Source of the DNA: an uncultured Acidobacteriota bacterium
Lineage (GTDB): Bacteria; Acidobacteriota; Thermoanaerobaculia; Gp7-AA8
Direction: 5' to 3'
Assembly: GCA_963822445.1 (NCBI GenBank)
Contig: CAWGHO010000002.1
Location: forward strand, 1,440,001 to 1,504,000
Length of the DNA stretch: 64,000 nt
Part shown: piece by piece, positions 1-64,000 of the stretch
How positions within the stretch are numbered: the stretch's first letter is position 1
Layout of the letters: the number at the start of each line of letters is the position of its first letter
Notes under the pieces: generated by a model
The model's input: the letters and a program-made list of their open reading frames with translations, nothing else
Databases searched by the model: none
What the model was told of the DNA's origin: nothing
Made by a program: the position numbers and the translations under genes

Positions 1-828
1 CACGAGGTCGTGCTCGTCGTTGCGCAGCCGGACAAGCCGGCGGGCCGCGGGATGAAGATGCACGCGCCGCCGGTGATGGTGAAGGCGCGCGAGCTGGGAT
101 TGCCCGTCGCGCAGCCGGCGAAGATTCGCACCGCCGAGTTTCTCGATTCGATCCGCGCGCTCGCGCCGGACGTGGGGATCGTCGTTGCGTACGGCAGGAT
201 TCTTCCGGCGGCGCTGCTCGAGATTCCGGCGCGCGGCTTTCTCAACATCCACGGGTCGATCCTGCCGAAGTACCGTGGGGCCGCGCCGATTCAGCGCGCG
301 ATCGAACATGGGGAGAAGGTCACCGGCGTGACGATCATGCGCGTCGATGAGGAGCTCGATCACGGCCCGATGCTGCGCGTGGCCGCGACCGACATCGGTC
401 CCGACGAGCGCACGCCTGCGCTGGCGCGGCGGCTCGCAGAGATCGGCGCGAAGGCGCTCCTCGATGTCCTGCGCGACTGGCCGGCGGAAACTCCGCAGGA
501 TCACATGAATGCGACCCTTGCCCCGAAGATCGAGAAGAGCGAGTCGCGGATCACCTTCGAAGAACCGGCGGCGACGATCTACAACCGCTTCCGCGCTTTC
601 GATCCCTGGCCGGGGATCACCTTCGGCGAGTTGAAGCTGACCGACGTCGCGGTGGCTGAGGGTTCCGGGGCGCCGGGGACGATCCTGTCGATCGAGGACA
701 GCGTTGTCGTCGCGGCCGGTGAAGGCGCGATCCGCATCAACGAGCTCCAGCGTCCCGGAAAGCCGCGGACCGCGGCCGGTGCCGTTGCGCGTGGTCTCGG
801 CTGGCGAGTGGGCGAGCGCGCGTCATGA
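1..828 (+). CDS. fmt: Methionyl-tRNA formyltransferase (5' truncated by window edge)
   Basis: QPDKPAGRG, VVAYGRILP, NIHGSILPKYRGAAPIQ motifs; frame open from base 1. Confidence 0.96.
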   Translation, partial: HEVVLVVAQPDKPAGRGMKMHAPPVMVKARELGLPVAQPAKIRTAEFLDSIRALAPDVGIVVAYGRILPAALLEIPARGFLNIHGSILPKYRGAAPIQRAIEHGEKVTGVTIMRVDEELDHGPMLRVAATDIGPDERTPALARRLAEIGAKALLDVLRDWPAETPQDHMNATLAPKIEKSESRITFEEPAATIYNRFRAFDPWPGITFGELKLTDVAVAEGSGAPGTILSIEDSVVVAAGEGAIRINELQRPGKPRTAAGAVARGLGWRVGERAS

Positions 829-1961
829 GCGATCGCGAGCGCGCCCTTCACCTGTTGCAACGCATCGAGCGCGAGAACCTTTACGCCTCCCTTCTGCTCA
901 TGGGCGAAACGGGCTTCGTGCGCACGGTCGTTCTGGGTGTCTTGCGCTGGCGCTCGCGGCTCGACTTCGTCATCGAGCATTACGCGCAGCGGCCGCTGAA
1001 GAAGCTCGATCCGCCGGTCGTCGACGCGTTGCGCAGCGGCGTCTATCAACTGCTGTTCATGGATGTGCCGGCGTACGCGGCCGTGTCGGAAACCGTTGAT
1101 CTCGCGCCGAAACGCGCGCGCGGATTCGTAAACGCCGTGCTTCGCAAGGCTTCGAAGCCCGTCGAGCCGCCTGACGTCGCCACGCGCACCGCCCATCCGC
1201 GATGGCTCCTCGATCGCTGGTCGAATGTCTTTGGGGCGGAACGCGCGGCGAAGATCGCAACCGCGAATCAGGAGCTGTCGTATCCGGACGTGCTCTCGCT
1301 CGGCGGTACGAGGCCGCCGGACGCGGAGCCATCGAAGCTCGTCTCTGAGTTGTGGAAGCTGCACGGATCCTCGGCCGAGCTCGATCGCGAGCAGTTTCAT
1401 CCGATGGACGAAGGAAGCGCGGTCATCGCCGCGATCGCGCGTGCCTGCGGCGACGACATCCTCGACCTGGCCGCGGCGCCCGGCGGGAAAACGATCTACA
1501 TGCGCCATCGCGGCGCGCGCGTCGTCGCCAACGACGTCTCGCCGACGCGCATGCGCCCGCTCCTCGCGCGCGGCGCAAACGCGGTCGTGAGCGACGGCCG
1601 GCGTCCGCCGTTCAACCGCAAGTTCGAAGTGGTGTTGCTCGATGCGCCGTGCAGCGCGACAGGGACGATTCGCAAGAATCCGGAGATCAAGTGGCGGTGG
1701 CGCGAGAACGACCTGGCCGCTTTCGCGAAGTTGCAGCGTGAGCTGCTCGCCAGCGCGATGACGCTCGCAAGCAGGTACGTCGTCTACTCGACCTGTTCAC
1801 TCGAGCCGGAAGAAAACGACGCGGTGGTGGAAGGGTTGGAGCGCGCGGACGTCGTCGAGTTTGCCCCGGAGGGAGCGCGCGCGTGGGTCGAGAACGGCGT
1901 GTTGCGGCTCACGCCGGAATCGGGCGCGGACGGGTTCACCTGCTTTGTGATTGCCGTCTGA
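825..1961 (+). CDS. rsmB: 16S rRNA m5C967 methyltransferase RsmB/Sun (compact form)
   Basis: NusB-like N-terminus; DLAAAPGGKT, DAPCS, YSTCS motifs; ATGA overlap with fmt. Confidence 0.9.
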   Translation: MSDRERALHLLQRIERENLYASLLLMGETGFVRTVVLGVLRWRSRLDFVIEHYAQRPLKKLDPPVVDALRSGVYQLLFMDVPAYAAVSETVDLAPKRARGFVNAVLRKASKPVEPPDVATRTAHPRWLLDRWSNVFGAERAAKIATANQELSYPDVLSLGGTRPPDAEPSKLVSELWKLHGSSAELDREQFHPMDEGSAVIAAIARACGDDILDLAAAPGGKTIYMRHRGARVVANDVSPTRMRPLLARGANAVVSDGRRPPFNRKFEVVLLDAPCSATGTIRKNPEIKWRWRENDLAAFAKLQRELLASAMTLASRYVVYSTCSLEPEENDAVVEGLERADVVEFAPEGARAWVENGVLRLTPESGADGFTCFVIAV

Positions 1962-1963
1962 TG

Positions 1964-2075
1964 AGTTTATCCCGCGCGGAGACGCGGGATCTCTTCGTGC
2001 ACCGCGACGGCCGTAGCGACAGCGCGAGTCTCGTTCGTGCACCGGGAGATCCCGCGTCTGCGCGCGGGATAAACT
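1964..2075. repeat. Palindromic MITE/REP-like element, family A
   Basis: ~30-bp terminal inverted repeats AGTTTATCCCGCGCG-AGACGCGGGATCTC ... GAGATCCCGCGTCT-CGCGCGGGATAAACT; related copies at 44148-44388 and a partial end at 39500-39518. Confidence 0.9.
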
Positions 2076-2082
2076 GGGAAAA

Positions 2083-4017
2083 ATGCCGCGCGACCTCCCC
2101 ATCGGCAACGGCTCGCTGCTCGTCGCCTTCGATTCGCAGTACCGTCTTGCCGATTTCTACTTTCCCCGCGTGGGGATGGAGAACCAGGCGGCGGCGCGGT
2201 TCCGGTTCGGCGTCCACGTCGATGACGCGACGCATTGGACCGACGACCCGCCCTGGCAGCGCACGCTCGACTATCTGCGCGACACGCTCGTCACTGATGT
2301 CCTCCTGCAGAACGACGCCATCGGCATTCGCCTCCGCTGCTACGACACCATCGACCCCGATGCGAACGTGTACGTGCGCAAGATCGTCGTGCGCAACCTT
2401 CGCGAAGAGGCTCGCGACCTCAAGCTCCTCTTCCATCACGACTTCGCGCTGTACGGCAACGGCATCGGCGACACGGCTCTGTACGAGCCGACCTCGCGCG
2501 GCCTGATTCACTACAAGGCCAAGCGTTTCGTGCTCATCAACTGCGACGCCGGCGTCAGCGAATACGCGTGCGGGAAGAGCACGACCATCGGCGGCGATCC
2601 CACCTGGACGATGATCGACGGCCATCTGTCGATGAGCCCCATCGCCCAGGGAGCGGTGGAGTCGACGATCGCCATTCCGGTGCGGCTCGACGCCACCGGC
2701 AGCGCGACCGTCTTTTACTGGATGTGCGCGGGCCGCACGCACGACGAGGTGCGCAAGCTCGACGAACAGGTGCGCGGCGAGACTCCGGCGCACGTGCTGT
2801 CGCGCACCGGCTCGCACTGGTACACGTGGGTGAACAAGGCCGACGTCGATCTCGAGGATCTGCCCGACGAGATCGCTGACCTTTATCGCCGCTCGCTGCT
2901 CATCGTCGCCACGCAATGCGACCGCGGCGGCGCGATCATCGCCGCGAACGACTCCGACATTCAGTGGGGTCACAACGACCATTACTCGTACATGTGGACG
3001 CGCGACGCCGCCTTCGTCTGCGACGCGCTGGACCGCGCCGGCTATCCCGAGATCACCCGGCGCTTCCTGCTGTTCGCGAACCGGGTGATCCTCGACGAGG
3101 GCTTCTTCCTCCACAAGTACAACCCCGACGGCTCGCCCGCGCCGCTCTGGCATCCCTGGGTGCGCGACGGCAAGCCGCAGTTGCCCATTCAGCTCGACGA
3201 GACGGCGCTCGTGATCTGGCTCGTCGCGCGCCATTACGAGCGGACGCGCGATCTCGATCTTCTGCGCGACGTCTATCAGCGGCTGGTCGTGAAGCCCGCG
3301 GATTTTCTCGTGCGCTACCGCGACAGCGAGCTTTGTCTGCCGCAGCCCTGCTTCGATTTGTGGGAGGAGCGCCAGGGCACCTTCACTTTCACCTGCGCAA
3401 CGGTGTGGGCGGCGCTCGACGCGGCCGCGAATCTCGCCAATCTCTTCAACGATCAGGAGCGCCGCGCCACCTACTCGAAGGCAGCGAGCGAGCTCCGCGA
3501 GTCGATGAAAAAGCATCTCTGGCTCGAGGACGAAGGTCGCTTTGCGCGCGGCATCACTCTGACCGGCGAGATCGACAAGACCGTCGACGCCTCCGCCTTC
3601 GCTACGTTCTACCTCGGCGTTTTCCCACCGACCAGCGCGATGGTGACCGGAACGATGCGCGCCATCCGCGACCGCCTCGGCGTGCAGACCGATGCCGGCG
3701 GCATCGCCCGCTACGAGAACGACGCCTATCACCGCATTTCCGACGAGACCAGCCGCGTGCCGGGAAATCCCTGGATCATCTGCACGCTCTGGCTGGCGGA
3801 GCACACCATCGCATCGGCCGCATCCGCGGAAGAGCTGCAATCTGCACTCGACCTTGTGCGATGGGCGCGATCGAAAGCGACGGCTTCGCTGGTGCTGCCC
3901 GAGCAGATCCACCCGTACGACGGTCAGCCGCTGTCGGTGGCTCCTCTCACATGGAGTCACGCGCAGGTAATTTCAGTCGTCCTCGGATACCTCGAACGCG
4001 CGCGTTCGCTGCGTTGA
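2083..4017 (+). CDS. Glycoside hydrolase family 15 (glucoamylase-like)
   Basis: YSYMWTRD, QLDETA, DLWEE, LPEQ, PLTWSHA motifs. Confidence 0.9.
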   Translation: MPRDLPIGNGSLLVAFDSQYRLADFYFPRVGMENQAAARFRFGVHVDDATHWTDDPPWQRTLDYLRDTLVTDVLLQNDAIGIRLRCYDTIDPDANVYVRKIVVRNLREEARDLKLLFHHDFALYGNGIGDTALYEPTSRGLIHYKAKRFVLINCDAGVSEYACGKSTTIGGDPTWTMIDGHLSMSPIAQGAVESTIAIPVRLDATGSATVFYWMCAGRTHDEVRKLDEQVRGETPAHVLSRTGSHWYTWVNKADVDLEDLPDEIADLYRRSLLIVATQCDRGGAIIAANDSDIQWGHNDHYSYMWTRDAAFVCDALDRAGYPEITRRFLLFANRVILDEGFFLHKYNPDGSPAPLWHPWVRDGKPQLPIQLDETALVIWLVARHYERTRDLDLLRDVYQRLVVKPADFLVRYRDSELCLPQPCFDLWEERQGTFTFTCATVWAALDAAANLANLFNDQERRATYSKAASELRESMKKHLWLEDEGRFARGITLTGEIDKTVDASAFATFYLGVFPPTSAMVTGTMRAIRDRLGVQTDAGGIARYENDAYHRISDETSRVPGNPWIICTLWLAEHTIASAASAEELQSALDLVRWARSKATASLVLPEQIHPYDGQPLSVAPLTWSHAQVISVVLGYLERARSLR

Positions 4018-4099
4018 CTTTCGAGAATCCTTTACCTAGATTGTCGAGCGATCCGCACAACTGAGTGTCCCGTCTGGAGCGAAAACAGGAGGACGTTTT

Positions 4100-4402
4100 A
4101 TGGCTGGTAAGGGTGACGTCATCAACGCGATCGCCGAACAGGCAGGCATCTCCAAAAAGGAAGCGACGGCGGCGTTCGATGCATTCGTCGGATACATCTC
4201 CGACTCCTGTCAGCGCGGCGACCGCTGCGCGATCCCGGGCCTGGGCAGTTTCTCGGTGACCGACCGCAAGGCGCGCGAGGGCCGCAACCCGCGCACCAAG
4301 GAAACCATCACCATCCCCGCTTCGAAGAACGTGCGCTTCAAAGCCGGCAAGGACCTGCGCGACGTGCTCAACACCGCGCCGCGGAAAAAGGGCAAGAAGT
4401 AG
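4100..4402 (+). CDS. hup: HU family DNA-binding protein
   Basis: GLGSF, AREGRNPRTKETITIPA, FKAGK; AGGAGG RBS. Confidence 0.95.
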   Translation: MAGKGDVINAIAEQAGISKKEATAAFDAFVGYISDSCQRGDRCAIPGLGSFSVTDRKAREGRNPRTKETITIPASKNVRFKAGKDLRDVLNTAPRKKGKK

Positions 4403-4408
4403 CGCGAG

Positions 4409-5425
4409 CTACGTCGCCCACTTGCGCGGCATGAACAGCCGCTCGTAGAGATTCAGCGCGTAGCGATCGGTCATTCCGGCGATGAAGTCGATGGCCAGCC
4501 GTTCCACCGGCTCGTCCGGCTGCATGTCCAGGAACTCCTCCGGGTGAGCGATGACGTACTCGAAGATCGCCACCAGGATCTTCTGCGCTTTCTCGAACTC
4601 ACCGCGCACCGTCGGGGTGAGGTACATGTTCTCGAACATGTATTTGCGCAGTGCTTCGAGCGACTCGAGCACTTCTGCGGTCATGTTGATGGCCTCGTAA
4701 TCGATGGCCAGCGTGGCGTTGATCACGTCGCGAACCATGCGATCGATGCGCTCGCTGCCTTTGCGGCCGAGGGTCTTGCGGATGTCTTTGGGGATGTCGG
4801 ATTCAGCGATGATCCCCGCGCGGATGCCGTCGTCGATGTCGTGATTCACGTAGGCGATGATGTCGGAGATGCGCACGATGTCGCCTTCGAGCGTCAGCGC
4901 GCGTGATTTCGGCCGCTTCCGCAGAAGCTCGCCCTTTTCACCTTTGGAGTGCTTGAGGATTCCATCGCGCACTTCGATGGTGAGGTTGAGGTCTTCGAGC
5001 ACTTCCACCACGCGCACGGATTGGCGGTAGTGGTCGAAGCCGCCTTTGACGAGCTTGTTCAGCGCGGCCTCTCCGGCATGGCCGAATGCGGAGTGTCCGA
5101 GGTCGTGGCCGAGGCCGATCGCTTCGGTGAGGACTTCGTTGAGGCGGAGCGATTTCGCGATCGTCCGTGCGATCTGCGTGACTTCGAGGACGTGCGTGAG
5201 GCGGGTGCGGTAGTGATCGCCTTCCGGCGCGAGGAAGACCTGGGTCTTGTGTTTGAGGCGGCGGAACGCTTTCGAGTGAATGATGCGATCGCGATCGCGC
5301 TGATACGACGGGCGGAGGTCGTCCTCCGGCTCGATGCGGTCGCGGCCGCGCGTCTCGCTGCTCTTTGCGGCGCGCGGCACGAGCGTGTCGTGCTCGATGC
5401 GCTCGAGCATTTCGCGGATGGTCAT
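4409..5425 (-). CDS. dgt: Deoxyguanosinetriphosphate triphosphohydrolase (HD domain)
   Basis: RDRDRIIHSKAFRRLKHKTQV, RTRLTH, GHDLGH, FIAGMTDRYA. Confidence 0.93.
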   Translation of the reverse strand: MTIREMLERIEHDTLVPRAAKSSETRGRDRIEPEDDLRPSYQRDRDRIIHSKAFRRLKHKTQVFLAPEGDHYRTRLTHVLEVTQIARTIAKSLRLNEVLTEAIGLGHDLGHSAFGHAGEAALNKLVKGGFDHYRQSVRVVEVLEDLNLTIEVRDGILKHSKGEKGELLRKRPKSRALTLEGDIVRISDIIAYVNHDIDDGIRAGIIAESDIPKDIRKTLGRKGSERIDRMVRDVINATLAIDYEAINMTAEVLESLEALRKYMFENMYLTPTVRGEFEKAQKILVAIFEYVIAHPEEFLDMQPDEPVERLAIDFIAGMTDRYALNLYERLFMPRKWAT

Positions 5426-5435
5426 GCGGCGGATG

Positions 5436-5876
5436 CTACAGCGTGAGCTCGAGAAAGCGCGAACCGGGGACGGGGTTGTAGCGATATGGCTCGACGTCGA
5501 CGAACCCGAGCGACTCGTACAGCGCCATCGCCGCGGTCATCGTCGGAAGTGTGTCGAGACGCATCGTCCGATAGCCGCGGCTTCGCGCCTCTGCGATGAC
5601 GCGCACAGCGAGCGCGCGGCCGAGGTCCCGGCCGCGGTATTTGGGGCGGACGTAGAGACGTTTCATCTCGCAGGTGGTGGCGTCGAGTTGGCGGAGGGCG
5701 ACGCAGGCGGCGATTTCGTTTCTTTCAAAAGCACAGAGGATCGTCACGTAGAAATCCGGCAGTGCCGCCAGCTCCTCGTCGAATTTCTGGAAGGCGAGAT
5801 CGATCCCCGTCGACTCCGCGTATTCGCGAAAGATCGAGCGGACCTCGTCCATGTCGGACGCGGGGTCGATGCGCAT
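5436..5876 (-). CDS. GNAT family N-acetyltransferase
   Basis: CEMKRLYVRPKYRGRDLG, LDTL, ALYESLGF. Confidence 0.9.
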   Translation of the reverse strand: MRIDPASDMDEVRSIFREYAESTGIDLAFQKFDEELAALPDFYVTILCAFERNEIAACVALRQLDATTCEMKRLYVRPKYRGRDLGRALAVRVIAEARSRGYRTMRLDTLPTMTAAMALYESLGFVDVEPYRYNPVPGSRFLELTL

Positions 5877-6667
5877 CAGCCGGCCAGCGTGCCGCGGAGG
5901 ATGGTCACGGCCTTGCCGCCGAGCTTCACGCGGTCGCCTTCGTGGCGCACCCGGACGTAGCCGCCGCGCCGCGAGGCTTGGAAGCCGGTCAGTTCCTGTT
6001 TGCCGAGCCGCGCGGACCAGTACGGCGCGAGGCAGCAGTGCGCGGAGCCGGTCACGGGATCCTCATCGACGCCGGAGCCGGGAGCGAAGAAGCGCGAGAC
6101 GAAATTGGCGGCGGTCGTCGATGCGGCGCGGCTGGTGACGATCACGCCGCGCACGTCGATCTTGCGGAGCTGGGCGTGATCGGGATCCAGAGCGCGGACC
6201 GCTTCTTCCGACTCGACCTCGATCAGGTAATCGAATTTGTTCCGGCCGACGTAAACCGGGTCGGTGATGCCGAGCGGTTCCAGCAGACCCGGTTCGGGCT
6301 CCGACTTCGTTTCGGGCGTTGCCGGGAAATCGAGCTCGATCACATCGCCGTCGCGTTCGGCGGTGAGCAGGCCGCTTTTCGTGTGGAAGCGGATCGGCTC
6401 GTTCGAATCCCAAAGGTGTTCTTCCCAGAGCGCGTGAGCGCTCGCGAGCGTGGCATGGCCGCAGATCGCGACTTCGATGGCGGGAGTGAACCAGCGCAGG
6501 AGGAATCCGTTGTCGCGCGGCAGGAGGAAGGCGGTGGCGGAGAGGTTCATCTCCGCGGCCAGGCTATGCATCCACGTCTCGTCCCGCTCGCGGTCGAGAA
6601 CACAGACCGCGGCGGGATTCCCTCGAAAGGGCTGAGACGTGAATGCGTCGATGTGGAGCAGGAGCAG
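5876..6667 (-). CDS. PhzF family isomerase/epimerase (start uncertain, possibly CTG)
   Basis: IDAFT..FRGNPAAV N-terminal motif lies in frame upstream of the ATG at 6571; CGHAT and EDPVTGSAH motifs. Confidence 0.85.
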   Translation of the reverse strand: MLLLHIDAFTSQPFRGNPAAVCVLDRERDETWMHSLAAEMNLSATAFLLPRDNGFLLRWFTPAIEVAICGHATLASAHALWEEHLWDSNEPIRFHTKSGLLTAERDGDVIELDFPATPETKSEPEPGLLEPLGITDPVYVGRNKFDYLIEVESEEAVRALDPDHAQLRKIDVRGVIVTSRAASTTAANFVSRFFAPGSGVDEDPVTGSAHCCLAPYWSARLGKQELTGFQASRRGGYVRVRHEGDRVKLGGKAVTILRGTLAG

Positions 6668-6668
6668 G

Positions 6669-6693
6669 AGATCCCTCGACTTCGCTCGGGATG
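6669..6693. repeat. Short REP-like hairpin (CATCCCGAGCGAAGTCGAGGGATCT on minus strand)
   Basis: ATCCC...GGGAT stem with TTCG core; resembles GTCATCCCGAGC-type bacterial repeats as I recall them; single copy here. Confidence 0.45.
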
Positions 6694-6700
6694 TCGGCGA

Positions 6701-7477
6701 TTACATCGCCGCCACCTTGCCCGACTTGCCGTACAGCAGCCGGACGGCGATGAAGCCGATGGCGATCACGCCGGCCAGGCAGATGTCGCGCGCGGTGTTT
6801 CCGAACATCGTCGGGAAGTGGTTGCTGATCATCGTGAAGACCAGCGGCACGGACATGAACGTGTTGTGGCGCGAGCGCAGGGTCGCCTGCGCGACGAGCG
6901 CGGCGTCGGGAGGTGTTCCTTCCTTCGTCGCGGCGATGATCTTCTTCTGGTAAGGCCAGATCACCATCCAGACGTTCGCGGCCATCATCGTGCCGAAGAT
7001 CAGGCCCGCGTGAATGTAAAGCGAGCGTCCGCTGAACTTGCCGACGTACTCGAGGAACAGATACGCGGCGGCGAAGAGAAGCAGCACGATCGTGTTGGCC
7101 ACGATCACGTTCTTCACGGACTTCATGACGATGTTGTAGAGCAGGAAGCCGATGACGAGGATCACCACCACGATGCCCAGCCAGAGCCAGACGTCGGTGC
7201 GGCTCGTGTCTTCGAACACGATCTTCTGGTGGTAATAAATGATGCCGCCGAGGAGGATGCCGGTGATCCAGGTCCAGGCGGCGCCCCAGCGGAACCAGTA
7301 GAGCGCCCGGGGCATCAGCTCTGGGACGACGATCTTCTTGGTGGGTCCGTCCAGCGCTTTGGCAACGTGCGCATTCACCCAGTTGAAAAAGTAAAGGTGG
7401 CCGATCCAGATGATGCCCGCGACCACATGCGCCCAGCGCAGGACCAGATTCAGCAAGTCAGTTACGTGCTGCGGCAT
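6701..7477 (-). CDS. Urate hydroxylase PuuD-like membrane protein (Urate_ox_N/DUF989), no cytochrome c domain
   Basis: LRWAHVVAGIIWIG, MAANVWMVIWPYQKK, RSRHNTF, MISNHFP. Confidence 0.8.
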   Translation of the reverse strand: MPQHVTDLLNLVLRWAHVVAGIIWIGHLYFFNWVNAHVAKALDGPTKKIVVPELMPRALYWFRWGAAWTWITGILLGGIIYYHQKIVFEDTSRTDVWLWLGIVVVILVIGFLLYNIVMKSVKNVIVANTIVLLLFAAAYLFLEYVGKFSGRSLYIHAGLIFGTMMAANVWMVIWPYQKKIIAATKEGTPPDAALVAQATLRSRHNTFMSVPLVFTMISNHFPTMFGNTARDICLAGVIAIGFIAVRLLYGKSGKVAAM

Positions 7478-7501
7478 AGCCTTCTCCTAGATGAAGTGAT
7501 T

Positions 7502-7594
7502 GTGGTTAGTCGCTAGTCGTTAGTGGTTAGTCGTTAGTAGTCCGTCTCGCCATCAGCCTCTACTAACGACTAATCACTAACGACTAACGACTAA
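7502..7594. repeat. Inverted array of 7-nt units (TAGTCGT)n ... (ACGACTA)n
   Basis: About five heptamers per arm, complementary arms, ~20-nt spacer. Confidence 0.85.
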
Positions 7595-7621
7595 AAGTTG
7601 GGGTAGCCTGCGATCGATTAT

Positions 7622-8320
7622 ATGAGTGAATTCGAGCGAAAAGTGGCCGTCGTCACCGGCGCGTCATCAGGCATCGGACAGCGCACCGCGGAGATGCTCG
7701 CCGATCGCGGCGCGCACGTCGTGATTGCAGCGCGATCCGAGTCGAAGCTGCGGGAAGTCGCGGCCTCGAGGGGGATGCATGCCGTTGCCGGCGACGTGTC
7801 CGAGGGCGCGTTCATCGAGCGGCTGTTCGCCGAAACCGAGTCCCGTTTCGGGCCTTGCGACGTGCTGATCAACAACGCCGGCATGATCGATCCCGGGCCG
7901 CTGGTCGACGTCACACCCGAGCGTTGGGAACGGATGTTCGCCGTCAACGTGCACTCGATTTACCTGGCCTGCCGCCGCGCGCTGCCTTCGATGATCGGGC
8001 GGAAGACAGGGTCGATCGTGAACGTCGCCTCCATTTCCGGGGTCATCGGACCGGAGAAATTTCCGGGATGGGTTTCTTACTGCGCGAGCAAGGGCGCGGT
8101 GATCTCGCTGACGGAAGCGCTCGCGATCGAACTGAAACCGCACGGCGTGCGGGTGAACAGCATCAGCCCGGGCTCGGTCGATACGAAGATGTGGGCCGAT
8201 GCCAGCGGAGGCGCGCCGGCGTCGGCGACGCCGGACAACGTTGCCGAAGCGATCCTGTTTCTTGCATCGGAACGGTCGCGGCCGATGAACGGACAGGACC
8301 TGCGTGCGTACCCTGCGTGA
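7622..8320 (+). CDS. SDR family oxidoreductase
   Basis: TGASSGIG, NNAG, YCASK, VNSISPG. Confidence 0.93.
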   Translation: MSEFERKVAVVTGASSGIGQRTAEMLADRGAHVVIAARSESKLREVAASRGMHAVAGDVSEGAFIERLFAETESRFGPCDVLINNAGMIDPGPLVDVTPERWERMFAVNVHSIYLACRRALPSMIGRKTGSIVNVASISGVIGPEKFPGWVSYCASKGAVISLTEALAIELKPHGVRVNSISPGSVDTKMWADASGGAPASATPDNVAEAILFLASERSRPMNGQDLRAYPA

Positions 8321-9449
8321 ACAGATCCGCCCGACCTGGGCGGAGATCGATCTGCGCGCGTTCGATCGCAACGTGACCGCGGTTGCGTCGCGATTGCCGG
8401 CCGGTTCGAAGCTGATCGCCGTGCTCAAGGCCGATGGCTACGGCCACGGCGCGGTCGAGTTGGCGCGGCGATGTGAATCACTGCCGGTGGCCATGATCGC
8501 CACGGCTCTCCTCGAGGAAGCGCTCGAGCTGCGGCGCGCGAAGATCACCCTGCCGCTGCTCACGTTCGGTGCGCTTTCCGAACAGCAGGTGCTGATGGCG
8601 GTCGAGGACGACATCGTCATCGGCATTCCCGGACCGGAGTCGCTCGCCAATGCGGCCGCGGTCGCACGCGATCGCGACGTGCGCGTGCATCTGAAGCTCG
8701 ATTCGGGGATGGGGCGGATGGGTGTGATCGAGAGCGAGCTCGCCGACGTTGTCGAGCTTCTGCGCGCGACGCCGCGACTCAAGCTCGAAGCGATCTACAG
8801 CCATTTCGCCACAGCCGACGATTCCGACAATCCGCTGACCACTGAACAGGCCGCGCGCTTTCGCACACTCGTCGCCACGTTGCGCGAAGCCGGTCTCACC
8901 GCTCCGCAGCATCACTTCGCGAACAGCGCCGCGACCATGCGTGGCCTTGTCGACCCGGGCGATTCCGTGCGCGTCGGACTCTCGCTCTATGGCGCCGAAC
9001 CGTTGAACGACGTTGAGTCGCGCCTGGAGCCGGTCATGCGCTGGCGCACGGAGATCGTCCGCATGAAAGACCTTCCGCCCGGCCACGCCGTCGGCTACGG
9101 CTCGACGTTTCACACGTCGCGCATGACTCGCGTGGCGACGCTTCCCGTGGGATATGCCGACGGCTACAACCGCCTGCTCTCGAACCGCGGGTTCGTGCTC
9201 GTGCGCGGGGAACGCGCGCCGGTCATCGGCCGCGTGTCGATGGACCTGGTCACCATCGACGTGACCGACATCCCCACCGCCCAAGTCGGCGATGAAGCAG
9301 TCCTCCTCGGCGACGGCATAAGCGCCGAAGAGCTGGCGGCGAAACTTGGTACGATCTCCTACGAAGTATTCTGCAGCGTCGGCGCGCGCGTCCCGCGCGT
9401 CTATCTCGACGGCGCGGACATCGTTTCCATCCGCTCCCGATTCGCATGA
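8304..9449 (+). CDS. alr: Alanine racemase
   Basis: AVLKADGYGHG PLP lysine, KLDSGMGRMG, GYADG, GRVSMD, TISYE. Confidence 0.96.
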   Translation: MRTLREQIRPTWAEIDLRAFDRNVTAVASRLPAGSKLIAVLKADGYGHGAVELARRCESLPVAMIATALLEEALELRRAKITLPLLTFGALSEQQVLMAVEDDIVIGIPGPESLANAAAVARDRDVRVHLKLDSGMGRMGVIESELADVVELLRATPRLKLEAIYSHFATADDSDNPLTTEQAARFRTLVATLREAGLTAPQHHFANSAATMRGLVDPGDSVRVGLSLYGAEPLNDVESRLEPVMRWRTEIVRMKDLPPGHAVGYGSTFHTSRMTRVATLPVGYADGYNRLLSNRGFVLVRGERAPVIGRVSMDLVTIDVTDIPTAQVGDEAVLLGDGISAEELAAKLGTISYEVFCSVGARVPRVYLDGADIVSIRSRFA

Positions 9450-10216
9450 ACGCCATCCTCGACCGCATCGGCCGCCGTTTCATCCTGCTGTTCGAGCAGA
9501 TCGGGATCTGGTTCGAAGCGCTGTGGGGAACGATCCGCTGGACCTTCCGCCCGCCGTGGGACCTCAAGGAGTGGATGAAGCAGATGGTGCGGGTCGGCTT
9601 CGACTCCCTGCCCGTGGTCATCCTGACCAGCATGTTCACCGGGATGGTGCTCGCGCTGCAGACGTTCATCGGCTTCGAGCGCGTGCACGCCGAGCAGTTC
9701 GTGGCGAGCGTGGTCGCGCTGGCGATGCTTCGGGAGCTGGCGCCGGTGCTGGTCGGCCTGATGGTTGCCGGACGCGTCGGATCGTCGATGGCCGCGGAGA
9801 TCGGAACGATGCGCGTCACCGAACAGATCGACGCGCTCAAGGCGCTGGCCACCGATCCGATTCAGTATCTGTTCGTGCCCCGCGTCATCGCCGGCCTGAT
9901 CATGCTCCCCTTCCTGGTCGTCCTCGGCGACGCCCTCGGCATCTACGGCGGGTATCTGGTCGGCGTGAAGCTGATGCACACCAATCCCGTGATCTACAAA
10001 CAGAACACCTTCCAGTTCCTGGAGATCAACGACGTGATCAGCGGCTTGATCAAGGCGGCCGCGTTCGGCCTGATCCTGACCCTGACCGGCTGCGTGCGCG
10101 GCTATCACACCACCGGTGGCGCGGAAGGCGTCGGCCGCGCGACGACGAACGCCGTCGTCTCGGCGTCGCTGATCATTCTGCTCACCGACTTCTTCCTGAC
10201 GAAGATCCTCTTCTGA
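9446..10216 (+). CDS. mlaE: MlaE family ABC transporter permease
   Basis: RELAPVL, AGRVGSSMAAEIGTMRVTEQIDAL, GGAEGVGRATT. Confidence 0.93.
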   Translation: MNAILDRIGRRFILLFEQIGIWFEALWGTIRWTFRPPWDLKEWMKQMVRVGFDSLPVVILTSMFTGMVLALQTFIGFERVHAEQFVASVVALAMLRELAPVLVGLMVAGRVGSSMAAEIGTMRVTEQIDALKALATDPIQYLFVPRVIAGLIMLPFLVVLGDALGIYGGYLVGVKLMHTNPVIYKQNTFQFLEINDVISGLIKAAAFGLILTLTGCVRGYHTTGGAEGVGRATTNAVVSASLIILLTDFFLTKILF

Positions 10217-10965
10217 TGATCTCCCTTCAACATCTCTACAAGTCCTTCGGCGGCAAGCCGGTTCTGCAGGACATGTCCATCGACGTGGAACGCGGCGAGA
10301 CGGTTGTGATCGTGGGCGGATCGGGAACGGGAAAGAGCGTCACGCTCAAGCACATCATCGGTTTGCTGAAGCCCGATCGCGGGAAGGTGATCGTGGACGG
10401 CCACGATGTCACGTCGATGCAGAGCAGGGACCTCAACGAGTTCCGCCGCCGTTTCGGGATGTCGTTTCAGGAAGGGGCGCTCTTCGACTCGATGTCGGTG
10501 TACGAGAACATCGCTTTTCCGCTGCGGCGGCATACGAAGATGAAGGAGCCGGAGATTCGCGCGCGGGTCGAGGAGTGCCTCGAAGACGTGCACCTCCACG
10601 GCGTGGAGAAAAAGCGGCCTTCCGAGCTGTCCGGTGGTATGCGCCGGCGCGTCGGCTTTGCGCGGGCGATCTCGCTCAAGCCGGAGATCCTGCTGTTCGA
10701 CGAGCCGACGACCGGCCTCGATCCCGTGATCAGCGACGTCATCGCGGAGCTGATCTGCGAGATGGACATGAAGCTCGGGACGACGACCGTGACGATCACC
10801 CACGACATGAAGGTCGCGTTCAAGATCGCCGACCGCGTGGCCATGCTGCACAAGGGCAGCATCATCGAGAGCGGAACGCCCGAGGACTTTCAGCGGTCGA
10901 CGAACCCGATCGTGCAGCAGTTCATCGAGGGGCGGGCGGAAGGGCCGTTGACGGAGCCGACGTAA
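10216..10965 (+). CDS. mlaF: MlaF family ABC transporter ATP-binding protein
   Basis: GGSGTGKS, FQEGALFDS, LSGGM, DEPTTGLDP; start at TGATG overlap. Confidence 0.93.
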   Translation: MISLQHLYKSFGGKPVLQDMSIDVERGETVVIVGGSGTGKSVTLKHIIGLLKPDRGKVIVDGHDVTSMQSRDLNEFRRRFGMSFQEGALFDSMSVYENIAFPLRRHTKMKEPEIRARVEECLEDVHLHGVEKKRPSELSGGMRRRVGFARAISLKPEILLFDEPTTGLDPVISDVIAELICEMDMKLGTTTVTITHDMKVAFKIADRVAMLHKGSIIESGTPEDFQRSTNPIVQQFIEGRAEGPLTEPT

Positions 10966-10967
10966 CG

Positions 10968-10994
10968 AAAAACGGCGCCCCTCAGGGCGCCGTT
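10968..10994 (-). terminator. Intrinsic terminator between convergent genes
   Basis: AACGGCGCCC-CTCA-GGGCGCCGTT hairpin with A-run on left (U-tract on minus strand). Confidence 0.8.
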
Positions 10995-11016
10995 GGCGAC
11001 ATCACACAGCGAAAAA

Positions 11017-11568
11017 CTAGTCCTTGCTCATGCGCCGGCGGGTCGGCGTCGTGGTCGTGGTGGTCGTCTCCTGAACCGTCGAGGACGAGGTCATCGGGAC
11101 CGTGGTGGTCTCGGTGCGGGTCGTCGTCGTGGAGACGGTCGGGGCGGTGGTGATGGTGCTGTCCTCGACCACGCGCGTGTCGACCGTGGTGGTCGTGTCG
11201 AGATCAGCGGTCGTGTCGACCGTGGTGCTGCTGATCATCGGTTCCACCGGAGTCACTTCGGTGACCGTGACCGTGCTTGTGCTGCGATCCGGGATCACGT
11301 TCACGTTGGTGTTGGTGCCGACGCCCGAGGCATTGCCCATTCCGGGCGCGGCGCTGGACGAATAGATGTTGCCGTCGCTGTCGACCTTGGCGGGGCCGGG
11401 AGCCGGGGCCACGGTGGAGTCGAGGCCCGCCGCTTCGGGACGGTGCTCGACGACGTCATCCTGGGTGTTGATGTCGTCATTCGTCGACGCGCATGCACCG
11501 ACGAGAAGGAGAGCCGCGAAAGCCGCCGCGGCAGCGGTGTTGTGCGTGAATTTTCTGATCATGATCAT
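11017..11568 (-). CDS. Thr-rich low-complexity lipoprotein, unknown function
   Basis: Signal peptide with LVGAC lipobox; Thr/Val-rich body; AGGAG RBS. Confidence 0.75.
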   Translation of the reverse strand: MIMIRKFTHNTAAAAAFAALLLVGACASTNDDINTQDDVVEHRPEAAGLDSTVAPAPGPAKVDSDGNIYSSSAAPGMGNASGVGTNTNVNVIPDRSTSTVTVTEVTPVEPMISSTTVDTTADLDTTTTVDTRVVEDSTITTAPTVSTTTTRTETTTVPMTSSSTVQETTTTTTTPTRRRMSKD

Positions 11569-11624
11569 TCGTCTCCTGATTCATTGATGGCGGCAATCAG
11601 CGCCGTCACTCGCCGTTGACAAGG

Positions 11625-11639
11625 GCAAAACGCTTGCCT
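11625..11639 (-). promoter_or_regulatory. Putative sigma54 (-24/-12) promoter
   Basis: Minus strand AGGCAAGCGTTTTGC has GG-N10-GC spacing upstream of the lipoprotein gene. Confidence 0.5.
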
Positions 11640-11677
11640 GGTTATTTGTAGTCAGCAAGCTCGACTAGAATCGCCGG

Positions 11678-12976
11678 ATGGCTGCGTCGCGGGTCTACTC
11701 GGTCTCGGAGCTCATTCGCCACCTCACCGTCGATCTATCGCGGTATAGCGACATCGCCGTCGAGGGAGAAGTTTCCAATTTCACGCGTTCCGCGGCGGGT
11801 CACCTTTACTTTTCGATCAAGGACGCCCGCGCGCAGATCAAGGTCGTTCTGTTCGCCACGAACGCCCGTTTTCTGCGGTTCAAGATCGAGAACGGGCTGC
11901 AGCTGATCGTCCGAGGACGGATCTCGATCTATGAAGCGAAAGGCGATCTCCAGCTCAACGCGGTCAGCGCGGAGCCTGCCGGCCTGGGAGCGCTGCAGCT
12001 CGCCTTCGAACAGCTGAAGAAGCGGCTCGCCGAAGAAGGCCTGTTCGATGCGGCCCGCAAGAAGCCGATCCCGATGCTGCCCCAGCGCATCGCCGTCGTC
12101 ACCAGTCCGAGCGGCGCTGCGATTCGCGACATCCTCAACGTTCTGGGCCGCCGCTTCGAAGGGCTGTCGCTGCAGATCTATCCCGTCCGCGTGCAGGGTC
12201 CGACCGCCGGCCGCGAGATCGCCGCGGCCCTCCGTCATCTCTCGCGCTGGAAGCAGCACGACGTAGTGCTGATCTGTCGCGGCGGAGGCTCGCTGGAAGA
12301 CCTCTGGGCATTCAACGAGGAAGTCGTGGCTCGCGCCGTCGCGGCCTGCGAGATTCCGACGATCTCCGGCATCGGCCATGAGACCGACTTCACCATCACC
12401 GACTTCGTCGCCGATCTGCGCGCGCCGACGCCGTCCGCCGCGGCGGAGATCGTCATTCGCGCGAAGAGCGAGATCTGTACGCAGATCGATCACATGACCC
12501 GCCGCGTGCGGCACATCGTCGAAGGCCGCGTGCGCAACTATCGTCACGAGCTTCGCCACATCATGTCCTCCGATCGTCTCGGCCTCGTTCCGCGGCGGAT
12601 CGTTGCCGCGCGCGAACGTCTCGAGCGCCGGAGGGTGATGCTGTTCCGCATGCTCGACGTTCGCGCGAAATCGCTGCGGCGCCGGCTGATCGCTGCCGAT
12701 CAGCCCCTGCTGCGTTATCCCGCGCGAATCGTCCGCGATCGCGAGAAATTGCGGGCGACCATCGCCACGCTCAACGCCGTCTCGCCGCTTTCCGTCCTTT
12801 CGCGCGGATACGCGATCGCGTTTTCGCGCACGCGCCGGGGCCGGAAACCGATCCTCGACTCGGCCCAGGTCAAAGTCGGCGAGCAGATCGAGGTGCAGCT
12901 CAAACGAGGCCGGCTGGAGGCAACCGTCGACCGCCACACGCTCGGCGTCGAGAGTCTCTGGCCGGAAGTGCTATAA
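11678..12976 (+). CDS. xseA: Exodeoxyribonuclease VII large subunit
   Basis: GEVSN, GHLYFS, RGGGSLEDLWAFN, GHETD, APTPSAAAE, LSRGY. Confidence 0.97.
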   Translation: MAASRVYSVSELIRHLTVDLSRYSDIAVEGEVSNFTRSAAGHLYFSIKDARAQIKVVLFATNARFLRFKIENGLQLIVRGRISIYEAKGDLQLNAVSAEPAGLGALQLAFEQLKKRLAEEGLFDAARKKPIPMLPQRIAVVTSPSGAAIRDILNVLGRRFEGLSLQIYPVRVQGPTAGREIAAALRHLSRWKQHDVVLICRGGGSLEDLWAFNEEVVARAVAACEIPTISGIGHETDFTITDFVADLRAPTPSAAAEIVIRAKSEICTQIDHMTRRVRHIVEGRVRNYRHELRHIMSSDRLGLVPRRIVAARERLERRRVMLFRMLDVRAKSLRRRLIAADQPLLRYPARIVRDREKLRATIATLNAVSPLSVLSRGYAIAFSRTRRGRKPILDSAQVKVGEQIEVQLKRGRLEATVDRHTLGVESLWPEVL

Positions 12977-12985
12977 CCCGCGCCG

Positions 12986-13255
12986 ATGGCCGCCCGCCGC
13001 ACCTCCAACGAGTTCGAGAAGTCCTTCCAGCAGCTCGAGAAAATCGTCCAGCGACTCGAGGCCGAGGAGCTGCCGCTCGATGAGTCGCTGCAGCTTTTCG
13101 AGGAAGGCATCCGCCTGTCCCGCTTCTGCCATCAGCGGCTCGAAGAGGTCGAGAAGAAGATCGAATTGATCCTCGCCGACGCGAAGGGGCAGCCGGTGAC
13201 CGAGCCGTTCGAAGAAGACGTCATCGACGAGGATGAGGAAGCCGCGCCGGAGTGA
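12986..13255 (+). CDS. xseB: Exodeoxyribonuclease VII small subunit
   Basis: FEKSFQQLEKIVQRLE...LDESLQLFEEG. Confidence 0.95.
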   Translation: MAARRTSNEFEKSFQQLEKIVQRLEAEELPLDESLQLFEEGIRLSRFCHQRLEEVEKKIELILADAKGQPVTEPFEEDVIDEDEEAAPE

Positions 13256-14157
13256 GCCTCAACGAATACCTTCAGTCGCGGCGCGCTCTGGTCGATCGAA
13301 CGCTCGACGCGAACCTTCCTCCCGCCGATACGAACCCGCCCATCATTCACGAGAGCATGCGCTACGCGGTCCTGGGCGGCGGCAAGCGCATCCGCCCGAT
13401 CGTGGCCATCGCCGCGGCGGAGACATGCGGCGCGGACATCGAGCCGCTGCTCGTCCATCTCTCCGCGATCGAGCTCATTCACACCTATTCGCTGGTGCAT
13501 GACGACCTGCCGGCGCTCGACAACGACGACATCCGTCGCGGGCGCAAGACCACGCACGTCGTGTACGGCGAGGCGATGGGGATCCTGGTCGGCGACGCGC
13601 TTTTGACCGAGGCGTTTTCTTGGCTGGCTCGGCCGCTGGCTGCGGTGGAGCCGTTGCGGCAATTGCGGGCGATCACGACGGTCGCGACGGCGGTGGACTC
13701 GACCGGGATGATCGGGGGGCAGGTCGCGGACATCGTCGCGGAACGCTCCCAGGAAGCGAGCGACGATCACGATTCGCTGGTCAGAGAGCTCGATTTCATC
13801 CACCGCAACAAGACCGGCAAGCTCTTCACGGCCTCGCTCCTCCTCGGCGGGCTCCTCGGCGGCGCGTCGGAAGACAACCTGAAGGCGCTTCAGCTCTACG
13901 GTGACGCCCTGGGGCTGGCCTTTCAGATCGTCGACGATCTGCTCGACATCGAGGAGTCGACGGCGACCCTCGGCAAGACCGCGGGAAAGGACGTTGCGCA
14001 GGGAAAGCTGACCTATCCGGCGCTTCTGGGCATCGAACAGGCACGGGCGGAGGTGGGGCGGCTCATGGGAATCGCCCTGGAGAACGCTGCTATCATCGCC
14101 GGTCCTGTGAATTACCTGGGTCCGCTCGCACGTTACATCTGCGAACGTAGGACCTAG
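13252..14157 (+). CDS. ispA: Polyprenyl (farnesyl/geranyl) diphosphate synthase
   Basis: GGKRIRP, HDDLPALDNDDIRRG, FQIVDDLLD, GKTAGKD. Confidence 0.94.
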   Translation: MSLNEYLQSRRALVDRTLDANLPPADTNPPIIHESMRYAVLGGGKRIRPIVAIAAAETCGADIEPLLVHLSAIELIHTYSLVHDDLPALDNDDIRRGRKTTHVVYGEAMGILVGDALLTEAFSWLARPLAAVEPLRQLRAITTVATAVDSTGMIGGQVADIVAERSQEASDDHDSLVRELDFIHRNKTGKLFTASLLLGGLLGGASEDNLKALQLYGDALGLAFQIVDDLLDIEESTATLGKTAGKDVAQGKLTYPALLGIEQARAEVGRLMGIALENAAIIAGPVNYLGPLARYICERRT

Positions 14158-14172
14158 GCGGAAAGCTCAGAC

Positions 14173-16194
14173 ATGAAACGACTTCTCGATTCCATCGAAT
14201 CCCCGCGTGATCTCCGGAAGCTCGATCGCACGCAGCTCCCCCAGGTCGCGCAGGAGATCCGCGACATGATCATCGACGTCGTGTCGAAGGTCGGCGGCCA
14301 TTTCGGCGGAAACCTCGGCATCGTCGAGTTGACCCTGGCCCTGCACTACGTCTTCGACACGCCGCGCGACCAGATCGTCTTCGACACGGGTCACCAGAGC
14401 TATCCGCACAAGCTCATCACCGGCCGCCGCGACACGTTCCACACCATCCGCCAGCACGGCGGGATTTCCGGATTCTGCAAACGGGAAGAGTCCGAGTACG
14501 ACGTCTTCAACGCGGGTCACGCGTCGACGTCGATCTCCGCGTCGCTGGGCATCGCCGTCGCGCGCGATTTCCGCAAAGAGGATTACCGCGTCGTCGGCGT
14601 GATCGGCGACGGTGCGCTGTCAGGCGGTCTGGCGCTGGAAGGCGTCAACCAGGCCGGCCATCTCAAGCGCAAGTTGATGATCGTGTTGAACGACAACGAC
14701 ATGTCGATCTCCACGAACGTCGGCGCGATGTCGGGTTACCTCAACTCGATCATCAAAGGACAGCGCTACGTCCAGCTCAAGGATCTGGCCAAGGGCGTGA
14801 TGGATCGCATCCCTCTCGTCGGCGGCAAGCTGCACGGCATCGCTCACGACATGGAACAGCTCCTCAAGAACATGGTCGTGCCGGGCACGCTGTTCGAGGA
14901 GCTCGGATTCAAATACCTCGGCCCGTACGACGGCCACGATCTCAAGTTCCTCATCGATCTCTTCGAGGAGCATCGCGATTACAACGGCCCGCTCCTGATT
15001 CACGTCATCACCAAGAAGGGGAAGGGCTACACGCCGGCCGAGAACAAGCCGATCTGGTCGCATGGCGTCACGCCGTTCGACATTCCGTCCGGCGAAGTGA
15101 AGAAGTCCGACAAGCCGCAGCCGCCGAGCTACACCGCTGTGTTCGCGGACGCGCTGACGCAGCTGGCGAAAGAAGATCCGAAAGTCGTGGCCATCACCGC
15201 GGCGATGCCGGAAGGCACGGGGCTCGACAAGTTCGCGAAGGTCTTCCCGGAGCGGATGTTCGACGTAGGCATCGCCGAAGAGCATGCGATCACGTTCAGC
15301 GGCGGCATGGCCACGCAGGGATTGAAGCCGGTCGCGGCGATCTACTCGACCTTCCTGCAGCGCGCGTTCGATCAGGTGTTCCACGACGTGGCGATCATGG
15401 ATCTGCCGGTCGTATTCGCGCTCGACCGCGGCGGCATCGCCGGCGCGGACGGCCCGACGCACCACGGCATCTACGACATGGCCTACCTGCGGGTCTTCCC
15501 GAACATGGTCTGCATGGCGCCGAAGGACGAGAACGAGCTGCGGCACATGCTCAAGACCGCGCTGAACTGCGGCCACCCCGCGTCGCTGCGCTACCCGCGC
15601 GGCAACGGGATCGGGGCGAAGCTCGATCCGGAGATCGTCGCGCTGCCGGTTGGTAAGGGCGAGGTGCTGCGCGAGGGTCCTGACGCCACGATCATCGCCA
15701 TCGGCAACGAAGTTTGGCCGTCCTACGAGGCGGCGGAGACACTCGCCAAAGAGAACATTAACGTCACTGTTATCAATGCTCGTTTCATCAAGCCTTTAGA
15801 TGATGAATTGATCAAGAAATACTGCACGCCTAATTCGTACGTCATTACCGTGGAAGAAGGCTCGCTGGCCGGCGGCTTCGGCAGCGCGGTGATGGAACGC
15901 TGCGAACAGCTCGGTCTGCGCGGCGTGAACTTCCACTCCATCGGCATCCCCGACGAGTACGTGCACCACGGCGCGCAGGACGTGCTCCGCGCGCAGTACG
16001 ACCTGCATGCGGAAGGGATCGCGAAGCGGGTGCGGGAGTTTCTCGAAGCAGCTCCCGCGGGGACCGTCGGCGACCTGGCGGCGCTGATACACAAGCACTT
16101 CCATGATGTGCCGGAAGAGGAGTTGCGGAAGTTGCCGGGCTCCGACCGCATCGACGAGGTCGTTTACGGCATCCCAAGCCGCGTCGCGAAGTAA
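14173..16194 (+). CDS. dxs: 1-deoxy-D-xylulose-5-phosphate synthase with atypical C-terminal extension
   Basis: GGHFGGNLG, GHASTSIS, GDGAL..NDN, FDVGIAEEH, DGPTHHG, RYPRG. Confidence 0.97.
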   Translation: MKRLLDSIESPRDLRKLDRTQLPQVAQEIRDMIIDVVSKVGGHFGGNLGIVELTLALHYVFDTPRDQIVFDTGHQSYPHKLITGRRDTFHTIRQHGGISGFCKREESEYDVFNAGHASTSISASLGIAVARDFRKEDYRVVGVIGDGALSGGLALEGVNQAGHLKRKLMIVLNDNDMSISTNVGAMSGYLNSIIKGQRYVQLKDLAKGVMDRIPLVGGKLHGIAHDMEQLLKNMVVPGTLFEELGFKYLGPYDGHDLKFLIDLFEEHRDYNGPLLIHVITKKGKGYTPAENKPIWSHGVTPFDIPSGEVKKSDKPQPPSYTAVFADALTQLAKEDPKVVAITAAMPEGTGLDKFAKVFPERMFDVGIAEEHAITFSGGMATQGLKPVAAIYSTFLQRAFDQVFHDVAIMDLPVVFALDRGGIAGADGPTHHGIYDMAYLRVFPNMVCMAPKDENELRHMLKTALNCGHPASLRYPRGNGIGAKLDPEIVALPVGKGEVLREGPDATIIAIGNEVWPSYEAAETLAKENINVTVINARFIKPLDDELIKKYCTPNSYVITVEEGSLAGGFGSAVMERCEQLGLRGVNFHSIGIPDEYVHHGAQDVLRAQYDLHAEGIAKRVREFLEAAPAGTVGDLAALIHKHFHDVPEEELRKLPGSDRIDEVVYGIPSRVAK

Positions 16195-16599
16195 ATGCCG
16201 GAGTATTTAGCCGACACCTGGTATTTCGTCGCGCTGGCAAACCGGTTCGATGCCCAACACGCCGCGGCACTCCGTCTGGAGCCACTCGTGGCACGCAACC
16301 GGGTCGTCACGCACGACGGAGTGCTTTCGGAGGTGCTCTCCTTTTTCTCAGGGAGTGGCGCTTTCGGCCGGCAGCGAGCGACGGGTGTTGTTCGCGATGC
16401 ACTTCGGACGTTGCGCGTGCTGCCTGCCGACCGCCGGCTGTTCCTTGCCGCGCTCGATCGCTACGCCGCTCGCCTCGACAAGGAGTACTCCCTCGTCGAT
16501 TGCATGTCGATGGTTCTCATGGAACGACGCGGCACCACCCACGTCCTCACCAACGATCACCACTTCTCCCAGGCCGGTTTCATAGTCGTGAACGGATGA
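16195..16599 (+). CDS. vapC: PIN-domain VapC-type toxin
   Basis: LADTWYFVAL, VLSE, YSLVDCMS, LTNDHHFSQAGF; acidic PIN residues present. Confidence 0.88.
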   Translation: MPEYLADTWYFVALANRFDAQHAAALRLEPLVARNRVVTHDGVLSEVLSFFSGSGAFGRQRATGVVRDALRTLRVLPADRRLFLAALDRYAARLDKEYSLVDCMSMVLMERRGTTHVLTNDHHFSQAGFIVVNG

Positions 16600-17387
16600 A
16601 AAAGCAGCGCCTCGACGTCGTCCTCGTCGAGCGCGGCCTCGTCGACACCCGTTCGAAAGCGCAGTCGCTGATCATGGCCCGGCGCGTTCTCGTGAACGGG
16701 CAGTTCGTCGACAAAGCCGGGGCGACGGTCGCCGCGGATGATGAGGTGACGGTCGCGGAGCTCGAGCATCCCTGGGTCGGGCGCGGGGGGATGAAGCTCG
16801 CTCACGCCCTCGAGGAATTCGCGATCAGCGTCGAAGGCAAGGTCTGCGCGGACATCGGCGCGTCGACCGGCGGATTCACCGACGTGATGCTGCAGAACGG
16901 CGCGAAGAAGGTCTATGCGATCGACGTCGGCTACGGCCAGCTCGACGTGAAGCTCCGCAACGATCCGCGGGTCGTCAATCGGGAGAAGGTCAATGCCCGC
17001 TACCTGCAGACGGACGCATTCGACGAGCCGATCGAATTCGTTTCCATGGATCTCTCCTTCATCTCCCTCACTCTCGTCCTACCCGCGGTCACGCGTTTTC
17101 TTCGCGGCGATCTCGTCGCGCTGATCAAGCCGCAGTTCGAGGTCGGGAAGCACGAGGTCGGAAAGGGCGGCATCGTGCGCGACGAGGTCAAGCGTCAGGC
17201 CGCGGTCGACAATGTCGTCGCGTTCGCCCGCGAGAACGGGTTCGACGTGAAGGGCGTGATCGAGAGTCCGGTGAAGGGTGCGGAAGGGAACGTCGAGTTC
17301 CTCATGTATGCAAGATGCGCCCTTACGGGCGACACTCTAGATACTCCCGCAGCCCCTCCCGCCACGACTCCGGAGCCACTCCCGTGA
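16596..17387 (+). CDS. tlyA: TlyA family rRNA 2'-O-methyltransferase
   Basis: S4 domain KQRLD, GRGGMKL, DIGASTGGFTD, SFISL, LIKPQFE, GNVEFL. Confidence 0.95.
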   Translation: MKKQRLDVVLVERGLVDTRSKAQSLIMARRVLVNGQFVDKAGATVAADDEVTVAELEHPWVGRGGMKLAHALEEFAISVEGKVCADIGASTGGFTDVMLQNGAKKVYAIDVGYGQLDVKLRNDPRVVNREKVNARYLQTDAFDEPIEFVSMDLSFISLTLVLPAVTRFLRGDLVALIKPQFEVGKHEVGKGGIVRDEVKRQAAVDNVVAFARENGFDVKGVIESPVKGAEGNVEFLMYARCALTGDTLDTPAAPPATTPEPLP

Positions 17388-18153
17388 CCCGCTCGTAGCG
17401 CTCCGTCGAAAGCACCGAGTACGCCGGTCGTTTCGCGGGTCGCGGAAACTCATCGCTGGTCACAGGTTTCACCGGCTGATCGCCCGCGATCGCGACCGCG
17501 AAGTCGTACCACGAGCACTCGTCCTCATCGGCGTAATGCACAAGTCCGCGAACATCGGCGATGGCCAGCCGGATGATCGCGTTCGCGAGATGCGGCGTGT
17601 ACGTCGGCCGGCCGCGCTGATCGGAAACGACCCGCAGCGGATTCGTCCCTTTGCGCACCTGATTGCGGATCGCTTCGACGAAATTCGGACCATGAACGCC
17701 GAACAGCCACGAGGTCCGGACGATCAAATGCCGGTCCGCATGCGTCGCCGCGAGCTCGCCGAGCAGTTTCGAACGGCCGTATGCCGACAGCGGATTGGTG
17801 GCATCGGTGACTTCGTACGGCTCGCGTTTCGTCCCGTCGAACACGAAGTCGGTCGAGATCTGTACCAGCAGCGCGCCGTTCGCATTCGCGGCCGCGGCGA
17901 GCAATTCGACCGACGAGCCGTTGATCGCGTTCGCGGCGCTCTCTTCCGACTCGGCCTGATCGACCTTCGTGTAAGCCGCACAGTTCACGATGATCGACGG
18001 CGCATGCTCTGCGACGCACGCGTTCACCGCGCGGGAGTCGGTGATGTCGAGATCGGTGCGGGAAAGCGCGGCGACGTGCTCGCCGCGGTTGACGAGCTCT
18101 GCGTGAAGGTCGGTGCCGACCATGCCGCCGGCACCGGTAATCAGCCAATTCAC
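17323..18153 (-). CDS. rfbD: dTDP-4-dehydrorhamnose reductase
   Basis: TGAGGMVG, NCAAYTKVD, ISTDFVFDG, YGRSK, RPAYSVL. Confidence 0.93.
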   Translation of the reverse strand: MNWLITGAGGMVGTDLHAELVNRGEHVAALSRTDLDITDSRAVNACVAEHAPSIIVNCAAYTKVDQAESEESAANAINGSSVELLAAAANANGALLVQISTDFVFDGTKREPYEVTDATNPLSAYGRSKLLGELAATHADRHLIVRTSWLFGVHGPNFVEAIRNQVRKGTNPLRVVSDQRGRPTYTPHLANAIIRLAIADVRGLVHYADEDECSWYDFAVAIAGDQPVKPVTSDEFPRPAKRPAYSVLSTERYERVTGVAPESWREGLREYLECRP

Positions 18154-18348
18154 TTAAGCGGTCTTGTCGTCCGACGCCTTCGGCAGCGCCTTGTCGTCTT
18201 TGCCCTTGCTCAGGCCGTCGCGGAAGTTGGAGATCCCTTCGCCGAGGCCCTTCCCGAGCTGGGGCAGCTTGCTGGCGCCGAAAATCACGACCACGATGAC
18301 GAGAATGACGAGAAGTTCCGGCAGTCCAAACGGTCCGAACATCAACAT
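18154..18348 (-). CDS. tatA: Twin-arginine translocase TatA/TatE subunit
   Basis: [29 protein letters not shown]; AGGAGG RBS before ATG at 18348. Confidence 0.92.
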
Positions 18349-18443
18349 TGAGAGCCTCCTGAGGCGTTCACGAGTGTATCCGAAACAGCGCGGCGCGCGG
18401 ATGCGTTCCACCCGAACCGCGCTTGTTAAGATGCGGCCTCCAC

Positions 18444-20743
<2,300 letters not shown>

Positions 20744-20747
<4 letters not shown>

Positions 20748-20884
20748 CGAAGAAACGAATCGTCGATAACCGCAACCGGCCCGCGCAACCGGAGCCCGGT
20801 GAAGACGAAGCGGTGGAAAAGCCCCCTCGGATTCGCGAGCAGGGAACGAAGCCCACGCCGGTCACCAACAAGAAGAAGCGCTGA
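20744..20884 (+). CDS. Small basic hypothetical protein (46 aa)
   Basis: ATGA overlap with the pcrA stop; fills the gap up to a REP element. Confidence 0.4.
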
Positions 20885-20973
20885 TGGAGTGCGGCGGCTC
20901 TGCCACCGCTTTCAAACGCGCCGGAGGCGCGCTCCGCGCGCTGTCAAAGCGGCAGCAGAGCTGCCGCACTCCA
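20885..20973. repeat. REP-like palindrome, family B
   Basis: TGGAGTGCGGCGGCTCTGCC..CCGCTTT ... AAAGCGGCAGCAGAGCTGCCGCACTCCA; second copy at 33543-33634. Confidence 0.9.
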
Positions 20974-22833
20974 TCACGACTTACTCGTTGCCCGCCGCCG
21001 CCGTTGATGCAGCCGGTCGATCAGCTTCGTCGCCGAGCGCACCTGCTCGAGGATCTTCTCCTCGAGGCCCGCGCCCTTGGTCTTGAAGCTCTTCGCGCGG
21101 CGGAACACCTGCCGCGCGCGATCCTTCTCGCCGCTCTCCAGCAGGGCCATTCCCAGGTGCATGAGGTTCGTTGCTGTCGGTCCGAGGTCGGCCGACTTGG
21201 AGAGGAAGTCGACGGCGTTCTTGAACTCGCGGCGCTTGAAGTGCACCCAGCCCAACGCCGCCAGCGGGAACTGCCGCAGCTCCTTCGGCGAGTAACGAAG
21301 CGCGAGCTGCGCGCTTTCGAGGGCCTCGTCGAGCGACTCCTCCATCTCCGCGAGGTTGTACGCCTTCTCGTAGTAGGCGATCGACTTCGCGTAGTTGGAC
21401 GTGTAGTCCTTCAGCATCTGTTCGAGCGCGCGGTTCGCTTCCTTGAAGTTGCCTTCCGCGCGCAGTGCTTCGACCAGCGTCGTGTACGCCGCCGCGGCGA
21501 CCATCTCCGCCGGTTTGTGCCGTAGCACGCGCCGCGCGATCTCGATCGCCTCGGAATTCATCTCCAGATGCGAACAAAGCAACGCGTACGGCAGCAGGAC
21601 ATTGATGTTGTCGGGCTCCGCCTCGGCCGCACGGCGATAGTGATCGATGGCCTCCGCGTACTTGCCTTCCGCGGCCAGCGTTTCCGCCTGACTGACGACC
21701 TGCGCGGCCGGACCTTCAACCGGCACGTGGCCGGAGATGCCTTCGTAAATCCGAACGGCCTGCTGGTACTCCATCTTGTTCGGGTTGAGCTCGAGCGCTT
21801 CCTGGAAGCACTCGATCGCTTTGCGGTTCCAGTTGCGATCGAGATAGCAGAGGCCGAGGTGGTAGATCGCTTCTTCGTAATCCGGATCGAGCTTCAGCGC
21901 GGCCTGGAACGAACGGATGGCCCGCTCGAGCTGGCCTTTCTCGTAAAAGATCGTTCCGAGCAGGTAGTACGCCTGGGGGATGGCCTCGAGCTGAATCGCT
22001 TTTTCGAGGAACTTCTGCGCGCGGAGCAGCTTTCCTTTGCGGGCGTAAATCGCGCCGAGGGAGAAGTAGGGGAGGAACGACTCCTGGGAGATCTGAATCG
22101 CGCGGCGCAGCCAGCGCTCGGCGCCTTTCAGGTCCTGCCGTTCGTGCAGCAGCACGCCGTAGAACACGGCGGCGTCGAAATGATCGGGTTGCACTTCGAT
22201 CGTCCGCTCGAGATAGGCCTTGGCGCGATCGAGATTGCCGTCGTTGAAGAACATCTCGCCGAGGAAGAAGGAGAGCTCGTAGTTGTCGCGATCGAGGCGG
22301 AAGGCTTCCTCGAGATGCTTGATGCCGCGCTCGGGATCGAATCCGTCGAACGCCGCTTCGGCATCGGCGACGAGCACGAGAAAGCGCTCGCGCTTCTCGC
22401 CGCGGAACAGCGAGACCATGCGGTCCTTGCGCTCGACGAAGCGCTGCTTCTTTTCGAGAGCGAGCATCTGCTCGCCCATCTTCGATTCCCACAGCTCGAC
22501 CACCTCATCGGAGGTGAGCATGTTCTTCTTCTCGAGCAGCTCTTTGACGGAGAGAAGGCCGGTTTGATTGATGAAGATCGCGCGCTCGTGCTTCTGCACG
22601 GCGTCTACGAGCGAGCGGATGGTCTCCGCGGAACGCTTGACGATCTCCTCGATCGCGGACACGCGCTCGAGCAGGTGCTCGTCGAGCGATAAGTCCTCTT
22701 CCTCGGACTCGTACTCATCCAGTTCGTCTTCTTCGAACGACGTGAGGCCGGAGAGCACGAGGAGCTTGTTCTGGCAGCGATAGCAGAACTCGCGGTCGTC
22801 TTCGTTGAACGCGCTGCAGGTCTGGCAAAGCAT
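20974..22833 (-). CDS. Zinc-ribbon / coiled-coil / multi-TPR protein
   Basis: N-terminal CQTC..CYRC, acidic patch, many TPR-like helical repeats. Confidence 0.85.
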   Translation of the reverse strand: MLCQTCSAFNEDDREFCYRCQNKLLVLSGLTSFEEDELDEYESEEEDLSLDEHLLERVSAIEEIVKRSAETIRSLVDAVQKHERAIFINQTGLLSVKELLEKKNMLTSDEVVELWESKMGEQMLALEKKQRFVERKDRMVSLFRGEKRERFLVLVADAEAAFDGFDPERGIKHLEEAFRLDRDNYELSFFLGEMFFNDGNLDRAKAYLERTIEVQPDHFDAAVFYGVLLHERQDLKGAERWLRRAIQISQESFLPYFSLGAIYARKGKLLRAQKFLEKAIQLEAIPQAYYLLGTIFYEKGQLERAIRSFQAALKLDPDYEEAIYHLGLCYLDRNWNRKAIECFQEALELNPNKMEYQQAVRIYEGISGHVPVEGPAAQVVSQAETLAAEGKYAEAIDHYRRAAEAEPDNINVLLPYALLCSHLEMNSEAIEIARRVLRHKPAEMVAAAAYTTLVEALRAEGNFKEANRALEQMLKDYTSNYAKSIAYYEKAYNLAEMEESLDEALESAQLALRYSPKELRQFPLAALGWVHFKRREFKNAVDFLSKSADLGPTATNLMHLGMALLESGEKDRARQVFRRAKSFKTKGAGLEEKILEQVRSATKLIDRLHQRRRRATSKS

Positions 22834-22861
22834 GGTGTTGTGGCGGATTAGAACACGTTGT

Positions 22862-23710
22862 CTAGCGTGAGTATTCGTAGAAGCCGCGGCCGCTCTTTTT
22901 GCCCAGCCAGCCGGCGTCGACCATCTTCACGAGGAGCGGACAGGGCCGGTATTTCGGATCGCCGAATCCCTGCTCCAGGACGCGCAGAATGGCCAGGCAG
23001 ACGTCGAGTCCGATGAAGTCGGCGAGCGTGAGCGGACCCATCGGGTGATTCATGCCGAGCTTCATCACGCCGTCGATGGCCTCGCGCGTGGCGACGCCTT
23101 CGTACAACGAGAAAATGGCCTCGTTGATCATCGGCATCAGCACGCGATTGGAGATGAAACCGGGGTAATCATTCACCTCGATCGCCGTCTTGCCCATCCG
23201 CCTGGCCAGGTCCTCGACCTTCTGCCAGGTCTCGTCCGATGTGGCAATGCCGCGAATGACTTCCACGAGGGTCATCACCGGAACGGGATTCATGAAATGC
23301 ATGCCGATCACTTTGTCCGGCCGTTTCGTGGCCGCGGCGATTTTGGTGATCGAGATCGAGGATGTGTTCGAGGCGAGGATGCAGTCGGCTTTGGTGATTT
23401 CGTCGAGCTTCGCGAAAAGCTCGGTCTTGGCCTCGACCTTTTCGATGATGGCTTCGATGACGATGTCCGCATCGGCGATCGTCGCGATGTCCGTGGTGGG
23501 CTTGATGCGCGCCACGATCGCGTCGCGCTCGTCGGCGGTCATTTTTCCCTTGTCCACGCCGCGCTGGAGGTTCGAGGTGATGGTCGACACCGCGCGGCTC
23601 AGTAAGGAATCGGTTACATCTACGAGCGTCACGTCGAAGCCGGTCGCGGCTGCTGTATGAGCAATCCCGTTACCCATCGTTCCGCCGCCGATGACGACGA
23701 TGTTTTTCAT
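22862..23710 (-). CDS. hbd: 3-hydroxybutyryl-CoA dehydrogenase
   Basis: [46 protein letters not shown]. Confidence 0.94.
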
Positions 23711-23755
23711 AGGCGGCGGACTGTATCGTAAGATCATCAGTCCCGGAGCGTCGGA

Positions 23756-24976
23756 ATGGCCAAGAAATGCTTCATGTGCGGTCGCGATGTCACGGAGGGA
23801 ATCCTCTGTGAGAAGTGCGACAAGCCTCGGAAGAAGAGCGGCGCGACGCCTTCGGTCGAAGCTTCCGATTCGGAGAGTCCGCGCAAGACGGCGCCGCATC
23901 CGCCCGCTCCATCCCAGTCGCAGCCGCGGGCCAGTGCCGCAACGGCGCCGGCGATCGAGCCCGATCCATTTCCCAAAGCGCCGATCATCAATTTCCCGGT
24001 CGAGTCCGCGTCGCCGGCAATCACCAGCGTCGTCAATCTCCTCGTGGCATCGGGAGTTGCGTGCGTGCTGCTCGGTCCCGATCGCGCGGTGAAGTTCGTC
24101 TCCGATGAATCGCGCCGCATCTTCGACACGCCGCATTCCGAGCTCGCGAATCTCACCACTGTCGAAGCGAAAGCCGGAATCCGCGTCGGCGACCTGAGCG
24201 TGCCCACCACGGCCGGCGTGCGCATCGGAAGCCGCAATTTCATTTACTCGCTCGTCCCGATGTCCGGTGGCGCGTCGGGCGCGGTCCTCGTGTTCCGCCA
24301 CGCCGATCCGATGAACGAAGCGCACGCGTCGTTCGTCACGTACGTGCGCGAGACGGTGCTCGGGCCGTTGCGCGCGATCCGCGAGTCTTTGCGCGCCGCG
24401 GGACGCTCGCGCGGCGATCATTTCCTCGACGACACCGCGGCCGGCATCGATCAGGTGCTGTCGTCGCTGGAGCTCGCGCCGGAAGTGGAAGAAGCCGCGT
24501 TCAGCGCGCGGCCCGTACCGACGGTCACCGAAGTCGTCCGCCGTGTTGCCGATCGCTTCCGTGCGTACGCCGATCTGAAGGGCATCACGCTGCAGGTCGA
24601 CGTGCAGGAGCTGGAGGAGCGCTTCTCTGATCACGATCAGCTCGCAGATGCGCTGGCCATCCTCATGGAGAACGCGCTGCACTACGTTCCCGGCGCGGGC
24701 CAGGTGGTGATCGGCGTGCGCTGGATGGAGCACAAAAACAAGCCGCTGCTGCTGTTCTTCGTGATGGACAACGGTCCGGTGGTTCCGGAGGCGTTGCGCA
24801 CGGCGATCTTCGAGCCGTCGTTCGCCTGGAACCCGCAATCGCAGGAACGCACCGGCCGCGGTCTTTTCAAATGCCGCGAATTTGCCGTTGCGCACGCGGG
24901 TTCTGTGTGGGTCGAATCCAAGACCGGCAAGGCCTGCACGTTCTTCATGCGTGTGCGTCCTGACGGCGTCCGCTGA
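23756..24976 (+). CDS. Histidine kinase-like ATPase with N-terminal Zn ribbon, H-box His absent
   Basis: CFMC..CEKC; ENALHY (N box), DNGP (G1), GRGL (G2). Confidence 0.75.
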
Positions 24977-25464
24977 TGCGCTCCCTGGCCCTGGTTCTCC
25001 TGCTCGCCGCGCCCCCCGTTTTTGCGACGGATGCGAACGAGATCAACGTCCAGAACGTGATCGCGTTGATGAACGAATACCGCGCGCAGCAGAATCTCTC
25101 TCCGTTGCGCGAAGACCCGCGTCTGACCCAGGCCGCGCGCGACCGCGTGCGGCACATGGAGGAGCTGGCCTACTGGAGTCACGAGGCGCCGGACGGCATG
25201 TCCCCGTTCGTCTGGTTGTCTGCTCGCGACTATCCGTACTGGACCGCCGGCGAAAATCTCGCCTCCGGATTCGAGACCGCGGGGCTGCTGGTGGAGTCGT
25301 GGATGGAGTCCCGCGGTCACCGCGAGAACATCATGGCCGACAAGTTCGAGGACTGCGGCATCGCCATCATCGACGGCACGACTACGGGACCCGGCAACGG
25401 CAAGTCAGTAGTGGTGTTGTTCGGCGCGACGCGGTCGCCGGACCGGGCCTCTAAACAACCTTGA
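24976..25464 (+). CDS. Secreted CAP/SCP domain protein
   Basis: Signal peptide; [27 protein letters not shown]. Confidence 0.9.
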
Positions 25465-26533
25465 TCCCCTGGTCCACATCCCGCGACCAGCGCTGCATCC
25501 CCCCAACCAGATTCTTCACCCGCGTGTAGCCCTGTGAGGCGAGGTATTGCCGTGCGCGCTCGCTGCGGCCGCCGGAGCGGCAGATCATGACCACTTCTTT
25601 GTCGCGGGGGATGTCGTCGAGGCGCGTGGGGACCTGGCCGAGGGGGATGTGCGTCGCCTGCTCGACGTGGCCGGCGTTCCATTCGTGCGGCTCGCGCACG
25701 TCGACCAGAACGACGTCCGCGCCGCCGGCGATTTTCTCCGCTACTTCGGCCGGAGTGATGTCGGTTTCATGCATCGGGTTGCAGAACTCCTCATAGTCGA
25801 TGAGCTTCGTGATGGGCGGATGCTGCTCGCATCGCCGCGGGACTTTCATCGTGCGGAACGTCATCCGCAACGCATCGAACAACAGCAGCCGTCCTGCCAG
25901 AGTCTCGCCCGCACCGGTCAGCAGTTTGATGGCTTCGGTCGCCTGAATCGTGCCGACGACGCCGGGGAGGACGCCGAGGACTCCGCCTTCCGCGCAGGAT
26001 GGGACGAGGCCGGGCGGCGGCGGATCGGGATAGAGGCAGCGATAGCAGGGACCATCTTTCGTCGAGAAGACTGAAGCCTGGCCTTCCCAGCGGAAGATCG
26101 AGCCGTAGACATTCGGCTTGCCGAGAATCACGCAGGCGTCGTTGACGAGATAGCGCGTGGCGAAGTTGTCCGTGCCGTCGATGACGATGTCGTAGCTCGC
26201 GAGAATCTCCAGCGCGTTATCCGACATGAGCGGCGCGTTATGCGTTTCGATCTTCACATCAGAGTTGAGGTCTTCCAGCCGTTCGCGCGCGGCTTCGAGC
26301 TTCGGCCGGCCGACGGAGGACGTGCCGTAGAGAATCTGCCGGTGAAGATTGGTAACGTCGACGCGGTCGAAATCCACCAGTCCGATGCGTCCGACACCCG
26401 CGGCCGCGAGATAAAGCGAGGTGGGACTGCCGAGACCTCCGGCGCCGACGATGAGCACCGAGGATTCGAGCAGCTTGCGCTGGCCGGCCTCGCCGATCTC
26501 AGGCAACGTGACCTGGCGGGTGTAGCGACTTAC
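25451..26533 (-). CDS. moeB: MoeB/MoeZ ThiF-family adenylyltransferase with C-terminal rhodanese (start uncertain)
   Basis: RYTRQ, GAGGLGSP, NLHRQ, DGTDNF, CYRC, rhodanese CRSGGRS. Confidence 0.9.
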   Translation of the reverse strand, partial: VSRYTRQVTLPEIGEAGQRKLLESSVLIVGAGGLGSPTSLYLAAAGVGRIGLVDFDRVDVTNLHRQILYGTSSVGRPKLEAARERLEDLNSDVKIETHNAPLMSDNALEILASYDIVIDGTDNFATRYLVNDACVILGKPNVYGSIFRWEGQASVFSTKDGPCYRCLYPDPPPPGLVPSCAEGGVLGVLPGVVGTIQATEAIKLLTGAGETLAGRLLLFDALRMTFRTMKVPRRCEQHPPITKLIDYEEFCNPMHETDITPAEVAEKIAGGADVVLVDVREPHEWNAGHVEQATHIPLGQVPTRLDDIPRDKEVVMICRSGGRSERARQYLASQGYTRVKNLVGGMQRWSRDVDQGIKVV

Positions 26534-26976
26534 GGGAGGAGCCGTGACACAGTCTCCTGAATCTTCTTCCCGTCCGCGCGCCCTTTGAACTTCGCGGTCG
26601 CTTCCTTCATCACCTTCCCCATGTCCTTCTTCGACTGGGCGCCGGTAGATGCGATGATCTCGCGGAGTCCGCTCTCGAGCTCTTCGTCGGACATCTCCGC
26701 GGGCAGGTAAGTCTTCAGCAGCTCCATCTCCGACTTTTCCTTGTCGGCGAGCTCCGTGCGGCCGGCATTGGTGTACTGCTCGATCGAGTCCTGGCGCTGC
26801 TTGACCGCCTTGCGAATCACGGCCATGGCCTCTTCGTCGGAGAGCTCGTGGCCGGAATTGATCTGCTCGTTCTTGAGCGCCGACTGCAGCATGCGCAGCG
26901 TGGAGAGGCGCTCTTTCTCCTGCGCCTTCATCGCCGCGGTCATGTCGGCGCGGATTTTCTCGGTCAGTGCGGCCAT
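26530..26976 (-). CDS. yqeY: GatB/YqeY domain protein
   Basis: AMKAQEKERLSTLRML, KQRQDSIEQY, DMGKVM, GRADGK; AGGAG RBS. Confidence 0.92.
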   Translation of the reverse strand: MAALTEKIRADMTAAMKAQEKERLSTLRMLQSALKNEQINSGHELSDEEAMAVIRKAVKQRQDSIEQYTNAGRTELADKEKSEMELLKTYLPAEMSDEELESGLREIIASTGAQSKKDMGKVMKEATAKFKGRADGKKIQETVSRLLP

Positions 26977-27013
26977 TGCGTTGCTCCTCGGGCGCATTCT
27001 ATTCTCGCCGCCC

Positions 27014-27580
27014 ATGCCCACGGATCTCCGCGCCCTCCTGGAAGAAACGGGCGCCCTGCTCACCGGCCACTTCCGCCTATCCTCGGGATTGCACAGCCCG
27101 AACTACGTGCAGTGCGCGCGTCTGCTCGAGCATCCGCGGAACGCGAAAGCCATCGGTGCGGATCTCGCGGCGCGCGTCACCGGCGCTGAGAAGATCGTCG
27201 CGCCCGCGCTGGGCGGCGTGATCATCGGCTACACCGTCGCCGACGCGCTCGGCGTGCCGTTCGTTTTCACCGAGCGCAAAGACGGCGCGATGACGCTCCG
27301 CCGCGGATTCACCATCAACGAAGGCGAGAGCGTGGTCATCGTCGAAGACGTGGTCACCACCGGCAAGTCGACGCGGGAGACGGTCGACGTCGTGACGCAA
27401 CAGGGCGGGCGCGTGGTCGGCTTTGCCTCCATTCTCAATCGCAGCGGAAAGGCGAATCCGTTCGATGCGCCGTACGAGGCGTTGCTCGCGTTGAACCTCG
27501 ACACGTACTCCGAAGCGGACTGTCCGCTCTGCGCGAAAGGCGTCCCGCTCGACGCGCCGGGATCGCGCTACTCGAAATGA
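27014..27580 (+). CDS. pyrE: Orotate phosphoribosyltransferase
   Basis: GHFRLSSGLHS, VEDVVTTGKS PRPP-binding motif. Confidence 0.93.
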   Translation: MPTDLRALLEETGALLTGHFRLSSGLHSPNYVQCARLLEHPRNAKAIGADLAARVTGAEKIVAPALGGVIIGYTVADALGVPFVFTERKDGAMTLRRGFTINEGESVVIVEDVVTTGKSTRETVDVVTQQGGRVVGFASILNRSGKANPFDAPYEALLALNLDTYSEADCPLCAKGVPLDAPGSRYSK

Positions 27581-28029
27581 AGATCGTCACCATCGACGGC
27601 AAGCAGTCCGAGGTTGAGCTCGATGGCTCGGTGCAGGTCGTTGCGGTTCGGGATGAAGAGATCGACCTGCGTGTCGGCGATCGTCAGCACGTCGTGCCGT
27701 ACGTGATCCAGGGCTCGACGATCAGTTTCGTGTTCGAAGGCGAGACCTACGTCGCCGAAGTCACCGATCGTGCGGCGAAAGCGAAGGCGCGGCATCGCGA
27801 TCATTCCACCAGCGCGCCGATGCCCGGGCTCGTGCTCAAACTGCTGGTGAAGCAGGGCGATGTCGTTGCAAAGGCAAGCCCGCTGCTCATCCTCGAGGCC
27901 ATGAAGATGGAGCACCAGATCGTCGCGCCGTACGACGGCACCGTGACCGCCGTGAATTGCAAAGAGGGCGAGCTTGTTCAACCCGGCGTGGAGCTCGTGG
28001 AAGTCACCCGCAATGAAGATCCTCGTTGA
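27577..28029 (+). CDS. Biotin carboxyl carrier protein
   Basis: APMPG, LEAMKME biotinylation motif. Confidence 0.9.
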   Translation: MKIVTIDGKQSEVELDGSVQVVAVRDEEIDLRVGDRQHVVPYVIQGSTISFVFEGETYVAEVTDRAAKAKARHRDHSTSAPMPGLVLKLLVKQGDVVAKASPLLILEAMKMEHQIVAPYDGTVTAVNCKEGELVQPGVELVEVTRNEDPR

Positions 28030-28948
28030 TACCGTCAAGATCGTCGAAGTGGGCCCGCGCGACGGCCTGCAGAACGAAAAAGTCACCATCCCCACCCAGG
28101 TCAAGATCGACTACATCACCGCCCTCGGCGACGCCGGCCTGCGCGTGATCGAAGCGGGCGCGTTCGTCAGTCCGAAGCGGGTTCCGCAGATGGCCGACAC
28201 GGCCGATGTCTATCGGGACATTCCGAAAGATCCCGGCGTCGAGTATCCGGTGCTTGTGCCAAACATGAAGGGTCTCGAGCGCGCGATCGAAGCGGGCGTG
28301 AAATCGATCGCCATCTTCACCGCGTCCTCGGAGACCTTCAACAAACGCAACATCAACATGTCCATCGACGAGTCGTTCGAGAACTATGCGCCGGTCGCGG
28401 CGCGGGCGCGCGAAGAGGGCATTCGCGTTCGCGGCTACGTCTCGACGGCATTCGGTTGTCCGTACGAAGGGGACGTGCCGCCGGAGAAAGTGCTCGAAGT
28501 CTGCGCGCGTTTGCTCGATCTCGGCTGCTACGAAGTTTCCGTCGGGGACACGATCGGCGTCGGCACGCCGATGCAGGTGCAGGGCGTGATCGGCCTTCTT
28601 CGCGACGTGATTCCGGTTTCGCGGCTGGCGATGCATTTCCACGACACCCGCGGCACGGCGCTGGCGAACACGCTCGCCGCGCTGGAGATGGGCATCGCCA
28701 CGTTCGACGCGTCGTCGGGCGGACTCGGTGGCTGTCCGTACGCGCCGGGAGCATCGGGCAATCTCGCGACGGAAGACATCGTCTACATGCTCGACCGGAT
28801 GGCGATCGAGACGGGCGTCGATCTCAATCGCCTCGTGCAGGCCTCGACGATCATCGCCCCCTACCTCGATCATCCGTTGCCCGGCCGTTACCTGCAGGCG
28901 TGCACGCGGAGTGCGATGCCGGTCGCGACGAGCGCTGCCGTACAATGA
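28013..28948 (+). CDS. Hydroxymethylglutaryl-CoA lyase
   Basis: EVGPRDGLQNE, HFHDTRG, GGLGGCPYAPGASGNLATED. Confidence 0.94.
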   Translation: MKILVDTVKIVEVGPRDGLQNEKVTIPTQVKIDYITALGDAGLRVIEAGAFVSPKRVPQMADTADVYRDIPKDPGVEYPVLVPNMKGLERAIEAGVKSIAIFTASSETFNKRNINMSIDESFENYAPVAARAREEGIRVRGYVSTAFGCPYEGDVPPEKVLEVCARLLDLGCYEVSVGDTIGVGTPMQVQGVIGLLRDVIPVSRLAMHFHDTRGTALANTLAALEMGIATFDASSGGLGGCPYAPGASGNLATEDIVYMLDRMAIETGVDLNRLVQASTIIAPYLDHPLPGRYLQACTRSAMPVATSAAVQ

Positions 28949-28951
28949 ATC

Positions 28952-29389
28952 GTGCCTGTCGAGATTCGTGGTCAGCGTCGCGACGGTTGGTACGTCGTTC
29001 CCCACCACGTCGAATTTCGTGATCTCGACGCCTTCGGCCACGTCAACAACGCCGTCTACTTCAGCTACTTCGAATGGGTGCGGTCGCTCCTCTGGTTCGA
29101 GCTGACCGGCTTCGGGGCCGCCCGCGACATCGGCTTCATCGTGGCCCACGCCTCCTGCGATTTCCGCAGGCAGCTCGACCTGGAGCGGATCGATATCTGC
29201 GCTCGCATCAGCGAGTTAGGCACCTCGTCGATGGTTTTCCTTCACGAAATCCGCAAAAACGGTGGCAGCGATGTTGCGGCTACCGGGAAAGTAGTCGTCG
29301 TCATGTTCGACTGGGCAAGCCAATCGAAGGTCCCGATTTCGGAAGGGCTTCGGAGGAAGGTGGCGGAATGGAACGCGGACGCGTCCTGA
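28952..29389 (+). CDS. 4HBT/YbgC-like acyl-CoA thioesterase
   Basis: FRDLDAFGHVNNAVYFSYFE. Confidence 0.9.
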   Translation: MPVEIRGQRRDGWYVVPHHVEFRDLDAFGHVNNAVYFSYFEWVRSLLWFELTGFGAARDIGFIVAHASCDFRRQLDLERIDICARISELGTSSMVFLHEIRKNGGSDVAATGKVVVVMFDWASQSKVPISEGLRRKVAEWNADAS

Positions 29390-30222
29390 CTCACCCGGCA
29401 CTCGCGCGGCGGCGGTTCGTGGAGATCGCCGAGCGGCCTGAGCCATTGCTCGACCTCGTCGAGGCCTCGCTGGTGATCGCTCTCGAAGAGAACCCGGCCC
29501 TCGACATCGCCCAGCACCTCGACAACGTTGCCGGCTGGAGCGAGTGCGTTCGCGGGCGGCTGGAAGGGTCGCGAGAGATCGAGCGGATCGTCGAGACCAT
29601 CAACGCCGTGCTGTTCGACGAGGAGGGCTTCCACGGCGAGGACGAGGATTACTTCGATCCGCGCAGTGCACTGCTCAGCGAAGCCCTCGAACGCCACGCC
29701 GGCCTGCCGATCACGTTGTCCGTTCTCTACATCGAGCTCTCGCGGCGGATGGGCATCGAGGCCACGGGCGTGTCCCTGCCGGGCCGGTTTCTGGTGAAGT
29801 TCACCGGACCCTTCGGAACGATCGTCGTCGACCCGTTCGACGGCGGACGCGTGCTGACCACGCCGGAGCTGCAGAAGCTCCTCGATGCGATGTACGGCGG
29901 TGGCGTGCGGCTTCGCGAACATCACCTTCGCTCGTTCGGCCCGAAGGAGATCCTCGCCCGCGAGCTGGCCCAGCTCAAGGCCGCGTATCTCGCGCAGCAC
30001 GATCTGCCGCGGGCCGCGGCGTCGATCGATCGCCTGCTCATCCTCGACGATCGCGATGCCTGGGAAGTGAAGGATCGCGCCGCGGTGGCGATGCAGATGC
30101 ACGCGTACCGGCAGGCCATCGAGCTGTTCGAGCGCTATCTCACGCTGATGCCCTCCGCCGAGGATCGATTGCGCGTGCGGGAGCAGGTCGGCTATCTCAG
30201 AGCGTGGCTCGACCAGAATTGA
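29368..30222 (+). CDS. SirB1/YchA-like transglutaminase-like TPR protein
   Basis: GFHG..DYFDP, GLPITLSVLY, GVSLPGRFL, DPFDGG. Confidence 0.85.
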   Translation: MERGRVLTHPALARRRFVEIAERPEPLLDLVEASLVIALEENPALDIAQHLDNVAGWSECVRGRLEGSREIERIVETINAVLFDEEGFHGEDEDYFDPRSALLSEALERHAGLPITLSVLYIELSRRMGIEATGVSLPGRFLVKFTGPFGTIVVDPFDGGRVLTTPELQKLLDAMYGGGVRLREHHLRSFGPKEILARELAQLKAAYLAQHDLPRAAASIDRLLILDDRDAWEVKDRAAVAMQMHAYRQAIELFERYLTLMPSAEDRLRVREQVGYLRAWLDQN

Positions 30223-30247
30223 CCCTCTGGTAACATCTGCCACTCCC

Positions 30248-30967
30248 GTGATTACCGGCTTCAACACCGACATCAAGCACAACGAGAAGGTCTACCACGT
30301 CCAGACCGAGGACAAAGGTATGGCCAACCCGTACATCGAGTCGCTCGTGTATGTCGGCGGCGAGATCCTGGCGTCGAAGAAGACCTCGTACGCGGAGCAG
30401 CTCAAGACCGGCGTCGATGAGAAATGGATCGGCGGTCTGATGGAGCAGCAGCACCGCACGATGATCGCGGCCATCAAGCGCGGCCGCTTCGATGCGCCGG
30501 CCGACACGACCAAGAACATCCCCCGCCCCACGACGACCCCAACGCTGGCCGCCGACGCCTCGGCGCTGCTCAACACCGGAGAGCGCGCCGCGCTGGTCAT
30601 CGACGATGAGAAGACGCTCGATCAGGTGATCATCGACTACCTCGCTTCCGAGGCGGAGAGCGAGCATCTTGAGCTGTCGCTGATCGATACGATCGATTTC
30701 TTCGCCGGAAATCCGATCGAGCTGCGCGTCGCCGCGCGCAAAAGCCTTTCCCAGTCGCCCATCCCCGCGGCCGCGATCGAAGTCAAAGTGATCTCGACCG
30801 TCGAGCCGCCGCGGGTCATCTTCCGCGGCAAGACCGCCGCCGACGGCACGACCGTCGTCCGCTGCACCATCCCCTCGTTCCGCGAAGGCACCGCCGCCGT
30901 GATCATCTCGGCGCAGAGCCCGATCGGGAACGATGAGGTGAAGCAGCTGGTGAAGCGTAAAAAGTAG
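30248..30967 (+). CDS. Hypothetical protein
   Basis: Strong coding bias; N-terminal GFNTDIKH..YHVQTED domain and beta-rich C-terminal domain. Confidence 0.75.
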   Translation: MITGFNTDIKHNEKVYHVQTEDKGMANPYIESLVYVGGEILASKKTSYAEQLKTGVDEKWIGGLMEQQHRTMIAAIKRGRFDAPADTTKNIPRPTTTPTLAADASALLNTGERAALVIDDEKTLDQVIIDYLASEAESEHLELSLIDTIDFFAGNPIELRVAARKSLSQSPIPAAAIEVKVISTVEPPRVIFRGKTAADGTTVVRCTIPSFREGTAAVIISAQSPIGNDEVKQLVKRKK

Positions 30968-31095
30968 GCAGTACGCGGCTTCGCCGCTCGCGGTAGGCAG
31001 TAGGCAGGAGGCCGCCACCCGACCACGAATGTGCTGGGCCATCGTTCCCCTGCGAGGCGCGAAGCGCCGTACCGCCTACTGCCTACCGCCTACTG
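30963..31095. repeat. Inverted array of GTAGGCA/G heptamers with embedded hairpins, family C
   Basis: Left arm nearly identical to the reverse complement of 55742-55786; right arm (CGCCTAC/TGCCTAC)n. Confidence 0.85.
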
Positions 31096-31130
31096 GTTCC
31101 GCTGGCAGCCTTCTTTCATAGTGCCCGCCT

Positions 31131-33542
31131 GTGTTCCGCCTGAAGTCTGTTCGTGCCCTCGCGCTGCTGGCCGGCATGGCGGCGGTGATTTACGTCGTCA
31201 TCAGCCTTTACCTTCCCTCCTCCCGCCGCCTGATCTTCGGCGTCGACAAGAGCAGCGGCAAGGTCCGGCTGGTCCGCAACACCGTCACTTTTCTCCCGCC
31301 CCATCAGTTCTATCGCCTGCCCTTCGAAAAACGCGAGGGCGCAGCCCAGCACGACGGGCTGGTGCGGATCTACTCCAAAGAGCGCGTCCCCATCACCATC
31401 TACTACCGCCTGCGCTTCATCCTGCCCGGCGAGAAGATTCCTGACGCGCGCACGCTCGTCCGCGAGGGCTGGAGCGCCTGGATCCGCACGCGCGTCGGCG
31501 AGGCCGTTTCCGCGGTCACCCAGCAGGTTCCCCTCGAAGAGCTCGTATCGCCGACCTCCCAGTTTTCCACGCGGCGCGATTCGCTGCGGCAAGTCGTTGC
31601 TCGCCATCTGACGCGCAGCGGACTGCAGGTCACCGGCTTCGCCATCTCCCGCATCGAGCCCGATCGCCGCGTTCTCCTCGATTACAAACGCGCCGAGTTA
31701 CGCCGCGGTGCGCGCGGCGTTGCCGGTCGAGTGGCCGTCTTCGCGATCGACGGCGCGGACTGGGAGCTGCTTTCCGAGCTCGCCAACGACGGACGCATCC
31801 CGAACATCAAAGCGCTCGTGCAGGGCGGCACGACCGCGTCCCTGCAGACCATTCAGCCGACCGTTTCCCCGCTCGTCTGGACGACCGCGGCCACAGGTTT
31901 GCCGCCCGATCGCCACGGCGTGATCGACTTCATCGATCGCGGCCGCAATCGGCCCGTCGATTCCTTCACGCGGCGCTCGCCGGCGGTGTGGGACGTGGCC
32001 GAAGCGTTCGGACGGCATGCACAGGTCGTGAACTGGTGGACGGCCTGGCCGCCGTTGCCCGGCACCTCCGTGACCTACGGGACGCCGGTCGAACAGATGA
32101 CGAACGCGATCTCGCCGGCGGAGCTGACGGCGCGCGTGGCGAAGCTCGACGTCCCCATTTCCACGGTGCAGTACGCGCAGGTCGGCCGCTTCCTGAACAT
32201 CACCGGACGCGAGTACGAGGAAGCGGTCAACGGCGGCGGCGCGACGCATCCCGTCAACGTCTTCCGCAAGCTCCTCGCGAAAACGTGGACCGACCACCGC
32301 ATCGCCCTCAGTCTTTATCAGCAGCAGGAGCCGCTGCTTCTGATGATGCATTACGACGGTCCGGACACCGTCAACCACCTCTTCGCGCCGTATCACCCGC
32401 CGTACCGCGAGGGCATCAGTCAGGAGAACTACCGCCGCTACTGGCCGACGGTCGCGAATTACTACTCCGAAGTGGACCGCCTGATCGGCGAGTGGATGCG
32501 CGTGCTCTCCGATGACACGACAGTGATCATCGTTTCCGCGCACGGGTTCCGCTGGGGCAAGACCCGCCCGCGCATGCAGCCGGTCGGCCGCAGCGCGCTG
32601 TCCGATCATCGCAATCCCGGTGTCTTCATCGCCTACGGCAATCACGTCATGCCGAACCGCGGCAATCACACGATGTCGATCTACGACCTCGTCCCCTCGA
32701 TTCTGGCCATCCTCGGACTGCCGCCGTCGACGGAGATGCCCGGGCAACTGCCGCCGTGGATCTTCCGCGACATCAGCGCGGTCGGCTCGGTGCGCGTCGT
32801 GAGCTACGACGAGTTCTTCGCCGGAAGGGGAATCGCCGGCGGCGGCCTCAATCTGCAGCGCTACACGAAAGACCTGCAGGCCATCGGACACCTCACCGAT
32901 CCGAAAGCGATGCAGCCCATCTTCGAGGACGGCGACGCCCCGAACGTGACGGCGGCGCAGCCGAACATGGCGAACTGGGGGCCGTACGCGCATTTCAACA
33001 ACCAGGGCATCGAGCTGCGCAAACAGGGAAAGCTGAAGGAAGCGACGGAGTCGTTCCAGTCGGCGATCGATCTCAATCCGACCCGTCCCACGCCGTACCT
33101 GAACATGGCCATGACCCTGTTCGACCGGCAGCAGTACACCGCCGCGGACGAGGTGTTCGTCATGGCCGTGGCCCGCGGTCTGCCGAATGCCGATCGCTGG
33201 TTCGCCGACTTTGCCGCGCTTTACCGCTCGCGCAACATGACCTCGCGCGCGATCGGGATTCTGTACAAGGGCAAGCAGATCTTTCCGCAGTCCTACGTGA
33301 TCGCGGCGAATCTCGGCTCCGCGCTGATGCAGGCCGAGCGCTACACGGAAGGCTTGCCGGAGCTGGAGCGCGCTCTGGGCCTGCAGCCGTCGTCGACGCT
33401 GGTCCTGAACAACCTCGGCATCTTCTACACGAAGCAGAAGGACTACGCGCGTGCGCTCGACTTCTGGAACCGGTCGCTGACGATCGATCCGCGGCAGGGG
33501 CAGATTCGTGCCGCCGCGGACGCGGCCCGAACGCAGTTGTAG
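31131..33542 (+). CDS. Membrane-anchored alkaline phosphatase/phosphodiesterase-superfamily protein with SPFH-like N-domain and C-terminal TPRs
   Basis: N-terminal TM; AIDGADW, PTVSPLVWTT.ATG, D..NH, VSAHG; TPR helices. Confidence 0.78.
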   Translation: MFRLKSVRALALLAGMAAVIYVVISLYLPSSRRLIFGVDKSSGKVRLVRNTVTFLPPHQFYRLPFEKREGAAQHDGLVRIYSKERVPITIYYRLRFILPGEKIPDARTLVREGWSAWIRTRVGEAVSAVTQQVPLEELVSPTSQFSTRRDSLRQVVARHLTRSGLQVTGFAISRIEPDRRVLLDYKRAELRRGARGVAGRVAVFAIDGADWELLSELANDGRIPNIKALVQGGTTASLQTIQPTVSPLVWTTAATGLPPDRHGVIDFIDRGRNRPVDSFTRRSPAVWDVAEAFGRHAQVVNWWTAWPPLPGTSVTYGTPVEQMTNAISPAELTARVAKLDVPISTVQYAQVGRFLNITGREYEEAVNGGGATHPVNVFRKLLAKTWTDHRIALSLYQQQEPLLLMMHYDGPDTVNHLFAPYHPPYREGISQENYRRYWPTVANYYSEVDRLIGEWMRVLSDDTTVIIVSAHGFRWGKTRPRMQPVGRSALSDHRNPGVFIAYGNHVMPNRGNHTMSIYDLVPSILAILGLPPSTEMPGQLPPWIFRDISAVGSVRVVSYDEFFAGRGIAGGGLNLQRYTKDLQAIGHLTDPKAMQPIFEDGDAPNVTAAQPNMANWGPYAHFNNQGIELRKQGKLKEATESFQSAIDLNPTRPTPYLNMAMTLFDRQQYTAADEVFVMAVARGLPNADRWFADFAALYRSRNMTSRAIGILYKGKQIFPQSYVIAANLGSALMQAERYTEGLPELERALGLQPSSTLVLNNLGIFYTKQKDYARALDFWNRSLTIDPRQGQIRAAADAARTQL

Positions 33543-33634
33543 TGGAGTGCGGTGGCTCTGCCGCCGCTTTCTCACGCCGCGAGAGCGGCGGCTCCGCCGC
33601 CATGCCAAAGCGGCAGCAGAGCTGCCGCACTCCA
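33543..33634. repeat. REP-like palindrome, family B (copy 2)
   Basis: Same arms as 20885-20973, different central loop. Confidence 0.9.
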
Positions 33635-33635
33635 C

Positions 33636-33692
33636 TTGACCTCCGCCCCCCATCCTCACTAAACTCCCTTTCGCTACTGAGACTCAGTCTCA
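33636..33692 (+). promoter_or_regulatory. Putative sigma70 promoter and Fur-like operator
   Basis: TTGACC-18 nt-TAAACT followed by perfect 7-1-7 palindrome TGAGACT-C-AGTCTCA (33678-33692). Confidence 0.7.
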
Positions 33693-33709
33693 ACTGCAAC
33701 GAAAGCGAT

Positions 33710-34210
33710 ATGCCACAACTCGAACGGGAGATCGGACGGTTCCAGGACTTCCTACTGCGGCAGGGGCTCAAGCTCACCACCGAGCGGTCGGCCCTCGTGC
33801 GCGAGATCTTCTCCATCCACTACCACTTCGAGGCCGACGAGCTGCTCTTCAAGATGAAGCAGAAGGGCCTGAAGATCTCGCGGGCCACGGTCTACCGCAC
33901 CCTCGAGCTCCTGGTGAAGTCGGGGATGGTCCGCCGCGTCCACCTCGGCGAAGAGCACTACCACTACGAGCACGTCACCGGAAACTCGCACCACGATCAC
34001 CTGATCTGCACGACCTGCGGCGGCGTGATCGAGTTTCACGACGAATTGCTCGAGCAGCGTCAGCGCGACATCTGCGAGAAGAAGAAGTTCACCCCCACCT
34101 TTCACAACCTTCAGATCCTCGGCGTCTGCGACTCCTGCACGCGCAAGGGAGAACGCCCCGTGACGCCCGATCGCGTCTCCATGATCAGCGCCACCCGATT
34201 GAGGAAATAA
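33710..34210 (+). CDS. fur: Fur family transcriptional repressor
   Basis: ISRATVYRTL, HHDHLICTTC, C-terminal CDSC. Confidence 0.92.
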   Translation: MPQLEREIGRFQDFLLRQGLKLTTERSALVREIFSIHYHFEADELLFKMKQKGLKISRATVYRTLELLVKSGMVRRVHLGEEHYHYEHVTGNSHHDHLICTTCGGVIEFHDELLEQRQRDICEKKKFTPTFHNLQILGVCDSCTRKGERPVTPDRVSMISATRLRK

Positions 34211-34213
34211 CGG

Positions 34214-34981
34214 ATGCTCCAGGCTCTCATCATCGTCTTCCGCGAAGGGTTCGAGTCGTTTCTGACCGTCGCGATCATCTTCGCGTACCTCAAGAAGACC
34301 GGCCGTGACTGGCTGCGTCCCGCGGTGTGGTGGGGCATCGGCATGTCGATCGTCGCCAGCGCGCTCCTCGGCTGGTGGCTGCAGCGCGTGAATCAGCCGC
34401 TCTGGGAAGGCGTCCTCGCTCTCGTGGCCGCGGTGCTGGTGGCGAGCTTCGTCATTCACATCTGGCGCGTCGCGCCGCAGATGAAACGGGAGATGGAGCA
34501 GAAGCTCGAAGTGCAGGCCTCGAAAGGCTCAACGCCCTTGGCGTGGCTGGGCGTCTTCGTGTTTACCCTGCTGATGATCACGCGCGAGGGGATGGAGACC
34601 GCGCTGATGCTCATCCAGGTCGGCAACATGCCGCGCTTCTGGCTCGGTTGCGCACTCGGCCTCGCCGCCGCGGCGTCAATGTCCTGGCTCTGGGCGCATT
34701 ACGGCCATCGCATCAACGTGAAACGCTTCTTCCAGGTCACCGGTCTCTTCCTGCTCCTCTTCACGGTGCAGATCCTCTTCTACGCGATTCATGAGTTTTC
34801 CGAGGCGGAGATCCTTCCGAACTGGGAAGCGATTCACACCGCGACCGAGCCGTACACGCCGGATGGCCCGTACGGGCTGTGGATCATGTTCGGAATGGTT
34901 GCGATCTGTGCCGCCTGGCTCGCAGGCGTCACCGCGCTGGATCGGATGAGAAACCAGCGAAGACTCATCGAGCAGCCATGA
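34214..34981 (+). CDS. FTR1/EfeU family iron permease
   Basis: Two RExxE motifs (REGFE, REGME); multiple TM helices. Confidence 0.92.
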   Translation: MLQALIIVFREGFESFLTVAIIFAYLKKTGRDWLRPAVWWGIGMSIVASALLGWWLQRVNQPLWEGVLALVAAVLVASFVIHIWRVAPQMKREMEQKLEVQASKGSTPLAWLGVFVFTLLMITREGMETALMLIQVGNMPRFWLGCALGLAAAASMSWLWAHYGHRINVKRFFQVTGLFLLLFTVQILFYAIHEFSEAEILPNWEAIHTATEPYTPDGPYGLWIMFGMVAICAAWLAGVTALDRMRNQRRLIEQP

Positions 34982-35745
34982 ACCCCGCGGCGATCCTCAT
35001 CGCCGCCACGCTCGCGCGCTACCTCATGGGGACGGTGTGCGAGATCGAGGCGGAGAAACCGGAGCAGATCGAGATCGCGTTCGCGGAAGCGAAGCGGGTC
35101 GAAGCGATGCTCAGCACGTGGACGGATGAGAGCGAGCTGTCACGTGTGAACCATGGCGCAGTTCCCTCGCCGGAGTTGCGGGCGCTGCTCGATACGACGC
35201 TCGATTGGGCGACGCGCACCGATCGTGCGTTCGATCCGCGAATTGCACACTTGCTGGAACGAACGCGCGATAAAACGAGTGAGGAAAGTTTCGAAGAAGG
35301 CGCATTCGGCAAGGGCTACGCGCTCGACCGCATGCTCGTCCTCCTCGACGGCGAAGCCCTGATCAACTTCGGCGGCCAGATCATCGTTCGCGGCAAACGC
35401 GACGTCAGCGTGGCCGATCCCTCCGATCGCGACCATCCCGTGCTCGCGCTCACCCTCGCCGACGCGTCGCTTTCGACGAGCGCCGGCGGCCACATCCTCG
35501 ATCCCCGCACCGGCCAGTCGCTGCCAGGTCGCGGATCCGTTTCTGTCATCGCGAAGGACGCGCTCACCGCGGACATCCTCTCCACTGCCCTCTACGTGAT
35601 GGGCAAGAACGAAGGTCTCCGCTGGGCGGCCGCTCACGACGTCGCCGCGATTTTCATCGACACGAACAACACCATCCGGTTGTCGCCCGCCGCTCGGAAG
35701 CTCGACGTGGCGGTGCTCGACCGAGACTTTTCAATCAAGGACTGA
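34978..35745 (+). CDS. apbE: FAD:protein FMN transferase (ApbE family, shortened)
   Basis: MGT, SELSRVN, KGYALD, HILDPRTG, ADILSTALYVMG. Confidence 0.85.
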   Translation: MNPAAILIAATLARYLMGTVCEIEAEKPEQIEIAFAEAKRVEAMLSTWTDESELSRVNHGAVPSPELRALLDTTLDWATRTDRAFDPRIAHLLERTRDKTSEESFEEGAFGKGYALDRMLVLLDGEALINFGGQIIVRGKRDVSVADPSDRDHPVLALTLADASLSTSAGGHILDPRTGQSLPGRGSVSVIAKDALTADILSTALYVMGKNEGLRWAAAHDVAAIFIDTNNTIRLSPAARKLDVAVLDRDFSIKD

Positions 35746-35747
35746 CG

Positions 35748-37082
35748 ATGTTGAAACGACTCACAATCATCACCCTCGCTCTCGTGCTCTCCACGAGCGC
35801 ATTCGCCCAGGACGCATCCGATCTCGAGCGCCGCCTCCGCGCGCTGGAAGAGAAGATCGCCGGCATGCAGCAGACTCCGGACCTCGCCGAGATCCGCCGC
35901 CAGATCGAGATCCTCGGCCAGGAAATCGAGGCCCTCAAGACCCCCGCAGCGCAGCAGGCAACCGTCTCCGCCGACGCGGAGCAGTACGGACTCGGCGCCG
36001 CCGCCTCGAAGGTCTATCGCGTCGATCACGGCCTCTCGTTCGGCGGCTACGGCGAGATGCTCTACGAGAACTACGCCGGCACGATCGACTCCGGCGCGCG
36101 CGCAACCACGCGCGACCAGTTCGACATGCTCCGCGGCATTCTCTACACCGGCTACAAGTACAACGACAAAGTCATCTTCAACTCCGAAATCGAGTACGAG
36201 CATGGCTCGACCGGTTCGGGTGGCGAGGTCTCCGTCGAGTTCGCGTATCTCGACTTCCTCGCGCGTCCGCAGCTCGGTGTGCGCACCGGTCTCGTGCTCA
36301 TTCCGATGGGACTCCTGAACGAGCTCCACGAGCCGACCGCGTACCTCGGCGCGAAGCGTCCGGTCACCGAGAACGCGATCATTCCGTCGACCTGGCGCGA
36401 AATGGGCGCGGGCGTCTTCGGCGAGATGGGGCAGTTCAGCTGGCGCGGCTACGTCGTGAACAGCCTGAACGGCCGCAACTTCACCGCGGGCGGGGTGCGC
36501 GGCGGACGGCAGAAGGGTGCCCGCGCGCTCGCCGAAGATCTGGCGTTCACCGGTCGCGTGGATTGGCAGCCGCTCGTCGGCACGACCGTCGGCGCGTCGT
36601 TCTTCAGCGGCAACACCGGCCAGAGCAATCTGGTGAACAACACCGTCGTCGACGCGCGTTACACGGTTTACGACGTCCACGCCGATGCGCGTTTTCGCGG
36701 CGTGATCCTGCGCGGGCTCTGGTCGCGCGGATCGCTCGATGACGCGGCGGAGCTGAACGTACTGAACGGCCTGACCGGCAATCGCTCGGTCGGAAAGACG
36801 ATGGGCGGCTGGTACGCGGAAGCGGGCTACGACCTCTCCTCGCTGCTGCCGTTCGGCGAGACGTCCTTCACGCCGTATGCGCGATACGAGCAGGTCGACA
36901 CGCAGCGCACGGTTCCGGCGGGCTTCCTCCGCAATCCCGCGAACGAGCAGACGATCTTCACCTACGGCCTGCAGTTCAAGCCGCTCCCTCAGACGGTGTT
37001 CAAGGTCGACTATCAGAACGTCGACAACGAGGCGGGAACGGGCCTCGATCAATGGAACCTCGGCATCGGCTACATCTTCTGA
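35748..37082 (+). CDS. Outer membrane beta-barrel/porin with N-terminal coiled coil
   Basis: Signal peptide; FGGYGE, EIEYEH, VEFAYLD; terminal LGIGYIF beta-signal. Confidence 0.82.
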   Translation: MLKRLTIITLALVLSTSAFAQDASDLERRLRALEEKIAGMQQTPDLAEIRRQIEILGQEIEALKTPAAQQATVSADAEQYGLGAAASKVYRVDHGLSFGGYGEMLYENYAGTIDSGARATTRDQFDMLRGILYTGYKYNDKVIFNSEIEYEHGSTGSGGEVSVEFAYLDFLARPQLGVRTGLVLIPMGLLNELHEPTAYLGAKRPVTENAIIPSTWREMGAGVFGEMGQFSWRGYVVNSLNGRNFTAGGVRGGRQKGARALAEDLAFTGRVDWQPLVGTTVGASFFSGNTGQSNLVNNTVVDARYTVYDVHADARFRGVILRGLWSRGSLDDAAELNVLNGLTGNRSVGKTMGGWYAEAGYDLSSLLPFGETSFTPYARYEQVDTQRTVPAGFLRNPANEQTIFTYGLQFKPLPQTVFKVDYQNVDNEAGTGLDQWNLGIGYIF

Positions 37083-37126
37083 GCGGGCACGGCCCGCTGC
37101 GTAGGTTTCTGCGCCTTGCGGCACAG

Positions 37127-37708
37127 GTGCTCGAGGTGTCCGGATCGCGGCTTCGAGCGGCGCAACGCGCCTGGCATCGTGGCCTCCGGACCGGTTTTCT
37201 GATCGCGATTTTCGCGATTGCGGCGGCGGCGCACGCGCGCGTCTTCATGACGCAGAAGCAGGCGCTCGCCTCCGCGTTCCCGGCGGGGACGGTCGTCACC
37301 CGCCAGGCCATTTTTCTCAAGCCCGCGCAACTCGACGCCGCTCGCAAACAGAGCGGCGTCGAGTTCAAGGACCAGTTGATCGTCCGCTACACCGGCACCT
37401 CCAACGGCCGCGTCGCCGGTTACGCCTACTTCGATACGCACCTGGTGCGCACGCTCCAGGAAACGGTGATGGTCGTGGTCACGCCGGAAGGAAAGGTCGA
37501 TCGCATCGACATCCTCTCCTTCAACGAGCCGCAGGACTATCTGCCGAAAGAACGCTGGATGGATCAGTTCGAAGGCAGGAAGCTCGATGACGATCTCTCG
37601 CTCAAGCGCTCCATCCGCCCAATCTCCGGCGCGAGCTTGAGCGGCCGCGCGATCGTCAACGCATCGCGCAAAGTACTGGCGCTGCATCACGTCATCGGAA
37701 CGAAATGA
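37127..37708 (+). CDS. Periplasmic FMN-binding domain protein (start uncertain)
   Basis: AHA signal cleavage site; W..QF.G and ISGASLS flavinylation-type motif. Confidence 0.8.
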   Translation: MLEVSGSRLRAAQRAWHRGLRTGFLIAIFAIAAAAHARVFMTQKQALASAFPAGTVVTRQAIFLKPAQLDAARKQSGVEFKDQLIVRYTGTSNGRVAGYAYFDTHLVRTLQETVMVVVTPEGKVDRIDILSFNEPQDYLPKERWMDQFEGRKLDDDLSLKRSIRPISGASLSGRAIVNASRKVLALHHVIGTK

Positions 37709-38130
37709 GCCGCCTCCAACTGGCCTGGCTGCACCTGTCGCTCGGCCTGACCGCGCTCACAGGAATCGTGTTCGCGGCGATGAAGTACCTGCTCGAAAGC
37801 AAGGACGAGTTCGCGGTCGCCAATCATCCGCTCCAGCCGTTCATGCTCAGCGCGCACGTGGTCATCGCGCCCATCGCCCTCTTCATCCTCGGCTGGACGT
37901 TCTCGAATCACATGCTTCCCAAGCACCGCTTCGGCGACGACACAGGTCGCAAAAGCGGCACCGGCGCGATGTGGCTGATCGTGCCGATGACCCTCAGCGG
38001 CTATCTGCTGCAGGTGTCAGTGGATGAGACGCTGCGGCAGGCGATAGCGGTCGCCCACTGGATCAGCTCGGGATTGTTCGTGATCGCGTACGTCGTGCAT
38101 TTACTGAAGCGAACGGATCAATCGATCTAA
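37705..38130 (+). CDS. Four-TM His-containing membrane protein, possible cytochrome b
   Basis: Four hydrophobic helices with His in or next to each. Confidence 0.65.
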   Translation: MSRLQLAWLHLSLGLTALTGIVFAAMKYLLESKDEFAVANHPLQPFMLSAHVVIAPIALFILGWTFSNHMLPKHRFGDDTGRKSGTGAMWLIVPMTLSGYLLQVSVDETLRQAIAVAHWISSGLFVIAYVVHLLKRTDQSI

Positions 38131-39480
38131 CCGCGACAACGTCTTCTCTTTCCCCAACACCACCGCGACGTCGAAGATCGGCGGCGATGCGCCGCGGCCG
38201 GTCAGCGCGAGCCGAAGCGGATGAATGAGCTTCGCCGCCGAGACGCCGCGTGATTCCGCGAGCGCGCGCAGAGCAGCTTCAGTCGTCGTCACATCGAACG
38301 GCTCGGTCTTCGCCAGCGTTTCGTGAAGCTCCGTCAATCGCGCGCCGAGGTCGTCGCCTTTCAGATGTTTCTTCGAGGCATCGGCGTCGTACTCGAAGTC
38401 GTCGCTCAGGAACGGCTCCATCCCCGCGGCAACTTCGCGCAGCGTGCGTCCGCGCGACTTGTTCAACTCGATCACCGCACGCAACTCCTCGAGCGGCCGC
38501 GCGCGGTCGCCGAGAAACGGCATCAGGTGCGGGTAGATCTCATCGGCAGTCATGCGCATCAGGTACTGGCCGTTCATCCACAGAAGCTTCTCTTCGTCGA
38601 AGACCGCCGGCGCTTTGTTCACGTCGCTCAGATCGAAGACCTGCGCGGCTTCGTCGCGGGAGATCAGCTCGCGGTCGCCCCCTGGGTTCCAGCCGAGGAG
38701 GGTGAGGAAGTTGAAGAGGGCGGCGGGGACGATGCCCATGTCCCGGTACTCCTCGGCCGAAGTCGCGCCGCTGCGCTTCGAGAGGCGCTTGCGGTCGCTG
38801 CCGAGGATGAGCGGGAGATGAGCGAAGACGGGGACGGCCGCGTCGAACGCGCGGAAGAGCAGGATGTGCTTCGGCGTGTTCGACAGGTGATCGTCGCCGC
38901 GCGCGACATGGGTGATGGCCATGTCGATGTCATCGACGACGACGGACAGGTGATACGTGGGATTGTTGTCCGAGCGGAGAAGGACGAAGTCGTCGATCAG
39001 TTCCCCTTCGAACCGGACGTCGCCGCGGATCAGATCGTGAAACTCGATCGGCCCGGGTGTGACGAGCATGCGGATCACGTGCGGCGCGTCGAGACGTTCG
39101 CCCGTCGCGCGGCAGCGGCCGGAGTAGCGATAGGCCTCGCCCTTCGCCTCCACCGCCGCCCGCTCGGCCTCGAGCTCCTCGACGGTGCAGTAGCAGCGAT
39201 AGGCCTTGCCCGCGTCGACGAGCTCGTTCGCGCGGGATCGATAGCGGTCGAGACGGTCGCTCTGGTAGACCGGACCTTCATCCCACTCCACGCCGAGCCA
39301 TTGCAGCGACGCGACGATCTGCTCCGCATGATGCTGTTTCGAGCGCTCGACGTCCGTGTCCTCGATGCGCAGCAGCATCGTGCCGCCGTAGTGCCGGGCG
39401 TGCAGCAGGTTGAAGATCGCCGTGCGCGCGCCGCCGACGTGTAGGAATCCGGTAGGGGATGGGGCAAAACGAAGTTTCAT
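38101..39480 (-). CDS. gltX: Glutamate--tRNA ligase
   Basis: RFAPSPTGFLHVGG, LRIEDTD, RGDDH, LSKR, PLRLALTG. Confidence 0.96.
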   Translation of the reverse strand: MKLRFAPSPTGFLHVGGARTAIFNLLHARHYGGTMLLRIEDTDVERSKQHHAEQIVASLQWLGVEWDEGPVYQSDRLDRYRSRANELVDAGKAYRCYCTVEELEAERAAVEAKGEAYRYSGRCRATGERLDAPHVIRMLVTPGPIEFHDLIRGDVRFEGELIDDFVLLRSDNNPTYHLSVVVDDIDMAITHVARGDDHLSNTPKHILLFRAFDAAVPVFAHLPLILGSDRKRLSKRSGATSAEEYRDMGIVPAALFNFLTLLGWNPGGDRELISRDEAAQVFDLSDVNKAPAVFDEEKLLWMNGQYLMRMTADEIYPHLMPFLGDRARPLEELRAVIELNKSRGRTLREVAAGMEPFLSDDFEYDADASKKHLKGDDLGARLTELHETLAKTEPFDVTTTEAALRALAESRGVSAAKLIHPLRLALTGRGASPPIFDVAVVLGKEKTLSRLDRLIRSLQ

Positions 39481-39499
39481 CGTGGGATTTGTAGTCTAT

Positions 39500-39518
39500 C
39501 GCGCGGGATAAACTGCAG
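39500..39518. repeat. Isolated terminus of family A element
   Basis: CGCGCGGGATAAACT(GCAG) matches the element ends at 2061-2075 and 44370-44388. Confidence 0.65.
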
Positions 39519-39520
39519 TG

Positions 39521-39913
39521 ATGCGCCGACAGGATGGCTTCTCGCTCGCCGAGCTGCTCATGGCGATGCTCATCCTGACCATCGTCATCACCACCTCCAT
39601 GGCCGCCTTCCTGGAGCGCAATCGCCGGCAGCAGCAGGCCCGGGAGATCATCGCCGCCTACCAGGCCCTGGCGAACGAGGCCGAGTACTGGCGGCGGATT
39701 CCCTTCAACGACCTCGACAAGCCACAGGAGCACCACTTCCGCAGCGATCTCGCCATCCTCAACTCCCTCGGCACCTACAACACCGTCGTCGCGGTGGCGC
39801 CGGTCGAGCCGACCATCAGAAAAGTGACCCTCACCGTCCGCTGGGCGGAAGGGAAGCGGCAGGCGCGGCTGGGCGTCGTGCGGGTCGACACCGGAGGCTC
39901 GAGCCTGTGGTGA
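39521..39913 (+). CDS. Prepilin-type N-terminal cleavage/methylation protein
   Basis: QDG/FSLAELLMAM class III signal peptide. Confidence 0.85.
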   Translation: MRRQDGFSLAELLMAMLILTIVITTSMAAFLERNRRQQQAREIIAAYQALANEAEYWRRIPFNDLDKPQEHHFRSDLAILNSLGTYNTVVAVAPVEPTIRKVTLTVRWAEGKRQARLGVVRVDTGGSSLW

Positions 39914-40419
39914 GCCGCCGGCGGGAGAAGGGCTACACCCTCGCGGAGATGGTCGTGTCCGTGGCCGTGTTCGGGGTGATCGTGGCCGTCTTCTCGATTC
40001 TCGCGGCGGAGATGCGCGCGCATCAGGCGCGGCTGCCGGTCAACTTCATGCGCCATCCGCAGGTGTCGGCGGTGATCTCGCGCGTGCGGCGCGACGTACA
40101 GGACTCGAAAGGGCACTACGAGAACAACTACGACGGCTACACCGCGGCGGCGGACGTCCTGATCGTGGAGACGCTTCACGAGGTCGGCGGCGTGCGCATG
40201 ATCGTCTGGGATTTTCGCGAGCCCGGTGTCGCGCGGCGGCGGTCGTACAACGTCGGGGTGTTCACTGAGTGGGTCGCGCGCGGATTGCCGGAGTCGGCAT
40301 CGTTCGATGTGAAGGCGGTCGGCTTCCCCGGCAGACCGTGGGGTGTGCGGCTGCGAATTCAAGACGCGGAGGGACGGCTTGCGATCGATCAGATCCTGCA
40401 ACCTCGCGCGCACAAGTAA
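39907..40419 (+). CDS. Prepilin-type N-terminal cleavage/methylation protein
   Basis: EKG/YTLAEMVVSV class III signal peptide. Confidence 0.85.
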   Translation: MVSRRREKGYTLAEMVVSVAVFGVIVAVFSILAAEMRAHQARLPVNFMRHPQVSAVISRVRRDVQDSKGHYENNYDGYTAAADVLIVETLHEVGGVRMIVWDFREPGVARRRSYNVGVFTEWVARGLPESASFDVKAVGFPGRPWGVRLRIQDAEGRLAIDQILQPRAHK

Positions 40420-40822
40420 TCAGCGCGGCTTCGCGTTGCTCTGGGCCATCGGCCTGGCCGTTCTCTTCTTCATGCTCATCGAGCTGATGCTCATCGACTC
40501 CGCGCGCGAGCTGAAGGAAGCGCAGCGATTCCGCTCGCGGATGGTGGCGATGGTGCTGGCGGAGAACGGAGCAGAGCTGGCCGCGTTACGAATCGCCGAC
40601 GCCAACAGGCAGTTTTACGACCCCGATCCGGCCACGGACTGGCAGGGAACGATCGACGGGCGGATGGACAAGAACGAGCAAGCCGGCACATTCGTGATCA
40701 TCGGCAGCGGCGTGACCGCGGGTACGGAACGGACGAAAGCCGAGGTGCGGGTGGAGGGGTATGTCGAAGGGACGGCGCCGGCGGCGAACATCGTAATCTC
40801 GTTCACCAGGCACGCGCCATGA
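40379..40822 (+). CDS. PilX/GspK-like minor pilin (start uncertain)
   Basis: QRG/FALLWAIGL lacking Glu5; LAENGAE motif; GGAGG before TTG. Confidence 0.7.
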   Translation: MRSIRSCNLARTSNQRGFALLWAIGLAVLFFMLIELMLIDSARELKEAQRFRSRMVAMVLAENGAELAALRIADANRQFYDPDPATDWQGTIDGRMDKNEQAGTFVIIGSGVTAGTERTKAEVRVEGYVEGTAPAANIVISFTRHAP

Positions 40823-40845
40823 GGCCGGGCTTTCGCCCGGCCTCA
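40820..40845. terminator. Hairpin between convergent genes
   Basis: TGAGGCCGGGC-TTTC-GCCCGGCCTCA; no clear U-tract. Confidence 0.6.
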
Positions 40846-40852
40846 ATTGTGG

Positions 40853-41146
40853 TTACCGTCCCATGGAGCGTTTGCGCATGAGGCCGGCGCCGATCACGAG
40901 AGCCGCGAGACCGCCCAGCACCATGCCCGGATTGGCGTTGGCCGCCGCGCGGGCCTTCATCACTCCGTTGTTCAGACCGCCGCGAAGGTCGGTGTTCTTC
41001 ATCGAACTACCGATCTTGCTGGGGTCGAGGCCGAGCTTGCCGAGAAGGCCGCCCAGGCCGGTTGATGTTGACGCCTCAGTCTGCGGCGTCGAAGTCTCAG
41101 GTCGATACGGATGGAACTGACTGGTAGGATTCACGTTGTCTACCAT
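40853..41146 (-). CDS. Small tail-anchored hypothetical membrane protein
   Basis: AAGGAG RBS; C-terminal NP..TM..RKR pattern reminiscent of ElaB/YqjD-like proteins. Confidence 0.7.
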   Translation of the reverse strand: MVDNVNPTSQFHPYRPETSTPQTEASTSTGLGGLLGKLGLDPSKIGSSMKNTDLRGGLNNGVMKARAAANANPGMVLGGLAALVIGAGLMRKRSMGR

Positions 41147-41177
41147 CAAATTCTCCTTTCCAAACACTTATTTGTAT

Positions 41178-41193
41178 TGCGAACGAAGTGCCA
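41178..41193 (-). promoter_or_regulatory. Putative sigma54 (-24/-12) promoter
   Basis: Minus strand TGGCACTTCGTTCGCA, GG-N10-GC, correctly placed ahead of the RBS of the 41146 gene. Confidence 0.6.
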
Positions 41194-41234
41194 AAGTCAT
41201 TCAGTATCAAATACTTACAGTTGAGGTGAATCGA

Positions 41235-41423
41235 ATGGGCGGCAATCCCCGCGAGCATGTGAAAGACAAAGGTTTCTGGGACGGCGGCGGCGCCAGTCAC
41301 GGCAAGAACAGCGAGGGCGCTGGCCGGGCCGGAGGCTTCCCGGGAACGCGCAAGCCGAAGCGGACGGGCGTCCGCACGGACCTCGAGTTTCCGGTGGGCG
41401 AGCAAGAGAAAAAGCAGCCCTGA
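41235..41423 (+). CDS. Small Gly/Lys-rich hypothetical protein (62 aa)
   Basis: GAGGTG RBS; fills the gap upstream of the ECF sigma gene. Confidence 0.55.
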   Translation: MGGNPREHVKDKGFWDGGGASHGKNSEGAGRAGGFPGTRKPKRTGVRTDLEFPVGEQEKKQP

Positions 41424-41465
41424 AATCCAAACCCCCGTGCTCCCCGTAGTTTCAGCGCGCACTCA

Positions 41466-42029
41466 ATGAGCTTCGTACCGACCACCGCGCTGTTGCCCGC
41501 CGTCGCGCGAGGCGACGTCTCGGCCTTCGAGGCGCTGTACGACCGCCATGCCTCCACGATCTACGCCCTGCTGCTGCGCATCCTCTGCAACGCCGACGAC
41601 GCGCAGGAGGTCCTGCAGGAGACGTTCGTGAAGGCCTGGTCGAGCGCGAAGATGTTCGACGCGGTCCGTGGAAGCGAGATCGCCTGGCTGATCTCGATCG
41701 CCCGCAGCCGCGGCATCGATCGCCTGCGCTCGCGCAAGATTCGCGGCGAGCGTGAAGACGAAGCCGGCCGGGAGATCTCGATCCGCTCGAGCTTCATCGA
41801 TCGCAACACCGGCGCGGACTTCGCCATCCAGTCGCAGGAGCGGGTCGCCGTTCGCGGCGCGCTTTCCGAGCTGCCTGAAGCGCAGAGGATCGCGCTGGAG
41901 CTCGCGTATTTCGAAGGGCTGTCGCAATCGGAGATCGCCGCGCGCCTCGGCGAGCCGCTCGGAACGATCAAGACCCGCATGCAGCTCGGCATGAAGAAGC
42001 TGAGGGACCGGCTGCAGGCTTTTCAATGA
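41466..42029 (+). CDS. ECF sigma factor (SigK-like)
   Basis: AFEALYDR, AQEVLQETF, AYFEGLSQSEIA..LGTIKTR. Confidence 0.93.
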   Translation: MSFVPTTALLPAVARGDVSAFEALYDRHASTIYALLLRILCNADDAQEVLQETFVKAWSSAKMFDAVRGSEIAWLISIARSRGIDRLRSRKIRGEREDEAGREISIRSSFIDRNTGADFAIQSQERVAVRGALSELPEAQRIALELAYFEGLSQSEIAARLGEPLGTIKTRMQLGMKKLRDRLQAFQ

Positions 42030-42727
42030 CGCACGCAGACTTCGAATCGATCGCGGCGCTGGATGTTCTCGGCGCGGCCACGGCGGGTGAGGCGGGCGCC
42101 CTGCGTACGCACCTTCTGGCGTGCATCCCCTGCCGGCGGGCCCGCGACGAGTATGCCGACGCCACGACTTTCATCGCCCTCGGCCTGGAACCTGTTGCGC
42201 CGCCGCGCGAGTTGCGCGCGCGAGTAGCCAGCGCTGTGGAGCGCGAGGGCAGAAAGAGCGATCGCTGGTGGCTGGCTGTCGCGGCAACCCTGTTTCTTGG
42301 ATTGTGGGGCTGGCGCGAGGCGAGCGTTCGCAAGGAGCTCGATCAGCTCAGATTTCGAAACGAGAAACTGTCGTCCGAGATCGCCGCCATGGCCTCTTCA
42401 GCGCGCACGATCGAGTTGACCGGCCAGGAAGTCGCGCCCACCGCTTCGGCGAAGGTATTCATCCAACCGGATCGCCGCCGCGCGCTGGTGTTCTTCCACG
42501 ACCTGCCCGTCAATGCCGCGGACAAGAGCTACCAGCTCTGGATCATTCGCGGCGATCAGCCCGTGAGTGCCGGAGTGTTCGACGTCGGTGCCGACGGTCG
42601 CGCGTCTCTGTCCGTCGAGAACCTGCCCGTGGACACGGAGATCAAAGGTCTGGCGGTGACGCTCGAGCCGAAGGGCGGCGTGGCGCAGCCGACGAACACG
42701 CGGTTCATCGTGGCGGGGAACACCTAG
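42026..42727 (+). CDS. Anti-sigma factor, RskA family
   Basis: HLLACIPC zinc motif, TM, YQLWII, PVSAGVF, AVTLEP.GG..QPT. Confidence 0.9.
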   Translation: MTHADFESIAALDVLGAATAGEAGALRTHLLACIPCRRARDEYADATTFIALGLEPVAPPRELRARVASAVEREGRKSDRWWLAVAATLFLGLWGWREASVRKELDQLRFRNEKLSSEIAAMASSARTIELTGQEVAPTASAKVFIQPDRRRALVFFHDLPVNAADKSYQLWIIRGDQPVSAGVFDVGADGRASLSVENLPVDTEIKGLAVTLEPKGGVAQPTNTRFIVAGNT

Positions 42728-42791
42728 AACGCACCGACAGGCGATCCGCACGTGCACCGGCGCAGCAACCAGCGCTGCCGGCCGTGCCGGC

Positions 42792-43562
42792 TCACACCCC
42801 GATGATGTTGTAGCCGCAATCCACGTACATGATCTCGCCGGTGATGGCCGAGGACATGTTCGAGCAGAGGAAGAGCGCGGCGTTGCCGATCTCCTCGAGC
42901 TCCACGTTGCGGCGCAGCGGCGCGCGCTCGGCGTGGTGGTGCAGCATGCCCGTGAATCCCTTGATGCCGCGCGCGGCCAGCGTGTTCACCGGGCCGGCGG
43001 AGATCGCGTTCACGCGGATGTTCTTCGGGCCGAGATTCGCGGCGAGATAGCGCACGCTCGCTTCGAGCGACGCCTTGGCCACGCCCATCAGGTTGTAGCC
43101 TTCCACGGCTTTCACCGCGCCGTGGTACGTCAGGGCGAGCACCGATCCGCCGCCGGACTTTTCCAGCAGGGGCATGGCCGCGCGGCTCAGGCCGACCAGC
43201 GAATAGGCAGAGATGTCGTGCGCGAGCTTGAAGCCGTCGCGCGAGGTCTTCACGAACTCGTTCTCGAGATCTTCCTTCGGCGCGAAGGCCACCGAGTGCA
43301 CGAGCGTGTCGAGTCGGCCGAACGTCTCATCGACGCTTTTGAAGACCGCGTCGACTTCCGCGTCATTCGTGACGTCGCACGGGAGAAGGACCGACTCGGG
43401 CAGCGTCGACGAAAGCGCTTCGACGCCTTCCTTCAGACGCTCGCCCTGATACGTGAACGCGAGCCGCATCCCTTCGCGAGACAGCGCCTGAGCGATGGCC
43501 CAGGCGATCGAGCGCTTGTTGGCGACGCCGAAGATGATTCCGGTTTTTCCTTCGAGAAGCAT
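42792..43562 (-). CDS. fabI: Enoyl-ACP reductase
   Basis: GVANKRSIAWAIA, ISAYSL, YNLMGVAKASLE, NAISAGP. Confidence 0.96.
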   Translation of the reverse strand: MLLEGKTGIIFGVANKRSIAWAIAQALSREGMRLAFTYQGERLKEGVEALSSTLPESVLLPCDVTNDAEVDAVFKSVDETFGRLDTLVHSVAFAPKEDLENEFVKTSRDGFKLAHDISAYSLVGLSRAAMPLLEKSGGGSVLALTYHGAVKAVEGYNLMGVAKASLEASVRYLAANLGPKNIRVNAISAGPVNTLAARGIKGFTGMLHHHAERAPLRRNVELEEIGNAALFLCSNMSSAITGEIMYVDCGYNIIGV

Positions 43563-43577
43563 GGGTGAGAGCTTACC

Positions 43578-43892
43578 TCACGTGAACTTGCGGACTTCCG
43601 CGTCCATCCGCCCGGTCAGGATCTTCCAGAGCATCACGTAGTCCGCGGCCAGTGAATAAAAAGGATGGCCGAACGTGGCCGGCTTGTTGTGCTCGACGAA
43701 GAAGTGCGCGTACCAGGCAAAGGAGTAGCCGATGAGCGGCGCGCCGAGGAAGAGCCAGCGGCTGTAGACGATGCCGCCGATGATGCAGAGCAGGGCCAGG
43801 ATCGACCCGATCGCATGCAGCAACCGCGTGCGCGGCCGCGAGTGGGCGCGCACGTAAAAGGGCCAGAACTCCGAAAACGACCGGATCTCCAT
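43578..43892 (-). CDS. DUF962/Mpo1-like membrane protein
   Basis: FWPFY..H..TR.LH..G, AW..HFFVEHNKPATF..P.YS. Confidence 0.88.
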   Translation of the reverse strand: MEIRSFSEFWPFYVRAHSRPRTRLLHAIGSILALLCIIGGIVYSRWLFLGAPLIGYSFAWYAHFFVEHNKPATFGHPFYSLAADYVMLWKILTGRMDAEVRKFT

Positions 43893-43930
43893 GGCGGGCG
43901 GGCGTGATTTTCGCACGACTGCTCATCCCT

Positions 43931-44140
43931 ATGGCTCAGGAATTCGAACAGCTCTTCAAGGACGTCTTCGGCGATCAGGTCGGGAAGCTCACCGCCAAGT
44001 TCGGGGAAATCGCTCGCGAGGCGTTGAAGGACGACTTCACCAAGCTGCACACCGAGATCGCCGAGCTCCGCTCGCGTCTGGCGACGCTGGAGAGGGAGCG
44101 GGCCGAGAAGGCCGCCGATTCGCTGGAAGCGTCGTTCTGA
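43931..44140 (+). CDS. Small coiled-coil hypothetical protein
   Basis: Good codon bias; EIAELRSRLATLE heptads (phasin/BMFP-like). Confidence 0.7.
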   Translation: MAQEFEQLFKDVFGDQVGKLTAKFGEIAREALKDDFTKLHTEIAELRSRLATLERERAEKAADSLEASF

Positions 44141-44147
44141 GAAGCCT

Positions 44148-44388
44148 CTGCAGTTTATCCCGCGCGTAGACGCGGGATCTCTTCGTGCACGAACGTTTCT
44201 CGTGCAACCGGCTTCGCCGTCGCGGTGTAACGGTGAGATTCCGGCGTCTTCGCGGCGGGATAGTTCTGAGTGTTATCCCGCGCGTAGTTGGCGGATGTCT
44301 TCGTGCATGAACGAGTCGCGTGCAACTCGCTTCGACCGTCGCGGTGTAACCGTAGATCCCCGCGTCTTCGCGCGGGGATAAACTGCAG
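44148..44388. repeat. Tandem pair of family A palindromic elements
   Basis: Two ~118-bp diverged units; outer ends CTGCAGTTTATCCC ... GGGATAAACTGCAG; cores inverted relative to 1964-2075. Confidence 0.9.
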
Positions 44389-44389
44389 G

Positions 44390-47300
44390 TCAGAACGCGT
44401 ACCCGAGCGAGATGAAGTAGACGAAAGCGTCCTCGTACCAGCGGCGGTCCAGCGGGAAGCCGACGTCCACGCGCAACGGGCCGACCGGCGAGAGGTAGCG
44501 CACTCCGACGCCCGCGCCATACCGCAGGTTGTTGAAGTCGATCTTCGACTCGGCGAACACGTTTCCGACGTCGCCGAAGACCGCGCCGCCCACCGGCCCG
44601 AAGATCGGGAAGCGGTACTCGGCGTTGAACAGCAGCAGGCCGCTGCCGCCGACCGGGAGGATCGGACCTTCGAACGCGCCGGTCGTCGGGTTGGGACGCT
44701 GGAAGAGCGTCTTCCGGCAGCCGGGCGTTTCCGGGGCGTCCTCCGACTCGCGGCACAAGTCGCCGAGGCGGTCCAGACGGAAGGCGCGATGAGAGTTCTC
44801 GCCGCCGGCGGTGAAGCGTTCCGACAGCGGAACGTTCGTCGCGTCGCCGAGCGATTGAATGAGTCCGATGCGGCTGGAAAGGGCGACGACCGTTCGCGCG
44901 CTCACCGGGATGTACAGCGCCCCCTGCACGTACTCCTTCAGGAAGTTCGCTTCCGCGGAGATGAACGGGAACGCGTACTCGATCGACGCACTGGTGAAGA
45001 AGCCGCGGTGCGGATCGATGATGTCGTCGCGCGTGTCCCAGAAGAACGTCGGGTTGATGCTGGAGATCTGGATGTTCGAAAGAGACCGATCGAATCCTTC
45101 GACCGGCAGGTCCGCTTTAAGCAGCGCGCAGATCGTGCCTTCCTCGCACTTCGAGATCTTGTACTCGTAGCGCAGTGACCAGCGCGTGCGCTCCAGCGCG
45201 ACCTTCGTCGCCTCGATCGAGGTGCCCTGCTGGACGATGTGCATTTCGGGCCGGGTGTTGTCGTCGCTCTGGAAGATCTGCAGCTGCACGGGCACGTTCC
45301 AGCGGCTGATGAACGGCTCGCGATAGGTGATGAAGTACTCCTGCTCTTCGCTGGACAGGACCGCTTCCAGGCCGAGGTAGCGGCCGGTGCCGAAGAGGTT
45401 GCGGTGCGCGGCGGCGATGGCGATGCGCTCGTTGATGTCCATGCCGCCGTCGTCGGAGATCGTCGCGTTTTCCTCCGGCGTCTGATCCTCATCCTCGTCG
45501 GCGGTGAGGCGCGCGTCCTGCGCGCCGCGCTCCACGCGCAAACCGACGGCGCCGGTCAGCGTCAGGTTCTTCCCTTCCTCCACCTGAATGACGATGTCGC
45601 GGTCGCCGACGCTCGTGCCGGCCTGCTCCGGCTGCACTTCGACGCGCTGGAAGATGCCCAGGCGATACAGCTCGCGTTGCGCCTCGAGAACGCGCGTGTA
45701 GGTGAAGGGATCGCCTTTGTCCATCTCCACGCGGCGCAACACGACGTCGCGGTCGGTGTAGGTGTTGCCGCGGACGATGACCTCGTCGATCGCGACGCGC
45801 GGACCTTCTGCGACGGTGTACGTCACGCTGGCCTTGGTCTTGTCCTCGCTGATCTCGACGCGCGGCGCGACCTGCACCTCGACGTGACCGCGGTCCGCGT
45901 AGAACGACTGCAGGGCGACGATGTCTTCGCGCGCGAGCTGCGGATTCAGCGGGTCACCGGGTTTCAGCTGCGTCTCGGGAAGATCGTTCGCCGCCACTTC
46001 CTGATTGCCTTCGATCTTCACCTCGGTCACCAGCGTCTGCGGCCCTTCGGTGATGGGGAAGGTGACCCTCATCGTTCCGGTCGCGTCATTCGCGTTCACC
46101 ACCGGCTGCGCGGCCGTCGCCTCGGAAAATCCCTGAAGCCGGTAGAACGACTCGATCGCGTCGCGGTCATCGCCGAGCTGTTCGCGGGTCACGCCGGTCG
46201 GTCTGCGGAACAGCGTCGCCAGCGCGCGCTTGAATCCGCCGCGCGACGAGGTCTGCACGACTTTGTGCAGCTCGTCTTCATCCATCTGATCGTTCCCGAT
46301 GAACTCGACCTCGGAAAGGGTGAAGCGCTTGCCCGGGTCGACGATGAAGGTCGTCGTCCACACGTTGTTATCGAGCTTGCTTTCCGTGTCGACGGTTGCG
46401 TTGTAATGGCCACGCTCCTGCAGGCCGGTGACGATCTGGTCCGCCGCGCGGTCGACGGCATCTTCGCTGTATTCGTCGTTGCGTCCGCGGAACGGCAGCC
46501 AGCGCCGCACGGAGCTCTGCGGAACGCCCTGCACCGCGACCTGCACCGTTGGTCCAACGACGACGCGGTACCGCAGCGTCACCGCGTGCGTTTCGGGATC
46601 GTATTCGTGGCCGAGGTAGTCGACGTCGGCGCGGCGGTGGCGGCGGCGGACGAGGAAGCTCTGGATCCGTTTCGCGTCTTCGCGTGCTTCGAGCGCGTCG
46701 AACGTGCGGCCGGCATCGCGTTTCATCGGTTCGATCAACTGCTCGGTCGTGAACGGCGCGACATCTCCTTCGAGAACCACGTTGCGGATGACGGCCTGCG
46801 GTCCCGGCGTGATGTCGAACCTGACGTCGGCGATGCTCCGCGCGCGGTCGAAGTCCGTTTGCGGATCGACGGTCGCTTCGAGGTACCCGCTGCGATTCAT
46901 CGCTTCTTCGATCGCGGCCGCGCTGTCGTCGACATCGTTGAGGGAGTGGATCTCGCCCACGCGCACGGTCAGCTCGCGCTCCGCGCGATTACGCTCGCGC
47001 CCTGACACGCCGGCGAGCTCGATGTCGCCGACGCGGTAATGCAACAGGAGCGAGAACGTCAGCACGATGCCTTCCGCGGTGCGCTGCGAATCGACGCGGA
47101 TGTCGCGGAAGTTCCCGGTGGCAAAGAGATTCTTGATGGATGACTGCAGGTCGCGGATGGTGACCGGTTGCCCGGGCTTGAGCGTCACGTCATCTGCAAC
47201 GGCGGTGGTGTCGAAGCGCGCGTCCGCGCGGAAGTTGATCTGGGAGATGACCGCGCCATCCGCCGCGGCGAGGTTGACGGCGGTGACTGGGGGCGCAGGC

Positions 47301-50300
47301 GGCGCCGCCGGTGTTGCACCAGCGGTCGTGGTCGTGCTGGTGACGACGGAGCTCGTCGCGAACTCTTCATCGCGGTCTTCGTCGCGGATCTCCCAATGCG
47401 CCTCGTAGCGGCGGCGGAAGCGCGCATCGAGCCGGTACTCATCCGACTCGTCGCGCGCGAGCTGCAGGGTCCAGCTCGGGTTGACGATCCACTCCAGCAC
47501 CTGCTTGCTCTGTTGGTTGTCGAGGTTGTAGACGAGCAGGAATCGCAGCTTGTTCGAGAGCCGCTTTTCGAACGTCACCTTCGCGCCGGCGCCGCCGCCG
47601 CTTTCGAGATCGCCCGGGTCGTACGCGAAGGAATCGACGAACGGAAAGACTTTCGAGCCGAGGAGTCCGGAGAGGCTCTGGTAGAGCAGCGACTGGCCGA
47701 AGAATCCGCCGCCGCTGGCCTGCTGGCCGCCGAGCGTGCGTCCGCCACCGAGCCCGCCGAAGCCGAGGAGGGAGAAGAGGGTGATGTCGCTGGCGGGGGG
47801 ATCGCTGGTGATCGTCGGTGTGATGCGATCGAGCGTGCCGGTGATGTTGATCGTCACTTCCAGCGGTCCGCTCTCGATCTCCGACACGTTGCCCGCAACG
47901 CTGCCTTCGATGGTCACGTCGAAGAACGGATCGATGCGGAACGGGTTCTGGAACGCCACCGTGCCGCGGGCGACGCGGTAGTCCACGCCCTGAATGCGGA
48001 CCGTGCCGCCTTCGTCGAGCGTGACTTCGCCGAGAACGACCGGCGCGGCCACGGTTCCGGTGACGTCGAGCTCCGCGCTGCCGGTGACGTCGGCGATGTT
48101 GTTGCGAATGGCGAGCGTGCCCGGCGCGCTGAGATGGATCTGCAGCCCGACCTTCTCCTGCCACGTCGACGGCGTGACCGCGACGATGCGATCGCGAGCG
48201 AGCAGCACGTTGAGCAACGTCTGCTGCACGTCGAACTCGCGGAAGTACAGGCCGCGGGTCACATCGATGTCGCCCTGGAGCATGGCCCGATCGAGATCGC
48301 TCGTCAGCAACAGGTTGAAGGTGCCCTCGACGGTGATGCCTTCGTAGTAGCGGATGGCGACGTCGGTGCCCTGCAGCGTGACGCGCACGCGTTTCGGCTT
48401 CAGCCCTTCGAGGTAGATCGCGCCGCCGGCGATGATCTGGCCGCCGCCAATGGTCGCGCGCACGGACTCGATCTCGACGCGATCGCCGTGGAATCGCAGC
48501 GTGCCGTTGAGCTCATCGATGAGCTGCGGGAAGCCGGCGAACTTCACCTGGGCATCGACGAGCGTGGCCGTGCCGGTGATGACCGGATTGCTCATCACCC
48601 CATTCACCGCCATCGCGATATCCGAATGCCCCTCGGCACGCATGTCCGGCACGAACAGCTGCAGCAGCGCCGCTTCGACGCGTCCGCGCAGATCGAGGTC
48701 GATCCGTTTCTGGCCGACGATCTCCGCGAACCCGGTGGCCGAGAACGTCGCGTCGTCGCTTCGCAACACGACGGTGTCCAGCTCCACGCGTCCGTCGCGC
48801 AGGCCGATGCGCAGAGGCTCGGGCGCGGTGAACTGGTGATCGCCGACCTTGAGATTGAAGACCGGCGCGGTGGCGTCGATGATCAGCGCCTCGATCGGCG
48901 ACAGCCGTCCGCCGAGCTTCATGTCGACGACTAGATTTCCTGACGCGGGAATCGACGCGGTAGTGGGCGAGATGGCAACGGCGCGGGCGATGTCGTGCAC
49001 GACCAGCCGCACCAGGCCGTCGATGGCCATGTTTTCGCCGACGGTTCCTTCGCCTTCGATGGTGGCGATGTCGGCGACGCCGCCTTTCACGATCAGCTTT
49101 CCGCCGCGAATGGCGATGTACAGCGACGGCGGATCCGACCCCTCGGGCAATTTCAGTCCGCGCAACGTGGCGTTGTTGAGCGTCGCCTCGACCATCAGTT
49201 CGGGGTTGTCGAACGTTCCCGCGCCGGTGGAGGTGAGCGTGATGTTGCCGCCGAGGAGATCCTTGAGGCCTTCGAGGAGCTTGAGGCGGGAGAGGTCGAT
49301 GTTGCTCGAGGTGATGTTGTAGCTGAACTTTTCCGTTGCGAAATCGAGCTCCGCGTCGCCGGTAATCTCGCCGGCCGGCGATTGTACGAGGACGTTCGTC
49401 GCGCGCATGCGGCCTTCGGTGAAGACGATGTCCGCGGTCGCGAGATCGACCGGCTCACCGAACACCACGCCTTTTCGCACGGTCACTTTGCCGCTGCCTT
49501 CGAGCGACTCTTTGCGGCCGGCGATCTTCAGCGTGCCGGTGAGATCGCCGGTGACGGGGATGTCGGTGAAGTCGAGGAACGCGGCGATATCGGCGACGGG
49601 GAAGTTCGTCGCCGCGACGTCGAGATCGAAGCTGACGTTTCCTTCGCCGGGCAGCCAGTTGATCGTGCCGTTCAACGCGAGAGTCGCGTCGGCTCTGCGA
49701 ATCGTCAGACCGGCAAAGGTCGCGCGTCCGTTTTCGGGCGTGCCGGCGATGATCATCTTTCCGGTCGCCAGCCCCGCGCCGATCTTCATGTCCAGACCGA
49801 TCGCGTCGATGGCTCGTTGCGCGGGATAGCCATTCGCGTCGAGGGCGATGTCGAATCGCGGGCCCGGACCGCTTTCGGGGAAGACCACGGTGCCGTTCAA
49901 CGCGAGACGGCCGCCGGCGTCGGAGAAAACGGCGCGGTCGAACGTCAGCGTGGAGCTGTTGCCGTCGTACCGCATGTCGATGCTCGCGTCGCCGAGGAGC
50001 ACTTCGTTGTAGCGAATGGCCGAGCCGTTGATCTGCGCAGCGACCTGCGGTTTGTCGATCGGGCCTTTGACCGTGCCGGTGATCGTGCCCGCGCCGCCGA
50101 GTCCGAGGAGCTCGTAGTCTTTCTTGCCAGCGGAGTGGGCGAAGTTGAAGCCGATGCGATCGAGCTCCGAAAAGTCCGTGCTGCGAATGGCCGTCTTCAG
50201 ATCGAGCACGACTCCTTCGATCTTCATGTCGCCGGTGAGGCTGATGTGCGAGTGATCGGTGTCCAGCTCAGCGCTGCGGAATCGCACCGTGCCGCGATCG

Positions 50301-51676
50301 AGCGCAAAGTCCGTCGAGCCGGCGAGGCCGATCGGATATTGCGCATCGGAAAAGGCGACGGCGTTCTTCACCAGCTTCGCCGAGCCTTCCCCCGATCCGT
50401 CGAGGATCTTGTCCTTGTTCCAGCGATAGGTGAGATCGCCGGTCGCCGCCGAGCGCAGCCCAAGGCCTTCGATGCCCCAGTCGCTGAACAGCTTCTCGAT
50501 GGAGATGCCGTAGTAGCGGAGGTCGACCTTCATCGGATACGGATCGGCGTACGTTGCCAGCGTGTAGTCCGCGCCGATGCGGCCGCCGCCGTATCGCGCT
50601 TCAGCGACCTTCAATGACATGTTGCGGCCGTTGACGTCGAGCGTTCCTTTCGCGTCGGCCAGCTCGTACGCGTCGGCGACGATATTCGGCGAGACCCAGT
50701 TGCCGCTCATGCGGAAGTCGCCCTGTTTGCCGCGCAGGTTCGTATCGAGTGCGAGCGTTCCCTCGAGCGTTTTGTCGATGCGGAAGATCTCCGCGATGCG
50801 CTGCAGCTCGATGCGCGACGCGAGCTTCAGGTCGTAGCGGCCTTCGGTGAGCGGATCGAGCTTGCCGGTGAGGAAGGTCTCGATGCCGCGGCCTTTGAGC
50901 GCGACCGACCGCAGCGCGAGGATGCCCGGGGTGTAACGGAAGCCGCCGCGGAGATCGACGTCGAATGGAACGTAGTCCTGAATCGTGACCCGCACCTGCG
51001 GCGAGGTCATGATTCCTTCGTACAACCCTTCCGCGCGCGTGACGGTCACGCGCGACTCGATCTTCTGCGCGACCGCTTCGATGTCGTGCTTCCGATCGAG
51101 GAAGCTGAACGTGCCGTTGTTGACGAAGAGCTTTCCGATGTCGATGCGCACGATCTCGAAGCGCCGCTTCGGTCCCGTCTTCCACTTCGGGAAGTTGTGA
51201 TTGCCATCCGGCAGGATCTCGAACCAGACACGCGGATCGCGGACGTCGACGCGATCGACTTTCACCGCGCGCCCCCAGAACGATTGCACGCCGCCGGTGA
51301 TCTCGACCTGGCGCACGAGCGCGAAGTCCGGCGCGATGCCGCCCGGCGCGTTGGCGATGCGCAGATTGTTGAGGATGATCCTCTGCGGATTCGTGCGAAC
51401 GAAGGAAACGCTCTTGATCGAGACGTCGCGGCCGAGGCGTGCTTCGAGGGTGAGCTCGACTCGCTTGCGGACGAACTCGGCGAAGTTCGGCGAGCCGACG
51501 TACCACCAGCCCCCGCCGATGGTCAGGAAGAGCAGCAGGAAGGAAACGGCGAAGAGCCAGAACAGGCCCTTCAGGCACCCCCACATCGGCCCTTTTCGCT
51601 GGCGCTCGCGCGCGGAGCGGTGACGACCCTCGCGCGGCGGAGGCAGCAGCGGATCGCCTGGGTCGATTGTGGTCAT
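44390..51676 (-). CDS. Fused TamB (AsmA-like) - POTRA - Omp85/BamA-TamA protein, 2428 aa
   Basis: N-terminal TM, long beta-rich TamB region with DUF490-like end, Thr/Pro linker, POTRA-like repeats, GVRYLSPVGPLRVD and terminal SLGYAF. Confidence 0.85.
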   Translation of the reverse strand: MTTIDPGDPLLPPPREGRHRSARERQRKGPMWGCLKGLFWLFAVSFLLLFLTIGGGWWYVGSPNFAEFVRKRVELTLEARLGRDVSIKSVSFVRTNPQRIILNNLRIANAPGGIAPDFALVRQVEITGGVQSFWGRAVKVDRVDVRDPRVWFEILPDGNHNFPKWKTGPKRRFEIVRIDIGKLFVNNGTFSFLDRKHDIEAVAQKIESRVTVTRAEGLYEGIMTSPQVRVTIQDYVPFDVDLRGGFRYTPGILALRSVALKGRGIETFLTGKLDPLTEGRYDLKLASRIELQRIAEIFRIDKTLEGTLALDTNLRGKQGDFRMSGNWVSPNIVADAYELADAKGTLDVNGRNMSLKVAEARYGGGRIGADYTLATYADPYPMKVDLRYYGISIEKLFSDWGIEGLGLRSAATGDLTYRWNKDKILDGSGEGSAKLVKNAVAFSDAQYPIGLAGSTDFALDRGTVRFRSAELDTDHSHISLTGDMKIEGVVLDLKTAIRSTDFSELDRIGFNFAHSAGKKDYELLGLGGAGTITGTVKGPIDKPQVAAQINGSAIRYNEVLLGDASIDMRYDGNSSTLTFDRAVFSDAGGRLALNGTVVFPESGPGPRFDIALDANGYPAQRAIDAIGLDMKIGAGLATGKMIIAGTPENGRATFAGLTIRRADATLALNGTINWLPGEGNVSFDLDVAATNFPVADIAAFLDFTDIPVTGDLTGTLKIAGRKESLEGSGKVTVRKGVVFGEPVDLATADIVFTEGRMRATNVLVQSPAGEITGDAELDFATEKFSYNITSSNIDLSRLKLLEGLKDLLGGNITLTSTGAGTFDNPELMVEATLNNATLRGLKLPEGSDPPSLYIAIRGGKLIVKGGVADIATIEGEGTVGENMAIDGLVRLVVHDIARAVAISPTTASIPASGNLVVDMKLGGRLSPIEALIIDATAPVFNLKVGDHQFTAPEPLRIGLRDGRVELDTVVLRSDDATFSATGFAEIVGQKRIDLDLRGRVEAALLQLFVPDMRAEGHSDIAMAVNGVMSNPVITGTATLVDAQVKFAGFPQLIDELNGTLRFHGDRVEIESVRATIGGGQIIAGGAIYLEGLKPKRVRVTLQGTDVAIRYYEGITVEGTFNLLLTSDLDRAMLQGDIDVTRGLYFREFDVQQTLLNVLLARDRIVAVTPSTWQEKVGLQIHLSAPGTLAIRNNIADVTGSAELDVTGTVAAPVVLGEVTLDEGGTVRIQGVDYRVARGTVAFQNPFRIDPFFDVTIEGSVAGNVSEIESGPLEVTINITGTLDRITPTITSDPPASDITLFSLLGFGGLGGGRTLGGQQASGGGFFGQSLLYQSLSGLLGSKVFPFVDSFAYDPGDLESGGGAGAKVTFEKRLSNKLRFLLVYNLDNQQSKQVLEWIVNPSWTLQLARDESDEYRLDARFRRRYEAHWEIRDEDRDEEFATSSVVTSTTTTAGATPAAPPAPPVTAVNLAAADGAVISQINFRADARFDTTAVADDVTLKPGQPVTIRDLQSSIKNLFATGNFRDIRVDSQRTAEGIVLTFSLLLHYRVGDIELAGVSGRERNRAERELTVRVGEIHSLNDVDDSAAAIEEAMNRSGYLEATVDPQTDFDRARSIADVRFDITPGPQAVIRNVVLEGDVAPFTTEQLIEPMKRDAGRTFDALEAREDAKRIQSFLVRRRHRRADVDYLGHEYDPETHAVTLRYRVVVGPTVQVAVQGVPQSSVRRWLPFRGRNDEYSEDAVDRAADQIVTGLQERGHYNATVDTESKLDNNVWTTTFIVDPGKRFTLSEVEFIGNDQMDEDELHKVVQTSSRGGFKRALATLFRRPTGVTREQLGDDRDAIESFYRLQGFSEATAAQPVVNANDATGTMRVTFPITEGPQTLVTEVKIEGNQEVAANDLPETQLKPGDPLNPQLAREDIVALQSFYADRGHVEVQVAPRVEISEDKTKASVTYTVAEGPRVAIDEVIVRGNTYTDRDVVLRRVEMDKGDPFTYTRVLEAQRELYRLGIFQRVEVQPEQAGTSVGDRDIVIQVEEGKNLTLTGAVGLRVERGAQDARLTADEDEDQTPEENATISDDGGMDINERIAIAAAHRNLFGTGRYLGLEAVLSSEEQEYFITYREPFISRWNVPVQLQIFQSDDNTRPEMHIVQQGTSIEATKVALERTRWSLRYEYKISKCEEGTICALLKADLPVEGFDRSLSNIQISSINPTFFWDTRDDIIDPHRGFFTSASIEYAFPFISAEANFLKEYVQGALYIPVSARTVVALSSRIGLIQSLGDATNVPLSERFTAGGENSHRAFRLDRLGDLCRESEDAPETPGCRKTLFQRPNPTTGAFEGPILPVGGSGLLLFNAEYRFPIFGPVGGAVFGDVGNVFAESKIDFNNLRYGAGVGVRYLSPVGPLRVDVGFPLDRRWYEDAFVYFISLGYAF

Positions 51677-51697
51677 CCGGAACGACGGTAGCGCTTG

Positions 51698-52729
51698 CTA
51701 ATCACGAGCCACGAGAAAGAGGTCGCGGAGGTTGTTCCCCGTGGCCGCAATCATAATGGGCTCACCGATTTGCGCGGCGATGCGCATGGTGTCGGATTCG
51801 TGAATGGCGGCCTGCCAGTCGGGGCCGCCGCCGAGGCGCGCGCGCGGGGGAAGGTAGATGCCGGCCGCGCCGCTGTTGCCGTCGACGCCGTCGGAGCTGG
51901 CGAAGAGAGCTTCGGCGGTGCTCTCCATGGCGAAGCGGACCGCGAGCTCGGTGCACCGTCCGCCTTTGCCATTGCCCTGGATGACGACGGTCGGCTCGCC
52001 GCCGGCGACGATGATTTTTGCGGACGCGTTCGCGAGCATCCGCGCGGCTTCGGCGACGTCGCATTCGATCTGTTGCTCGATGACCGTCGCGCCTTCGATG
52101 AGCGATGCCGCGGTTCTCACGAGGGTGGTGTTGTCGGCGATGACGATGCCGCCGCCGGTCGGACCGGATGCGACGTCCTCGCCGCGGCCGGTGGCGACGT
52201 CGGAGTAGATGAGTGTGATCGCGCGGCCTTTCACGAGATCGCGCAGACGGCCGCCTTTGATCGCGGACAGCTCGCTACGTCTTGAATTGATCTCGCGAAT
52301 GGGCAGACCGGACGCGATGAGTTGCGCGTTCGCGCGCGCGACGTCGTCTTCGCCGTGCGGCGGCAACGGAACTTCCACGCATGCCGAGCCGCCGCCGGAG
52401 ATGAGAAAGAGGATGTCGCGATGCTCGTCGACGAACTTCAACAGCGCGCGTCCCGCTTCGAAGCTCGCCGCGGTCATGTGCGGATGTCCGCCGACGTGCA
52501 CCTCCGCGCGGGTCAGCGGCAGTTTGTAGCCGTCGGGAATCGCGACGAACGCGCTTTCGATGTCGATCACGCTCGCGACACCATCGAGCAATCCCCCCGC
52601 GCACTTGCCGATGGCCACCACGTTGCGCGGCATCGACGCGTCAACGTGCGCGCGAACGAGAAGCTCCGGAGCGCAGCGGGCGAGGGTCTCGAAGTAGACG
52701 GACTTGAGGTCGGGCGCGTCGAGGCTCAT
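51698..52729 (-). CDS. Glycerate 2-kinase type (DUF4147/MOFRL) protein
   Basis: AIGK, LISGGGSA, LSAIKGGRL, SDV, ASGPT, GGE.TV, SDGVDG, TGNN. Confidence 0.85.
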   Translation of the reverse strand: MSLDAPDLKSVYFETLARCAPELLVRAHVDASMPRNVVAIGKCAGGLLDGVASVIDIESAFVAIPDGYKLPLTRAEVHVGGHPHMTAASFEAGRALLKFVDEHRDILFLISGGGSACVEVPLPPHGEDDVARANAQLIASGLPIREINSRRSELSAIKGGRLRDLVKGRAITLIYSDVATGRGEDVASGPTGGGIVIADNTTLVRTAASLIEGATVIEQQIECDVAEAARMLANASAKIIVAGGEPTVVIQGNGKGGRCTELAVRFAMESTAEALFASSDGVDGNSGAAGIYLPPRARLGGGPDWQAAIHESDTMRIAAQIGEPIMIAATGNNLRDLFLVARD

Positions 52730-52825
52730 AGGCTCAAAGGCTCAAAGGCTCATAGGAAACGATGTGACTCTGCGACTTTGAGACTCTGCGACTTTGAGCC
52801 TTTGAGCCTGTGCGCCTCTGAGCCT
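52722..52825. repeat. Inverted array of 8-nt units (AGGCTCAA)n ... (TTGAGCCT/TTGAGACT)n
   Basis: Four octamers on the left, about seven degenerate complementary octamers on the right. Confidence 0.85.
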
Positions 52826-52836
52826 ATCCTGACTCC

Positions 52837-54012
52837 ATGCGCCGCCGCACGCACCTCCGCACACGCGTCCTGCTTCTCACCGGCGCGTTTGCGCTCGCGC
52901 TCTTCGCGATCGCGTTCGGCCTGAGCTGGCGGGCGAAGCAATCGCAGGAACGGTGGACGCGGCTCGTCTCCATCGAGATGAGCGCGGTGACCACACTCGA
53001 GGAGCTCATTCGCGCGCAGAACGCGTTTCATGCGCGGCAGGATCCGATCGCGCGTTACCGGCTGGTCGAGCAGCTGCTGACGCATCCGTCGCTCGGCTCG
53101 ATCGACGTGCGGGCCTTGCGCGGGCGGGTGAAGGCGTACCGCGAATTGCGGACCGACTTTGCATCGCGCGCCCTGGTCGATGAAGCGCAGACCATCATCG
53201 CGGCGCGGAAACGGGAGATTGCCCAGCAGCTGCCGCAGCTCGAGCGGGACACGCGTTCGATGATGTCCAGCGGATTAGCCATTGCCTGGATCGTCGCGGT
53301 GATCGGACTGGCCGTCGTGCAGAACACGTTGCGCAAGGTCGTCAAGCCGATCGAAGAGCTTTCCGCTGCTGCCGATCGCATTGCCGCAGGCGACATCACC
53401 GCGACCGCGCCGGTTGCAGGAGATCGCGAGATTGCCACGCTGGGCGTCGCCTTCAATCGCATGGCCGACGAGCTGAAGGCTCGCGCGCGGACTGACGATC
53501 TCACCGGCCTGCCGAACTTCCGCGCGTTCCGCGAGCGCATCGACGTGGAGCTCGAGCGCGCCGATCGCTATCCGGAGCGCTTCGGCATCCTCGTTCTCGA
53601 TCTCGATCGCTTCAAGAAGTACAACGACACGTATGGCCATCTCGCCGGCAACGACGCGTTGCAGCGCGTGGCCCAGGTCATCCGCGAAACGGTGCGCACC
53701 GTCGACTTCGCCGCGCGGTACGGCGGCGAGGAGTTCGCGGTGATCGTGCCGCTGATCGATGAAGTCGCGCTGGCCAATGTCGCCGAGCGCGTTCGCGCGG
53801 GCATCGAGGCCATGCCCGCACCGCCCGATGGTGCGCAGGTCACGGTGAGCATCGGCGCGGCGATGTATCCGAATGACGCGCGCGATCGCGAAGCGTTGTT
53901 TCAGGCCGCGGACGCGAGGCTGTACGAGGCCAAGAAGGCGGGACGCAATTGCGTCGTGGCGCCTAGTCCGACTCGTCCAGTTTCACAATCAAGCGCTCGA
54001 CTGTCCGGTTGA
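52837..54012 (+). CDS. Membrane diguanylate cyclase (2 TM, HAMP, GGDEF)
   Basis: TDDLTGLPN, DLDRFKKYND.YGH, RxxD I-site, RYGGEEF. Confidence 0.93.
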   Translation: MRRRTHLRTRVLLLTGAFALALFAIAFGLSWRAKQSQERWTRLVSIEMSAVTTLEELIRAQNAFHARQDPIARYRLVEQLLTHPSLGSIDVRALRGRVKAYRELRTDFASRALVDEAQTIIAARKREIAQQLPQLERDTRSMMSSGLAIAWIVAVIGLAVVQNTLRKVVKPIEELSAAADRIAAGDITATAPVAGDREIATLGVAFNRMADELKARARTDDLTGLPNFRAFRERIDVELERADRYPERFGILVLDLDRFKKYNDTYGHLAGNDALQRVAQVIRETVRTVDFAARYGGEEFAVIVPLIDEVALANVAERVRAGIEAMPAPPDGAQVTVSIGAAMYPNDARDREALFQAADARLYEAKKAGRNCVVAPSPTRPVSQSSARLSG

Positions 54013-54397
54013 GCGACTGCAGGTCGCGCTCGGAGATGTCGGTGCCGCTCAGCTCCTTCAACCACTGGTCATAGAGCGGCCGCACTTTTTCGAGGAGTGC
54101 TCGTCCCCGCCGGGTGAGCTGCACGCGCGAGGAGCGGAGATCGTTCGGATCGTCGTTGCGCTCGGCGAGGCCGAGTTGCTCGAGCCGCGCGATCATCCCG
54201 GTCATGTTCTGCTTGGTCACCATGAGCCGCCGCGCCAGCGCGACCAACGTGACCGGCCCTTCTTCTTCCGAAAGCGCGGTCGCCACGAGCCACTGCTGCG
54301 GGGTGATTTTCGCCTTCTCGAAAACAGGGCCGAGACGGCGGGTGAGCAGGTTCGCGAGCTGGATTACACCGGTGACCAGGTCGCGTTCGCTCGCCAT
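53963..54397 (-). CDS. MarR family transcriptional regulator
   Basis: ITPQQWLV, LA..LMVTKQNMTGMIARLE..GL, DLRS..VQLT.RG. Confidence 0.92.
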   Translation of the reverse strand: MASERDLVTGVIQLANLLTRRLGPVFEKAKITPQQWLVATALSEEEGPVTLVALARRLMVTKQNMTGMIARLEQLGLAERNDDPNDLRSSRVQLTRRGRALLEKVRPLYDQWLKELSGTDISERDLQSLNRTVERLIVKLDESD

Positions 54398-54400
54398 GTT

Positions 54401-54434
54401 TGGTCAATGTATTGACCAGAGGGGAGGATGTCAA
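54401..54434 (-). promoter_or_regulatory. Sigma70 promoter with overlapping palindromic operator for the MarR gene
   Basis: Minus strand TTGACA-17 nt-TACATT; palindrome TGGTCAAT-GT-ATTGACCA at 54401-54418 covers the -10 box. Confidence 0.78.
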
Positions 54435-54435
54435 A

Positions 54436-55722
<1,287 letters not shown>

Positions 55723-55724
55723 CT

Positions 55725-55786
55725 AGTAGGCAGCGGTTCCCCTGCCTACTGCCTACCGCGAGCGGCGCAGCCGCGTACCGCCTACT
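55725..55786. repeat. Family C heptamer element (truncated copy)
   Basis: 55742-55786 is the reverse complement of 30963-31007 with two mismatches. Confidence 0.85.
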
Positions 55787-56234
55787 ATCTCGGTCCCGCG
55801 GCGATCGGCAAGCGCGCTGCCTTCCACTCCAGGTATCCGCCCTTGAGCGCGGCCGCGTTCTTCACGCCGTGCGCGTTCAGGTTGAGGACGGCCTTGCCGC
55901 TGGACTGCTCGGCGTCGCAGGCGCAGTAGGTGATGACCATCTTGCCCGGCGTCACTTCGTTGAAGCGCTGGATGATCTGGCTGCCGGGGATGCTGAGGGC
56001 GCCTTTGATGTGGCCCGTGCTGAAGCTCGCGTGCGAGCGCACGTCGATGAACGTCGCCTGGCCGGCCTGGTAGAGCTTGTACGCGTCTTCACGGCTGATG
56101 CGGCGGAACTCGGTCGAGGTCTGCACGGGCTGCAACTGGGCGCCCTTGGCCTCGGCCGGCTTCTTCTTGTACTGCGCGTTGGCCACGCCCGCGGCGAGGA
56201 CGAGGGAGACAGCTACGGCGGCGATCTTCTGCAT
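55785..56234 (-). CDS. Secreted rhodanese-like protein
   Basis: Signal peptide; IDVR..F..GHIKGA, YCAC, LKGG..W. Confidence 0.87.
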   Translation of the reverse strand: MQKIAAVAVSLVLAAGVANAQYKKKPAEAKGAQLQPVQTSTEFRRISREDAYKLYQAGQATFIDVRSHASFSTGHIKGALSIPGSQIIQRFNEVTPGKMVITYCACDAEQSSGKAVLNLNAHGVKNAAALKGGYLEWKAARLPIAAGPR

Positions 56235-56263
56235 GGGGATGGAAAAGCTCCTGGTCGTTTTTT

Positions 56264-56932
56264 CTATTGCAGGCCTTCGAAGAACCGCTTCCAGCGGGGA
56301 ACGAAGTAATTCGAGCGGTCGAGCGAGAACGCGACGGCCACGGCCTTGCCGACGATGCGCCGGCGCTGGATGAAGCCGATGAAGCGGCTGTCGTTGCTGT
56401 TGTCGCGGTTGTCGCCGAGGACGAAGTAATGGTCGACCGGGACGGCTACCGGGCCGAACGAGCGGACCGCGGGGATCTCCGGCGTGACCATCATCTTGTG
56501 CGTGTGGCCGTACAGATCCTCGTCGAGAACGTACGCGGGCCCCTGCTCTTCCGATTCAGCCACGGTGATCGGCGACTGCCGGGCCGGCTGGCCGTTGACG
56601 AAGAGCTGGTTGTCGCGCATCTCGACCTGATCACCGGGGACGGCCACCACGCGCTTCACGAGGCGGGTTCCATCGGCAGGGGAGAACAGCACCACGATGT
56701 CGCCGCGCTTCGGATCGTCCCATTTGAAGATGTTGACGGTGGTGAAGGGGACCTTGAGGTCATAGGCCAGCTTGTTGACCACGACCCGGTCGCCTTCCTG
56801 GATGGTCGGCTTCATCGAGCCCGTCGGAACGTCGTTCCAATCGGCGAGCGCCGAGCGCAGCGAGCTGACGATGAGGATCATCAGCAGGAACACGCGGATC
56901 TCGTAAATGACCTTCTTTTTGTCGAGTGCCAT
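56264..56932 (-). CDS. lepB: Signal peptidase I
   Basis: GSMKPT, LVKRV, GDNRDNSNDSR. Confidence 0.94.
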   Translation of the reverse strand: MALDKKKVIYEIRVFLLMILIVSSLRSALADWNDVPTGSMKPTIQEGDRVVVNKLAYDLKVPFTTVNIFKWDDPKRGDIVVLFSPADGTRLVKRVVAVPGDQVEMRDNQLFVNGQPARQSPITVAESEEQGPAYVLDEDLYGHTHKMMVTPEIPAVRSFGPVAVPVDHYFVLGDNRDNSNDSRFIGFIQRRRIVGKAVAVAFSLDRSNYFVPRWKRFFEGLQ

Positions 56933-56990
56933 GGCTGGATAGGGTACGGCTCAGGGGGCGGAACGTTTCGAGGGGGAGATGTAATCCTGA

Positions 56991-57097
56991 GGGTTGCTGG
57001 GTTGCTGAGTTGCTAGGTTGCTGGGCGCTCCGCCGAGAGCCGCGATCGTGCATGAGCGAAGCACCCAGCAACTCAGCAACCTAGCAACCCAGCAACC
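56991..57097. repeat. Inverted array of 8-nt units (GGGTTGCT)n ... (AGCAACCC)n
   Basis: Four octamers per arm, near-perfect complementarity, ~38-nt spacer. Confidence 0.88.
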
Positions 57098-57106
57098 TCT
57101 ACAGGG

Positions 57107-58516
57107 TCACGCCGCCTTATCCCCCTCCCCGATCACCTTCACCTTCGACAACAGATCCTTCATCTCCATGCCGCTCAGGGCCTCGAAGAGGGCGGGGACC
57201 TGGGCGGCGATGGCGGCCAGGTCGCCGGTGATGCGGTGGGCGCCGGCGGCGTGGCCGTCGCCGGTGGAGACGACGGTGATCTTGTCGACGTTCGCCAGCG
57301 GGGCGGCCAGCGCTTTGACGATCTCCGGCATCTGGGTCATGAGCTTGTCCACCACCGCGGCCTGGTTCCAGCCCTGGTAGGCATCGGCCTTCACGTTCAT
57401 CGCTTTCGCTTCCGCCTCACCTTTCTTGAAGATGATCTCCGCCTCGGCCTCACCCTCGGCGCGAACCGACGAGGCGCGGCCTTCCGCTTCGATGATCAGG
57501 CGCTGCCTTTCGGCGGCCGCGAGCGTTTCGATGCGCAGGCGCTCGATCTCGGCGGCTTTGAGGACGTTCGCGATCAGCTGCTTCTCGTTGCGGGAAATCT
57601 CCGCTTCCTGAACTTTGATCTGTCCTTCCTTCTCGATCTGCTGCACGCGCACCGACTCGGCGACGACCTGCTGCTCCATGACTTTCGTCTGGATCTCGTA
57701 AGCCTTGTCGGCCTGCGCCTGCTGGCGCTTGGTGGTCTCGACGAACTGCGCCTTCTTCACGTCGAGGTCGCGCTGGGCCTCGGCCTGCGCGGCCAGCGAC
57801 AGCGTCTCGGCGATCACGCGAGCCTGATCGGCCTCGGCCCGTTTGATCGCGGCCTCGCGCAGCGCTTCGGCGCGCTTGATGGCCGTGTCCCGCTCCGCTT
57901 CCGCCGCGGCGATGTCGGCAATCATCTTCACGCGGGCCACGTCCGGACGGCCCATGTTGGTGATGTAGTCGTTCTTGTCCTTCACCTCCCGGATCGTGAA
58001 CGACACGACCTCGAGGCCCATCTTGTCCATGTCGTCGGCGCAGGTGGAGCGCATCCGCTCGGCGACCATCTCCGGCTGCTTGACGATCTCCTCGACCGTG
58101 AGCTGGCCGATGATTCCGCGCAGGTGACCTTCCATCACCAGCCGGATCAGCCCTTCCCGCTGCGGCGGCGTCTTCGACAGAAACTGCTCCGCCGCGGTGA
58201 GGATCGACTCCTGATCGCTCTTCACCTTGATCTGCGCGACGGCTTCCACGGTCACGGCGACGCCCTGCTTCGTGTAGAGGTCCTGCTTCGGCGCGACGTC
58301 GAACGACATCAGCTCCAGCGGCAGGGCCTTGTAGCTGTGGATCATCGGGAAGATCAGCGTGCCGCCGCCTTTGATGACGCGCGTTCCGCCGACCCCGTAC
58401 ACGACGAAAGCCTCGTTCGGCCCGACTTTCCGGTACATCTGCGCGATGAATCCGAGGATCATCAGCGTGCCGATTGCGATGCCGGTAACAATTGCCCAGG
58501 TGGTCAACATGGTCAT
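57107..58516 (-). CDS. Flotillin family (SPFH + Flot) protein
   Basis: YRKVGPNEA, EGHLRGIIGQLTVEEI, AEA-rich coiled coil, PLANVDKITV. Confidence 0.92.
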   Translation of the reverse strand: MTMLTTWAIVTGIAIGTLMILGFIAQMYRKVGPNEAFVVYGVGGTRVIKGGGTLIFPMIHSYKALPLELMSFDVAPKQDLYTKQGVAVTVEAVAQIKVKSDQESILTAAEQFLSKTPPQREGLIRLVMEGHLRGIIGQLTVEEIVKQPEMVAERMRSTCADDMDKMGLEVVSFTIREVKDKNDYITNMGRPDVARVKMIADIAAAEAERDTAIKRAEALREAAIKRAEADQARVIAETLSLAAQAEAQRDLDVKKAQFVETTKRQQAQADKAYEIQTKVMEQQVVAESVRVQQIEKEGQIKVQEAEISRNEKQLIANVLKAAEIERLRIETLAAAERQRLIIEAEGRASSVRAEGEAEAEIIFKKGEAEAKAMNVKADAYQGWNQAAVVDKLMTQMPEIVKALAAPLANVDKITVVSTGDGHAAGAHRITGDLAAIAAQVPALFEALSGMEMKDLLSKVKVIGEGDKAA

Positions 58517-59052
58517 GCCTCCTTCAGTTCGTCCCACATCGCGACGTACGCGATGCCTCGTTCGTAGCGGGTAACGACGACTTCCGTCCCCTTCGGTATG
58601 GCGCGTCCCGAATCGCTGCGCGCGCCGGCGACGCGCCTGGTGCCGGCATGCGTGAAGACGATCTCCCCGGTCCCCTCGGCCTCGCGGATGCCGACCGTGG
58701 TGTGGGCGATCACTCCGATCATCGACAGCGACTCGGCCGTCGCCTCGCGACGCACCAGCGCGGTCATGATCCGATTGATCAGCGTTCCACCCATCGCCCC
58801 GATGACGACCGCGCCCGCGACGACGAGCGCCGGCGAGAACGGCGTGAGCCGGTCGACGAGCAACCCGCCGCCGCCGAACCAGACCAGGCAGCCGGTGATG
58901 GCCGCCAGGTTCACCGGCGACACCCGTTTCCGGCCGCTGTCCTCACCTCCGAACAGCGTCTCCAGGAACGTGACGTCGTCGAATCCCGAGACGAAGGAGA
59001 CGACACTGAGTCCAAGGCCTGCGATGAAGCAGACGACGAAGAACGTGGTCAT
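58513..59052 (-). CDS. NfeD-like membrane protein (flotillin partner)
   Basis: TM segments plus OB-fold motif GEIV...AIPKGTEVVV; ATGA overlap with flotillin. Confidence 0.82.
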   Translation of the reverse strand: MTTFFVVCFIAGLGLSVVSFVSGFDDVTFLETLFGGEDSGRKRVSPVNLAAITGCLVWFGGGGLLVDRLTPFSPALVVAGAVVIGAMGGTLINRIMTALVRREATAESLSMIGVIAHTTVGIREAEGTGEIVFTHAGTRRVAGARSDSGRAIPKGTEVVVTRYERGIAYVAMWDELKEA

Positions 59053-59064
59053 GGAAGTGGTCCT

Positions 59065-59562
59065 CTAGGTGCGCCGTTTTCTCCGCGTCTGCGGCGTGGC
59101 GGCGTCGGTTTTCTCGATCAGCCTGTCGATCAGCTGCCTGTTCTCCACGATCGATCCGAAGAGCACCAGGCAATCGCGCGACTTCTCATGCTTGGCGATC
59201 TTCAGCAACGCCTCGTGCAGCACGTGGTCCTCGGCGAACTCCTCCGCCCCGTCGATCAGCCACAGATCGAGCTTGTCATCGAGCTCGTGCCGGGGCCTGG
59301 CCGTCATCGGTGCCATGTCGGCGACGTCATCGACCAGATAGCCCGGGTGAACCTTGAAGAACCGGGCGAGCATGAGCCGCGTGCTGCTGGTCATGTGCGG
59401 GCGCGTTCCGCTCTCGAGCTGGGAGAGGTAGGACTGGCTGATCTGCCCGTCCTGCTCTTCCTTCACCGCCCGGGCGACTTCGGATTGGGTCATCTCCCGT
59501 TCCAGACCGCGGGCGAATCCTTCCAGGGCCCTCAGCCGGGCAAGCTTCTGTCCGAGTGTCAT
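59065..59562 (-). CDS. XRE family HTH regulator
   Basis: LGQKLARLR, MTQSEVA, ISQSYLSQLESG.R. Confidence 0.88.
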   Translation of the reverse strand: MTLGQKLARLRALEGFARGLEREMTQSEVARAVKEEQDGQISQSYLSQLESGTRPHMTSSTRLMLARFFKVHPGYLVDDVADMAPMTARPRHELDDKLDLWLIDGAEEFAEDHVLHEALLKIAKHEKSRDCLVLFGSIVENRQLIDRLIEKTDAATPQTRRKRRT

Positions 59563-59566
59563 AACG

Positions 59567-59601
59567 GATTGCAATATATTGCTGATTGCGATATTTATCA
59601 A
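59567..59601 (-). promoter_or_regulatory. Promoter/operator of the XRE-nfeD-flotillin operon
   Basis: Minus strand TTGATA-17 nt-TATATT; repeats GATTGCAATAT / GATTGCGATAT 17 bp apart; palindrome GCAATATATTGC. Confidence 0.7.
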
Positions 59602-59624
59602 GTGGCTGCAGAATGACCGCACGC

Positions 59625-61112
59625 ATGTCCCACCGCCAGTCCGTCCACGATCTGAAGAGCCTCATCCGCTCGTTTCACTCACTGATCGCCGTGGAGACGG
59701 TGGAGGAAGAGCGCGTTTTCACCATCGTTCGTGAAGTTGCCAACGACCTGAATCAGTCCCTCTTCGAATGGTCGATGACCACCGGCTTCAAGCGCGGCTT
59801 CGGCCTGACCATCGGCAACACCTTCGAGCCGCTGGCCGTGCTGCAACACATCGGCGACCTCACCGGCGAGGGGATCTACCTGCTCAAGGACATGGCCCCG
59901 CATCTAGCGAAACCGGAGGTTGCTCGCGCACTGCGCGACCTCGTGCAGAAGATGGCTCACACCAGCAGCGCCATCGTGCTGACCGGCGATCCCATCGAAC
60001 TGCCGCGCGACATCGAGGCGATGGCGGTCCGCTTCGATCTGAAGCTTCCCGACGAGGCCGAGCGGCGCGAGGCCATGCGACATGTCGTCGACGCAATGAA
60101 AGCGCGCCAGCCCGTGCAGGTCGACCTCGGCCGCGAGGACGTGAACCGGCTGGTCCAGGCTCTGGCCGGATTGACATTGCATCAGGCGCGGCGGGTCATC
60201 GCCCAGGCCATCCTCGAAGACGGCAAGCTCTCGCCGCTGGACATCGAACGGGTCATCCGCTGGAAAGGCGAGATCATCGAGCGCGGCGGCGTGCTGGAGT
60301 TCTTTCCCGCCGAAGAGAACGCGTTCGAGCTGGGCGGATTCGCGCGATTGAAGACCTGGCTCGATCACGCCCGCGTCGGCTTTACGGCCGAGGCTCGGGC
60401 TGTGAATCTGAAGGCTCCGAAGGGTGTGCTGTTCGTCGGCGTGCAGGGCTGCGGCAAATCGCTGGCCGCGAAGTTCATCGCCCGCCACTGGCAACTCCCG
60501 CTGCTCAAGCTCGACGCGGGACGGCTCTACGACAAGTACGTCGGGCAGTCGGAGAAGAACTTCCGCCGCGCCACGGTGGTCGCGGAATCGATGGCGCCGG
60601 TCGTCCTCTGGATCGACGAGATGGAAAAGACCTTCGCATCAGGCACGGCCGCGGACGCGGACGGTGGATTGTCGCAGCGGCTCTTCGGCGCATTTTTGAC
60701 CTGGTTGCAGGAGAAGAAGGACGGAGTGTTCGTCGTCGGCGCAGCGAACGATCTCAATCGCATGCCGCCCGAGCTGCTGCGCAAAGGACGCTTCGACGAG
60801 ATCTTCTTCGTCGACCTGCCGACGCTCGAGGAGCGGCGGAGCATCTTCACCATCCACCTGCGCATGCGGAAACAGGATCCGGCGGCGTTCGACGTCGGCG
60901 AGCTCGCGCGAGCGTCGGAAGGGTTCAGCGGCGCGGAGATCGAACAGGCCGTGATCGCGTCGCTCTACCGCGCGCTGCATGCGAAGCAGGCGCTCACGAC
61001 CGCGAACATCGTGGAAAGCCTTCGCGCGACGGTGCCCCTTTCCGTCGCGCGGCGCGAGGATGTGGAGCGCCTTCGATCGTTTTCCGCGGGGCGGTTTACG
61101 CCGGTGGCGTGA
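59625..61112 (+). CDS. AAA+ ATPase, Ycf46-like
   Basis: GVQGCGKS, WIDEMEK, PPELLRKGRFDEIFFVDLP, GFSGAEIEQ. Confidence 0.9.
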   Translation: MSHRQSVHDLKSLIRSFHSLIAVETVEEERVFTIVREVANDLNQSLFEWSMTTGFKRGFGLTIGNTFEPLAVLQHIGDLTGEGIYLLKDMAPHLAKPEVARALRDLVQKMAHTSSAIVLTGDPIELPRDIEAMAVRFDLKLPDEAERREAMRHVVDAMKARQPVQVDLGREDVNRLVQALAGLTLHQARRVIAQAILEDGKLSPLDIERVIRWKGEIIERGGVLEFFPAEENAFELGGFARLKTWLDHARVGFTAEARAVNLKAPKGVLFVGVQGCGKSLAAKFIARHWQLPLLKLDAGRLYDKYVGQSEKNFRRATVVAESMAPVVLWIDEMEKTFASGTAADADGGLSQRLFGAFLTWLQEKKDGVFVVGAANDLNRMPPELLRKGRFDEIFFVDLPTLEERRSIFTIHLRMRKQDPAAFDVGELARASEGFSGAEIEQAVIASLYRALHAKQALTTANIVESLRATVPLSVARREDVERLRSFSAGRFTPVA

Positions 61113-63879
61113 CCCGCAGTACGACCAGGGTCAGGTCATCCTCGACCTCGCCGCCGGCGAATGACGTCGCGGCCTGGGCGATGCGTTGTTGCAGTTCTTC
61201 CGCGCTCACATCGCCCGCGCTCGACACCAGCTCTTCGATCCGCCGTTCCTCGAACATCTCCCCCGTCCCATTTGCCGCCTCGGAAACGCCGTCGGTGAAG
61301 AGCACGATCCGGTCGCCGGGCGTGAGCGCGATCTCCCGCTCTTCGTAACGCGTGTCCCGAAAAAGGCGCGAGATCGCCGGTCCGCCTTCTTCCAATCGCA
61401 CCATCGATCCGTCCGTGCGCGCGAGGATCGGCGCGTTGTGGCCGGCGTTCGTCCAGCGCAGCCGCATCGCCGCGGTGTCGATCGTCGCGTAAAAGAACGT
61501 GACGAAGCGTCCACCGGACAGACTCGAGACGACGACGCGCCGCACGCGCTCGCACAGATCGCGCGGTGAGCTGCTCGCCGAGGCGCGCACCGCGGCTTGC
61601 AGTCCCGACATCAAAAGCGCCGCGGGCATGCCCTTTCCCGCGACGTCGCCGATGCACACCGCCAGCTCCGTCTCGCTGAGCGGAATCAGGTCGTAGTAAT
61701 CGCCGCCCATCGTCCGCGCCGGTTGCCAGGTGCCGCTCACGTCGATCCCGGCCAGCCGCGGCATCTCCCGCGGAATGAGGGTCTGCTGAATCGCGCGAGC
61801 CTGGGAGTAATCCTCGTCTTCGCGCTGCAGTCGGATGCGATCGAGGCCGATGTCGACCTGGTCGGCGACGGAGCGGAGGAAGTCGATGTCCTCCACGTCG
61901 AACTCGCCGCCGGACAGTTTCGGCGCGACGGCGATGAATCCGTTCGCCGGCGTGCCCGGCGTGTTGATCGGCACGACCAGCGTGGCCTCGATGCGTTTGA
62001 ACGCGGCCGCGGCATCGTCGGAAAGCGCATGCCGTCGCGGATCGAAGGGACGATCGAGCATCTTCAGGATCGGAGCGCGCGCGACGCGCAGCGCGCCGAG
62101 AAGGGAGTCGGAGACACCGACCTTCGCCGCGGCGATGAACTCATCGTGGCGGCTGGAGAAGATCACCACGGCCCGGTTCTGCAAGGCGTGCTGCGTTTTC
62201 TCTGTCGACGACGAAAGAAAACGGCTGAGATCCGACGCGGCCAGCGCATCCGCTCCGATCGCGCGCAGTGCTGCCGGGTAATCGAACTTCTGGCGGAACA
62301 TCGTCCGCTCGACGAAGCGCTGCAATTTGTTGCGAATCGGCACGGCCACGAGCGCGACCACCAGCGTTGCACCGATGACCATGGTCTGGTTCTCGACGCC
62401 CGCGACATTGACCAGCAGCGTTCCCAGAAGACCGACGATGGCCAGGTAGACGATGGCGATCACGCCGCTGAGCATCGCGTACACGACCGTCTTCCTGACG
62501 ATCACGTCGATGTTCATCAGCCGGTACTTGAGGATGGCCACGGCGAAGGAGAACGGGATCAGGAGGTAGAGCAGTTTCGTGGAGATATCGACGACCTGCG
62601 CCGCGCCGAACCATTCGCCGATGCCGCGTCCGGTGAACAGGTGGAAGAAGATGATCGCCTCCATCACCGTGGTGAGCACGATCCTCGTCGCCAGCGCGAA
62701 GGACGTGCCCCACAGAGGCCACTTCACCTGCCGTTTTTCCTCGGCATCGGCATCGCGGTAGGAGCGATAGAACGCGATGCAGGAGAGAACCGGGAAGGCT
62801 CCCAGCACTCCGGAGACCGCCAGGCCGCAGGCCATACCCACTCCGAGCGCGATCCAATGATTTCCTATGGCTTTGGCGATCTGGGTCACGCTCAGGAACG
62901 CCGCGACGAGGAAAAAAATCGATTGAAATGGCCGCCGCCAGAATGCCTCGCGCATCCCTTCGAGCCGGCCCTTCCGCGCGACGCGCAACGCGACGCCGAA
63001 CCCGGCCAGCGTCACGATCGCGACCAGGACGTTCACCGCGAGCTTGACCTGCTTCTCCGCGGCGTCACCGGCCGCCGTGGCGATGGTGAAGATCAGGCCG
63101 AGACCGACCAGACCGATGACCATCGCCGCGGGGATTCCGTATACCCAGCGAAAGACATGCGGCGAGGAACGGACGACGGGACGCTCGCGCGGAAAGATCA
63201 GCGCCAGATGCAGCGTGAGCGGAAGGAAGGCGACGGTCACGGCCATGACCGTCAGGAACGGCAGGACGCCGCGGTTCTCGGTTTCCGCATTCACGCCGCG
63301 GATGTTCGAACTGTCGAGCCCGAGCGCCGGCGTCCCGATGAGGTAGATCGCACCGACGGCCATCATCGCGAAGAAGACCATCACCCGCCGGTCGTCGGGC
63401 CGCTTCACGACGACGAGCAAGGCGATGGCGATGTAGGCGAGGCCGACGATCAGGTGAACGATCAGCGTTGCCAGGAAAATGGGGATGTGCAGCGGCGAAG
63501 CGAGTCGCAGCCTCGCCTCGAACGTCCGCGAGCCCCTTTTCACGCGGTAAACGGCGGTGTCGCCGGCGCGCATCGAGCCGGCCTTCGCGGTCAGGGTCTT
63601 GTTGTCCTTCACGGAAACGCCGTTGATCGCGAGCAGGTAATCGCCGCCGCGGATGCCGGCGCGCTCCGCCGGACCGGTCGGATAGACCATGAAGACGCGG
63701 CCGGCCGCGAACATCTCGAATGGCGGCCGCTTCTCTTCCGGCATCTCCGGGAAGAACGACAGGCCGGCCATCCCGATCTCGTCCCAGTGCCGGAGCCGCA
63801 ACGCGCCGTACCAGCTCGCCGCGCCGATGGCGAGAATGGTGATGACGACGGCGATGGTGACGCGCAGGCGGAGAGACAT
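61096..63879 (-). CDS. PDZ - multi-TM - GAF-like - SpoIIE/PP2C phosphatase
   Basis: GPAERAGIRGGD PDZ; many TMs; GGDYYD, GDVAGKG, NAGH, FTDG, EDDLT. Confidence 0.9.
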   Translation of the reverse strand: MSLRLRVTIAVVITILAIGAASWYGALRLRHWDEIGMAGLSFFPEMPEEKRPPFEMFAAGRVFMVYPTGPAERAGIRGGDYLLAINGVSVKDNKTLTAKAGSMRAGDTAVYRVKRGSRTFEARLRLASPLHIPIFLATLIVHLIVGLAYIAIALLVVVKRPDDRRVMVFFAMMAVGAIYLIGTPALGLDSSNIRGVNAETENRGVLPFLTVMAVTVAFLPLTLHLALIFPRERPVVRSSPHVFRWVYGIPAAMVIGLVGLGLIFTIATAAGDAAEKQVKLAVNVLVAIVTLAGFGVALRVARKGRLEGMREAFWRRPFQSIFFLVAAFLSVTQIAKAIGNHWIALGVGMACGLAVSGVLGAFPVLSCIAFYRSYRDADAEEKRQVKWPLWGTSFALATRIVLTTVMEAIIFFHLFTGRGIGEWFGAAQVVDISTKLLYLLIPFSFAVAILKYRLMNIDVIVRKTVVYAMLSGVIAIVYLAIVGLLGTLLVNVAGVENQTMVIGATLVVALVAVPIRNKLQRFVERTMFRQKFDYPAALRAIGADALAASDLSRFLSSSTEKTQHALQNRAVVIFSSRHDEFIAAAKVGVSDSLLGALRVARAPILKMLDRPFDPRRHALSDDAAAAFKRIEATLVVPINTPGTPANGFIAVAPKLSGGEFDVEDIDFLRSVADQVDIGLDRIRLQREDEDYSQARAIQQTLIPREMPRLAGIDVSGTWQPARTMGGDYYDLIPLSETELAVCIGDVAGKGMPAALLMSGLQAAVRASASSSPRDLCERVRRVVVSSLSGGRFVTFFYATIDTAAMRLRWTNAGHNAPILARTDGSMVRLEEGGPAISRLFRDTRYEEREIALTPGDRIVLFTDGVSEAANGTGEMFEERRIEELVSSAGDVSAEELQQRIAQAATSFAGGEVEDDLTLVVLRVTPPA

Positions 63880-63913
63880 GTGCGTAGGAGTGTACGCACA
63901 CCGTGAGCGCGAG

Positions 63914-64000
63914 TTATGGAGAGATGCACACCACGACCAGCGTCATGTCGTCCTCGACTTCGTCATCGGAAAACGAAGTGGCCGCATTGACGATGGTCCG
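63914..64000 (-). CDS. C-terminus of a second SpoIIE/PP2C phosphatase (cut by window edge)
   Basis: Translates RTIVNAATSFSDDEVEDDMTLVVVCISP*, closely matching the end of the adjacent phosphatase. Confidence 0.8.
   Translation of the reverse strand, partial: RTIVNAATSFSDDEVEDDMTLVVVCISP

Follow-up and report, generated by a model that had tools for sequence, protein, structure and literature searches.

We consider it likely that a VapBC-type toxin-antitoxin (TA) module lies within the dxs operon of this uncultured Acidobacteriota soil bacterium, with its antitoxin cut down to a toxin-binding peptide and fused to the sole 1-deoxy-D-xylulose-5-phosphate synthase (DXS) of the genome. Because the C-terminal tail of DXS is antitoxin-like and the gene of a PIN-domain ribonuclease starts at the dxs stop codon, DXS itself probably restrains the toxin, as judged from sequence comparisons and structure predictions. 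The features concerned are the following, in coordinates of the window, i.e. the whole 64,000-nt stretch of DNA that was analysed.

14173-16194, + strand: DXS ORF, 673 aa, with its TAA stop codon at 16192-16194
14173..16044, + strand: DXS catalytic core (1-deoxy-D-xylulose-5-phosphate synthase), residues 1-624, defined by TIGR00204 and three Pfam domains
16045..16191, + strand: DXS C-terminal tail, residues 625-673 (49 residues), beyond the end of the DXS models
16192..16197, + strand: TAA/ATG junction of the dxs stop and the PIN start, read from the sequence
16195..16599, + strand: intact gene of a PIN-domain (VapC-like) ribonuclease, 134 aa (PF01850)
16596..17387, + strand: gene of a tlyA-type rRNA methyltransferase (Pfam S4 and FtsJ), a context gene outside the module

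The first-pass annotation of this DNA had described a DXS running some 49 residues past its usual end, followed without a gap by an intact PIN gene that splits the dxs-tlyA pair and overlaps the start of tlyA, and all of this was borne out. TIGR00204 matches residues 7-624 of the protein (836 bits for a cut-off of 466), and the Pfam domains DXP_synthase_N, Transket_pyr and Transketolase_C together span residues 5-616, while no Pfam or NCBIfam match was obtained for residues 625-673. This is the single DXS match above the TIGR00204 cut-off in the genome, which also codes for the pathway partner Dxr (450 bits, above cut-off). The ATG of the PIN gene at 16195 is separated by zero nucleotides from the dxs TAA, and the ATG of tlyA at 16596 shares the sequence ATGA with the PIN stop codon. 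The operon order is xseB-ispA-dxs-tlyA with the PIN gene inserted between the last two genes, and in congeners devoid of it (L014, L023 and L030) tlyA is found directly 3' of dxs. Among the 22 PIN-bearing genomes of the genus, the two ORFs abut in 7 and overlap by 1 base (TAATG or TGATG) in 14; L010 is the only one with no ATG at the junction. We infer from this layout that dxs and PIN are translationally coupled at the TAA/ATG junction. The scan of positions 12500-18500 yielded no promoter-like sites, and its six terminator-like sites, for 4.1 expected, give no signal. An internal start from which the tail alone would be translated appears unlikely by eye, with a CTC codon at the core/tail border and in-frame GTG or TTG codons only inside the motif.

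The same fused dxs-tail frame recurs in the independent assemblies of 21 of 24 congeners and, family-wide, in 61 of 124 genomes, which argues that the assembly of the window is not in error. Support for the junction comes from these assemblies, since no public sequencing run was found to contain this genome (best share 0.09). Four soil RNA runs, compared at 80%, gave only short pieces on the conserved parts of dxs and tlyA that belong to other organisms, without usable coverage of the tail or the PIN gene.

The tail is composed of a short variable linker, an amphipathic helix, the segment VPEEELRKLPGSDRIDEVVYG and a basic end. The first-pass annotation had likened it to the C-terminus of small proteins encoded upstream of this VapC subtype, and the motif concerned proved real: the C-terminal signature (I/V)P.EE...LP.D....D.Y(L/I)YG.PK is carried by the ORF directly 5' of a PIN relative in 61 of 62 loci outside the class. 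In an hhalign comparison, 23 DXS tails matched the C-termini of 58 such partner proteins from other phyla at 96.4% (E 1.1e-9, 41 columns) with a modest identity of 32%. Furthermore, a profile of the 58 partner C-termini ranked the DXS tail first among the 108,313 six-frame ORFs of the 6.0-Mb genome, with a modest score (E 0.0036, 19.7 bits) and the next best ORF at E 1.5. As the first-pass annotation had it, no separate antitoxin ORF was found among these 108,313 ORFs with either the tail profile or the profile of the antitoxin C-terminal motif, and the tail profile detected no tail paralogue. N-terminal of the tail there is DXS only, and no DNA-binding domain according to Pfam and NCBIfam.

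A profile made from the DXS tails only was then searched against 1.84 billion proteins. Among the 36 matches at E<=1e-3, 27 were retrieved, including 7 C-terminal fragments of DXS and 12 standalone proteins of 60-99 residues (P0135, P0136, P0145 and P0151 among this type; E 2.7e-8 to 7.8e-4) whose ends are of the ...PSSDRIDEVVYG type and many of which begin with MTAKEAL... Ten standalone proteins were scanned for an N-terminal domain, with no Pfam family found. Five long matches (P0133, P0138, P0139, P0142 and P0149; 800-1228 residues, each with 6-11 weak stretches) were judged repetitive and unrelated. With the tail as a single query, a near-length search returned one match, an uninformative 37-aa fragment. 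Loci of the standalone proteins were sought with an alignment of 4 of the 12 sequences, that of all 12 having no conserved stretch. In both metagenome loci that provide context (L123 and L124), a small protein ending in ...PSSDRIDEVVYG is encoded directly 5' of a PIN gene of the subfamily, and one of these PINs is 48% identical to that of the window (E 8e-35). The tail alone retrieves small standalone proteins, next to such toxins in the two loci with context; the first-pass annotation had named this outcome as support.

Outside the class, 44 of the 58 partner proteins with the motif are small and antitoxin-like, and 3 of the 10 small partners scanned have a known antitoxin-type N-terminal domain (MazE/AbrB, AF2212-like) above the Pfam cut-off. 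The same tail is found on large enzymes, namely a type III Mod (locus L057, with the PIN gene located between mod and res), N6 methylases and PDC-M32A-like proteins. Scans of 10 small, 10 large and 10 standalone proteins assigned the motif to no Pfam family. The profile comparisons show the tail to be homologous to the C-termini of proteins encoded 5' of a VapC20-like PIN subfamily, and we interpret it as the part of an antitoxin that binds the toxin. This putative toxin-binding peptide is also a mobile module, found on DNA-binding domains, restriction-modification methylases, defence-candidate proteins and DXS.

The PIN protein matches PF01850 at 35.9 bits (cut-off 23.6, E 1.3e-8), and its acidic active-site residues D7, E46, D102 and D121 are invariant across 21 orthologues. 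Among solved structures, the closest chain is that of VapC20 (5wzf, E 4.1e-16), and a sequence search of the PDB returned two VapC20 entries only (5wzf and 5wz4). The NCBIfam VapC equivalog model scores it far under cut-off (13 bits for 80), and PADLOC has no match for either PIN or DXS. One weak PIN paralogue (E 0.015) is encoded elsewhere in the genome, outside the window. Median dN/dS values are 0.21 for PIN, 0.29 for the tail and 0.09 for the DXS core, and these comparisons show the PIN gene to be under purifying selection. The tail/PIN interface evolves fast between slow flanks, which would fit an arms race.

Modelling predicts that the tail binds the PIN protein, as had been proposed. 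The models of the tail-PIN complex reached ipSAE values of 0.88, 0.88 and 0.86 for 0.02 in the best control; of 80 solved complexes, 58 attained the mark used, as did 2 of 110 mismatched pairs. The runs have no fewer than 90% of their contacts in common, and the pLDDT of the partner is at least 76. Structures of VapB-VapC complexes have been solved in general, so that part of this success may reflect likeness to them. The predicted interface involves PIN residues 6, 8, 46, 99, 118 and 120, which adjoin the catalytic residues D7, E46 and D121; a tail placed over the active site would point to inhibition rather than mere docking. The fold of the full-length DXS with its tail was predicted from a shallow alignment (19 close sequences), with a mean pLDDT of 62 and a pTM of 0.44.

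We then considered the distribution of the arrangement. Of the 124 family genomes, 61 have a PIN gene directly 3' of dxs; these 61 belong to 12 genera, and every one of them has the tail. None of the 124 genomes has a PIN gene at dxs without a tail. About 49 genomes have neither, and the DXS proteins of other families of the order are devoid of the tail. Of the dxs-adjacent PINs, 58 of 61 are full length with no stops. A tail that is common without vapC would have spoken against the interpretation of the first-pass annotation; it was found without PIN in four genomes only. In two of them the PIN gene is cleanly deleted next to an intact tail (G014 and G098), and in the other two it is down to in-frame remnants (G131 and G139), which points to secondary loss. 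Furthermore, PIN has disappeared while the tail itself is decaying in G133, and it is frameshifted in G138. The broken copies of G137 and G138 may be assembly errors. In the DXS-core tree, the tail-less G015 is basal, and tail-only and no-tail genomes are sisters; the tree was built without the outgroups L028 and L029, and the placement of L030, on a long branch, is unsure.

These losses bear on the most serious alternative, namely that a mobile TA cassette landed behind dxs, a deletion fused the toxin-binding end of its antitoxin to the enzyme, and the host makes no use of the result. The arrangement would then be kept only because losing the tail is lethal as long as PIN is active, and PIN would be slowly decaying. 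Standalone modules with near-identical tails are plausible donors of such a cassette, no regulatory domain is present, and at least 5 of the 66 genomes with a tail or tail remnant have lost PIN or bear a broken copy, after which the tail decays. PIN was lost at least four times by different deletions, which indicates that it is dispensable. Losses in the order PIN first number 5 to 0, the expected direction; however, this is not significant if breaks are proportional to length (405 nt for about 150 nt), with a value of about 0.2, and therefore the order is taken as consistent evidence only. Addiction, however, cannot shield a toxin gene from inactivating mutations, and the 58 of 61 full-length PINs, with invariant catalytic residues and the dN/dS of 0.21, are spread over 12 genera. 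On balance, we regard an accident without function as unlikely, and the retention of the arrangement across these genera with an intact nuclease argues for some function.

Such a function need not involve poisoning. PIN might be a working RNase placed or set by DXS and harmless to growth when free, with the tail as a recruitment peptide, e.g. for the turnover of the operon's own mRNA or for feedback on DXS. The occurrence of the tail on large enzymes (Mod of L057, N6 methylases and PDC-M32A-like proteins) suggests a general tether role, and the PIN gene would be coupled in translation to dxs as well as to tlyA. Yet most partners are small antitoxin-like proteins, some with a recognizable antitoxin-type domain, the nearest solved relative, VapC20, is a bona fide toxin, and the interface is predicted to lie over active-site residues, which makes this reading distinctly improbable. 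Least credible by a wide gap, and already disfavoured, is a lineage-specific extension of DXS for regulation or oligomerisation next to a PIN gene by coincidence: the four tail-only genomes speak for it, but two of them retain PIN remnants, tail and PIN co-occur without exception (61 of 61), the tail shows homology to antitoxin C-termini, and the other families of the order have DXS without it.

The reading that we favour, a TA module at the 3' end of dxs whose neutralising peptide has become part of DXS, is the one that the first-pass annotation had put forward, and its structural side is supported by the profile comparisons and the predicted complex. A ribosome finishing DXS with its tail would re-initiate on PIN, so that the antidote would precede each PIN molecule. 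The tail helix and the SD.IDE.VYG segment would sit in the groove of PIN beside D7, E46 and D121, where they would obstruct the active site, and PIN would hence be stored on DXS. Classical type II transcriptional autoregulation would be lost, as there is no DNA-binding domain. Release of PIN would occur only via clipping of the tail or linker, or if DXS were degraded faster than PIN; proteotoxic or metabolic stress, or phage, are candidate triggers. The freed PIN would cut RNA, possibly ribosomal RNA like its nearest solved relative, and growth would stop. The usual TA model requires a labile antitoxin. That role sits oddly with an enzyme that is large and presumably both stable and abundant, which counts against the favoured explanation.

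A more far-reaching proposal, which we find possible but rather doubtful, is that the tail is a portable 'leash' through which a VapC20-like ribonuclease reports the integrity of its carrier protein, wired here to the enzyme that opens the MEP pathway. Stress proteases, feedback-driven turnover or phage might clip or degrade DXS and thereby free a translation-blocking nuclease. If so, the arrangement would constitute a built-in checkpoint or an abortive-infection guard on isoprenoid supply, and the leash on restriction-modification methylases and defence-candidate proteins of other phyla would represent a general guard design. A guard or metabolic checkpoint had been suggested as a possibility in the first-pass annotation.

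The purpose of chromosomal TA modules is a long-standing question, which persists partly because it is seldom clear what sets the toxin free. Here the proposed antidote belongs physically to a single identified enzyme that is essential and well studied, and toxin release could therefore be tracked together with what happens to DXS. The mobile peptide would also offer an easy way to search for further enzymes with a second role as antitoxin, and the short tail might be a tool for restraining a PIN nuclease.

Our search, which did not extend to subscription journals and supplements, found no published account of DXS with a PIN domain and an antitoxin, or of the motif. Like type II VapBC systems, the window system has a PIN-domain toxin with four acidic residues, related to VapC20 (profile match at E 4.1e-16), and its antidote is encoded directly 5' of the toxin, with stop and start codons touching or overlapping in 21 of 22 genomes. 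In a general description of VapB, its C-terminal peptide occupies the PIN groove of the toxin (PMC5499597), as is predicted here. In contrast with VapBC, there is no small labile antitoxin, DNA-binding domain or autoregulation, and the putative antidote sits at the C-terminus of an essential enzyme of 624 residues, whose expression depends on a housekeeping operon. [quoted passage not shown] The standalone modules described above share with the DXS locus the tail sub-variant, the PIN subfamily, the gene order and the touching genes, but there the tail is borne by a small protein that has an N-terminal domain of its own, not by an enzyme. They likely represent the donor type of the DXS tail and PIN.

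The anticodon nuclease PrrC is held latent by the restriction-modification enzyme EcoprrI. By analogy, the ribonuclease proposed here would be silenced by association with a large enzyme and freed upon its disturbance; the closer parallel is the Mod-tail/PIN/Res locus L057. PrrC differs in belonging to an unrelated nuclease family, with no fusion peptide and no metabolic link. Lastly, in toxin-antitoxin-chaperone systems, ChAD extensions make the antitoxin dependent on a SecB-like chaperone, as stated in PMC5105189 and PMC6377645. Both cases would involve a short portable C-terminal peptide that alters the dependence of an antitoxin; unlike ChAD, the portable module here would be the toxin-binding peptide itself, moved onto an enzyme.

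Three adjacent genes make up the locus in the window:

14173-16194, + strand, dxs, 673 aa
16195-16599, + strand, PIN-domain gene, 134 aa (PF01850, 35.9 bits with a cut-off of 23.6)
16596-17387, + strand, tlyA

The DXS models stop at residue 616 (Pfam) or 624 (TIGR00204, 836 bits vs a cut-off of 466), and residues 625-673, here called the tail (VPEEELRKLPGSDRIDEVVYGIPSRVAK), have no match in Pfam or NCBIfam. The TAA codon of dxs directly abuts the PIN start codon (gap 0), and the stop codon of PIN and the start codon of tlyA overlap in the sequence ATGA. The layout proposed in the first-pass annotation, namely an extended DXS, a TAA/ATG junction, an intact PIN gene and an overlap with tlyA, was right in every detail, as established from ORFs and domain models. 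The genome of origin (6.0 Mb, 94.7% complete) harbours Dxr and a single DXS match above the cut-off, so the fused protein must be the working DXS. The two ORFs preceding dxs (12986-14157) were read by eye as xseB-like (89 aa) and as an ispA-like polyprenyl diphosphate synthase (301 aa) with two DD..D motifs. If both readings hold, the common order xseB-ispA-dxs would apply here. Only one other ORF of this genome, located outside the window, is weakly similar to the PIN profile (C2:640635-641048, - strand, E 0.015).

A scan for relatives of the PIN protein, using one genome per species, yielded 556 confirmed matches, the best 80 of which were analysed. Eighteen are from Thermoanaerobaculia/Acidobacteriota records, all of them with a tailed DXS upstream (18/18). 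The other 62, from cyanobacteria, Planctomycetota, Armatimonadota, Chloroflexota and others, share 37-53% identity with PIN. In 61 of these foreign loci, the ORF ending at the PIN start closes with the motif (I/V)P.EE...LP.D(G/L)...D(H/Y)Y(L/I)YG.PK(R/K); in the exception, L105, the PIN gene itself is in pieces. A profile of 23 DXS tails aligned over 41 columns with a profile of 58 foreign C-termini (96.4% probability, E 1.1e-9). Among the 108,313 six-frame ORFs of the genome of origin, a profile restricted to the 58 foreign C-termini matched the DXS tail best (E 0.0036, 19.7 bits), and the runner-up had an E value of 1.5. At two loci from other phyla (L104:1936-3330 and L096:2552-3312), PIN is split over two frames by a frameshift or an assembly error behind an intact ORF with the tail. 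In L104, this tail (…SGEIDRVVYG) is a DXS-like sub-variant.

The first-pass annotation had called for a search with the tail alone, expecting small genes upstream of PIN toxins, and such proteins were indeed found. Among 1.84 billion representative proteins, the tail-only profile had 36 matches at E<=1e-3. Of these, 27 were retrieved. Seven are C-terminal pieces of DXS, 12 are standalone proteins, 60-99 aa long, whose ends read ...P(S/P)SD.ID..VYG (E 2.7e-8 to 7.8e-4), and the other 8 belong to neither group. Four of the standalone proteins served as queries for a metagenome scan, which gave five loci. In both loci that cover the tail, PIN is directly downstream, one being 48% identical to that of the window and the other frameshifted; the remaining three share the N-terminal domain alone and have no PIN. 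No Pfam family covers the tail motif. Based on these comparisons, the DXS tail is the predicted toxin-binding end of an antitoxin.

The three-gene layout, with a tail of 49-56 residues, is present in 21 of the 24 other species of the genus. Of the other three, G014 has a tail without PIN, and G015 and G021 have neither. In the 22 PIN-bearing genomes of the genus, the dxs stop is directly followed by the PIN start in 7, and the two overlap by one base in 14; in the last one (L010:3536-3943), none of the codons ATG, GTG and TTG is present where the orthologous PIN frame meets dxs, and this PIN may have an unusual start or be in the process of being lost. At the family level, 64 of 124 genomes, including that of origin, harbour a PIN of this kind, which in 61 of them is directly 3' of dxs on the same strand. 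These 61 genomes are spread over 12 of the 40 genera, and the tail is present in all of them (61/61). For 57, the alignment extends to residue 139 or beyond in a query of 150 residues; the other four tails, read by eye, have longer linkers, and the DXS of G105 harbours two tail copies in tandem. Conversely, 49 of the 117 genomes in which the DXS end was found have a canonical end and no adjacent PIN, as called by the alignment end and the absence of a PIN match, with three read directly; two further genomes are cut by contig ends. The tail and PIN are absent from the DXS of three genomes of the order's other families and two of the class. These counts include four unpublished genomes, G002 and G130 (tail and PIN) and G076 and G128 (neither), and G002 is also one row of our alignments A1 and A2; no claim hangs on these genomes alone. 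The arrangement is thus no assembly error, and it is old.

The PIN residues D7, E46, D102 and D121 are invariant across 21 orthologues. Median pairwise dN/dS values (Nei-Gojobori, 11 and 9 pairs) are 0.21 for PIN and 0.29 for the tail, compared with 0.09 (DXS core) and 0.14 (tlyA). PIN therefore looks active and maintained, as judged from its sequence. [quoted passage not shown] Two sister species have a nucleotide identity of 0.84-0.99 over the dxs core, 0.56-0.66 from the start of the tail to ~130 nt before the PIN stop, and 0.84-0.91 thereafter. This fast-evolving island, i.e. the tail and the first two thirds of PIN, spans 16045-16470 in the window and the corresponding stretch of the loci L003, L004 and L006. 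The tail and PIN have a synonymous divergence of 1.2-1.5, two to three times that of dxs (core 0.43) and tlyA (0.59), and the GC3 of PIN is 0.74 vs 0.83-0.86 in the flanks. Interface co-evolution, weaker codon bias or cassette exchange between lineages are possible explanations.

Two-chain models of PIN and the tail, each with its own alignment, reached ipSAE scores of 0.88, 0.88 and 0.86, vs 0.02 for the best of three controls. In a benchmark, 58 of 80 solved complexes reach the ipSAE mark, vs 2 of 110 mismatched pairs. At least 90% of the contacts agree between runs, and the pLDDT of the tail is at least 76. The modelled interface involves most of the tail, i.e. a helix and the P..SD.ID.VVY segment, and PIN residues 6, 8-21, 46, 99, 118 and 120, around the catalytic D7, E46 and D121. 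The models support the prediction that the tail binds PIN. Part of their confidence may nevertheless come from likeness to VapB-VapC complexes, since solved structures of such complexes exist in general.

Natural knock-outs were found in the family. The tail is intact and PIN is deleted in G014 and G098, and intact tails precede in-frame PIN remnants of 52 residues in G131 and 42 residues in G139. These remnants (L116 and L119, respectively) result from in-frame internal deletions that left both gene junctions in place, the one with the dxs stop and the one with the tlyA start, as though translation of tlyA needed coupling to the preceding ORF. A frameshifted PIN follows an intact tail in G138, PIN is absent and the tail has an internal deletion in G133, and both are frameshifted in G137. 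The frameshifts of G137 and G138, two assemblies with few contigs, may be errors. No intact PIN behind a tail-less DXS was found among the family genomes. Loss of the toxin first and of the antidote later is the order predicted for a toxin-antitoxin pair; as the chance of observing it is ~0.2 (5 cases, with the length of PIN nearly three times that of the tail), we regard it only as consistent with such a pair. In a tree of the DXS core, with other families as the outgroup, the tail-less G015 is basal (support 86/92), and the tail-only G014 groups with the tail-less G021, which is on a long branch (91/86). This tree fits one gain followed by losses.

Judging from its other carriers, the tail motif is a module that can be carried by different proteins. 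Of the 58 partner proteins, measured from their first Met, 44 have 49-139 aa, 10 have 277-340 aa and 4 have 728-974 aa. Known antitoxin-type N-domains scored above the cut-off in 3 of 10 small partners scanned (MazE/AbrB in one, AF2212-like in two). The large partners are DNA methyltransferases, with PF01555 (type III Mod match, E 1e-186) or N6_Mtase domains. In the type III restriction-modification operon of a Latescibacterota record (L057:80-6245), the 974-aa Mod methylase, which matches a type III MTase model at E 1e-186, ends with the antitoxin tail, and a PIN of this subfamily lies between its gene and a ResIII-domain gene, which is the same design as dxs-tail/PIN/tlyA. At nine loci (L054, L061, L072, L073, L082, L103, L107, L110 and the partial L051), the tail ends PDC-M32A-like proteins of ~305 aa, which match positions 1-256 of a 375-position PADLOC defence-candidate model (E 1e-36 to 1e-51), with PIN directly downstream. 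The L110 pair sits between accD-like and accA genes. At one locus the tail is on a T5orf172/MUG113 protein. When longer proteins were searched, 205 had the motif at E<=1, with PF01555 in 10 of the best 120; all eight proteins read (P0002, P0003, P0004, P0005, P0008, P0010, P0014 and P0018) harbour two to four tandem tails. Among the proteins examined, no core metabolic enzyme other than DXS has a tail, but other such carriers could have been missed because the DXS tail is too divergent for this search.

Altogether, the DXS tail is probably the antidote of PIN. Anatomy, homology, co-occurrence and selection are the parts of the mechanism documented here. By translational coupling, PIN would be made only after a complete tailed DXS, and the tail would neutralize it by filling its groove. 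Autoregulation would have been lost, because DXS took the place of the DNA-binding half of the antitoxin, and PIN would be released only if the linker or the tail is clipped or DXS is turned over. The arrangement could serve as a DXS proteostasis checkpoint or as a guard acting by abortive infection, or it may be a frozen accident.

In the openly accessible literature that was searched, neither a DXS-antitoxin fusion nor the tail motif turned up. The parts are already known, i.e. a VapC-like PIN and a VapB-like binding peptide. What is new, in our judgement, is the architecture, in which an essential enzyme would act as the antitoxin, conserved over 12 genera.

Follow-up and report, generated by a model that had tools for sequence, protein, structure and literature searches.

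To our knowledge, TamB and its Omp85 partner are two proteins in every bacterium that has been studied. A single chain of another kind is the elongated MlaD of Veillonella parvula, the outer-membrane part of which is a beta-barrel. Like the gene described here, it has been proposed as a one-chain phospholipid bridge that links the inner membrane and the outer one, but PMC10665443 places it in the MCE and not the AsmA family and gives it the retrograde direction. The E. coli TamA and TamB proteins make up a translocation and assembly module (TAM) with an inner-membrane-anchored, AsmA-like TamB that has a DUF490 end, and an Omp85 partner with three POTRA units. In the hybrid BAM-TAM of Borrelia burgdorferi, as outlined in PMC13382580 and PMC5582053, TamB is combined with a many-POTRA, BamA-type barrel in a modelled hybrid barrel; there the two are separate proteins and the partner is the only BamA, whereas in our case a canonical BamA exists besides. 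For Acidobacteria, Heinz et al. 2015 (PMC4494059) report a duplicated “second BamA” that shares an operon with TamB and has as many as seven POTRAs; the words “fusion” and “fused” do not occur in that text. PlpD (PMC11116518) and WD40-Omp85 (PMC4104836) likewise have a large domain before POTRA and an Omp85 barrel but lack an inner-membrane anchor and have a signal peptide of the ordinary type, and are thus not envelope-spanning. A naturally occurring fusion of TamB and Omp85 was not described anywhere in the literature searched (subscription journals and supplements lay outside the search).

The fused gene lies in a window of 64,000 nucleotides, the whole stretch of DNA that was analysed, which corresponds to positions 1,440,001 to 1,504,000 of the forward strand of contig CAWGHO010000002.1 (assembly GCA_963822445.1). 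The source is an uncultured Acidobacteriota bacterium of Gp7-AA8, Thermoanaerobaculia, a lineage whose habitat is soil. The gene occupies 44390..51676 on the minus strand, as do all features given below, and consists of 2428 codons plus a stop. Both the ORF list and the translation give an ATG-initiated frame with zero internal stops, as the initial annotation had claimed. Translation may start at Met31 (at 51586) instead of the first ATG: most homologues start near Met31, the gap fraction across residues 1-40 is 0.35, and the consensus opens at Met31. The predicted size of the uncut chain is 260 kDa. In our judgement the gene is probably genuine, under selection and the source of a TAM made of a single chain, for which a closed loop is the best explanation. 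Unlike the E. coli TAM, it would be one polypeptide, with TamB first and Omp85 second.

The N-terminal signal-anchor that had been proposed for this chain corresponds to its sole TM-like segment (residues ~35-57, 51506..51574), which is preceded by an Arg/Lys-rich tail; the 19-residue Kyte-Doolittle mean is 2.19 at residues 35-53, compared with 1.34 for the runner-up segment. The subsequent body (residues ~58-1071, 48464..51505) is evenly conserved (0.68-0.88 identity to the consensus). It may be a periplasm-spanning TamB/AsmA-like arm, as suggested by weak matches within residues 36-232 to DUF748 (residues 66-232, 2e-11), YhdP (36-195) and AsmA (80-163), all below their cut-offs. The TamB-like region ends in a full-length DUF490 domain (residues 1072-1424, 47405..48463), which matched PF04357 over profile positions 3-381 of 381 with 163.5 bits against a gathering cut-off of 22.4 (E-value 1.2e-47). 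On the proteobacterial TamB equivalog NF047952 the fused chain scored 39.2 bits, below the cut-off of 825, and phmmer, run with the DUF490 domain as query, gave no match among PDB sequences at E up to 0.01. In the AlphaFold2 (AF2) model, residues 1329-1424 form one helix and six strands; pLDDT is below 50 for residues 1229-1344, the sole modelled stretch of the TamB body. The last TamB strand (residues 1414-1424, 47405..47437) carries the beta-signal-like motif YRLDARF and is near-invariant across 113 homologues. E. coli TamB has this docking strand at its free C-terminal end, but in the fused chain it is internal and ~1000 residues come after it.

The multiple POTRA-like repeats that the initial annotation had read from the translation appear in the AF2 model as seven beta-alpha-alpha-beta-beta units (residues ~1476-2033, 45578..47251), compared with three in the E. 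coli TAM, and in Pfam as six stretches of PF07244 (5.6e-52). They are followed by an Omp85 beta-barrel (residues ~2038-2428, 44393..45565), delimited by AF2 strands and by a match to PF01103 (residues 2093-2419, 1.7e-44), so that TamB, POTRA and Omp85 were all matched in the Pfam scan, and the initial annotation had read the domains correctly all along the chain. An acidic, variable insertion separates barrel strands 1 and 2 (residues ~2050-2079, 45440..45529); its identity to the consensus is 0.38, its gap fraction 0.34 and its pLDDT below 50. The barrel does end in the expected beta-signal, which reads ...FISLGYAF in the translation (44393..44416), and 97 of the 113 homologues have a (T/S)LGYAF ending. 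Loop 6 contains HRAF (residues 2296-2299, 44780..44791), which aligns to VRGF in the canonical BamA of the same genome. Compared with (V/I)RG(F/Y), Arg and the aromatic residue are retained, Val is replaced by His, and Gly by Ala. The motif had thus been read correctly, but it is not special to the fusion, since split orthologues share it: HR(A/G)(F/Y) is present in 112/113 fused homologues and 10/12 split orthologues. Judged from this distribution, HRAF is a lineage trait without special meaning for the fusion.

Conservation of the fused arrangement was assessed at several levels. Within the genus, 24 of 24 other genomes match across the junction without an internal stop. Within the order, the junction is crossed in one frame without a stop in 107 of 121 genomes (counted by hand, 41-70% identity), a number that includes the window's own genome and four unpublished ones (G002, G067, G075 and G121), and that becomes 103/117 when those four are removed. 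The possibility that all relatives would encode two genes did not hold up. Pfam TamB, POTRA and Omp85 matches occur together in 118 of the best 120 database proteins, and among 20 long TamB frames retrieved from further families in the phylum, 19 are likewise fused. Seven genomes of the order have two overlapping genes, tamB followed by omp85 with a signal peptide. Three further candidate splits (G070, G072 and G085) were rejected and counted as uninformative, because contig ends cut the gene. One candidate fusion (G270) was also rejected; a long TamB makes up its 2160-aa frame, and the POTRA and barrel matches fall in a separate 671-aa frame at the same locus. When representatives at 50% identity were considered, the best 150 were mostly unfused Omp85 proteins of ~900-1000 aa that aligned from POTRA1 on, and the split form is thus commoner in databases; five of these 150 are 2060-2457 aa long and match the query by their C-terminal part. 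Of the public sequencing runs listed, none contained over 0.12 of the words sampled and none was an RNA run, and the open junction is supported instead by its conservation across assemblies.

The split tamB-omp85 pairs of sister Thermoanaerobaculia are orthologous to the fused gene and have the same gene order and the same HR(A/G)(F/Y) motif, but consist of two genes, the stop of one overlapping the start of the other, and their Omp85 has a signal peptide. As for the TAM criterion of genetic linkage, these relatives have TamB and Omp85 side by side or overlapping, and the present gene has them fused. Split TamB orthologues from the same order stop 8 residues past the conserved final strand. 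In the majority of these pairs, the start codon of Omp85 either overlaps the tamB stop or directly adjoins it, and a hydrophobic signal peptide comes next. The mature Omp85 N-terminus of the split forms aligns with the POTRA1 start of the fusion. The fusion could have arisen by a change of frame where the stop and start codons of such an adjacent pair overlap, after which the Omp85 signal peptide would have decayed into the linker. Both halves of the fused gene are about equally conserved, and their trees are congruent. That the fusion arose just once in this order was considered and looks unlikely: the Omp85-part tree requires at least three state changes and the TamB-part tree three, two of them forced by starred branches. 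For the Omp85 part, an AU test gave p 0.025 against one fused clade, to be read as a test chosen after the tree had been seen, on quick LG+G4 trees and without a species tree. More than one change between the fused and split states within the order is therefore likely.

The linker (residues ~1425-1475, 47252..47404) stands where split orthologues have the stop codon, the gene overlap and the signal peptide. It has an acidic start followed by an Ala/Thr/Pro-rich variable core with short conserved motifs on both sides, and its pLDDT is below 50. The initial annotation had placed it near 47270-47410 and had seen no signal-peptide-like stretch in it, which agrees with our analysis: no such hydrophobic core was found in 109 fused homologues, where the hydropathy maximum over 15 residues is 0.73 in the median and at most 1.55. 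Five split orthologues have signal peptides that score 2.0-2.7 on the same measure. While the linker sequence drifts, its length stays at 43-72 residues (median 53, n = 78 sequences). In other lineages of the phylum the matched TamB-to-POTRA gap is apparently short (~20 residues) in 2 of 19 cases, and the reach back to POTRA1 may thus be tight there.

To these observations we add a two-chain complex prediction of the TamB end and the barrel. It scored 0.79, compared with 0.00 for the best of three controls, a mark that is reached by 58/80 solved complexes and 2/110 mismatched pairs but is a rough guide here, as our own alignment was used. The prediction runs share at least 75% of contacts, with a partner pLDDT of at least 61. 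Barrel strand 1 (residues 810-818) is predicted to pair in antiparallel fashion with TamB residues 188-196 (alignment numbering), and alternate residues of many barrel strands would contact TamB strands. The model thus predicts the TamB C-terminal sheet in the barrel lumen, with the last strand against barrel strand 1. Pairing of these two strands with the sheet inside the barrel resembles the E. coli TAM as described in PMC12800296. The same hybrid-barrel arrangement is outlined for cryo-EM structures of E. coli TamAB (PMC12800296, PMC13119328) and for a Borrelia TamB-BamA model (PMC13382580), and the prediction may reproduce the solved TamAB hybrid-barrel structures.

We propose the following topology. 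The N-terminal signal-anchor would remain in the inner membrane while Sec exports the other ~2370 residues, and a separate BamA could insert the barrel via its C-terminal beta-signal. The puzzle of barrel insertion by a chain that is itself anchored would then have an ordinary answer, namely Sec export and a separate BamA. A canonical BamA is indeed encoded elsewhere in the genome, as had been surmised (833 aa, VRGF, 457 bits on TIGR03303 in one stretch). The TamB body would form a lipid-conducting groove across the periplasm, and its six-stranded C-terminal sheet would enter the barrel of the same chain, where the last strand and strand 1 would produce a hybrid barrel. The last TamB strand would end at the periplasmic face, so that the ~50-residue flexible linker could return to POTRA1, and the seven-POTRA arm would close the loop. 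The covalent bridge from inner to outer membrane suggested in the initial annotation is consistent with the retained anchor, the lost Omp85 signal peptide and the predicted sheet docking.

In terms of function, the chain would be the TAM of this cell and most likely its main phospholipid route to the outer membrane, with a possible additional role in protein assembly. In E. coli, TamB, YhdP and YdbH are described as redundantly essential for lipid homeostasis (PMC8593681). A search of the genome (94.7% complete) with five Pfam models (TamB, AsmA, YhdP, DUF748 and YdbH-like) found no other AsmA-like gene. The DUF748, YhdP and AsmA-family matches fall on the N-terminal body of the fused gene; the sole match outside it, to AsmA, has 16.6 bits and is below the cut-off. 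The fused gene is thus likely the sole AsmA-like lipid bridge of this large uncultured soil lineage. The same genome has two PD40-Omp85 genes. A more far-reaching reading is that Acidobacteriota have gained or lost the covalent coupling on several occasions, and that here it is the sole bridge, an uncut closed loop with its internal strand permanently in its own barrel; we propose this tentatively and give it somewhat less than even weight.

We consider it unlikely that the fusion serves merely to export and co-deliver both parts, with a periplasmic protease cutting the linker to release ordinary TamB and Omp85. A disordered, Ala/Thr/Pro-rich linker with a poorly conserved core would suit such a polyprotein, the conserved short motifs beside the core could serve as recognition sites, and a cut TamB would regain a near-normal end. 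However, the narrow range of linker lengths over many genera is more in keeping with a tether than with a spacer made to be cut, there is no known protease site, and the predicted docking geometry requires no cut.

Slightly less probable again is that the chain is mainly a specialised outer-membrane protein insertase instead of a lipid conduit, which would make it a paralogue of BamA that carries a TamB chaperone arm of its own. The Omp85 part reaches 369-376 bits on the BamA equivalog TIGR03303 (cut-off 297), but over three stretches, and 102-111 bits on the TamA model NF047950, where the cut-off is 625. Its barrel, which has HRAF in loop 6, thus scores as BamA and not as TamA, unlike that of the E. 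coli TAM. The Omp85 part departs from BamA criteria in having seven POTRA-like units instead of five and no cleavable signal peptide of its own. The top Foldseek matches of the barrel model are also BamA chains (E-value 2.7e-43), and TAM is reported to assemble some outer-membrane proteins in vitro (PMC11341756) and to insert Ag43 (PMC12800296). On the other hand, an insertase role would leave lipid export without a candidate, since the genome search turned up no second AsmA-like bridge for lipids.

Docking in trans, in which the TamB end enters the barrel of another copy or the canonical BamA to form chains or a TAM-BAM link, seems improbable. The prediction was made on two separate chains, so it is compatible with this arrangement and cannot distinguish docking within a chain from docking between chains; TamB of Borrelia is described as working with BamA (PMC13382580). 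But the halves co-evolve as a unit, the retained linker length suits a loop within the chain, and the canonical BamA is just 22% identical to the fused barrel part. An artefact in which a frameshift or assembly error joined two genes, for which one base would be enough given the stop/start overlap of the split forms in sister lineages, has a negligible chance, as the frame is open at the junction in many independently assembled genomes, the three domains recur together in the best database proteins, and the linker lacks a signal peptide.

The phospholipid route to the outer membrane and the true role of TAM are both live questions, to which this gene is relevant. A natural fusion that is kept in more than 100 species suggests that the two parts act 1:1 and remain together. 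It would also fix the topology, as the TamB end must be at the periplasmic face of the barrel, and would show that the docking strand can be internal. The gene is a ready one-gene construct for structural and complementation studies, and its relatives with and without the fusion, separated by a single base change, constitute a natural experiment on why two-membrane machines usually consist of several proteins. If the sole-bridge, uncut closed loop is true, the gene would prove by natural example that TAM rests and functions as a hybrid barrel, that TamB can do without a free C-terminus, and that a single chain can be anchored in both membranes simultaneously.

Translation of the window bore out the uninterrupted 2428-residue ORF of the initial annotation: 44390..51676 (-) is a single open frame of 2428 codons. 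The TamB-like region, POTRA repeats and barrel described there are all recognised by Pfam, namely TamB DUF490 at full length (residues 1072-1424, profile positions 3-381 of 381, E 1.2e-47), POTRA in six stretches and the Omp85 barrel (residues 2093-2419); DUF748, YhdP and AsmA match weakly at residues 36-232, each below its cut-off. The claimed N-terminal membrane anchor corresponds to the only anchor-like segment that hydropathy finds in the chain (residues 35-53). Since most homologues begin at a methionine equivalent to residue 31, the first 30 codons may be untranslated. The linker lies at 47252-47404 (-), in agreement with the earlier placing at 47270-47410, and hydropathy likewise shows no signal-peptide-like stretch in or near it.

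The reading that we favour, and consider reasonably probable, is that of an uncut single-chain translocation and assembly module (TAM). Its N-terminal signal-anchor would lead to export of the chain, a separate BamA would insert its barrel, the TamB end would dock into the barrel of its own chain, and the uncut protein would serve phospholipid export and perhaps also protein assembly. Fused proteins carry an Ala/Thr/Pro-rich, often acidic spacer at the position where split relatives (with separate, adjacent tamB and omp85 genes) have a signal peptide. Its length is held (43-72 residues, median 53, n=78) while its sequence drifts, and cutting of the chain at this linker, the best placed of the alternatives, seems unlikely to us.

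In NCBIfam, the C-terminal part scores 369-376 bits on the BamA equivalog (cut-off 297), and the chain is far under the cut-offs for TamA, TamL and proteobacterial TamB. A separate canonical BamA, which the initial annotation had advised confirming, is encoded beyond the window on this contig; at 833 residues, it matches TIGR03303 in a single stretch with 457 bits, and its loop 6 carries the canonical VRGF. A fused chain mainly for protein assembly would be slightly less likely still than cutting at the linker. The remaining Omp85 matches in the genome are one small weak match and two proteins in which PD40/WD40-like propeller repeats are joined to an Omp85 barrel (L003, G000:C2:389190-389759; L004, G000:C1:1481480-1481929), a class ('Omp85 WD40-like') which Heinz and Lithgow 2014 (PMC4104836) liken to a BamA-BamB fusion.

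Residues 1229-2428 were modelled by AlphaFold2 from an alignment of fused homologues with 78 rows (mean pLDDT 75.9, pTM 0.59). In the model the TamB end has one helix and six strands (pLDDT about 80-86), the linker is disordered, seven POTRA-like units follow, and an acidic, disordered insertion comes after strand 1 of the barrel; the model's top Foldseek matches are BamA chains (E 2.7e-43), with P. aeruginosa TamA at rank 50. When the TamB C-terminal domain was paired with POTRA5-7 and the barrel in a two-chain prediction, the score was 0.79 (best of 3 controls, 0.00). Of 80 solved complexes 58 attain this mark, as do 2 of 110 mismatched pairs; the counts are an approximate guide only, as our own alignment was used. 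The docking runs share at least 75% of contacts, with partner pLDDT of at least 61. The surest predicted contacts are an antiparallel pairing of the last TamB strand (alignment residues 196-188) with strand 1 of the barrel (810-818), and other TamB strands are predicted to touch alternate residues of many barrel strands. The same hybrid barrel, with the sheet of TamB lying inside its lumen, is described for E. coli TamAB from cryo-EM (PMC12800296; PMC13119328) and for a Borrelia model (PMC13382580). Because such complexes have already been solved, the pass may merely reproduce those known structures, and the docking prediction shows likeness to TamAB, not binding. In the predicted register the TamB strand ends at the periplasmic face and POTRA1 is within reach of the ~50-residue linker, so that the topology of the fusion is consistent with the docking mode already established. 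Docking of the TamB end in trans appears improbable, well behind docking within the uncut chain.

The one-frame junction proved widely conserved when 501 residues centred on it were searched against whole genomes. Within the genus, each of the other 24 genomes returned a stop-free match over the junction (62-70% identity), in frames of ~2400 codons wherever contigs allow. By hand count, a match crosses the junction in one frame in 107 of the 121 genomes of the order sample, which takes in the window's own genome, or in 103 of 117 without the unpublished G002, G067, G075 and G121. Seven genomes are truly split, four of the same family (G096, G054, G061, G131) and three of two sister families (G025, G026, G027); four are uninformative (gene cut by the contig end in G070, G072 and G085, fragment only in G110), and three of the 121 gave no match to the query. 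Among 388 protein-database matches, 118 of the best 120 combine TamB, POTRA and Omp85 domains at lengths near 2400; their names are automatic ('TamB domain-containing protein', 'BamA') and their sources Thermoanaerobaculia or Acidobacteriota MAGs. The 80 loci returned from a species-genome collection are all from Thermoanaerobaculia MAGs, with no isolates among them. Both halves are about equally conserved, with variability confined to the linker and a single loop of the barrel, and we regard an artefactual fused gene as practically negligible.

Where relatives within the order are split, TamB stops 8 residues past its strongly conserved last strand, and in most such cases the tamB stop codon is overlapped or directly adjoined by the start codon of omp85 (GTGA or TGATG kind), so that a one-base frame change would fuse the two genes. 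The split Omp85 has a hydrophobic signal peptide at its start (hydropathy 2.0-2.7 over 15 residues), and its mature N-terminus aligns with the fused protein's first POTRA strand. Trees of the Omp85 and TamB parts are congruent and each requires three fused/split state changes; for the Omp85 part, an AU test made after the tree had been seen gave p 0.025 against a single fused clade, both trees being of the quick LG+G4 kind. There was probably more than one fusion or split event in the order. G027 carries three near-identical split pairs, one each on contigs C1, C2 and C3; gene duplication, a mixture of strains or the assembly itself might account for them.

The loop-6 motif HR(A/G)(F/Y) is present in 112 of 113 fused homologues and, in the tree set, in 24 of 26 fused proteins and 10 of 12 split orthologues (of the exceptions, three carry Asn in place of His and one is a truncated frame). 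Judged from these sequences, it is a trait of the TamB-linked Omp85 subfamily, not of fusion. Two nearby cysteine pairs lie in barrel loops, residues 2177/2183 (about 45128-45148 (-)) and 2308/2320 (about 44717-44755 (-)), the latter just past HRAF; one cysteine is invariant and three are present in at least 90% of the 78 rows, which suggests disulfide-stapled surface loops.

A TamB-family search over 301 genomes of the phylum gave 313 matches; among the 150 listed, 28 lie in frames of at least 2000 codons. From these, 20 frames of families other than the window's were taken, and 19 have POTRA and barrel in the same frame (2043-2779 residues), with linkers apparently shorter and unrelated. ESM Atlas clusters sharing the three domains are Acidobacteriota wherever a phylum label is known. 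Among the best 150 representatives at 50% identity, fused proteins are fewer than unfused Omp85 relatives of ~950 residues; the fused form is therefore common in Acidobacteriota, yet not the family's majority state. In some genomes of other families of the phylum, two TamB matches in ~2180-codon frames, found in G141 (C63, C32), G159 (C147, C374) and G174 (C9, two places), suggest two fused paralogues; the one frame examined in each of G141 and G159 is fused. In another family, locus L066 (G270:C6) holds a 2160-codon TamB frame and a separate 671-residue POTRA/barrel frame.

For Acidobacteria, Heinz et al. 2015 (PMC4494059) describe a second, many-POTRA BamA that shares an operon with TamB (BamA first, then TamB) and is the likely source from which TamA arose; 'fusion' and 'fused' are absent from that text. 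A description of a natural TamB-Omp85 fusion was not found in the literature searched, supplements and subscription journals lying outside it. The parts and docking mode are those of the known TAM, and the covalent one-chain form is undescribed in the searched literature.

At this locus a glycerate-kinase-like gene (DUF4147 and MOFRL, 51698-52729 (-)) ends 22 bases ahead of the fused gene, which is followed by a 117-codon ORF without Pfam match (43573-43926 (-)) and then a FabI-type enoyl-ACP reductase (42792-43562 (-)), a linkage to lipid synthesis. Nearby are genes for an ECF sigma factor (41466-42029 (+)) and an RskA-type anti-sigma factor (42026-42727 (+)), whose start overlaps the sigma factor stop. 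Outside the fused gene, TamB, AsmA, YhdP, DUF748 and YdbH-like models have no above-cut-off match in the genome (94.7% complete), the sole match to AsmA-like models being to AsmA at 16.6 bits, below cut-off. AsmA-like bridges carry phospholipids outward in E. coli, according to PMC8593681. If they work here as they do there, the fused chain would be the only candidate found for a phospholipid bridge in this organism.
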